Of a DNA stretch of 36,437 bases, positions 1-36,437 are shown piece by piece (the stretch's first letter is position 1; each line of letters opens with the position of its first letter). The notes below the pieces were generated by a model, which did no database searches, was not told the DNA's origin, and was given only the letters and a program-made list of their open reading frames with translations. The stretch lies in assembly GCA_036338695.1 (NCBI GenBank), contig JAYZBQ010000047.1, positions 1 through 36,437 on the forward strand, read 5' to 3'. Both the position numbers and the translations under genes were made by a program. Origin of the DNA: Myxococcota bacterium. GTDB lineage: Bacteria; Myxococcota; UBA4151.

Positions 1-2633
1 TCGGCCATGCCGTCTCCCTCGTGCTCAAGCGCTCCTCGGTACACGCCGCGGATGGCATGAGTCTGCGCCTGGTGGCGACCCCAGACCTGCTCAAGCGCCG
101 AGGAAATCTCGCCGACGGTGGCGCAAGCGCGCGCCGCCGCAACCGCCAGCGCCAGCAGGTTACCCTCGCCCGACGAAGCCGCCTCGGTCAGCGCCTTCAA
201 GCAGTCGCTCACGGCAGCCTCATCCCGGCCTGCCTTAAGCGCTGCCAGGCGCTCGAGCTGTGCGGCGCGCACGGCGGAGTTGTCGACCTTGAGCACCTCG
301 ACCGGCGGCTCGTTGCCCACCGGCCAGCGGTTGACGCCGATGACCACCTTATGACCCGAGTCAATGCGGGCTTGCGTCTTGGCCGAGGCCTCCTCGATGC
401 GCATTTTCGGGATTCCTTGATCGATCGCCGCCGCCATCCCGCCGAGCTCGTCGATCTCAGCGAGGTGGACGCGGGCGCGCTGGATCAACTGGTCGGTCAA
501 TTTCTCGATAAAGTACGACCCACCCCAGGGATCGACCGTCGCGCAGGTGTCGGTCTGCTGCTGAAGAAACAGCTGCGTCTGGCGAGCGATCGCGGCGCTA
601 AAGTCAGTGGGCAAGGCCAAGGCTTCGTCGAGCGCGTTGGTGTGCAAGCTCTGGGTGCCGCCTTGCGTGGCGGCCATCGCCTCGACGCAGGTGCGCGTGA
701 TGTTGTTGAACACGTCCTGGGCGGTGAGGCTCCAGCCGCTCGTCTGGCAGTGCGTCCGCAGGCAGGAGCTGCGCGGGTTCTTGGGTTCAAACTCGGCCAT
801 CAACTCAGCCCACAGCCGGCGCGCAGCGCGCAGCTTGGCGACCTCCATAAAGAAGTCCATCCCGATGGCGAAAAAGAAGCTCAAGCGCGGCGCAAAAGCG
901 TCGACATCCAAGCCCGCCGCCACGCCGCAGCGCACGTACTCAAGACCGTCCGCCAGCGTATACGCAAGCTCTAGATCCGCCGACGCGCCCGCCTCTTGCA
1001 TGTGGTACCCGGAGATCGAGATCGAGTTGAACTTCGGCATCTCCTGCGAGGTGTACTCAAAGATGTCGGAGATGATCCGCATCGAGGGTTTGGGCGGGTA
1101 GATGTAGGTGTTGCGCACCATAAACTCTTTGAGGATATCGTTCTGGATGGTGCCCGCCAGCTGCTCCGGCGAGACGCCCTGCTCCTCGGCGGCGATAATG
1201 TACATCGCCATAATCGGCAGCACCGCCCCGTTCATCGTCATCGACACGCTCATGCGATCCAGCGGGATCCCGTCGAACAGCAGGCGCATGTCGGCGATTG
1301 AGTCGATCGCAACCCCGGCCATGCCCACGTCGCCAAGGACGCGCTCATGGTCCGAGTCGTAGCCACGGTGGGTCGCTAGATCAAAGGCGACGCTGAGCCC
1401 CTTTTGCCCCGCCGCCAGGTTGCGGCGATAGAAGGCGTTGCTCGCCTCGGCGGTCGAAAACCCGGCGTATTGCCGCACCGTCCACGGCCGCTGGACGTAC
1501 ATCGTCGGGTAGGGTCCGCGCAGGTAAGGCCACTCACCCGGCCCACTCGATAGGGCGGGTACGCCCGTGAGGTCGGCGGCGTCGTAGGCGCTCTGCAGCG
1601 CGATCGCCTCCGGCGTCTCGAACTGCTCGGGTGGGCGCCCTGCGGGGGGCTTGACCGCCCCCGGCTCTAAGCCCAGCCCGGCGCGCAGCACCGACGCCAT
1701 CTCCAAGGTCAACGCGTCAAAGAAGTACGCCCCCCCAGCCGGGTCTTGAACTCTACCGATCTGAGACTCTTCAGCGAGGATGAGCTGACCGTTTCGAGCC
1801 AGCCTGCGCGCCAATTCGTCGTCGTACTCCGCCGGCAGCGGCAGAGGCCCCGAGATCACGGCGTCCATCCCTCCGCAGACAGCGCCCAGCAGCGCAGCCG
1901 TCGTGCGCAGATGGCTACCCCATGGATCATCCGGGTCCACCAGTGCAGGGTCGATCTTCGCGACGATCTGAGCACGCGCACGGACCCCCGCTGCGCTCAG
2001 GATCTCCGCCCAGACCAGGCGCACCGCGCGCCCTTGCGCAATGCCCGCTAGGAACTCAGCCGGGGCCAGCAACTCAAGGCTGAGGTGATGCGCCACCTGC
2101 TCAGCCTCAAACCCATCATCGACCAGGCGCTCAAAAGCGTCCTTGGCGCGCCGCAAGAGATCGAGCGCATCCGCCCCGGGGCGCTGGCTGACCCGAAGCG
2201 CGCGCAGGCGCGGCCGATCGAGCACGGAGCGCAGCCGATCGCTGACGTCGGCGAGCGCCAGCGCGCTTGGGTCCAACCCGAGCTGCAACCCGCCGTGCGC
2301 CACCCCTTCGGTCCAATCGAGCAAAGCCTGCGTGGTCTCCCAAGGCGTGCTGGCATCGAGCGAGACGCTTACCCGCCCCCAATCCAGCCCTACGCTCAGC
2401 AGCGACCAGTCGAGCGCCGCATGGGGCACCAAACGAAAGCCTTGGACGCCGCGGCTGGCGTCGCGCTGCAGCGCTCGGTTGACCGCTCGAGCGTCGTCGA
2501 CGTGATGTTCCTGAACGATGCGCCACGGCGTCCCACCGAGCAACGCGCTGCGCTGCTCGGGCGAGAGCGCCCCTTCACGAACCAGCGGCTCAAGTGGGAC
2601 CCCGAGTATCGTGTCGTTTCGACGAGTTTCCAC
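1..2633 (-). CDS. scpA: Methylmalonyl-CoA mutase: degenerate small-subunit (MutA-like) domain fused to catalytic large subunit; 3' end runs off the window
   Basis: Hand translation of the minus frame is open from GTG at 2633 (GGAGG 5 nt upstream; in-frame TGA at 2667-2669). Catalytic-subunit motifs: [91 protein letters not shown]. Tyr in RQYAGF fits methylmalonyl-CoA specificity. Absent from the ORF track because there is no stop in the window. Confidence 0.93.
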
Positions 2634-2687
2634 GCAGACCTCCACTCCGGGCTGTCTTATTGAACATCAAAAGGGCGGAAGCAACGC

Positions 2688-3584
2688 CTAGCTGAACTCT
2701 CGGAGCGCTTCGCCCCAGGCGACGCCGCGGTCACGGACCAAGAGCGCCTCGCGCCCCAAGCGATCGAGCGTGGCGATCAGCAGCGCAAGCCCAGCCGGAA
2801 AAACATCGGCGCGTCCCGGCGGCAAGCCGTGATCCGCCCGGCGCTCGGCGAGCGGCTTGGCCGCCAAGGCTCGAAAGATCTGGTCCAGCGACGTGCGGCT
2901 GATCTCGTGGTGATCGACGCGCTCCGGGTCATACTCGCTCAAGCCGAGGTCGACCTGCGCCGTGGTCGTGGCGGTCCCAGCGACGGCTACGAGCGCCCCC
3001 GGCAGCCCCGCAGGGACCACCTCAAGCTCCGCGGCGCAGGCGGCGAGCAACGCATCGCAGGCGGCATCATTCATCGGCGCGGTCAGCCCGAGCCGCTCGG
3101 TCAGCCGAACGCTCCCGACCTTGAGGCTGACCCGGCCGTCGAGCCCTTGGTCGTCGCCCCAAGCCAGCTCCGTCGAGGCGCCGCCGACGTCGATCATGAC
3201 GCACGCGCCGCCGAGCCCGTCGAGCGCAGCGCGAAAGCTCAGCTGCGCCTCCTCCTCGCCCGAGATCGGTCGCAGGGCGACCCCCAACCGCTTTGCCGCC
3301 TCGATCATCACCGCCTGATTACTGGCTTCGCGCAAAGCGGCGGTGCCCACCGCGACGACCGGCTCGGCGCCGAGCGAGCGAGCGCGCTCAGCAAAGCGCG
3401 CAAGCGCCTCAAGACTGCGCGCCATCGCCGCCTCGCTGAGCCGCCCGGACCCGTCCAGCCCTTCGCCGAGTCGCGTCAGCGCCAGCTCGCTGGTGACGCG
3501 CCGAAAGCCGCTGGCGTCGCGCTCGAGCACCAGCAGCACGCAACTGTTGCTTCCCAAGTCGATCGTCGCTACCCGGCTGCGCAT
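2688..3584 (-). CDS. ppx: Ppx/GppA family exopolyphosphatase / pppGpp phosphohydrolase, short form without C-terminal HD domain
   Basis: Motifs ATIDLGSNS, TRLGEG, GTAALREASN, ISGEEEA, IDVGGASTE, GRADVFPAG. ATG at 3584 preferred over 3683 because AGGAGG lies 6 nt upstream. Confidence 0.9.
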   Translation of the reverse strand: MRSRVATIDLGSNSCVLLVLERDASGFRRVTSELALTRLGEGLDGSGRLSEAAMARSLEALARFAERARSLGAEPVVAVGTAALREASNQAVMIEAAKRLGVALRPISGEEEAQLSFRAALDGLGGACVMIDVGGASTELAWGDDQGLDGRVSLKVGSVRLTERLGLTAPMNDAACDALLAACAAELEVVPAGLPGALVAVAGTATTTAQVDLGLSEYDPERVDHHEISRTSLDQIFRALAAKPLAERRADHGLPPGRADVFPAGLALLIATLDRLGREALLVRDRGVAWGEALREFS

Positions 3585-3645
3585 GCTCAACCTCCTGGCG
3601 CAGATGTGCCGAAGAGTAAGGAGGTTGGGAAGATCCTGCGCATGC
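3577..3645 (-). promoter_or_regulatory. Inverted repeat that can sequester the ppx Shine-Dalgarno; contains an 18-codon uORF
   Basis: CAACCTCCT (3588-3596) and AGGAGGTTG (3619-3627) form a perfect 9-bp inverted repeat. CTGCGCATGC is directly repeated at 3577-3586 and 3636-3645. Confidence 0.4.
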
Positions 3646-3676
3646 ATCGGTCTTGAGAGACGAAGGGCAGACGACC

Positions 3677-4099
3677 ATGGCATTTAGCTTAGGCGGCGGC
3701 GACGACGATCACCCAGTCGCTGAGATCAACATCACGCCGATGGTGGACATCATGCTGGTGCTCCTGATCATCTTCATGGTGACGGCGCCGCTGATGAAGC
3801 AAGGGGTCGATGTCAACCTCCCGCAAGCCGCTTCCACGCCGGTGAATACAGAGGACGACCGCCTCGTCCTCACCATGACCAAGGCGAAGAAGTTTTTCCT
3901 CGGCAAGGTCGAGATCCCTGCGGCCCAGCTCGCCCAAAAACTGGGCGCAAACGCCAAGATCAAGGAGGGCAAAGCCTTGTATCTCCACGCCGACGCAGCG
4001 CTCGGCTACGGCGAGGTGGTCGCCATCATGGCGGACCTGCGCCAAGCGGGCGTCCGGCAGCTCGGTTTGATCACCGACCCCGAGGCGCCCACGCCATGA
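3677..4099 (+). CDS. tolR: TolR/ExbD biopolymer transporter
   Basis: EINITPMVDIMLVLLIIFMVTAP transmembrane motif with the conserved Asp; C-terminal LHADAALGYGEVVAIMADLRQAG. ATG at 3677. Confidence 0.92.
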   Translation: MAFSLGGGDDDHPVAEINITPMVDIMLVLLIIFMVTAPLMKQGVDVNLPQAASTPVNTEDDRLVLTMTKAKKFFLGKVEIPAAQLAQKLGANAKIKEGKALYLHADAALGYGEVVAIMADLRQAGVRQLGLITDPEAPTP

Positions 4100-4836
4100 G
4101 CGCACGGCCGAAGGCATCGCAACGAGCGATCGGCTGGTCTCGAGCGCTGGGTCTGAGCGTCGGGTTGCACGGCTTGATCGTCCTCGGGTTGGTCTTTGCA
4201 GGGGGTGACGCGCCAGCCAAACCCCTGCAGCACGCCATCGTCGCCGAGCTCGTCGCCAAAGGCGAAGAGCAAAAGAAGAAAGAGCTCCCACGCCGGGTCC
4301 GCACCACAAAAAAGCGCCCCAGCCCCAAACGCGCCAAGCGCCCGGTCCCCAAGCGCGCCAGCAAGGCGACCGAGCGATCGGCTGACGAAGCGCTTCAACG
4401 CCTCGAGGCGCTCGCTGCGGGCGAAGAAGCCGACGAGGCGCTGGCGCGTCTCGGTCAGCAGGAGCAGACGGGAGATGACCCCAAGGACGCAAAGGGAAAG
4501 AAAGAGGGCTCGGAGCAGGGGACTTTAAGCCAAGGTGAGCTCACGCAGCTGCAGAACAGCTACCTCAGCTTGGTCGGGCAGGCGATCAAAGCGGACGGCA
4601 ACTATCGCATCTCGGACACCATATCGGCGGCTGAGCGCGTTCGCTTAGTGGCCGTCCTGTTCTTGCGCATTGGCGCTCAAGGTCAGCTGCTCGAGGTCCG
4701 GCTGGAGTCCAGTTCCGGACACGACCAATTTGACCGGGACATCGTCAGCGCAGCGCGCTCGGCGCGCTACCCTGCGCCGCCCAAAGCGCTCGCCGTGCGC
4801 GTCGCGGCGGGCGTGAGAGGAACCTTCCGCCCATGA
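4096..4836 (+). CDS. tolA: TolA / TonB C-terminal domain protein
   Basis: N-terminal TM helix with SxxxH motif (SVGLH), Lys/Pro-rich linker, C-terminal ESSSGHDQFDRDIVSAA...PAPP. Lies between tolR and tolB with ATGA overlaps. Confidence 0.8.
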   Translation: MSARPKASQRAIGWSRALGLSVGLHGLIVLGLVFAGGDAPAKPLQHAIVAELVAKGEEQKKKELPRRVRTTKKRPSPKRAKRPVPKRASKATERSADEALQRLEALAAGEEADEALARLGQQEQTGDDPKDAKGKKEGSEQGTLSQGELTQLQNSYLSLVGQAIKADGNYRISDTISAAERVRLVAVLFLRIGAQGQLLEVRLESSSGHDQFDRDIVSAARSARYPAPPKALAVRVAAGVRGTFRP

Positions 4837-6128
4837 TCTACGCGCTCGCACTCAGCCTGCTCGCTAGCGACTTCGAGGTCTCTGGCGCCACCGTCTCCGC
4901 CTACCCCATCGCCGTCGCCGAGGTCGCAACAGCGGGTGAGCTCGGCTTGGCATCCGCTCAGCTCCGAAAGCGGATTGAGCCCATGCTCGACCTGACCGGG
5001 ATGTTCCGGGTCCTCGACCGAGCGAGTTTTCTGGCGCCCGCCACCGAGCCTGCAGAGGCTGCTCAGATCAACTGGGAGGCGTGGCAACAAGTCGGCGCGC
5101 GCGGGCTGCTCAAGCTCGCCCTGCGCGCCAGCGGGCAGCAGACAGAGGTCAACTGGCGCCTCTACGACGCCGGCACACAAGCCCTCTTGACCAAAGGCTC
5201 GATCAAGACCGACGCTAAGAAAGCGGCGAGCACAGCGCCGGCTATCGCAGACGCCGTGATCCTCAGGCTGTCCGGCGAGCCGGGTCCCTTCGCCAGCCGG
5301 ATCGCCTTCACACGCCGAGAGGGGCGTAACTCGTCGATCTGGACAACCGCCTCCGACGGCTCGGACCTCAGGCGGGTCACCAACGACAAAACCCTCAACA
5401 TCCTGCCCGCCTGGGGCGCCGGCGGGCAGAGCCTCTACTTCACCCACCTAAGCGACCAAGGTCAGCACCTCTACCTCGCAGGCATCAACGGAGGGCCTTG
5501 GAAAGGCATCTCGCGGCGCAAAGGCTCCAACGCCGGCGCCGCGCTCAGTCGTGGCCCGGTGACGCTCGGCGGTAAAACCCACAAGCGCTTGCTCGCGCTC
5601 GCGCTGAGCCGAGACGGCAACACCGAGCTCTACGCGCTGACACCAGGCGGTGAGATCGTTGCGCAGCTGACCAAGCACTGGGCGATCGACTGCTCGCCAA
5701 GCTGGAGCCCCGACGGCAAGTCGCTTGCGTTCGTATCCAACCGAGGCGGCTCGCCGCAGATCTATGCGCTCAAGCTCGCGGACTTGAGCGTTCGGCGGCT
5801 CACCTTCAAAGGCAGCTACAACCAGACGCCTGCCTGGTCGCCTCGCGGCGACCTGATCGCGTTTAGTGGGCGCGATGAGCGCAACGTCTTTGACCTGTTC
5901 ACGGTGAACCCGAGCACCCTGGAGATCAAACGCCTCACGCAGGCTCAAGGGCAGAACCAAGAGCCGAGCTGGGCGCCCAACGGACGCCTGATCGTCTTCT
6001 CGTCCACGCGCAACGGACAGGGCGCCCGACTCTACATCATGCGCGAAGATGGTCGCCATCATCGCCTGCTGAACCCAAAGCTCGGCGCGGCCACCACGCC
6101 GCGCTGGTCCGGGTTTCGGACCCCGTAA
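4833..6128 (+). CDS. tolB: TolB beta-propeller periplasmic protein
   Basis: Signal peptide, TolB N-terminal domain (GPFASRIAF), PD40-type repeats SPSWSPDGKSLAFVSNRGG, TPAWSPRGDLIAF, EPSWAPNGRLIVFSS. Confidence 0.92.
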   Translation: MIYALALSLLASDFEVSGATVSAYPIAVAEVATAGELGLASAQLRKRIEPMLDLTGMFRVLDRASFLAPATEPAEAAQINWEAWQQVGARGLLKLALRASGQQTEVNWRLYDAGTQALLTKGSIKTDAKKAASTAPAIADAVILRLSGEPGPFASRIAFTRREGRNSSIWTTASDGSDLRRVTNDKTLNILPAWGAGGQSLYFTHLSDQGQHLYLAGINGGPWKGISRRKGSNAGAALSRGPVTLGGKTHKRLLALALSRDGNTELYALTPGGEIVAQLTKHWAIDCSPSWSPDGKSLAFVSNRGGSPQIYALKLADLSVRRLTFKGSYNQTPAWSPRGDLIAFSGRDERNVFDLFTVNPSTLEIKRLTQAQGQNQEPSWAPNGRLIVFSSTRNGQGARLYIMREDGRHHRLLNPKLGAATTPRWSGFRTP

Positions 6129-6136
6129 GACAGGTC

Positions 6137-6232
6137 GTACCCGCCGCTCACCTAAACCTTTGACCGGCGCGAGACGTTCTCGGTGACGAAGCCCCGCGCG
6201 TGCGGGGTCGTTTTAGGCGTGAGCGTGGTATG
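6137..6232 (+). promoter_or_regulatory. Structured RNA element filling the tolB-pilM intergenic region (terminator-like hairpin inside a larger multi-stem fold)
   Basis: CGCTCAC 6145-6151 pairs with GTGAGCG 6219-6225; CCTAAA 6151-6156 with TTTAGG 6212-6217; CGAGA 6170-6174 with TCTCG 6178-6182; GCCCCGC 6191-6197 with GCGGGGT 6202-6208, followed by CGTTTT. Confidence 0.5.
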
Positions 6233-7294
6233 GCGAAACTGAGTCTAGGTCTCGATATCGGGTCGCACCAGGTCAAGCTGGTGGCGCTGACGCAGACTCG
6301 GCGCGGCTACCGCCTCGACCAGGTCGGGAGCATGCCGATCCCCGCTGAGACCATCGTCGACGAAGAGCTGCTCAACTCAGCGGCGCTGGTCTCCACGCTG
6401 CGTGAGCTGCTGGCGAAGACGCAGGTCCGGCGTCGCGACGCCGCCATCGGCCTTGGCGGACGCGCCACGATCGTACGGCACATCCGGCTGCCAGCGATGA
6501 GCGAAGCCGAGCTCGAAGAGAGCCTGGCGTGGGAAGCCAAGCAATACATACCCTTCGACCTCGAGGAGGTTTACCTCGACTTCCACATGGGCCGAGTGGA
6601 CGAAGAGACCGAGCAGATGGACGTCATCCTCGTGGCGGCGAAGCGAACCGTCGTCGACGATTACTGCGCCGCCGTTCGGTTGGCGGGTCTCAAGCCGGTG
6701 GTCGTCGACGCCCTGCCCTTCGCAGCGGCTAACGCCTTCAACCACGCTTACCCGGAACATTATGATGAGGTCACCGCCATCGTCGACCTCGGCGCCCACC
6801 TGTGCACGGTCTCCGTCGTCCACCAAGGCGAGGTCCTCTACAGCAGAGCGCTCGAGCAAGGCTCCGCCAAGCTGACCGATGCGCTGCAGCGGCAGCTTGC
6901 GCTGCCTTACGCTCAAGCCGAAGCCTTCAAAACCGGCGACGTCGCCGATGGGCTGGTCCCCGCAGACGTCCAGCGCGTGCTCGAAGAGGCGAGCGGCGAG
7001 ATGGTCGGTGAGCTGCGCAACCTGATCAACTACCACGCCGACCAAGGCGGGCTACCGCTTGAGCGCCTGTATCTATCGGGTGGTGCGGCGAATTCAGACG
7101 CCCTCTGCACGGCGCTCGCACGAGAGATCGGGCTCGATGCGGCGCGACTCGACCCCTTTCGTGCGCTCCAAAGCAAACACCGAGCCGCCGACGTCAGCGA
7201 ACTTCAACGGCTCGGCTGCCAAGCGACCATTGCGATGGGGCTGGGCTGCCGCTCCACGCTGGATCGCCTCGACGCCAGTAAGGAACGCAAATGA
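6230..7294 (+). CDS. pilM: Type IV pilus assembly protein PilM (actin-like)
   Basis: LGLDIGSHQVKLV, WEAKQYIPFDLEEVYLDF, VILVAAKR, AIVDLGA, LYLSGGAA; first gene of the MNOPQ series. Confidence 0.95.
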   Translation: MAKLSLGLDIGSHQVKLVALTQTRRGYRLDQVGSMPIPAETIVDEELLNSAALVSTLRELLAKTQVRRRDAAIGLGGRATIVRHIRLPAMSEAELEESLAWEAKQYIPFDLEEVYLDFHMGRVDEETEQMDVILVAAKRTVVDDYCAAVRLAGLKPVVVDALPFAAANAFNHAYPEHYDEVTAIVDLGAHLCTVSVVHQGEVLYSRALEQGSAKLTDALQRQLALPYAQAEAFKTGDVADGLVPADVQRVLEEASGEMVGELRNLINYHADQGGLPLERLYLSGGAANSDALCTALAREIGLDAARLDPFRALQSKHRAADVSELQRLGCQATIAMGLGCRSTLDRLDASKERK

Positions 7295-7974
7295 TCCGCG
7301 TTAACTTACTGCCGATCCGAGAGGAGGCGCGCCAGCGCGACCTCAAACAGCAGCTCATGCTGCTGGGCCTCGTCGTGATCGCCGAGATGCTGGCGCTGTC
7401 CATGTGGTACGCCTCGGTAGCTGATGTCCTGGGCACCCGCCAGAGCGAGCTGCGCATCGAGCAACGCAAAACGACCGAGCTTCAGCGCGAAGCCGGCACC
7501 CTCGATAAGCTCAAAAAAGAAGAAGAGAAGCTGCGCGCCAAAGCCGAGATCGTCGACATCATCGACAAGCTGCGCGCCGACCCTTCACGCGTCATGATGC
7601 AGCTGGCGCGCAACATCCCCAACCGCGTCTGGCTGACCGGGATGTCCTTCTATCCGATCGCTCAACCTTTGGGTCTTAGGGATCCGGTCGTCAAAGGCGG
7701 CGAGCGCATCAGCATCGACATGCTGCCCAAGCTCGCTGAGCCGATCTTTGCGATCGGCGTAACGGGCTACGCCATGGGCCCTTCAGACGTCACCGACTTC
7801 GCCAAGAACATGCGCGGCAGCGCGCTCTTCGATCACATCGAGTTCGGGGAGGTCAAAGAGGTCCTCTACAAAGAGGCTCAGATCCCCGTCCAAAGCTTCA
7901 GTTTGTTCGCCCGTGTGGCAGGCTGGAAGCCAGCTGAGATCGATCGAAGCGGGAAGAAACGAGGTAAGAAGTGA
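7291..7974 (+). CDS. pilN: Type IV pilus assembly protein PilN
   Basis: MIRVNLLP PilM-binding motif, TM helix, coiled coil, IPNRVWLTGM; 4-nt overlap with pilM. Confidence 0.92.
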   Translation: MIRVNLLPIREEARQRDLKQQLMLLGLVVIAEMLALSMWYASVADVLGTRQSELRIEQRKTTELQREAGTLDKLKKEEEKLRAKAEIVDIIDKLRADPSRVMMQLARNIPNRVWLTGMSFYPIAQPLGLRDPVVKGGERISIDMLPKLAEPIFAIGVTGYAMGPSDVTDFAKNMRGSALFDHIEFGEVKEVLYKEAQIPVQSFSLFARVAGWKPAEIDRSGKKRGKK

Positions 7975-8618
7975 ACAACCTTCAAAATCTCGTCGAGCGC
8001 TGGGGTGGGCTCCCCAAGCAGCAGCGGCTGCTCATCGCTTTTGGGACGCCGGTCGTCGTCTTCGCTGTCTTTTACTTTCTGATCCTCAGCGGCGTCGAGG
8101 GAAGCCTCCAGGAGACCACCCAAAACATCTCCAAAGAGCGCCGCACGCAAGGCGACCTCGAGGTCGAGATTCGTAACCAACACGTGCTTGAGCAGGAATT
8201 TAAGTTCAAACAAGCTAAGGTGCGCGAGATCGAGCGAAAGATCCCGATGGAGGCGGACCCGGGTGATCTGCTCGATAAGGTCTATGAGCAAGCGGGGGTC
8301 TCGCGGCTGGACCTCAGGACCTTCAAACCGGAGTCCGAGCTGCGGGTCAAAGAGATGGCCTTCATCATCAACCGAGGCGACTTCTCGGGGACCTACCACG
8401 CCGTGGGTGAATTCCTGGACCGCATCGGCCACCTCGAGCGCCTCGTGAAGGTCTTGGCGATTCAGTTCAAGGTCAACCAGAACGCCAAATCCAAAGATGG
8501 CTCACTGATTGCCAACCAGCTTGTCGGGACCGCCACCATCGCAGCGTTTCGCCTGCTGCGCGATGACGAGCTCGAGAGCTTGAGCAAAAAGAAGAAGCGG
8601 CGAGGGCGTAGACGATGA
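7971..8618 (+). CDS. pilO: Type IV pilus assembly protein PilO
   Basis: TM helix, coiled coil, GTYHAVGEFLDRIGHLERLV signature; GTGA overlap with pilN. Confidence 0.92.
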   Translation: MNNLQNLVERWGGLPKQQRLLIAFGTPVVVFAVFYFLILSGVEGSLQETTQNISKERRTQGDLEVEIRNQHVLEQEFKFKQAKVREIERKIPMEADPGDLLDKVYEQAGVSRLDLRTFKPESELRVKEMAFIINRGDFSGTYHAVGEFLDRIGHLERLVKVLAIQFKVNQNAKSKDGSLIANQLVGTATIAAFRLLRDDELESLSKKKKRRGRRR

Positions 8619-9262
8619 TGCGCCTCTTCCTGCTCACGCTCACCCTCGCGCTCACAGCCTGCGGCGATGATGAGGGCTCGTCCGGCGCTTCGCCAAGCAA
8701 CGCGAACCGCCCGAACAACAACAACAACAACGGGAATGCAGGGCCAAACAACGCCGCACCCCAAGCGAGCAATGCGCCCGAGAAGGCGAAAGAAGAAGAA
8801 GCCTTCGTCTACCGCTCCGATGGGGTCCGAGACCCCTTCGCGCCCTTCATCGTCAACGTGACCGACGACGACCCCAAGGAGCGCTGCGCGCTGTGTGTAC
8901 CGCTCGCTAACCTCACGTTTACCGGCGTGGTCACAGGGATCGCCTCGCCGGTGGCGCTCGTGGAGACCCGTGAGGGCGTGGGTTACTTCGTCCGCCGAGG
9001 CTCCGAGCTCGGCGCCAACGGCGGGCGCGTCATCGACATCCGAGAGGGGATCATCCTGCTGCGAGAGCGCTTTCAAGACCAGCTCGGCAGGATCTCTGTC
9101 GTCGATCGCTCCCTGCGTATCCGCTCGGAAGACCCGATGGCTTCGAAACCCTCAGAGGATGAGCTCATCGAGACCTCTGACCCCCGCCCCGCCAACGACA
9201 ACTCAGCGCCCTCCGAGGAGGAGCGCGTAAAGAAAACTTCGGGACCGGCCGATGAACTCTAG
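8615..9262 (+). CDS. pilP: Type IV pilus lipoprotein PilP
   Basis: Lipobox LTAC, FVYRSDGVRDPF motif, ALVETREGVGYFVRRGSELGANGGRVIDI beta-domain. Confidence 0.9.
   Translation: MMRLFLLTLTLALTACGDDEGSSGASPSNANRPNNNNNNGNAGPNNAAPQASNAPEKAKEEEAFVYRSDGVRDPFAPFIVNVTDDDPKERCALCVPLANLTFTGVVTGIASPVALVETREGVGYFVRRGSELGANGGRVIDIREGIILLRERFQDQLGRISVVDRSLRIRSEDPMASKPSEDELIETSDPRPANDNSAPSEEERVKKTSGPADEL
8714..8731 (+). repeat. (AAC)6 in-frame trinucleotide repeat encoding poly-Asn in the PilP N-terminal tether
   Basis: aacaacaacaacaacaac read directly. Confidence 0.9.
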
Positions 9263-9274
9263 AAGGAGGTTTCG

Positions 9275-11794
9275 GTGACCACAGCTCGACACATCGCGCT
9301 CTTTAGCTTCATCAGCCTTGGCTGGGCGATCAGCTCGGCGAGTGCGCAAGATCAGCCGCGCTATGACCACTGGCACTGGAGCACCAGTAAAGGCAACGCG
9401 CACCTAATCGGCGGCGTCGCCGTCGTCGAAGACCAAGGCGACCTGCGGGTCGTAGTGCGGGGCAACGCCCAGTTTCGAAGGATCGGGCTGATGCGTCTCG
9501 CCAAGCCGGAGCGCCTGATCATCGATCTCCCCGGTGTGCGGCGCCCACGGCGTGTCCAACCCATTGTCCAAGCCGGCACCCTCGCAAGCGGAGTCCGTAT
9601 GAGCCGCAACAGCGGGGTCTTACGCATCGTCGTCGACCTGAGCAACGAGCCGTGGCTGTACACGGAGTCCAAAGCCCTTGGAAACGGCTTTGAGGTCCGC
9701 CTCAAGCGCCCCAACCAGCCGATCGCCCGGCTCCAAGAACCGGCTCAAGAGGCGATCAAAATGGTCGACGCGCGGCTCAAAGACCATGGCTCGTTCGTGC
9801 GCGCAACGATCGCCTTTGATCGTGAGGCTCGCTTCTTGCGCGACCCCAACGAAGGCAGCCTGCGCTCGCTACGGATCCCGAAGTGCTCCATTCCGGACGC
9901 GTTGATTCAAGGTCAAGATATCGGCTCAGAGCGCGCGCCGCTTCAGAGCCTCTCAACCTTTAGAGATCGCAAGATCGCCGATCAATGCCGCGTCCTGATC
10001 GACGTCGCAGCGGGCGCCGAAGACGCCGTCTGGACCCAAGGCAAGCGCCTTTTCTGGGACATCCGCTTTGCCCCGAAGGTCGCTCAGCGCGTCGCCGCCG
10101 AAGAGGACGACACCGAGGTCGAGGACGCGCCGGAAGAGTTTGAAGACGACCCTGCCTCAGATACCGGCGAGGAAGAAGAGGACGACGAGGAAGAAGAAGA
10201 AGGCGACGAAGAGGACGACGAGGAAGAAGAAGAAGAAGGCGACGAAGAGGACGACGAGGAAGAAGAAGAAGGCGACGAAGAAGGCGACGAAGAGGAAGAA
10301 GAAGGCGACGAGGAAGACGAAGAGGAAGGCGACGAAGAGGATGATGAAGACGACGACGAAGAATTCGAGGACGACGAAGAATTCGAAGACGAAGAAGACG
10401 ATCAGTTTACGCTGACCGCCGACCGACGCATCACCCTCGACACCCAAGGCGCCGACATCATCAACGTCCTTCGGCTGATCTCAGAGGTCGCTGGTATTAA
10501 CATCATCGCCTCCGATGAGGTCAAAGGACGCATCAGCTTACGCTTGCGCAATGTGCCTTGGCAGGATGCGCTCAAGGTGGTCCTGCGCGTCAAAGGGCTC
10601 GGCGCAGTCCGTGACTCCATCGACACCGAGAACACCACGAGTACGATCGCAACCAGCCGCGACGAGATGCTCAAAGAGCAGAGCAAAGCTCGGCGTCAGG
10701 TCAACATTATCCGGATCGATACGCTGGAGAACCTGCAAGCCGAGGCGAAAGCCAAAGCCGACCTCAAGAAGACCATCGAAGAGGGCGTTCCAACCAAGGT
10801 TCAGATGTTCGCCATCAATTACGGCGCCGCAGCGGACCTCGCCGGTCACGTCGAGAAGCTCGTCGGTGAGCGCGGCCGCGTTCAGGTGGATGAGCGCACC
10901 AACTATCTGATCGTCGAGGCGACGCCGAACAACTTGGTTCAGGTAGAGGCGGTGCTCAAAGAGCTCGACATCAAAACCGATCAGGTGTTGATCGAGGCGC
11001 GCATGGTCGAGGCCAGCACAAGCTTTGTTCGCTCGCTCGGTGTCCAGTGGCAGCCCTTGTTCTCCATGGCGCCTGCGACGGGTAACGCAACCGGCTTACC
11101 CTTCCCCAACGCTATCACCGGAAACGGCGGCGCAGTTGACAGTGCGAGCTCCGTACAGCCCTTCCCGAACAGCACGCCCTTTGCGGTCAACCTCCCCTCA
11201 AGCGTGGAGACCGGTGCGCTCGGCTTGATCCTTGGGTCAGCAGGTAACGCCCTGACGCTTAACCTGCGCATCAGCGCCGGTGAGACGAACGGTACCGCCA
11301 AAACCATCTCGTCCCCTCGAGTCGTTACCCTCAATCACAAGAAGGCGGAGATCATTCAGGGCGTCGAGATTCAAGTGAGTGAAGTGACCGCTCAGGGTCC
11401 CACGGTCCGCGGGATCCCGGCTGAGCTTCGGCTGGGTGTGACGCCGCACATCAACGCCGACGGTATGATCCAGATGAACATCGACCTGCAAAATGACCGA
11501 CCCGACTTCACTCGCCAGGTCAAGGGTGTGCCCTCCATCGAAAAGAAACAGGCACGCACCGAGGTGATGATCCGAGACGGTGACACCAGCGTGATCGGCG
11601 GCGTCTACACTCGCAACATGGCGAACGAGCGCAAAGAGGTCCCCGGTCTGAGCAAGCTCCCCCTGCTCGGCTACCTCTTCCGCAACGACTTCCAAACCGA
11701 CGAGCGACGAGAGCTGTTGATCTTTATCACCCCCCGATTAATCGATAAGCTGCGACAGCAGGCGGGGATGGATGCAGCCGAGGACGAGCAATAA
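9275..11794 (+). CDS. pilQ: Type IV pilus secretin PilQ with AMIN-like domains and a long acidic linker
   Basis: AGGAGG then GTG start; signal peptide; AMIN-like RLIIDLPG/LRIVVDL; N0 RITLDTQGADIINVLRLISEV; N3 VQVDERTNYLIV; secretin QVLIEARMVEA, SPRVVTLN, VPGLSKLPLLGYLFR, RELLIFITPR. Confidence 0.96.
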   Translation: MTTARHIALFSFISLGWAISSASAQDQPRYDHWHWSTSKGNAHLIGGVAVVEDQGDLRVVVRGNAQFRRIGLMRLAKPERLIIDLPGVRRPRRVQPIVQAGTLASGVRMSRNSGVLRIVVDLSNEPWLYTESKALGNGFEVRLKRPNQPIARLQEPAQEAIKMVDARLKDHGSFVRATIAFDREARFLRDPNEGSLRSLRIPKCSIPDALIQGQDIGSERAPLQSLSTFRDRKIADQCRVLIDVAAGAEDAVWTQGKRLFWDIRFAPKVAQRVAAEEDDTEVEDAPEEFEDDPASDTGEEEEDDEEEEEGDEEDDEEEEEEGDEEDDEEEEEGDEEGDEEEEEGDEEDEEEGDEEDDEDDDEEFEDDEEFEDEEDDQFTLTADRRITLDTQGADIINVLRLISEVAGINIIASDEVKGRISLRLRNVPWQDALKVVLRVKGLGAVRDSIDTENTTSTIATSRDEMLKEQSKARRQVNIIRIDTLENLQAEAKAKADLKKTIEEGVPTKVQMFAINYGAAADLAGHVEKLVGERGRVQVDERTNYLIVEATPNNLVQVEAVLKELDIKTDQVLIEARMVEASTSFVRSLGVQWQPLFSMAPATGNATGLPFPNAITGNGGAVDSASSVQPFPNSTPFAVNLPSSVETGALGLILGSAGNALTLNLRISAGETNGTAKTISSPRVVTLNHKKAEIIQGVEIQVSEVTAQGPTVRGIPAELRLGVTPHINADGMIQMNIDLQNDRPDFTRQVKGVPSIEKKQARTEVMIRDGDTSVIGGVYTRNMANERKEVPGLSKLPLLGYLFRNDFQTDERRELLIFITPRLIDKLRQQAGMDAAEDEQ
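10100..10402 (+). repeat. Purine-rich imperfect tandem repeat encoding a 101-aa Asp/Glu tract in PilQ
   Basis: Units such as GAAGAGGACGACGAGGAAGAAGAAGAAGGCGAC (33-36 nt) recur. PilQ aa 276-376 has 83 D/E of 101 residues by hand count. Confidence 0.95.
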
Positions 11795-11804
11795 GGTACA
11801 GACG

Positions 11805-12707
11805 ATGCTACCTTCCCGCACGTGGAGTGCTCCTAGCATGATGGTTCGCGCAGCGCTGCTCCTCGGCCTCATCGGCTGCCCGCAGACGCAACAAGAAGCA
11901 GAAGAAGTGGCGATGACCATCGGCTCGGTGGTCTCAGCGGGTGGCAACTGCAACTGGGACGGCTCCGGTGGTCCGCTCCGCACAGGCCAAATGGACCTCA
12001 TCAGCGTCGCCTCACCCGGCGGCGCCATCGGCCACAGCAGGCGCTACCCCATCGGGGTGCAGTGGGGTCTAAACTCCTCGACGCGCTCAGAAGCCAGCGA
12101 CGAGCCAGGCAGCGCCTTTGGTGACAGCTTTATCACGCTCAAGGACGTTGAGGTTCGGCTCATCTTCGACGACGCTGTCGTGCTCCCACCCACCGACGAG
12201 ACCCGCGCCAATCTCCCGGCGAGCTATGTGGTCCCGACCATGGGGACGCAAGATGTCGGCACGCCGCCGATCGCTGTCTTTGACCTGATCCCAACCTGGG
12301 TGACTCAGCGGTTGGCGCTCGATCGTCAAATTTGGCTCGACACCAGCACGGACTCCAACCTCGGCACGCGTATACCGGCACCCGGTAAGGACTACCTGCT
12401 TGCCACCGAGTTTCGGCTCCGAGGGCTCAACGCAGGAGGTAAAACGGTCGTCTCCAACTGGTTCCGGTGGGTCGTCTCCTTGTGCCGAGGGTGCCGAGTC
12501 AGCTTCACCGGCACGCCACCCATGCGCCCGGCGCCCGGCTTCCCCGGTTTTCCCGGGCATTACGGATCCGATGAGCTGACCCAGCCCGAACCGCTGCCAT
12601 CACGCCCGGGGATCATCAACTGGTGTAACGGCGGGGTCCATCAAGGCGGGTTCGCCAAGGACGTGGTCATGCCGTCTCAACCCCTGCGCCCGAAGGTCTA
12701 CGAATGA
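11805..12707 (+). CDS. Hypothetical lipoprotein downstream of pilQ (paralog 1)
   Basis: Lipobox LIGC after a hydrophobic stretch; start 11805 or 11838; VVSLCRGC motif; Pro-rich tail. Confidence 0.8.
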   Translation: MLPSRTWSAPSMMVRAALLLGLIGCPQTQQEAEEVAMTIGSVVSAGGNCNWDGSGGPLRTGQMDLISVASPGGAIGHSRRYPIGVQWGLNSSTRSEASDEPGSAFGDSFITLKDVEVRLIFDDAVVLPPTDETRANLPASYVVPTMGTQDVGTPPIAVFDLIPTWVTQRLALDRQIWLDTSTDSNLGTRIPAPGKDYLLATEFRLRGLNAGGKTVVSNWFRWVVSLCRGCRVSFTGTPPMRPAPGFPGFPGHYGSDELTQPEPLPSRPGIINWCNGGVHQGGFAKDVVMPSQPLRPKVYE

Positions 12708-14086
12708 AGCGAATGCTGCTCAGCCTGATGATCCTCTCGTCCGGGGCTTGCGATGCGTTGACCGACGCCAGCGAGACCCCGGTCACGACCTCGATCATGA
12801 TCGTCGGCGCAGCCTTGGCGGAGCCCACCTGCGACGTGAGCGCTAGCTCGGATCGGCTGGTGCGCGGTATCTACGATATCAAGGGTGTCGACAGCACCAA
12901 CGGTATCGGCAAGCAGTACACGACCAACCTTATCGTGCGTGACCAGACCCAAGCCGGCGTCGGCTCCAAAAAGCTGATCGTCGAATACGATTTCACCGGT
13001 AACCTCGTTCAACCGACGGCGGCCACGCGCAACGCCCTGCGCGAGTGCGTCGAGCTCGGCGTACCTTTTGGGGGCTGGACCCAAGGCGACGATGGTCAAG
13101 AGCTGCTGGTGGTGACCTCGCCGGTGATCCCGGAGCACGTCACGCAGATCCTCGCCAACGACCCCGCAATCAGCGCCGAGCTCAACCGCACCAGCACGAC
13201 CATGAACACCGTCTCGGGACTCCCTGGCTACTACACAGTCCAGGTTAAGATTCAGGCGCTCAGCCTGGGCTTGAACGGACAGTGGCTCCGGTCTCCCCCG
13301 TATTTTATGACCGTCGACCTGTGCGATGGTTGCCTGACGCGCATTCCCGAGCAGCTCGTCCCAGACCAACCCGACCCGACCTGTATCCCGTACCAAGACC
13401 GCATCTGGCAAAAGCTGACCTACCCGGAGTTCCCCGACCTGACCGCGAAGACCGAAGGGCCGCTCAACGACGGTGACCTCAATATGCCGCTCGAGACGGT
13501 GAACCAAGGCGGCACGGCGACGCTCGGCTCCTTTGGCGCGACCCGCGGCGGTCGCTCGAAGTCGGCGATCTGGCTGGTCACACCCAATCATGACGGCAAG
13601 ACCGAATTCACCTACGCTGGACTCCAAGTCGCAGAGCGAAACCCTTACGCCACCTGCGGCGTCAACAACGTAGTCCCAGGCGAGTCTGAAAAGTGCCTGG
13701 TGCCGACCTACCCACGGGTCTGCGAAGACGGGCGAACACCCTGTAGCAAGGACGAAGACTGCAACGGCGGGAGCTGCACAACGGCGCCGAGCCTGCGCGT
13801 CACCGAAGAGCCAGGCTTCACGCGGCAGTTCGCTTGCGGGACTCCCAGCGAGAACACCAACACGGGCGGTGGCGGCGACGCCGGCCCAGGAGCCGATGGT
13901 GGTCCTCCCCCCCCTGCTGCCGACGGTGGCTTGCCGGTGGTAGCCTGCCTTTACATCGTCTGCGCGGATGTGGATAACGAGGTGCTCGAGTGGAGTCCCG
14001 ACCCAGAGAGTTGGGAAAGCGCAAAGAGCAACTGCACGTGTTACTCCGAAGACTCTGACCTGGCTGAAGATGGCTGCCCACTCTAA
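12704..14086 (+). CDS. Hypothetical Cys-rich lipoprotein (paralog 2) with C-terminal extension
   Basis: MKRMLLSLMILSSGAC lipoprotein signal; ATGA overlap with paralog 1; TVDLCDGC motif; Cys-rich C-terminal half. Confidence 0.85.
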   Translation: MKRMLLSLMILSSGACDALTDASETPVTTSIMIVGAALAEPTCDVSASSDRLVRGIYDIKGVDSTNGIGKQYTTNLIVRDQTQAGVGSKKLIVEYDFTGNLVQPTAATRNALRECVELGVPFGGWTQGDDGQELLVVTSPVIPEHVTQILANDPAISAELNRTSTTMNTVSGLPGYYTVQVKIQALSLGLNGQWLRSPPYFMTVDLCDGCLTRIPEQLVPDQPDPTCIPYQDRIWQKLTYPEFPDLTAKTEGPLNDGDLNMPLETVNQGGTATLGSFGATRGGRSKSAIWLVTPNHDGKTEFTYAGLQVAERNPYATCGVNNVVPGESEKCLVPTYPRVCEDGRTPCSKDEDCNGGSCTTAPSLRVTEEPGFTRQFACGTPSENTNTGGGGDAGPGADGGPPPPAADGGLPVVACLYIVCADVDNEVLEWSPDPESWESAKSNCTCYSEDSDLAEDGCPL

Positions 14087-14303
14087 CTCACCGACGATCC
14101 AGACCGACACCTTGGCGCGCATCCTTGCGGACCAAGGGCACATCGCCGACGCACGAGCGATGCTCAACCACCTCCAAGGCACGACGCCGAACTCAGAACG
14201 AAGCGAGCAGCTTCGCGCGCTCGATGCCGACCAGACCCGCCAAAAAATAGAACGCCTTGAGGCGTTGCTGGCGCATATTCGGTCACAGCGAGAGGATGGC
14301 TGA
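14070..14303 (+). CDS. Small (77 aa) protein resembling the C-terminal module of deltaproteobacterial TPR proteins encoded before roadblock genes
   Basis: TDTLARILADQGHIADARAML...KIERLEALLAHIR. Fills the gap and its stop overlaps the roadblock ATG (TGATG). Family resemblance is from memory. Confidence 0.65.
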   Translation: MAAHSNSPTIQTDTLARILADQGHIADARAMLNHLQGTTPNSERSEQLRALDADQTRQKIERLEALLAHIRSQREDG

Positions 14304-14665
14304 TGTTCGAGCAGACCCTAGCTGAGCTCGTCGACGCCGTAGACGGTGCGCTGATGAGCACGGTGATCGGCTACGACGGCATTGACCTTGGGCGCGCCAT
14401 GACCCCGAAAGTCAAAGGGCAAACGGACAGCCTTGTCGTCGAGACGGCAGCCCTGATGAACCGTATGCGGCAGGTGGCGGAGCAGCTGCGCATGGGGGCG
14501 GTCAAAGAGCTCGCCCTCGAGGCAGAGGCGCTCACGCTGGTCCTCCGACCGGTCGATGAACGCTTTGTGCTCGCGCTGGCGCTCGAGCCTGAAGGCAACC
14601 TCGGGATGGCGCGCTATCAACTAGCGGTCAAAGCGCCCGAATTACGACGCGCGCTCGCCAGCTAA
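14303..14665 (+). CDS. mglC: Roadblock/LC7 domain protein, MglC-like
   Basis: 120 aa; VDGALMSTVIGYDGI, FVLALALEPEGNLGMARYQL; position between pilQ and efp-accB-accC as recalled for myxobacterial mglC. Confidence 0.75.
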   Translation: MFEQTLAELVDAVDGALMSTVIGYDGIDLGRAMTPKVKGQTDSLVVETAALMNRMRQVAEQLRMGAVKELALEAEALTLVLRPVDERFVLALALEPEGNLGMARYQLAVKAPELRRALAS

Positions 14666-14668
14666 ACG

Positions 14669-15127
14669 ATGCGAATCGTCGTCCTGCACGGCCCCAACCT
14701 CAACCGGCTCGGGACCCGTCAGCCCGAGCTCTATGGCACCACGACCCTCGCCGACATCGACTCGATGCTCCACGAGCTAGCAGCTCAACTTAACGTCGAG
14801 CTACAGACCGAACAACACAACGGCGAGGGTGCGCTGATCGATGCGGTCCATCGCGCCGACGTCGCCGACGCCATCCTGATCAACCCAGCGGCTTATACCC
14901 ACACCTCCGTGGCGCTGCGTGATGCCTTGCTCGCGGTCGAGCTGCCGACTTGGTCGGTCCACCTCACCGAGCCGCGCACCCGAGAGCCGTATCGCCAGGT
15001 CGACCTCATCGAAGACCTCTGCGTAGGGCGGACGGCGGGCCGAGGGGCGGCCTCCTACACCGAGGCGCTAAGCGAACTCGTCAATTGGCTGAATACCCGC
15101 GCAAAAAAGCCGCACTTGTCCGCCTGA
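14669..15127 (+). CDS. aroQ: Type II 3-dehydroquinate dehydratase
   Basis: LHGPNLNRLGTRQPELYG, INPAAYTHTSVALRDA. Confidence 0.93.
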   Translation: MRIVVLHGPNLNRLGTRQPELYGTTTLADIDSMLHELAAQLNVELQTEQHNGEGALIDAVHRADVADAILINPAAYTHTSVALRDALLAVELPTWSVHLTEPRTREPYRQVDLIEDLCVGRTAGRGAASYTEALSELVNWLNTRAKKPHLSA

Positions 15128-15175
15128 GCCGCCTGGTTTATCCGCTAGAGGCACAGAGCGCTTGGAGGCTAGCTG

Positions 15176-15739
15176 GTGTACGGTGTTTCCGACTTTCGTC
15201 GCGGTCTAAAGATCCAAATCGACAAGACCCCCTACTCGATTATCGACTTTGAGCACGTCAAGCCCGGTAAAGGCGCTGCGTTCACCCGCACCAAGCTGCG
15301 CGACCTGCGCAGCGGCCGCGTGCTCGAGCATACGTTCCGGTCGGGTGAAAAGATCATCAAACCCGACGTCTTTGAGACCGACATGCAGTACCTCTACAAC
15401 GACGGCGCGGACTTCGTCTTTATGGACTCGAAGACCTATGACCAGGTCGGTGTCAGCACGGACCTCATGGGCGATGACGCCAACTTCCTCCTCGAGGGGA
15501 TGACGGTCAAAGTGGTGATGTTTGAAGGACGAGTGATCGGGGTGGAGCTGCCCAACTTCGTCGTTCTGGAGGTCACCCAATGTGACCCGGCGGTCAAAGG
15601 CGACACGGTCACCGGCGCGACCAAATCAGCGACGGTCGAAACCGGCGCTAGCTTCAACGTTCCGCTCTTCATCAATGAGGGCGACAGCATCAAAGTGGAC
15701 ACCCGCACCGGCGACTATGTCGAACGCTCGAGGAAATAG
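15176..15739 (+). CDS. efp: Translation elongation factor P
   Basis: HVKPGKGAAF, MQYLYNDG, VPLFINEGDSIKVDTRTGDYVER; GGAGG before the GTG. Confidence 0.97.
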   Translation: MYGVSDFRRGLKIQIDKTPYSIIDFEHVKPGKGAAFTRTKLRDLRSGRVLEHTFRSGEKIIKPDVFETDMQYLYNDGADFVFMDSKTYDQVGVSTDLMGDDANFLLEGMTVKVVMFEGRVIGVELPNFVVLEVTQCDPAVKGDTVTGATKSATVETGASFNVPLFINEGDSIKVDTRTGDYVERSRK

Positions 15740-15742
15740 ACG

Positions 15743-16213
15743 ATGAACCTTCGCACCCTTCGCACGATTATCGAACTGTTTGAGGCGTCCTCAGCGGTCG
15801 AGATGGAGCTCGACAACTCAACGATCGGTAAGCTCAAGCTTCGCCGTCCAGAGGCTGGCGGTGTGGCGCCGGCGCCGGCGCGCCTGCCCGAGCTCGCCAG
15901 CGTCGCCCCGGTGGCCGCTGCGAGCCCAAGCGCAGCACCTGCGCCTGCTCAAACGGCAGCGGATGACCCGAGCCTGTCTCAGGTCAACTCACCCTTCGTC
16001 GGGACCTTTTATCGCTCGCCGAACCCAGATTCTGACCCCTTCGTCTCGGTGGGTGATCGCGTCAAAAAGGGTCAGACGGTCTGCATCATCGAAGCGATGA
16101 AGCTGATGAACGAGCTTGAAGCCGAATGCGACGGCGTCGTCGAGGCCATCTTGGTCGAGAACGGCAGCCCCGTCGAACACGGTCAGCCTGTGATCTCCAT
16201 CCGCCCAGCCTAA
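15743..16213 (+). CDS. accB: Acetyl-CoA carboxylase biotin carboxyl carrier protein
   Basis: Ala/Pro linker, [11 protein letters not shown], biotinylation motif [10 protein letters not shown]. Confidence 0.97.
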
Positions 16214-16226
16214 TCTGGAGCGACTC

Positions 16227-17564
16227 ATGACGATCTCGAAAATTTTGGTCGCGAACCGTGGCGAGATCGCCATGCGGGTGATCCGCGCCGCACGCGATCT
16301 CGGCATCCCAACCGTTGCGGTCCACTCGACGGTCGACCGTGAGAGTCCGCACGTTCGCATGGCGGATCAGGCCTTCTGCATCGGCCCTGCGGCGAGCAGC
16401 GAGAGCTACCTTAATATCCCCACGCTCCTGTCGGTCTGTGAAGTCACCGGCGCCGACGCGGTGCATCCCGGCTATGGTTTCTTGTCGGAAAATGCCCAAT
16501 TTGCTGAGCTATGCGGCGTCTCAGGGATCACCTGGATCGGGCCTCCCCCGTCGGCGATTAACGCCATGGGTGACAAAATCCGAGCGCGTGAGCTGATGCA
16601 AGAAGCGGGGGTCCCGATCCTCCCGGGAACGCCCGGCGCCATTGAAGACGTCGCCGAGGCGCGTGCGCTGGCCGAAGAGATCGGCTTTCCGATGATCCTC
16701 AAAGCCGCAGCGGGCGGCGGCGGCCGTGGGATGAAAATCGTCGAACGCGCCGAAGACCTTGAGCAGAGCTGGTTGACCTGCTCAGCCGAGGCGGAGGCAG
16801 CTTTCGGAAGCGGCGCGGTCTATATGGAGCGCTTCCTGCGCTCGCCGCGGCACGTCGAGTTTCAGGTCGTGCTGGATCAGTACGGAGAGGGTGTTCACCT
16901 GTTTGAGCGTGACTGCTCGGTGCAGCGACGCCACCAAAAGCTGGTCGAAGAGGCGCCCTGCGTCGTGCTCGAAGAGTCGGCGCGGCAGGAGCTCGGCGCG
17001 CTCTGCGTCGAGGCGAGTAAAAAGATTGGTTACGTTGGGGTGGGGACCTTCGAATTCCTCTACGACACCGACGGCTCGCTGTACTTCATGGAGATGAACA
17101 CGCGCATCCAGGTCGAGCACCCCGTGACCGAAGCGATCACCGGAGTCGACTTAGTGCGCCTGCAGATCGAGATCGCTCAAGGCGCACACCTGCCGTTCAC
17201 GCAAGCCGAGGTCCCGGGTCCTTTTGGGCACGCGATGGAGTTTCGGATCAACGCCGAGACGCCTGACAAGTTCCTGCCCTCGCCAGGGCTGATCACCAAG
17301 TACGAACCAGCCGGCGGGATCGGCGTGCGCGTCGATGGTGTGGCTCATGCCGGCTACACCGTCTTACCCCACTACGACTCCATGGTCGCCAAGCTCATCG
17401 TTCATGGCGCCGATCGAGAGCAGTGCCTGCAGCGCGCGCGGCGTGCGCTCCATGAGTACCGTATCGAGGGCATCTCAACGACGATCCCGTTTCACCTGCG
17501 GCTCCTCGAGAATGAGCGCTTCGTCGCAGGGGACTATGACACCCACCTCTTAGCGACGATGTGA
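16227..17564 (+). CDS. accC: Acetyl-CoA carboxylase biotin carboxylase
   Basis: KILVANRGEIAMR, HPGYGFLSEN, KAAAGGGGRGM, ERDCSVQRRHQK, EMNTRIQVEHPVTE. Confidence 0.97.
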   Translation: MTISKILVANRGEIAMRVIRAARDLGIPTVAVHSTVDRESPHVRMADQAFCIGPAASSESYLNIPTLLSVCEVTGADAVHPGYGFLSENAQFAELCGVSGITWIGPPPSAINAMGDKIRARELMQEAGVPILPGTPGAIEDVAEARALAEEIGFPMILKAAAGGGGRGMKIVERAEDLEQSWLTCSAEAEAAFGSGAVYMERFLRSPRHVEFQVVLDQYGEGVHLFERDCSVQRRHQKLVEEAPCVVLEESARQELGALCVEASKKIGYVGVGTFEFLYDTDGSLYFMEMNTRIQVEHPVTEAITGVDLVRLQIEIAQGAHLPFTQAEVPGPFGHAMEFRINAETPDKFLPSPGLITKYEPAGGIGVRVDGVAHAGYTVLPHYDSMVAKLIVHGADREQCLQRARRALHEYRIEGISTTIPFHLRLLENERFVAGDYDTHLLATM

Positions 17565-20170
17565 TGATCGCCTGGCTCGGCATGGCGGCGTTGGTGCTCT
17601 CGGCACCCCCCGCCCGACGCGCCCCTGAGCGCTGCACCACCCTGCTCGAGTGTGAACTCTCTTGCCCTGAGATCTCTGTTCAAGCGCAGCGCAAGTCGCC
17701 TCAAGGGCAAGACGTCACCTTCTGTGACCCAGTCGGTGAAGAGGTCACGTGGCACAACGAGCGGACGCGTGCTGCGCAAGGCGAGCGCTTCGGTGAGCAG
17801 CGCACGGGGCGCTGGCGCTATTGGTATCCAAGCGGCGTGCTCGAGTCCGACCGCCACTACGCCGACACCGGCGCGCCCCATGGCAAGCAACAATTCTGGC
17901 ACCCCAACCGGCGCAAAAAGAAAACGGCACACTACGACGAGGGGATCCTCGATGGCAGCTACACCACCTGGCATGCCAACGGGACACGCTCCGAGCAAAG
18001 GACCTACAAGGCGGGGAGCCTGATCGATGCGGTCCGGCAATGGCACGCCAACGGTCGCCTCGCAGCGCTTGGCACCATTAAAGGACAGACGATCCATTGG
18101 GAGCGCTATTTTTCCACGGGTAAGCTCGGCCTGCGCGGACAGGTCGAAGCCAAAGGCGACCGACTCGACCTCGGCGAGGCGGTGCGACCGACCGGTGAAT
18201 GGACCCTCTACACGGCGCGCGGACGCACTGTAGTCGAGATGCGGTTTCAGGACGGCCTGATCGATGGCGACTACAAGCGCTCGTTCACCAACGGTCAGCC
18301 CATGCTCAACGAGACCTACGACCGAGGTCAGCCCGTGGGGACGCACACGGCCTATTACCGCAACGGAAAACTGCGCAAAAAGACCCGCTACACCCGTCAG
18401 CGAAACCAAGCGACGACCGCCCGATTTAAAGCCTATTACCCAACCGGCACGATCCAGCGCTCAGGCACGCTGAAAGATCAACGAGAGGCGGGCGTTTGGC
18501 AGCGGTTTGATCGCCAGGGCTTCCTGCTTGAACAGACCGACTACCGGAAGGAGCCGGCGCAGCGCGAGGTCTATGACAGTTTTGGCACTTTGCGTGCGCA
18601 AGGCGCGCTCAAAAAGGGGCTCAAGCAGGGCGTATGGCGCGTCTTTGACGCCACCGAGCTCAAGCGTGAGGAGGGCGCCTACAAGGACGGCCGCCGTGAC
18701 GGGCTGTGGCGCTTTTGGAACGCCGACGGCAAGCCGCTCGCCAAGGGTGAATTCGACCAAGGCCGGCGCGTTGGGCCGTGGCGATACGACCACCCCGAGG
18801 GGGGGAAATGGTTCATCGTCAAACCGATCGAGGTCTCCGATGAAGCCGACGGGCGCTACCTGCACCGCGGCCGCCGAATTGCGGCCTGCGATAAGCTAGC
18901 GGACGGGGGCCGCTGCCACGGCGTCTCGGTCTTTGACCCCAAAGGGCGGCTGCGCGTCCGCGTCACCCTCCCCGCCGACTGGCAAGCAGCAGCCGAGGCG
19001 GACTGCCGAAAGAAACGGTCGCAGACCAACGCCTTGTGCCGTCAAGACCACGGGGACCTGCTGCACGCTATCGAGAGCCTCGATAAGCTCCTCTCCAGGC
19101 GGCGCCTTCAGCGCAGAGCCGATTGCTGGACCGCGGGCGGTGAGCCCGAGCGATGCCCGCCGCTGGATCGCTCGTTTCTCCCCTCGTCGCGCATCACGAC
19201 CAACGCCGAGCCCTCCCAAGCCACCCTCAAGTTGCCGTTTAGCACCTGCTCCAGCGCCGAATCGTGCAGCCAAGAATGCCGCAGCTGGGTCGAGCAAAAC
19301 GACCCCTTCGCCACGACCACCCAAGCCGCCAAGCAGGGCAAGGAGCTCCTCTGTGAACCCAGCGGACCCTTTGTCCTCTTTCACAACCCGCGCACGCGGC
19401 AGCCGGCGATCGTCGGCGCGCGCGCCCTGGCACATCGCCAGGCGCCGCGCGCAGAATTTCATGGGCCGTGGTCTCGGTTCCACGCCAACGGGGCCTTGGC
19501 TGAGCAAGGCACCTACGAAAAGGGGCGGAAACTCGGGGTCTGGAGACGGTTTCACGAGAACGGCATGAAGGCGCGCGAGGCGACCTATAAGGAGGACCTC
19601 GAGATGGGGCTTGCGACGACGTGGCACGCGAGCGGCAAAGTGCTCGCCCGCGGCCGTTTTGCACAAGGCGTTCGGGTGGGTACATGGAGCTTCTTTGATG
19701 ACGCTGGCCAGCCGACCAGCAAAGGCGACTTCAAGTCGGGACAGCGTCACGGTCGCTGGCTGCTCTTTGACGAGAACGGAAAACCCAGCAGCAAAGGCCG
19801 CTACGCCAAGGGGCGCATGGTCGGGCGTTGGACCTACTTCGACCCGAGCGGGCGCAAACGGGGGACGTGTACCTGGACACCCCAAGACCAAGATGACCGC
19901 CAAGTTTGTCGCCGAAACAATGGGATCAAGATCCGTGAGGGGCTGGTCCGTGAAGGGTTAGAAGAGGGCGTCTGGCGCTATTTTCACCGCAACGGAAAAA
20001 AGAAGGCTGAAGGCGCTTTGCGCGCAGGACAACGCCAGGGGGTCTGGCGGTTCTGGCATCCGAGCGGAAAAAAGAAGGCGAAGGGTTCGTACAGCCAAGG
20101 CGAAAAATCCGGGCGCTGGCGCTGCTGGGATGACGACGGGCGCGCCGTGAAATGCAAGAAAGCACCTTGA
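17561..20170 (+). CDS. Exported MORN-2/YwqK-like repeat protein with two tandem Cys-capped modules
   Basis: N-terminal hydrophobic signal; many GxWxx(W/F)(H/Y/D)xxG repeats; GTGA overlap with accC. Confidence 0.85.
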   Translation: MMIAWLGMAALVLSAPPARRAPERCTTLLECELSCPEISVQAQRKSPQGQDVTFCDPVGEEVTWHNERTRAAQGERFGEQRTGRWRYWYPSGVLESDRHYADTGAPHGKQQFWHPNRRKKKTAHYDEGILDGSYTTWHANGTRSEQRTYKAGSLIDAVRQWHANGRLAALGTIKGQTIHWERYFSTGKLGLRGQVEAKGDRLDLGEAVRPTGEWTLYTARGRTVVEMRFQDGLIDGDYKRSFTNGQPMLNETYDRGQPVGTHTAYYRNGKLRKKTRYTRQRNQATTARFKAYYPTGTIQRSGTLKDQREAGVWQRFDRQGFLLEQTDYRKEPAQREVYDSFGTLRAQGALKKGLKQGVWRVFDATELKREEGAYKDGRRDGLWRFWNADGKPLAKGEFDQGRRVGPWRYDHPEGGKWFIVKPIEVSDEADGRYLHRGRRIAACDKLADGGRCHGVSVFDPKGRLRVRVTLPADWQAAAEADCRKKRSQTNALCRQDHGDLLHAIESLDKLLSRRRLQRRADCWTAGGEPERCPPLDRSFLPSSRITTNAEPSQATLKLPFSTCSSAESCSQECRSWVEQNDPFATTTQAAKQGKELLCEPSGPFVLFHNPRTRQPAIVGARALAHRQAPRAEFHGPWSRFHANGALAEQGTYEKGRKLGVWRRFHENGMKAREATYKEDLEMGLATTWHASGKVLARGRFAQGVRVGTWSFFDDAGQPTSKGDFKSGQRHGRWLLFDENGKPSSKGRYAKGRMVGRWTYFDPSGRKRGTCTWTPQDQDDRQVCRRNNGIKIREGLVREGLEEGVWRYFHRNGKKKAEGALRAGQRQGVWRFWHPSGKKKAKGSYSQGEKSGRWRCWDDDGRAVKCKKAP

Positions 20171-20186
20171 GTCTGAACAGGTCGTC

Positions 20187-20214
20187 TTGACCTTTAGAGA
20201 GGCCTCAATAGTCT
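20187..20214 (+). promoter_or_regulatory. Possible sigma70-type promoter for the TPR gene
   Basis: TTGACC (20187-20192), 16-nt spacer, TAGTCT (20209-20214), 22 nt before the GTG. Confidence 0.35.
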
Positions 20215-20236
20215 TTGCTCAGGTGGGGGCGTCAGG

Positions 20237-22183
20237 GTGTCGGACCAAAAGCGCAAAAATCGGATCGAAGCGGCAGCGAAGCTGGCTCAAAAAGGGCAGC
20301 TCGATAAAGCCATCGAAGCCTACTATGCGCTGCGCGACGAAGACGCTGCCGATATGCGGACGCAGCATAAACTGGCCGAGGTGCTCGCTCGCAACGGGCA
20401 GCCTCAAGAAGCGCTCGAGGTCTTGCTCACCGTCGCAGAACATCACACGCGCCAAGGGTTCTTCGCCCGAGCCGTCGCGGTGTACAAACAGGCGCAGCGG
20501 CTCGCCCCAAACAACCCAAAGGTGCACAGCCGGCTCGCGGATCTGCACCTCAAGATGGAGCTCAAGGCGGAAGCCATCGCCAGCCTGACGACGGCGATTC
20601 GCATCCATCAAAAGGCTGGAGAAGACCGAGAGGCCGTCGGGCTGCTCAAGCGCTTGGTCCAGATCGCACCGGAGAACGTCTCGGCGCTCCTGCGTTATGG
20701 TGACGCCCTGATCAAGTCAGGGCAACGGGACCAGGGGCTCACGCACATCCGCAACGCAGCCGAGACGCTCAAGACCCAAAAACGACTCGCCGAGTTCATC
20801 AAGGTCGCCGAGCGCCTGATCAAGCTTGAGCCGGGCGATGTGGGGGTGATCCTGAGCGTCGCGCAGGCTCATATCGATCAGGGCAACCCGCGGGCGGCGC
20901 TCGGGCGCGTACAAGCGGTCTTTAAAAACGAGCCGCGCAACCCCGAGACGCTCGCCATTATGGCTGCGGCTTTTCTCGGCTTGGATCAGCCTAAGAAGGC
21001 GGCGCGTGTGATGCGTGAGCGGGCGCTCGTGCTCGAGCAAACCGGTCACCCCGCCGAGGCCAAAGCCTTGTTTGAGCAGGTGCTTGAGCTCACCCCTGGG
21101 GACCGAGAGGCGATGCGCTTTTTGCAGCTCGATCCCCAGTTTACAGGCCAGTCACCGAGCACCCGGCAAGCGCCCGACCCGCTCGAGCCCGTGCGCTCGG
21201 AAGCCACGGGCATGTTCAACCGGCGCGAGTCGACCCAGGTCAACCGCTTAGCCGCCGAAGCGGAGAGCTTCTCGCAACTCGGGCTGCTGAACCGAGCGCG
21301 CGACTACTTGATCCGGGCGGTCCAGATGCGCAGCGAAGACATCGCCATGCGGCAGCGGCTTCTGCAGACCTACATCGACCTCGATGATAAGTCCGGCGCC
21401 GTTCGACAGCTAATTGCGCTGATCGAAGAGTCGGCAGCGCAGGGCAACACCGACCAAGAGGCGCAATTCCGCAAACAGCTCCAAGAGCTCGGTGAGACCG
21501 TGGTCAAGAGCAACGCCACCAACGGCTCGTGGAACACCGACGACCTCGACGAGCTCCTCGCCGCTGCGACCGCCGAGCTCGCCGACAACGAACTCGACGT
21601 CTCGATGACGGTCGATCCGATTAATCAAGTCCTCGCCGATATCGACCTAGCCATCCGGCAAGGTCAGCAGGATAAAGCGATTCAGCTCACGCAGGACAGC
21701 CTCGAGATTTTCCCGGACCACCCGGAGCTCACGATCCGGCTTGAACAGCTTGAGGCACGCCGTGCGGCGCGCACAGCAGGCCCACGCGTCCCGGCGCTAC
21801 CGAGCGGTATCCCGTCACGCTATTTAGGGATCCGAGATCAGATCAACTCAGGCGGCTCGCAAACAGCGATCGACGAGCTACGAGACTGGGTCGAAAAACC
21901 CGTCCCCGGTCAGGCGACCGCCCACTACCTCGCCGGTATTGCGCTGCAAGAGCTTAACAAAATACCGCGTGGGATCAGCTTCCTCAAGCGCGCCTTGCAT
22001 GGCGAAGACCTCCCAGAGGACCTCCGGATCTACGTCCACTATGAGCTCGCCTGCGCCTATCAAAGCATCGAAGACCTTGACGAGGCGAGCTACTACCTCA
22101 AACGCGTCGTTCGCCACGATGCGGCCTTCCTCGACGCAAAGCAGCGGCTCGAACGGATCACGAAGACACCACAACCCGCTTGA
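20237..22183 (+). CDS. Tetratricopeptide repeat protein, SgmX-like (T4P/polarity scaffold)
   Basis: N-terminal TPR array starting RIEAAAKLAQKGQLDKAIEAY; C-terminal TPRs HYELACAYQ...DAAFLDAKQRL; downstream of accC in a pil locus as recalled for M. xanthus sgmX. Confidence 0.8.
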   Translation: MSDQKRKNRIEAAAKLAQKGQLDKAIEAYYALRDEDAADMRTQHKLAEVLARNGQPQEALEVLLTVAEHHTRQGFFARAVAVYKQAQRLAPNNPKVHSRLADLHLKMELKAEAIASLTTAIRIHQKAGEDREAVGLLKRLVQIAPENVSALLRYGDALIKSGQRDQGLTHIRNAAETLKTQKRLAEFIKVAERLIKLEPGDVGVILSVAQAHIDQGNPRAALGRVQAVFKNEPRNPETLAIMAAAFLGLDQPKKAARVMRERALVLEQTGHPAEAKALFEQVLELTPGDREAMRFLQLDPQFTGQSPSTRQAPDPLEPVRSEATGMFNRRESTQVNRLAAEAESFSQLGLLNRARDYLIRAVQMRSEDIAMRQRLLQTYIDLDDKSGAVRQLIALIEESAAQGNTDQEAQFRKQLQELGETVVKSNATNGSWNTDDLDELLAAATAELADNELDVSMTVDPINQVLADIDLAIRQGQQDKAIQLTQDSLEIFPDHPELTIRLEQLEARRAARTAGPRVPALPSGIPSRYLGIRDQINSGGSQTAIDELRDWVEKPVPGQATAHYLAGIALQELNKIPRGISFLKRALHGEDLPEDLRIYVHYELACAYQSIEDLDEASYYLKRVVRHDAAFLDAKQRLERITKTPQPA

Positions 22184-22255
22184 CCTTCTGGGCAGAGCGA
22201 TCAATGAGACGAGGGTCGAACGGCAATCGGTGCGATCTTGGCTTTGCGTTCACGT

Positions 22256-22331
22256 GCGGGACTAACTCAGTTGGTAGAGTGCCAGCTTCCCAAGCTGGAT
22301 GTCGCGGGTTCGAGTCCCGTGTCCCGCTCCA
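22256..22331 (+). tRNA. tRNA-Gly (anticodon CCC)
   Basis: 76 nt. Acceptor stem GCGGGAC/GTCCCGC, D-stem ACTC/GAGT, anticodon arm CCAGC-TTCCCAA-GCTGG, T-loop TTCGAGT, U73 discriminator, encoded CCA. Confidence 0.97.
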
Positions 22332-23473
22332 CCCGAACGCAGGTCAAGTTGGCGCTCCTTTGCGGCGTGGCAGCCGCGCTCGCGGGGTGCATCCCCGAGA
22401 GCGAAGAGGTCGCGTTCGATCAAGTCCCCAGTGAAGGCGAATTAACGGTCCTTGCGGAGGGCGAGCCAGGACTCAAGGTCCTCGACCCGCGCAACGGCTG
22501 GTGGCCTGTCGCTGCCTTCTCTCAAGACGACGTCCTACACGTCGGCTGGTGCAACGGCCGCACCGGCTACGTCTGGTACGCGCGGCAAGGGCTCGACGGG
22601 CGCTGGACCAAAGAGCCCATCGACACCTCACCGGGCGCCGGGCGCTACATGACGATGACGCTCGGCCGCGACGGGCGCCCGATCTTTGCCTATCAGGTCC
22701 AAGAGTTGGGCATCTACCGCTTGCTCCGCCAGACCGAGACAGGCTGGAACCAGTCGATCATCTCCAAGGTCGATGGGGACGGGCGAGCAGGGCGCTTGTT
22801 CGAGAGCAAAGACGGGCGACTCCACCTGGTCTATTTTGGCGTCAATGAGGGGTTTCAGTACAGCTACACGGACCTCAAGGGGACCTGGCACCACGAGGTG
22901 ATCACCAAAGAGGCGCAGGGCTCGCACTCCGTGCGTCCGGACCTGTTCGTTCACGACGATGGCCGCGTCACCGTGATGTATGGTGATGCGCGCATGGTCA
23001 AAACAGGGCTTGAGCGCGCCGAGCGTGATCTCAAGGGCAAGTGGACGGTCACGAGCGTGGACACGCACAAGAGCCCAGGCCGCAGCGTCAAGTTCGTGGG
23101 TCAAGGGAGCGACCCGACCACCGAGTGGGTGTACAGCGTCAACGGTCGTGCGTGGATCAAGCTGGGTGCGAAGGGGCAAAAGACGCGCTGGATTGCGCGG
23201 CACGCATCGTTCGTGCGCGCAGCACGTGACCCGGACCAGCGGCTCGTCATCCTCACCGGCGGGACGGATCAAACGCTGACCACCTACTCGAGGCACGCCT
23301 ATCTGATTCGCTATGATAAACGGCACAAGAAGCACCGGCACTTCAAGATCGGCGACGCCACCGTGGTTCACGCGGACTTAGCGATCGACTCCAAGGGGCG
23401 CATCGTGTCGGTGTTCACCAACGAACCAGACGGGACGATGTACGTCCACAGCCTCAAGCCAGATCAGTACTAA
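22319..23473 (+). CDS. Lipoprotein with BNR-like/beta-propeller repeats; start uncertain (GTG 22319 or TTG 22349)
   Basis: Lipobox LAGC (Cys codon 22388-22390); repeats with W-x-x-E/S-x-I/V-D/S followed by DGR-x-H/I-x-x-Y. Confidence 0.75.
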   Translation: MSRSTRTQVKLALLCGVAAALAGCIPESEEVAFDQVPSEGELTVLAEGEPGLKVLDPRNGWWPVAAFSQDDVLHVGWCNGRTGYVWYARQGLDGRWTKEPIDTSPGAGRYMTMTLGRDGRPIFAYQVQELGIYRLLRQTETGWNQSIISKVDGDGRAGRLFESKDGRLHLVYFGVNEGFQYSYTDLKGTWHHEVITKEAQGSHSVRPDLFVHDDGRVTVMYGDARMVKTGLERAERDLKGKWTVTSVDTHKSPGRSVKFVGQGSDPTTEWVYSVNGRAWIKLGAKGQKTRWIARHASFVRAARDPDQRLVILTGGTDQTLTTYSRHAYLIRYDKRHKKHRHFKIGDATVVHADLAIDSKGRIVSVFTNEPDGTMYVHSLKPDQY

Positions 23474-23525
23474 AAATCTGAGACAAGTTCGTTACGAAGC
23501 GCTCATCTTGCGCTAAAATACGGCC

Positions 23526-24398
23526 ATGAAGCGCCTGAGTCCCAGCGCGAGCCGCCTGCTCGCCGCAGCCTGCCTTGCGGTCTTCCTGCTGCTGTGTCTG
23601 CTCGCCACCCTCCCGGCGCTCAATCTACCCTCCCAACTCCCCGAGAAACTCGCCGAGGTGGAGCTCCAGATCAAGCAGCCGGCTCAAGACGAGCTCCCCT
23701 TTCTGGCGCAAGACGAACCGGAGAAAGTGTCACCCGACAATCCGGATGCGCGCACCGCAGACGCCTACAATCGGCATGTCGAGCGAGAGACGATGGCGCG
23801 CCGAACACGCCCTGCGCGCGACCGCCTCAAACCCGAAGCACAACCTGCGCCCGCGCCGTCGCCGGCGCCGCCGACCGAGGTCGCGCCGGACGCCTCGAGC
23901 GAGCTCGCGCTCGACCTCGACTTCATGCGCCAACCGCCCAAGCCATCCTCGGTCGACCTCTTCAATCTGCCCGACCTAACGGGGGGACCCCGCCTACCGG
24001 ACCTCCAAGTGGAGGAGGGTGAGCGCACCTGGCTCAGCTCACGAGGCGTACGCTACGGAGGGTTCTTTCGCCGGCTACAGAATTCCATCGCCCGCCAGTG
24101 GGACCCGGTCTCAGCCCTCAGGCGCCGAGACCCGACAGGGCTCCTTTACGGCACGCAGGATCGTCAGACGGTCTTGCGCCTCCGGCTCAACGCCAACGGC
24201 TACCTCCTCGAGCGACCCAAAATTATCCGCGGCAGCGGGCTTAAGCTCCTCGATCAAGAGGCGATCCGAGCGGTCGTCGCAGCGGCTCCCTTCGCCAACC
24301 CACCAAAATCGTTACTACGTAACGGAGTCATTGACCTGCACAGGTTCAGCTTCTACTTCGAGATAGACCGATCGCGATATTACCTCCGAAGAGACTAG
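23526..24398 (+). CDS. TonB C-terminal domain (energy transducer-like) membrane protein
   Basis: N-terminal TM helix, Pro-rich linker, C-terminal FFRRLQNSIARQWDP...RGSGLKLLDQEAIRAVVAAAPFANPP. Confidence 0.8.
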   Translation: MKRLSPSASRLLAAACLAVFLLLCLLATLPALNLPSQLPEKLAEVELQIKQPAQDELPFLAQDEPEKVSPDNPDARTADAYNRHVERETMARRTRPARDRLKPEAQPAPAPSPAPPTEVAPDASSELALDLDFMRQPPKPSSVDLFNLPDLTGGPRLPDLQVEEGERTWLSSRGVRYGGFFRRLQNSIARQWDPVSALRRRDPTGLLYGTQDRQTVLRLRLNANGYLLERPKIIRGSGLKLLDQEAIRAVVAAAPFANPPKSLLRNGVIDLHRFSFYFEIDRSRYYLRRD

Positions 24399-24407
24399 CT
24401 CGAATCG

Positions 24408-26351
24408 ATGCCCAAACCGACCGTCTTTGGACGCTACCTCTTGCTCGACCGTATCGCCTATGGCGGCATGGCGGAGGTCTTCCGCGGAAAGCAGTTTGGC
24501 GAAGAGGGCTTTGACCGGATCATTGCGATCAAGCGAGTCCTGCCAGCGGTCGCTGACAACGACCAGTTTCTGGCGATGTTTCGTGATGAGGCGAACATCA
24601 CGCGCACGCTTCAGCACGGGAACATCGCCCAGGTCTACGACTTCGGGAAACTCGATGGACGCTACTATCTGGCGATGGAGTATGTCTCGGGGCTGGACCT
24701 AAAGGCTTACTTCACCGCCTGCGAGAAGGCCGGCAAACCCATGGACCCGGCCATCGCAGCGCTGATCGTACGCGAAGTGGCTCTAGGGCTAGGGTATGCG
24801 CACCGAGCGACCGACAGCGCCGGCAGCAGCCTCGGCTTGATCCACCGCGACGTCAGCCCTCAGAACATCCTGCTGAGCTGGCAAGGCGAGGTCAAACTCG
24901 TCGACTTTGGGATCGCCAAAGCGCGCCAAAAGACGCAGCGAACCGACGCCGGCGTGCTCAAGGGGAAGTTCGGCTACATGAGCCCGGAGCAGGTGCGAGG
25001 GCTTCCGCTCTCGAATCGATCGGATCTGTTTAGCCTGGGCACCGTCTTTTGGGAGCTGCTCACCGGTCATCGGGCCTTTGATCGAGAGACCGACTACGAG
25101 ACCATGGACGCGGTCCGGGCGGTCGACCTGCCACCGTTTGAACAGGCGGCGCAGGCGATCCCGAAGGCGCTCCAAGACATCTGCCTCAAGGCGCTCAGCA
25201 AAGACGAGGAGGAGCGCTACGCTCGCGCCGAACACATGGCGCGTGACATCACCCGCTGGCTGAGCGCTCAAGACGAGCAGACGAGCCAGCTCGAGCTGTC
25301 GACTGCCCTCACCGAGACTTTTGCGAGCCAGCACCAAGCGGAGCGTAAGCTGCTCGCAAGCTATGAGCGCTATGGCGCTTCGATGGTTGAGACACAGATC
25401 CGGTCGGCGGGCGCCGAGCGCGAGACCCCGGCTGTTCAAGTCGGCGTGAGCCAGAACCGGCAGCATGTCCCAGCCCAGCGCGCAGCCACCCCGGCGCCGA
25501 CCGCTCCGCTCACCCCGACGCCGTCTGGGGTGCGCATGCACGAGCCCGCGCCGACGCTTGCGCCACCGAATGCGTCGCGCGGACCGGCGGTCATCGCCAC
25601 GCTCGCGGCGATCTTGACCGTCGCTATCGGCTGGCAGGCGTGGATGTGGTGGAGCACGCGCCCAGGGAGCCTGCAGATCTCAGCGATGCCTGCGAAGGTG
25701 AAGGTCTTTGTCAATTCGGAGCTCATGGGCGAGACGAAACCCGCGCCCGACGGACGCGGCTCGCTCCTCATTGGGGAGATCCCGTATGGCGAGGTCACGG
25801 TGCTGCTCGAAGCCGACGGACACAGCAGCCTCACCGAGAAAATCAACATCCGCCCGGCGCAGACCTTCGCCTGGCAGCCTAATCTTCCTCAAGAGGCGCT
25901 CCCAGACGCCCAGATCGAGCTGCGGGTGACCCCTCAAGAAGCGCTGGTGACCTTTGGTGAAGACGAGCACAAGCTAGAGGATGGGCAGGTTGCGCTCATC
26001 CTCGGCGACGGCGACAAAAAAGACCTGTACGTGCGCGCCAACAACTACCGCCCCTATCGACAAACCGTCGGCCCACTCAAGCCAGGGAGCCGCTCAAAGA
26101 TTGACGTGGCGCTGGTGATGGAGCGATGGAATCTTGAGGTCGTACCGGAACCTGCTGATGCGCGCGTCAAGCTCACCAGCACGGGGCTGGCGACCATCGC
26201 CGGTAAAGGCGCTCAGACACTGCGCGGGCTTCAACCCAAAGCCTCGGTTCAGGTCTCGGTCAGCCGCTCCCGCTGCAGACGCTATCGCAGGCGCATCACG
26301 AACCATGGCGCAGGTCAGCAAACGTTGAAGGTCACGCTAAGATGTCGCTAA
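24408..26351 (+). CDS. Hanks-type Ser/Thr protein kinase with TM helix and PEGA-like extracytoplasmic domains
   Basis: IAYGGMAEVF, AIKR, HRDVSPQNILL, DFGIAK, GKFGYMSPEQ, SDLFSLG; TM AVIATLAAILTVAIGW; GSLQISAMPAKVKVFVN. Confidence 0.93.
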   Translation: MPKPTVFGRYLLLDRIAYGGMAEVFRGKQFGEEGFDRIIAIKRVLPAVADNDQFLAMFRDEANITRTLQHGNIAQVYDFGKLDGRYYLAMEYVSGLDLKAYFTACEKAGKPMDPAIAALIVREVALGLGYAHRATDSAGSSLGLIHRDVSPQNILLSWQGEVKLVDFGIAKARQKTQRTDAGVLKGKFGYMSPEQVRGLPLSNRSDLFSLGTVFWELLTGHRAFDRETDYETMDAVRAVDLPPFEQAAQAIPKALQDICLKALSKDEEERYARAEHMARDITRWLSAQDEQTSQLELSTALTETFASQHQAERKLLASYERYGASMVETQIRSAGAERETPAVQVGVSQNRQHVPAQRAATPAPTAPLTPTPSGVRMHEPAPTLAPPNASRGPAVIATLAAILTVAIGWQAWMWWSTRPGSLQISAMPAKVKVFVNSELMGETKPAPDGRGSLLIGEIPYGEVTVLLEADGHSSLTEKINIRPAQTFAWQPNLPQEALPDAQIELRVTPQEALVTFGEDEHKLEDGQVALILGDGDKKDLYVRANNYRPYRQTVGPLKPGSRSKIDVALVMERWNLEVVPEPADARVKLTSTGLATIAGKGAQTLRGLQPKASVQVSVSRSRCRRYRRRITNHGAGQQTLKVTLRCR

Positions 26352-27874
26352 ACCGAACGCTCGTTGCGCTGATCGCTTCGGTGATGGCCACAGGCTGCGC
26401 GAGCCCTCTGCTCCCGCCGGTGCATGCGGGCTGGTACGCGCAAGGCCCGGAGTCGCAGGTGGTGCTAGAGCGCCGCATTGCGCTCAAGCTGCTCGATCAA
26501 GGCGCCGCCGTGAAGGTCCGCTACACCGAGTCACGGCTGATCCGGCAGGCGACTCAGATCACCCTGCGTGTGCCGACAGGTCCCGGGCATCAGGTCCAAG
26601 CCATCGAGGCCGACTGGCGCACCCTAAACGGAGATCCCGTTCGGCTCGACCGCAACCATTTTGCGCCGGTCGACCGGTCGGACCGACCGCTGCCGGGCTC
26701 GGCGACGCCTGCGTACTTAGCGCATCGGCTGAGCGTTCCAGCGGGCGTCTTGCTGCGCTGGACCTGGGTCAGCGTGCAGCGCCCACCGACGGAGCTGCCC
26801 GAGCTGGATCTCTCGGGGGCTTACCCTGTTGAGAAGGCGGAGCTGCGCATCACGGGGCGCGGCGCGGCAGGGCTTGAGATCAAGGTGCAAGAGCTGGCAC
26901 CCGCCATCATCGCAACCGATGAGATGCAGGTGGCGACCTGGACAAAACTTCAGCCTTCGGCCGCGCACCCATACGCGCCCGGATTGCTCGGAAAACGCCG
27001 AGCGTATGTGGCCTGGAAGGCGTCGCCTCATCCCCACCTCATCGAGCGCCTGGTGGCGACACCTGCCCCGGATTACCAACTCAAGACCTTACCGATGAGC
27101 CAAGCCCGCCCGAGCTCGACCCCTTGTCTGCTGCGACCATGGGGAGCGGATACGCTCCGGGCCGACCAGGTCGTCTTGAGCACGGTCACCCAACGCCCCG
27201 AAGGGGGGTACGACCTGCACCTGCCCGACGCCTATCGGCGCCCTTTCCGTGACTGCACCTTGATTCAACCCGGTCCGCTCGCTCAGGTCCCCGTCACGCA
27301 CGATTCAGGCACGCGCCTGCTCCGGATCCGAACGGGCGTCACGACCCAAGGCGTCGTCGAGGGGCGCGGTCAGATGATCTTCTCTGGCGCCGGGGCGCGG
27401 CTGGCTCGACAAGGCGCTCTCGATATGACCGCCGAGCTGCTCGAGGCGTTGCAGCCCTTACGTCAACATCTCCAGATCGGCGCCGCTCAGCTCAGCGGGG
27501 CTGGTCCGGTGCACCTACCCTTTACGCTCCGGATGCGCGTCAGCGAGCTCAACCCGTCCCGATGGCTCGGGACACCCTACCCCAAGCTCAACTATCTCAA
27601 CGCGACCGAGGTCTTCGGCCCCCGCATCGAGCAGCGCCGCATCGAGTGGGTGTTTGACTGGCCTCAATCGGTTCGCTTGCCACCGCCGACGCGTGTCGAG
27701 AGCATCAGCGTCGGTCCGCTTCAAGGCTCTGTGACGTGGAGTTTAGGGCCCCAACGAACGCTGCGCTTCGTCCACTCCATGACCTGGCGCAAGCAGCCCA
27801 TGCAGGTGGACCCAAACCGACTCCGAGCGAGTGTTCAACAGCTCACCGTACCTGGCTTACCGCTCCCCAAATAA
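26342..27874 (+). CDS. Hypothetical lipoprotein, DUF3857-like
   Basis: Lipobox ATGC; beta-rich N-terminal region ending LSGAYPVEKAELRITG...PYAPG; overlaps the kinase stop by 10 nt. Domain call is tentative. Confidence 0.65.
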   Translation: MSLNRTLVALIASVMATGCASPLLPPVHAGWYAQGPESQVVLERRIALKLLDQGAAVKVRYTESRLIRQATQITLRVPTGPGHQVQAIEADWRTLNGDPVRLDRNHFAPVDRSDRPLPGSATPAYLAHRLSVPAGVLLRWTWVSVQRPPTELPELDLSGAYPVEKAELRITGRGAAGLEIKVQELAPAIIATDEMQVATWTKLQPSAAHPYAPGLLGKRRAYVAWKASPHPHLIERLVATPAPDYQLKTLPMSQARPSSTPCLLRPWGADTLRADQVVLSTVTQRPEGGYDLHLPDAYRRPFRDCTLIQPGPLAQVPVTHDSGTRLLRIRTGVTTQGVVEGRGQMIFSGAGARLARQGALDMTAELLEALQPLRQHLQIGAAQLSGAGPVHLPFTLRMRVSELNPSRWLGTPYPKLNYLNATEVFGPRIEQRRIEWVFDWPQSVRLPPPTRVESISVGPLQGSVTWSLGPQRTLRFVHSMTWRKQPMQVDPNRLRASVQQLTVPGLPLPK

Positions 27875-27897
27875 GAGGCGCCGCCTCACGAGACGAT

Positions 27898-28761
27898 ATG
27901 ATCATTTTAGATGGTAAATCTTTAGGCATCAAACGGCGCGCAGCGCTCGCCGATTGGGTCGCAACGTACCTCGAGCGAGCGGGGCGACCGCCGGGCTTGA
28001 CGGTCCTGCTAGCAGGCGATGATGCGGCTAGCGCCACCTATGTTCGCAGCAAAGAGAAGGCGTCGGCTAAGGCGGGGATTCGTGGTGAGATCGTCCGCCT
28101 GCCAAGCTCGGTGAGTGAGAATGAGCTCTTGGCGCGCATCGAGGCGCTCAACGTCGACCCGGAGGTGGACGGCATCCTCGTGCAGCTACCCCTTCCGGAG
28201 GGTTTGGACGAGGACGTCGTCCTCGATGCCATCGCGCCGAGTAAAGATGTCGACGGCTTCCACCCGAGCAACAGCGGCGCGCTCTGGCAACAGCGCGGCG
28301 AGGTCGCCCCGTGCACGCCCCTCGGCGTGATCCACCTGCTCGACGACTACGGGATCGATGTACAAGGGAAGAACGCCCTCGTGATCGGTCGCTCGAACAT
28401 CGTCGGTCGGCCGATGGCGGAGCTGCTCTTGCAGCGCAACGCCACGGTCACCATCGCGCACAGCCGCACCGCGGACCTTGAGCGGCTGATCGGCGATGCC
28501 GACATCGTGGTCGCAGCGATCGGGCGACCGGGTTTCGTTAAGGCAAAGACGCTCAAGCCGGGGGCCGTGTGCATCGACGTCGGCATCAACCGCACACCCG
28601 AGGGGCTGGTCGGCGATTTTGAGTGGGACGGTCTCGATCAGATCGCCTCTGCGGCGACCCCCGTGCCTGGTGGTGTGGGGCCCATGACGATTGCGACGCT
28701 CTTGCACAACGCAGTCTGTGCTTGGGCGCGTCATACCGACCTGCCCGAGACACCGAGCTAG
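27898..28761 (+). CDS. folD: Bifunctional methylenetetrahydrofolate dehydrogenase/cyclohydrolase
   Basis: ILDGK, SATYVRSK, GILVQLPLP, KDVDGFHP, PCTPLG, GRSNIVGRP, TPVPGGVGPMT. ATG at 27898. Confidence 0.97.
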   Translation: MIILDGKSLGIKRRAALADWVATYLERAGRPPGLTVLLAGDDAASATYVRSKEKASAKAGIRGEIVRLPSSVSENELLARIEALNVDPEVDGILVQLPLPEGLDEDVVLDAIAPSKDVDGFHPSNSGALWQQRGEVAPCTPLGVIHLLDDYGIDVQGKNALVIGRSNIVGRPMAELLLQRNATVTIAHSRTADLERLIGDADIVVAAIGRPGFVKAKTLKPGAVCIDVGINRTPEGLVGDFEWDGLDQIASAATPVPGGVGPMTIATLLHNAVCAWARHTDLPETPS

Positions 28762-28771
28762 CCGAACCGCC

Positions 28772-29770
28772 ATGGCTCACGCAGTCTGGGTGCGCCCCTT
28801 AGCGCTTCTGCTGCTCCTGCCGCTGTCTCTGCGGCTCCTAGGGACCTACGCGATCTTGAGCGGCCCATGGAGCTTGATCGTCGGTGTCGTGAGCCCGTTT
28901 CTGAGCCTGCTCGCGGTCACGGTAGCCGCCGCGATGATCTGGAAGGACCGGCTACGGCTTGTTTTTGGCACGCTCCTAGTGCTCAACCTCGGCTTAGCGG
29001 TCGAGGACCTGCGATGGGCGCTCGATCATCCGGAGCCTGCGCTCCCCGTGATGACCTGGAACGTCGCCTTGGGGTACTCGAACCAGCACCGATGCGTTCA
29101 AAAGGTGATCGCCGAGCATGAACCCAAGGTGATTGCGCTTCAGGAGATCCGCCAGGGCGGTCTCGAGAGCGCAGCGCGCGCCCTCGATATGCGCTGCACC
29201 TGGGCGGGGTACTTTCCCAAAATGGGAAGCAACGGCTTAGGGCTCTGCGTCCCCAAGGGTTGGTCGATCCGGCTGGCTCAGCAGCGCCAGTTTACAAGCC
29301 ACAATCAGTACGCCTATCTGTTCGCCGAGATACGACCGGCGCAGGGCGCTCCCTTCAACATCATGAACGTCCACCTCCAAAGCCCTGAGCTCAGCCGCCA
29401 GCAGCGCAGCGCCGCCACAGGTCCGAGCATCCTCGGTCACACCACTGCGCGTCAGATCTGGCAGCTCTTTGAGGTGCTGCGGGTAGCGCAAGCGCTCGAT
29501 GACCCCTTGCTGATCGCCGGAGATTTTAATTCGACCCCGAACACCTGGGTGCATGGTCAAATGCGCGCGCGCTTTTCCGACGCGCACCGCGCCCGCGGTC
29601 GCGGGCTCGGCATCACCCGCTGGGTCGCCGATTGGTTACCCGTTCGCATCGACTATCTCTACGCCTCAAGCGAGCTCAACTGGGCGCGCACGACGCGTGC
29701 CCTCGACGCCAGAGGTTGCTCGGACCACCAACCGGTCATGGGGTGGTTGACGCTTCCAAAAGGGACCTGA
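28772..29770 (+). CDS. Endonuclease/exonuclease/phosphatase (EEP) family protein with N-terminal TM helices
   Basis: VMTWNV, IALQE, NVHL, IAGDFNS, RIDYLY, SDHQPV; three hydrophobic N-terminal segments. Confidence 0.9.
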   Translation: MAHAVWVRPLALLLLLPLSLRLLGTYAILSGPWSLIVGVVSPFLSLLAVTVAAAMIWKDRLRLVFGTLLVLNLGLAVEDLRWALDHPEPALPVMTWNVALGYSNQHRCVQKVIAEHEPKVIALQEIRQGGLESAARALDMRCTWAGYFPKMGSNGLGLCVPKGWSIRLAQQRQFTSHNQYAYLFAEIRPAQGAPFNIMNVHLQSPELSRQQRSAATGPSILGHTTARQIWQLFEVLRVAQALDDPLLIAGDFNSTPNTWVHGQMRARFSDAHRARGRGLGITRWVADWLPVRIDYLYASSELNWARTTRALDARGCSDHQPVMGWLTLPKGT

Positions 29771-30464
29771 TCTCGTCGCTCAGCGACTCGTGGTCCGATA
29801 GGCTCAACGACAGGGTACGGTACAGCGCCTCGAGGGGGCCGAGGACCTCAAGATGCGCCTCGATGGTAGCGCGATCACCTCGGACAGCGGGACCTGTCAG
29901 CCCGCCGCCTGACAGCACCTGATCGATGGCGGACTCACTGAGCTGCTGCGCGGCGCGGCGCGCCTGCTCTGGCGAGAGCCCTGCGTCCCTCAACAACCCG
30001 TAACCATGCGCTGCCACCGACGCAGTTAAACCGGCGGCGAAGCAGCACGCAGCGTGCACCCGAACAGCCTGTGCCTCCTCGACCCGAACCGGCACACCAC
30101 CCCAGCGAGTCGTCTCAAGCTCAAGCCAGGTGACGAGCGACGCATCGCCGCGCAACCCCACGACCGCACCACCGAGGCTCTGCAGGGCCGATGCTCCACG
30201 CGGCATGGCGCGCATCGGGTGCCAGACTGCGCTCGCCCCTTCGCCAAGCGAGGCGAGCGCGCTGGCGCCGCTGCAGTGAACAAGAGCCCAGTCGCCTTGC
30301 GCGCGCAGTTGCTCAGCGAGCGCTGCGATCGCTCGGTCCGGAACAGCCAGAAAGACGACCTGATCGGTGGCGGCGGGGAGCTCCCCGTGGGTCAGCGGCG
30401 CAACGCCCAAACGCGCCGATAAGAACTGACCGACCGCTCCTTGACCGATTACGGCTGCGCGCAT
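29736..30464 (-). CDS. Rossmann-like + DUF2520 domain oxidoreductase (PanG-like family)
   Basis: AVIGQGAVG, FLAVPDRAI, VHCSGA, WHPM, HAACCFA, LTGPAVRGD. Confidence 0.85.
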   Translation of the reverse strand: MRAAVIGQGAVGQFLSARLGVAPLTHGELPAATDQVVFLAVPDRAIAALAEQLRAQGDWALVHCSGASALASLGEGASAVWHPMRAMPRGASALQSLGGAVVGLRGDASLVTWLELETTRWGGVPVRVEEAQAVRVHAACCFAAGLTASVAAHGYGLLRDAGLSPEQARRAAQQLSESAIDQVLSGGGLTGPAVRGDRATIEAHLEVLGPLEALYRTLSLSLSDHESLSDEIRSLLEASTTP

Positions 30465-32791
30465 TGAACGCTCAGACCCCGCTCACCCATCATCAACACG
30501 GCGCGGTCACCGCCTTGGAGCTCACCGCGCAACACCGACTGGGCGAGCACCCCCTCGACCTCACGCTGGATCAGGCGGCGCATTGGGCGCGCACCATCTT
30601 GAGGGGAGAAGCCCTCATCGACCAACCACTCCACGACGTCGGCCTGGGGCTCTACGACGATCTGCCGCTCCACCTGCAGACGATTTAGCGACGATGCGAG
30701 CAGCCGCTCGGCGATCAGTATCGCCTCACTGCGCGTCAGCATCGGGAAGGCGAGCACCTCATCGATGCGACCGAACAGCTCAGGGGGCATGGCGGCGCGC
30801 GCGGCGTCGATCAAGGCACCGCTCTGAACCGCTTGCTGCGGTTCTGAGGCGCCCCCAAAACCGATCCGGCGCTCAGTCGAGCGCACGGCACCGAGGTTGG
30901 ACGTCAAAATCACCAGGCAATGCCGGAAGCTGACTCGTATCCCGCGCCCGTCGCTGACAAAGCCCTCATCGAGGAGTGAGAGCAGCACTTGATGAACGTC
31001 TGGATGCGCCTTCTCGATCTCATCGAACAACAGCACGCGATAGGGCTTACGGCGAACCGCCTCGGTCAGCTGACCACCGTCCTCATGCCCGACGTAACCG
31101 GGAGGTGCGCCGATGAGCCGAGCCACGGCGTGGCTCTCGGTGAACTCGCCCATATCAAAGCGCAGCAGGTCATCGCTGCTCCCGAACAAGACCTCACTCA
31201 AGGCGCGCGCCACCTCGGTTTTGCCAACCCCCGTCGGACCGAGAAGTAAGAACGATCCAATCGGGCGGCGCCCGCCGAAGCCGGCCTGGTTACGTCGCAG
31301 AGTCTGACTGATCTGAGCGATGGCGTGCTCTCGCCCGACGACGCGCTCAGCGAGGAGGCTCTCCAAGTTCAAGAGCCGCTCCTCGTCGCCTCCGTCGATC
31401 CGTTCAACGGGCATGCGCGCCGACTCAGCGACCACCTCGGCGACGGCGCGCGGTGTCACCACCGCTTGACCGGTCCGTACGCTACGCGACGCAGCCAAAT
31501 CGAGCACGTCAAAAGCCTTCGCAGGGAGCGCACCTTCGGTCATGTAGCGATGGCTGAGGCGCACCGCAGCGCGCACGCTCGACGCCTCAAACGAGCACCC
31601 GTGGTGGGTCTCATACGCCGACAGGCTGCCTTGGATCATCGCCTGCGCCTCCTCGGGCTCCGGCTCATGCAGATAAATCGGGGTAAAACGGCGCGCCAAC
31701 GCTGGGTCTTTGGCGATGTGCCGCTGATACTCTTCCTCGGTTGTTGCGCCAATGCATGGCAGCTCGCCGCGCGCCAGAGCGCTCTTGAGCTCGTCGGCGG
31801 CGCCGTGGCTCCCGCCACCTTCTGCGCCGCTTCCAAAGAGGGTGTGAAGCTCGTCGATGAACAGCACGGTGTCGCTGCCTGCGACCTCACGCCGCACGCC
31901 GGCGAGGCGCTCGGACAAGGAGCCGCGTAGCGCCGTACCCGCCATCAAGGCGCCTACCTCAAGCGAGAGCAAGCGCTTATCGTTCAGGGCGCCAGCTTCC
32001 CCCTCTATGATCGCAGCAGCCAAACCCTCGACCAGCGCCGTCTTACCGACGCCCGACGGTCCAATGATGATGGGGTTGTTGGCCTGCCGCTTACCCAGCA
32101 CATCGAGCGCCTTCGCCAGCTCAAGCTGACGGCCAATCAATGGGCTCAAGGCGCCGCCGCGCGCCTGGGCGGTCAGGTCGACGCACAGACTATCGAGCGT
32201 CGGAGTTGTCGAGACGGAGAAATGAGGCAGGAGCGTCGCCGGCTCCTGAGGGTCGACTGCGACCGGCGAGATCGTCGCCGTTCCCACGCTCTCGGGCGCT
32301 CGACTGCCGGGCTCAGGCGCTCGGCTGTTGAACGCCTTGGTGCGTACGCTTGCGTCCTGATGGACGCTCACGTCGCGGCGGTGCTTTGCCAGCAGTTTGT
32401 GACAGCGTGCGCGCAGCTTGCGCAGCTCGATCTGCCGCTCCTGAACCGCCCGTTCCAGCGCGATCCGAGCGCGCCCTTCCGTATCGGCGATCAAGGCGAG
32501 CAACAGATGATACGAGTTGGTCCAGGGGTCACCGAGCCGCTCCGACTCGGCGACTGCGGCGAGGCGAAGCTTTTGAGCGGTGCCGCTGGGTTCGATCCAC
32601 GACTTCGGGAAGACGTCGAGGAGCAGGTCCTCCTCGATCCCGTGTGCGCGCAAAAAGTCGCCGGTTGGGTTGGGCGTCGTGTAGAGCGCCATCAACAAAT
32701 AGAAGCTCTGCGGCTCCGAGCGCTTACCCACCTCAGCGCAGAGGCGGGCGGCTTCTTGATACACACTGGTCAGCGTACTGGACTCGGGCAC
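30449..32791 (-). CDS. ClpA-like ATP-dependent Clp protease ATP-binding subunit (two AAA+ modules, no middle domain, IGF loop)
   Basis: Walker A GPSGVGKT and GPTGVGKT, Walker B LFIDELH and LLFDEIEK, GAPPGYVG, RRIGFGG. GTG 32791 has GGGGAG 8 nt upstream, preferred over 32842. Confidence 0.9.
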   Translation of the reverse strand: MPESSTLTSVYQEAARLCAEVGKRSEPQSFYLLMALYTTPNPTGDFLRAHGIEEDLLLDVFPKSWIEPSGTAQKLRLAAVAESERLGDPWTNSYHLLLALIADTEGRARIALERAVQERQIELRKLRARCHKLLAKHRRDVSVHQDASVRTKAFNSRAPEPGSRAPESVGTATISPVAVDPQEPATLLPHFSVSTTPTLDSLCVDLTAQARGGALSPLIGRQLELAKALDVLGKRQANNPIIIGPSGVGKTALVEGLAAAIIEGEAGALNDKRLLSLEVGALMAGTALRGSLSERLAGVRREVAGSDTVLFIDELHTLFGSGAEGGGSHGAADELKSALARGELPCIGATTEEEYQRHIAKDPALARRFTPIYLHEPEPEEAQAMIQGSLSAYETHHGCSFEASSVRAAVRLSHRYMTEGALPAKAFDVLDLAASRSVRTGQAVVTPRAVAEVVAESARMPVERIDGGDEERLLNLESLLAERVVGREHAIAQISQTLRRNQAGFGGRRPIGSFLLLGPTGVGKTEVARALSEVLFGSSDDLLRFDMGEFTESHAVARLIGAPPGYVGHEDGGQLTEAVRRKPYRVLLFDEIEKAHPDVHQVLLSLLDEGFVSDGRGIRVSFRHCLVILTSNLGAVRSTERRIGFGGASEPQQAVQSGALIDAARAAMPPELFGRIDEVLAFPMLTRSEAILIAERLLASSLNRLQVERQIVVEPQADVVEWLVDEGFSPQDGARPMRRLIQREVEGVLAQSVLRGELQGGDRAVLMMGERGLSVQCAQP

Positions 32792-32813
32792 AGGCGAATC
32801 TCCCCAAAAGGAC

Positions 32814-32837
32814 AAAAGAACCCTAAAGGGTTCCTTC
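32814..32837 (-). terminator. Intrinsic terminator-like hairpin after the Cys-rich lipoprotein gene
   Basis: Minus strand reads GAAGGAACCC-TTTA-GGGTTC-TTTT, then GTCCTTTT; about 30 nt after the stop at 32868. Confidence 0.5.
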
Positions 32838-32867
32838 GGCACATCTTGAGGTGGAGATTAGAGCGAC

Positions 32868-34853
32868 CTATTGGGGCTCGCACTGACCAATCCAGCGGTT
32901 GTTCCACGACGGCACGCTCTCGCATGACCAGCCCGACGGACACTCCGGCGGATTGTAGTTGGCGCCCAGACGACAGACCTTGGTGCACATTCCGCGTGCG
33001 CTGCCCTCGCCACCGCAGTGACCTGCCGTCCAATTGTTGTCAGCGACCCGATCGCACTCACTCGACTCCTGACAGGCGCTGCCCATGTTCAAGACCGCCT
33101 CGCAGGAGCTCGTCTGCCTCGGCCGAGCCCAGCCGCCGATGTAGTTGACCGGCTCGCAGAACCCTCTGTTGCAGCGGGTACCGCCGATGCAATCTTCGGC
33201 TCGCTGGCAACTGCTTAGGCAGCGGTTGCGTGGGTTGTCTCGAGAGACACCCCGACAGCTCATGCCACCCGCACACGGTGTTTGGTCATTGCAGGCCTGG
33301 CAGTAGAGCGCGCCGTTGGCGCCATCCACACAGACCCCCCGCTGCACATCGCACTGCTGATTCTGACCACAATCGCTGTTCTCCGCGCACTGCACGCAGC
33401 TCAGCTCTTGCGAGCACACGCGCCCTTGCCCGCACTGCGCATCGTTAGCGCAACGCTCACACGACAAGGTCTGTCGGTTGCACAGCCAGCCCGCTTCGCA
33501 GTCACTTTCTTGTAAGCAGTCCACGCAGCGGCTGTTAAGCCGGTCGCAGACCTGCTCGCCCGGACAACGAAAGCCGTTCTGCCGGGTGCAGCGGTACGCG
33601 CACTGATTGTCGACGCAGGCGTACCCGCGTGGGCACGCGTCGTCATTGCGACACCCCGTCACGCATTCGCGGTCGGTACAGATCTGTCCGTTGGCGCAGT
33701 TTCCGTCTTCGACGCAGCCGTCGACGCAGGTGCCTGGCGTGTTGCCTTGAGCGCCCTCACAGTACTGACCTGCGTTGCACTGATCCGAGTTCAAGCACTG
33801 GCTCACGCAGTCGCCGTTGGAGCAGACGTTGTTCACGGGACACTCGGCGTCGACACGGCACCCTTCGCGGCAGCTGTTGTCGACGCAGGCTTGACCTGCG
33901 GGGCACTCGTCGTTGACGCGGCAACCGGGCGCGCACTGACTCTCACCGTTACAGAACTGGCCTTGTGGGCAGCCCTCGTCGTTTCGACAGCCGGGAATGC
34001 ACTGACCGTCCTCGTTGCAAACGGTCCCAACCTGACAGGCTTCGTTGCTCCGGCAGCCGTTCACACACTGACCTTCACGGCAGACCTGGTCATCAGGACA
34101 ACGCGCTGTCTCGATACAGCCCGGCACGCAGAGGTTATCAGCGCACAACTGGCCCAGTCCGCAGCTTTCGTTGTCCCGGCAACCCGCCTGACAGCGGGTC
34201 TCAACGCAGATCTGACGCTCAGCGCAGGCGGCGTCCTCGCGGCAGCCGACACGACACACCTCGTCCTCGCAGATGTGCGCCTCAGGGCAAGCGTCATCGC
34301 TGCGACAACCCGCGCGGCATACGTCATCACGGCAGATCTGGCCCGCCGGGCACGCGCCGTCTCCGCGGCAGCCATCGACGCAGCGGTTCTCAGCGCAGAT
34401 CTGGTTGCCCTCGCAGGCTTCGTCATTACGGCATCCCGGGACGCACGACTCGTCAACACAGATGGAACCTGCGCCGCAGGCCTCGTCATTTCGACAGCCC
34501 TCTCGGCAACGACCGGTCACGTCACAGATCGCGCCGTCTGGGCAACCCGAGTCGTCAACGCACTGGTCGACGCAGCGGGAATCAAGGCAGTACTGACCTT
34601 GCGGACAATTGATGTCGCTCAAACACTCAGGCTCACTCGTCCCAGCATCTTCGGGCGTAACGACGCTTGCATCTGGACCGGGTGCGACGCCCGCATCGCC
34701 AGGACTGACGGGATCCCCGGCGTCTGCTTGCGCCGATGCGTCAGCGGTCGGAACGGGCGTCTCGCCAGCATCCAACTCAAGCCCCGGCGCGCTGACCGTT
34801 TGCGCGCACGACATCCAGACCATCCCAAAGACCATCAACCAAGCTGACCGCAT
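32868..34853 (-). CDS. Cys-rich tandem-repeat lipoprotein (661 aa)
   Basis: GAGGAG SD; lipobox-like WMSC; DAG/DAS-rich linker; 20 repeats of four Cys each; Cys-rich C-terminal domain. Confidence 0.9.
   Translation of the reverse strand: MRSAWLMVFGMVWMSCAQTVSAPGLELDAGETPVPTADASAQADAGDPVSPGDAGVAPGPDASVVTPEDAGTSEPECLSDINCPQGQYCLDSRCVDQCVDDSGCPDGAICDVTGRCREGCRNDEACGAGSICVDESCVPGCRNDEACEGNQICAENRCVDGCRGDGACPAGQICRDDVCRAGCRSDDACPEAHICEDEVCRVGCREDAACAERQICVETRCQAGCRDNESCGLGQLCADNLCVPGCIETARCPDDQVCREGQCVNGCRSNEACQVGTVCNEDGQCIPGCRNDEGCPQGQFCNGESQCAPGCRVNDECPAGQACVDNSCREGCRVDAECPVNNVCSNGDCVSQCLNSDQCNAGQYCEGAQGNTPGTCVDGCVEDGNCANGQICTDRECVTGCRNDDACPRGYACVDNQCAYRCTRQNGFRCPGEQVCDRLNSRCVDCLQESDCEAGWLCNRQTLSCERCANDAQCGQGRVCSQELSCVQCAENSDCGQNQQCDVQRGVCVDGANGALYCQACNDQTPCAGGMSCRGVSRDNPRNRCLSSCQRAEDCIGGTRCNRGFCEPVNYIGGWARPRQTSSCEAVLNMGSACQESSECDRVADNNWTAGHCGGEGSARGMCTKVCRLGANYNPPECPSGWSCESVPSWNNRWIGQCEPQ
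33324..34628 (-). repeat. 20 tandem ~21-aa (about 63-nt) coding repeats, consensus GCRxDxxCxxGQxCxxxxCVx
   Basis: Hand segmentation of aa 76-510, e.g. GCRNDEACGAGSICVDESCVP and GCRNDEACEGNQICAENRCVD. Confidence 0.92.
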
Positions 34854-34920
34854 ACCATCACTCCTCTAACGCCACTAAAGTAACCGACTTCAGCCTATCG
34901 TGCCACCCAGGTGGCTCAGC

Positions 34921-35331
34921 TCAGTCGGACGGCTCCTCTAGAAGGTCTTTCGGACCAAATCCGTGAGGATGTAACTCAGAAAATTGGATCCGGAGCTCCT
35001 CGCCGCTCGTTCCGACGCATAAAATCTCAAAATCACCGTGGTGGTGGAACTCTGCCAGCACCTGACGGCACAGACCGCAGGGCGTCTTTGGCTCCTGCGC
35101 CGGCGTGACCACGACCAACCGCTCAATGCGCCGTTGCCCCGCAGAGACCATGGCGGCGACGGCGTGACGCTCTGCGCAGACCGTGGCGCCGATGCTGGCG
35201 TTTTCGACGTTGCATCCAGCGAAAACCTGCCCATCGCTTACCAAGGCAGCGCCCACCTTGAACTGACTGTAGGGCGCATACGCGCGCTCTTGCGCCGCCC
35301 GAGCGGCGGCGACGAGCTCATCCCAGGTCAC
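34921..35331 (-). CDS. cdd: Cytidine deaminase (homotetrameric, three-Cys zinc type)
   Basis: AYAPYSQFKVGAAL, GCNVENAS, VCAER, PCGLCRQ; GTGA overlap with punA. Confidence 0.95.
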   Translation of the reverse strand: MTWDELVAAARAAQERAYAPYSQFKVGAALVSDGQVFAGCNVENASIGATVCAERHAVAAMVSAGQRRIERLVVVTPAQEPKTPCGLCRQVLAEFHHHGDFEILCVGTSGEELRIQFSELHPHGFGPKDLLEEPSD

Positions 35332-36179
35332 GAGATGCGCTCCATGAGGTGCGGCACCCCTGCGCGTAAGAGCCGAACGAAGCGCTGCGCCGCAGCGCCT
35401 ACGACCTCGGTCACGTCGGCATGGGTCAAAACCTCTTCGCCGTCATTACCCGCCGCATAGTTTGAGATGCAGCTGACCCCGACCACCGGCAGGCCGACCT
35501 GACGCGCCACGAGGACCTCGCCGACCGTGCTCATACCGATCGTATCGGCTCCGAGCAGCCCGTACATGCGGACCTCCGCTGGACTCTCATAGCCCGGCCC
35601 GAGAACGCCGACGTACACGCCCTTCTTCAAGGGGTCGCCGAGCGACGAGGCGAGCTCATCGAGACAGGCACCCAGCTGACGATCATAGGGTTGACCCATG
35701 TCCGGAAAGCGCGCCCCGAGGCGCTCATCGTGATCACCGACGAGCGGGTTGGTGCCCTGCAGATTGATCTGATCGGTGATCCGCATCAGGTCGCCCGGCT
35801 CCAAGCCCTTGCCGGAGATCCCACCGCTTGCGTTCGTGACCATGAAGACCCGTGCGCCCAGCGCAGCGGCCAAGCGCGGCAACAGCCCCGCTCTCCATGG
35901 CTCGATGCCCTCATAAAGATGCATTCGCCCCGAGAAGATAAGGACCCGATAGCCCTCCATCATACCGTAGACGAGCTCACCTCGGTGCCCCTTAACGGTC
36001 GCTGACTTGAAGCCAGGGAGGTCCGTATAGGGGACTCGGATGGCGCCCTCGAGCGTCTCCGCAAAGGCGGACAAGCCCGATCCGAGCACCACGGCGAAGT
36101 CGACGCCTTGGACGCCGGCGCGCTGCGCGGCCTCTCGGGCTTTACCGACCAAATCGACGAGCTCGTTCGCTGCGATCAC
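35328..36179 (-). CDS. punA: Purine nucleoside phosphorylase (trimeric type)
   Basis: VVLGSGLS, GRMHLYEG, VTNASGG, GPGYESPAE, GADTIGMSTVGE, SCISNYAAG. Confidence 0.93.
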   Translation of the reverse strand: MIAANELVDLVGKAREAAQRAGVQGVDFAVVLGSGLSAFAETLEGAIRVPYTDLPGFKSATVKGHRGELVYGMMEGYRVLIFSGRMHLYEGIEPWRAGLLPRLAAALGARVFMVTNASGGISGKGLEPGDLMRITDQINLQGTNPLVGDHDERLGARFPDMGQPYDRQLGACLDELASSLGDPLKKGVYVGVLGPGYESPAEVRMYGLLGADTIGMSTVGEVLVARQVGLPVVGVSCISNYAAGNDGEEVLTHADVTEVVGAAAQRFVRLLRAGVPHLMERIS

Positions 36180-36230
36180 TCCCTACTCCTCTTTCGGCGA
36201 CAGCCACGCCCATCTTCACAGAACTGAGCG

Positions 36231-36437
36231 CTAAAGCAAGATCCCCACAACACATGCGGTCATATAGGCCGCGAGGTTGCCAGCGATCATGGCGCGCAGG
36301 CCCAATCGAGCGAGGTCCGAGCGGCGCTCCGGCGCGATCGATCCGATCCCACCGATCTGGATCGCAATGGACGAAAAATTGGCAAATCCGCACAGCGCGT
36401 AGGTCAAGATCACCGCGCTTCGACCCGAGATCGGGTC
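36231..36437 (-). CDS. nupC: NupC/CNT family nucleoside transporter, C-terminal fragment (5' part outside the window)
   Basis: [44 protein letters not shown] is the CNT C-terminal signature; upstream of punA-cdd. Confidence 0.92.

Follow-up and report, generated by a model that had tools for sequence, protein, structure and literature searches.

The window, a stretch of 36,437 nucleotides (positions 1 to 36,437 of contig JAYZBQ010000047.1), carries the pilMNOPQ genes of a type IVa pilus on its forward strand. It belongs to a genome of 3.36 Mb (64% G+C) for which five relatives were available, three from the same genus and two from a sister genus; the next relatives listed share only the phylum, and the database records name the group Myxococcota. 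The last gene of the cluster, pilQ (9275-11794, + strand), encodes a secretin of 839 amino acids that scores 368.7 bits against TIGR02515 (cut-off 284.35) and whose best match in the PDB is Myxococcus xanthus PilQ (3jc8, E 1e-106). As in type IVa PilQ proteins, the secretin domain is preceded by N0 and N1, the gene lies in pilMNOPQ context, and the genome also encodes a pilin and PilB/PilT-type ATPases. N-terminal AMIN domains are present as well, the first recognized by Pfam and the second by a profile of our own and by its predicted fold. We conclude that the protein encoded at 9275-11794 is a true PilQ. By analogy with its homologues, it would form a ring of 12 to 15 subunits through which the pilus passes, with the AMIN domains binding peptidoglycan.

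The protein begins with a likely Sec signal peptide ending in ASA (aa 1-24, 9275-9346, + strand), read from the sequence. The first AMIN domain (9362-9706, +; Pfam AMIN at aa 52-129) is folded in the AlphaFold model and unusually basic, with a net charge of +11 here and +9 to +16 across the family; the outgroup values have a median of +2 and a 95th percentile of +8, with a maximum of +11 in 68 of the 69. A second, divergent AMIN-like domain follows (aa 161-265, 9755-10069, +). It gave no Pfam match and no significant pairwise BLAST match; a profile built by us from the outgroup region before N0 matches PilQ aa 116-275 at E 4e-17, and AlphaFold predicts a beta-rich fold with a pLDDT of about 90. 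A Foldseek search with the full PilQ model returned secretins only, which says nothing about this domain. The N0 domain (aa 383-446, Pfam N0/STN; 10421-10723, + with its insertion) is interrupted by a family-specific insertion of about 30 residues (aa 445-476, window 10607-10702), found in both genera and in none of the outgroups, the alignments of which split around it. Judged by charge comparison, the N1 and secretin domains (10799-11749, +) show no acidic shift, and they are neither longer nor more acidic than those of the outgroups. The AlphaFold model, which was built on an alignment of 76 sequences, folds the two N-terminal beta domains and the N0-N1-secretin part.

Between these two folded parts lies an acidic tract (aa 276-376, 10100-10402, +). 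An earlier note on this DNA, made from the sequence alone, had described it as a linker of 101 residues that is 82% acidic, and the count bears this out: 54 E and 29 D make up 83 of the 101 residues, together with 7 G and no K or R. Its placement between the AMIN-like domains and N0 is likewise upheld by Pfam, by our profile and by AlphaFold, in which aa 280-380 have a pLDDT of 30-39 and are predicted to be disordered. The same note had pointed to imperfect repeats of 33-36 nt with almost no T on the + strand. Only 14 T occur in the 303 nt, a scarcity explained by the codons for D and E, and in-frame units of 33-36 nt are present. Tandem Repeats Finder reports an array with a period of 33 nt at 10175-10398 (6.7 copies, 80% matches); its repeat core at 10175-10276 (+) consists of units of 33, 36 and 33 nt, of which the first and third are identical. 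The array is confined to the core of the tract and is flanked by a head (EEDDTEV...DTGE; 10100-10168, +), the sequence of which is conserved across the genus, and by an EFED-type end. Expansion by slippage, as the note had suggested, is supported by two observations. The repeat units differ in each species (EEGDD-type, EEGEFEDD-type and DEE-type), and GAA accounts for 38 of the 54 Glu codons in the tract, compared with 21% genome-wide, a bias that recent slippage is expected to produce. With 81 net negative charges per subunit and an assumed 14 subunits, a ring would display about a thousand charges, in agreement with the earlier estimate. A K/R/T-rich frame of 115 codons at 10068-10415 was dismissed as a by-product of GAN repeats, like the other alternative frames.

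The tract exceeds what chance would give: when all six frames of the 3.36-Mb genome were scanned, no more than two segments had acidic scores above 15 (96 and 72), and the third scored 14.6. Halophile-type acidity of the whole proteome was considered and rejected, given that D+E amount to 12.5% and K+R to 10.7% over 2531 putative genes.

The possibility that the repeat had been inflated during assembly is rejected on the basis of repeat length, read depth and independent records. Within the tract, no exact repeat is longer than 46 nt. One 38-nt piece, present in two copies in the window, reaches depths of 20.8 and 21.6 in two runs, in which the flanks have depths of 8-9 and 9.5-13.5; this near doubling fits two copies. 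Near-identical contigs enter the tract from both sides, up to 10234 from the left and from 10255 onward, although no single contig spans it among the eight public runs, so that the exact length in this strain rests on tiling and depth. In addition, eight database records, which fall into two clusters at 90% identity (two sister species), span the whole tract. Their tracts measure 105-122 residues with 86-98 D/E and no K/R, two of the eight share the same tract, and by the same borders the tract of this strain measures 102 residues. The variation in length for which the note had called is thus present in the genus (102-122 aa), bearing in mind that these lengths come from assemblies, which can miscount units. 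One RNA run contains pieces 95-99% alike on both sides of the tract, which does not show transcription. Where labelled, the runs containing the gene come from marine, estuarine or salt-marsh samples.

The relatives carry the tract as well. In four of the five, the contig breaks off within a D/E tract at the end of the N-terminal half of pilQ, with 59-104 residues of the tract seen; the fifth, a genome 59% complete, has a C-terminal half that starts at the final residues of the tract. The acidic tract is, as judged from these sequences, a family trait. The linker between the last AMIN domain and N0 is 120-140 aa long with a net charge of -81 to -95 in nine family sequences; the outgroup counterpart, in the 88 of 110 proteins where it could be delimited, has a median length of 39 aa (5-95%: 38-48) and a net charge of +1. 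By sequence comparison, then, the tract replaces a neutral linker of about 39 residues and makes it about three times the usual length.

We found no such tract in 258 PilQ proteins from outside the family (118 + 140) or in 42 loci of the phylum; these sets overlap and comprise the closest PilQs by sequence rather than a sample of all bacteria. The statement in the earlier note that no secretin with such a tract was known holds for the PilQs surveyed and needs one qualification: four of the 258 (P0199, P0194, P0205 and P0267) have milder acidic linkers, with 21-27 D/E per 50 aa versus 42-48 here, and these lie between N-terminal domains, away from N0. A search of 5.8 billion proteins with the tract plus N0 recovered only the two family clusters among the 7984 word-sharing candidates that were scored, so that distant PilQs with such a tract may have escaped it. 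Such tracts are probably under-counted in databases, because they break pilQ and tsaP in short-read genomes of the family, pilQ being broken in all five relatives.

The only other long acidic segment of the genome is a stretch of 152 aa (C2:21591-22046) inside a gene for TsaP (G000:C2:21495-23246). This protein consists of a signal peptide, the tract, a LysM domain identified by Pfam, a second acidic stretch and C-terminal domains; both parts match TsaP of M. xanthus (3jc8_Ta, E 6e-38) and of P. aeruginosa (6ve2_O, E 4e-27), and each family genome yields a single match. By analogy, TsaP would be the wall-binding partner of PilQ, contacting both the PilQ ring and peptidoglycan. Its acidic score is 22-96 in all four family loci with a LysM domain, one further locus without LysM being outside this count, and at most 7.8 in 44 outgroup loci, where TsaP is already mildly acidic. 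The terminal tract varies from 33 to 152 aa, and contig-end fragments with a TsaP-like signal-peptide region, assigned by eye, also end in D/E runs. The LysM domain of TsaP is not more basic than in the outgroups. A single-sequence fold of TsaP, with a mean pLDDT of 37, was uninformative.

A third component shows the same trend. The lipoprotein PilP (8615-9262, +) has 215 residues, compared with 172 in M. xanthus, and ends in a family-specific acidic tail (9125-9259, +) with 13 D/E and 5 K/R in its last 45 residues; the tails of the sister genus contain 22-24 D/E and 0-3 K/R. Acidic tails of 40-55 aa are found in 8/8 family sequences and in 0/17 outgroup operons, namely those fully readable among 20 retrieved, and these tails also vary widely in size. 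The acidification of TsaP and PilP alongside PilQ, in both cases family-specific, is new and goes beyond what the earlier note had considered. With three of its components acidified, the type IVa pilus anchor of this family constitutes a novel variant. In the N-terminal linker of PilP, a short AAC repeat encodes a poly-Asn run (window 8714-8731).

The genes pilM, pilN and pilO (6200-8618, +) encode proteins whose coiled-coil stalks align one-to-one with those of the outgroups, and the PilN and PilO stalks have no extra length or acidity. No tract is present in the genome's type II secretin or in its second AMIN protein, and a general habit of its wall-binding proteins or secretins was not seen. 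The charge of the pilin as a partner of the tract was also set aside, since it is -6 to -10 and within the outgroup range (-11 to +1). ComEC was found in all five family genomes searched. As separate observations, the C-termini of PilN and PilO are rich in K/R in this genus (window 7291-8618), the sister genus has a mixed or acidic tail on PilN, and similar basic tails occur in some outgroups; PilN also has an insertion of about 40 aa.

The interpretation of these results that we favour is that selection maintains polyanionic leashes on PilQ, TsaP and PilP, which would together surround the pilus machine as a collar where it crosses the wall, a proposal to which we would give roughly even chances. 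The linker between AMIN and N0 and the acidic stretches of TsaP and PilP would serve as a flexible, self-repelling leash between the pore and the cell wall. Slippage would generate and renew the tracts, and selection would keep their charge and, roughly, their length, perhaps because hydrated, like-charged chains stay extended and untangled among about 14+7 copies. Such chains would also avoid adhering to the acidic pilus, and the wall anchors would gain about twice the reach. The portions available of two papers (PMC11525922, PMC12632996) place AMIN and the LysM domain of TsaP on the wall and PilP on N0 in other species; if the same arrangement applies here, the three acidic stretches would meet around the N0 ring.

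In a toy bead model with screened charges, the constants of which come from general knowledge, the two ends of the family linker lie 10.7 nm apart at 0.7 M, 13.8 nm at 0.15 M and 17.0 nm at 0.05 M, compared with 9.1 nm when uncharged and 4.5-4.7 nm for the outgroup linker. At the ionic strength of seawater, charge therefore adds only about 18% to the extension in this model (10.7 vs 9.1 nm), and the tract would be mainly a long, soluble, non-sticky leash. Rough estimates of the Debye length (0.36 nm at 0.7 M) and the Donnan potential (-4 to -15 mV) make strong electrostatic gating unlikely. A bolder form of the proposal holds that PilQ, TsaP and PilP have co-evolved into a collar of 1000-2000 charges that gives a repeat-tuned, salt-responsive grip on the wall, and that secretins of other phyla may have arrived at the same solution independently. 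We regard this form as unlikely. If it were correct, the change in reach between 10.7 nm (0.7 M) and 17 nm (0.05 M) would loosen or tighten the grip.

In 20 tract segments comprising 1252 residues, we counted K=0, R=1, N=1 and Q=1 versus G=73, A=44 and V=20, that is 3 versus 137 for two classes that both lie one base from D/E codons; the segments had been chosen as D/E-rich with an equal penalty for every other residue, and the residues are not independent, owing to slippage copies and shared descent, so the comparison carries no formal test. The depletion of K/N/Q/R and the steady length of the PilQ tract are suggestive of selection. The opposing hypothesis is near-neutral growth, in which a lineage prone to GAA/GAC slippage accumulates D/E runs in any loop or tail that can accommodate them, the pilus linkers being the most tolerant sites. 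D/E tracts do occur in unrelated proteins of the relatives: a CHASE2-type cyclase (in both genomes of the sister genus), a response-regulator/cNMP protein, an IF3 tail, a DctM tail, a BamA-like loop and a cation exchanger loop, all found by a pattern search of the five relatives and labelled by inspection of the sequence and BLAST against our own ORFs. These runs indicate that the family has a background tendency to form them. The codon bias of fresh slippage, the 33-152 aa spanned by the TsaP tail and the labile size of the part of PilQ that precedes N0 (288-1061 aa across the group, 5-95%, n=231) also fit such growth, as does the finding, in the available part of PMC10653833, that M. xanthus needs just one AMIN domain. 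However, of the approximately 65 proteins of the genome with long low-hydrophobicity stretches (a crude gene filter listed 64 and dropped TsaP), only PilQ and TsaP are polyacidic. Neutral growth also accounts poorly for the narrow length of the PilQ tract despite its different units and for the near absence of K/N/Q/R, and the tight conservation of the outgroup linker argues that the site is not generally tolerant. For these reasons we think near-neutral growth unlikely, although it ranks first among the alternatives to the leash. The tracts share a single origin, with one family and six genomes behind them, and their co-occurrence is therefore no statistical test of co-evolution. With regard to the cyclase, poly-Glu lies in its likely periplasmic part in the sister genus (G004:C227, G005:C113, G005:C92), and the counterpart in this genome has a short EGEG stretch only. 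Giant-virus-like, K/N/I-rich contigs in G005 (C67, C134; L173, L140, L142, L148), likely contamination, were excluded from the family counts.

Other functions for the charge can be envisioned. The tract might fold back on the basic first AMIN domain as an intramolecular mask, cutting non-specific binding to wall or LPS and sharpening polar targeting. The family charge of this domain exceeds both the median and the 95th percentile of the outgroups, the acidic tracts of TsaP flank LysM on both sides, and autoinhibition by D/E repeats is documented in eukaryotic DNA-binding proteins, according to the accessible text of PMC10250230. That same text, however, has the effect dropping towards zero as ionic strength rises; moreover, the AMIN domain adjoining the tract is neutral and not more basic than usual, the LysM of TsaP is no more basic than in the outgroups, and the first AMIN of the sister genus (+9) is barely above them. 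We consider a mask quite unlikely. A collar could instead serve as a cation sponge that enriches Ca2+/Mg2+ around the pore, to the benefit of pilus-tip proteins or secretin stability. The 1100-2200 fixed charges per machine, with an estimated divalent enrichment of 1.3-3.3-fold, and the marine and estuarine occurrence would suit a sponge, whereas the species share no defined Ca2+-binding motif and have different E:D ratios. Seawater, moreover, already supplies about 10 mM Ca2+, and we hold this explanation to be very improbable. The least probable in our judgment, though by a narrow margin, is the pair of functions proposed in the earlier note, a spacer for a wider gap between outer membrane and wall or a charged brush that gates the passage of DNA or pilus. 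The longer reach in the toy model and the presence of ComEC agree with these functions, and, from what is available of PMC2884949, a basic repeat in Neisseria PilQ promotes DNA binding, so that an acidic one could do the opposite. The spacer is weakened because the tract precedes N0, outside the N0-N1-secretin axis, because neither the PilN/PilO stalks nor N1-secretin are longer than in the outgroups, which also led us to reject a wider periplasm, and because other envelope-spanning proteins lack tracts. The gate is weakened by the screening of charge in seawater estimated above, and tomography elsewhere shows AMIN domains projecting to the wall outside the channel, as far as the two papers cited for the wall position of AMIN could be consulted (PMC11525922, PMC12632996). 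The leash between pore and wall remains our preferred reading.

The system resembles PilQ-TsaP-PilP of M. xanthus (3jc8/3jc9; PMC10653833, available in part) in the pilMNOPQ operon, the order AMIN-N0-N1-secretin, the LysM and C-terminal domains of TsaP and the beta domain of PilP. It differs in having two AMIN domains instead of three, the N0 insertion, an acidic linker of 120-140 aa in place of a neutral one of ~39 aa with an AGF-type motif, and acidic extensions on TsaP and PilP. Among described features, the copy-variable basic repeat of Neisseria PilQ comes closest, with the opposite charge. In the accessible sections of PMC2884949 and PMC3031610, this small basic repeat is a charged tandem array of variable copy number within the periplasmic N-terminal portion of the protein, with 4-7 copies in N. 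meningitidis and 2-3 in N. gonorrhoeae. Unlike these short basic octapeptides, which are linked to DNA binding, the tract is acidic, spans 100-120 aa directly before N0 and is echoed by two partners; it has no K/R and no fixed unit across species. The TsaP linker of Pseudomonas aeruginosa, proposed to be an elastic band (bioRxiv 10.1101/2020.05.29.123786; PDB 6ve2), is similarly disordered and lies between a wall-binding domain and a secretin-bound part, but the portion of that preprint available to us mentions no acidic tract, whereas linker and N-terminus are D/E-rich here. Eukaryotic D/E repeats such as the HMGB1 tail, as described in the available part of PMC10250230, share a long D/E run beside a basic, polyanion-binding domain; here the first AMIN is basic and the adjacent AMIN-like domain neutral. 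Those repeats are nuclear, at low salt and directed at nucleic-acid targets, whereas the tract is periplasmic, marine and part of a multi-subunit ring. Among the papers listed by a literature search largely confined to openly accessible journals, none dealt with acidic tracts of PilQ, TsaP or PilP.

Structures do not show the disordered linkers of envelope machines, which are usually regarded as passive. In this lineage, three parts of one machine have shifted their linker chemistry in the same direction while the closest relatives keep ~39 residues in the PilQ linker, which provides a natural experiment on how the linkers of PilQ (AMIN-N0) and TsaP, and the charge they carry, affect anchoring, polar placement and resistance to force.

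Several neighbouring and related loci deserve mention. Directly before pilM (window 2688-6128) lie tolR/exbD, tolA/tonB-like and tolB genes, with no tolQ before and no pal after them; the divergent upstream neighbour of the tolR/exbD gene presumably encodes Ppx/GppA. Downstream of pilQ (window 11772-17564) are genes for two lipoprotein-like proteins without Pfam or NCBIfam match and a small TPR-like ORF, followed by a Roadblock/LC7 protein, aroQ, efp, accB and accC. Elsewhere in the genome, a stand-alone frame of 718 aa (G000:C56:40948-43101, minus strand) with an AMIN domain, a long coiled coil and an AMIN-like end resembles the N-terminal half of long PilQs without the secretin domain, and a similar match is present in G001. 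A His-Asp dipeptide repeat occurs at a contig end (G000:C29:6364-6912, minus strand) in a protein that we take to be a CobW-type metal chaperone.
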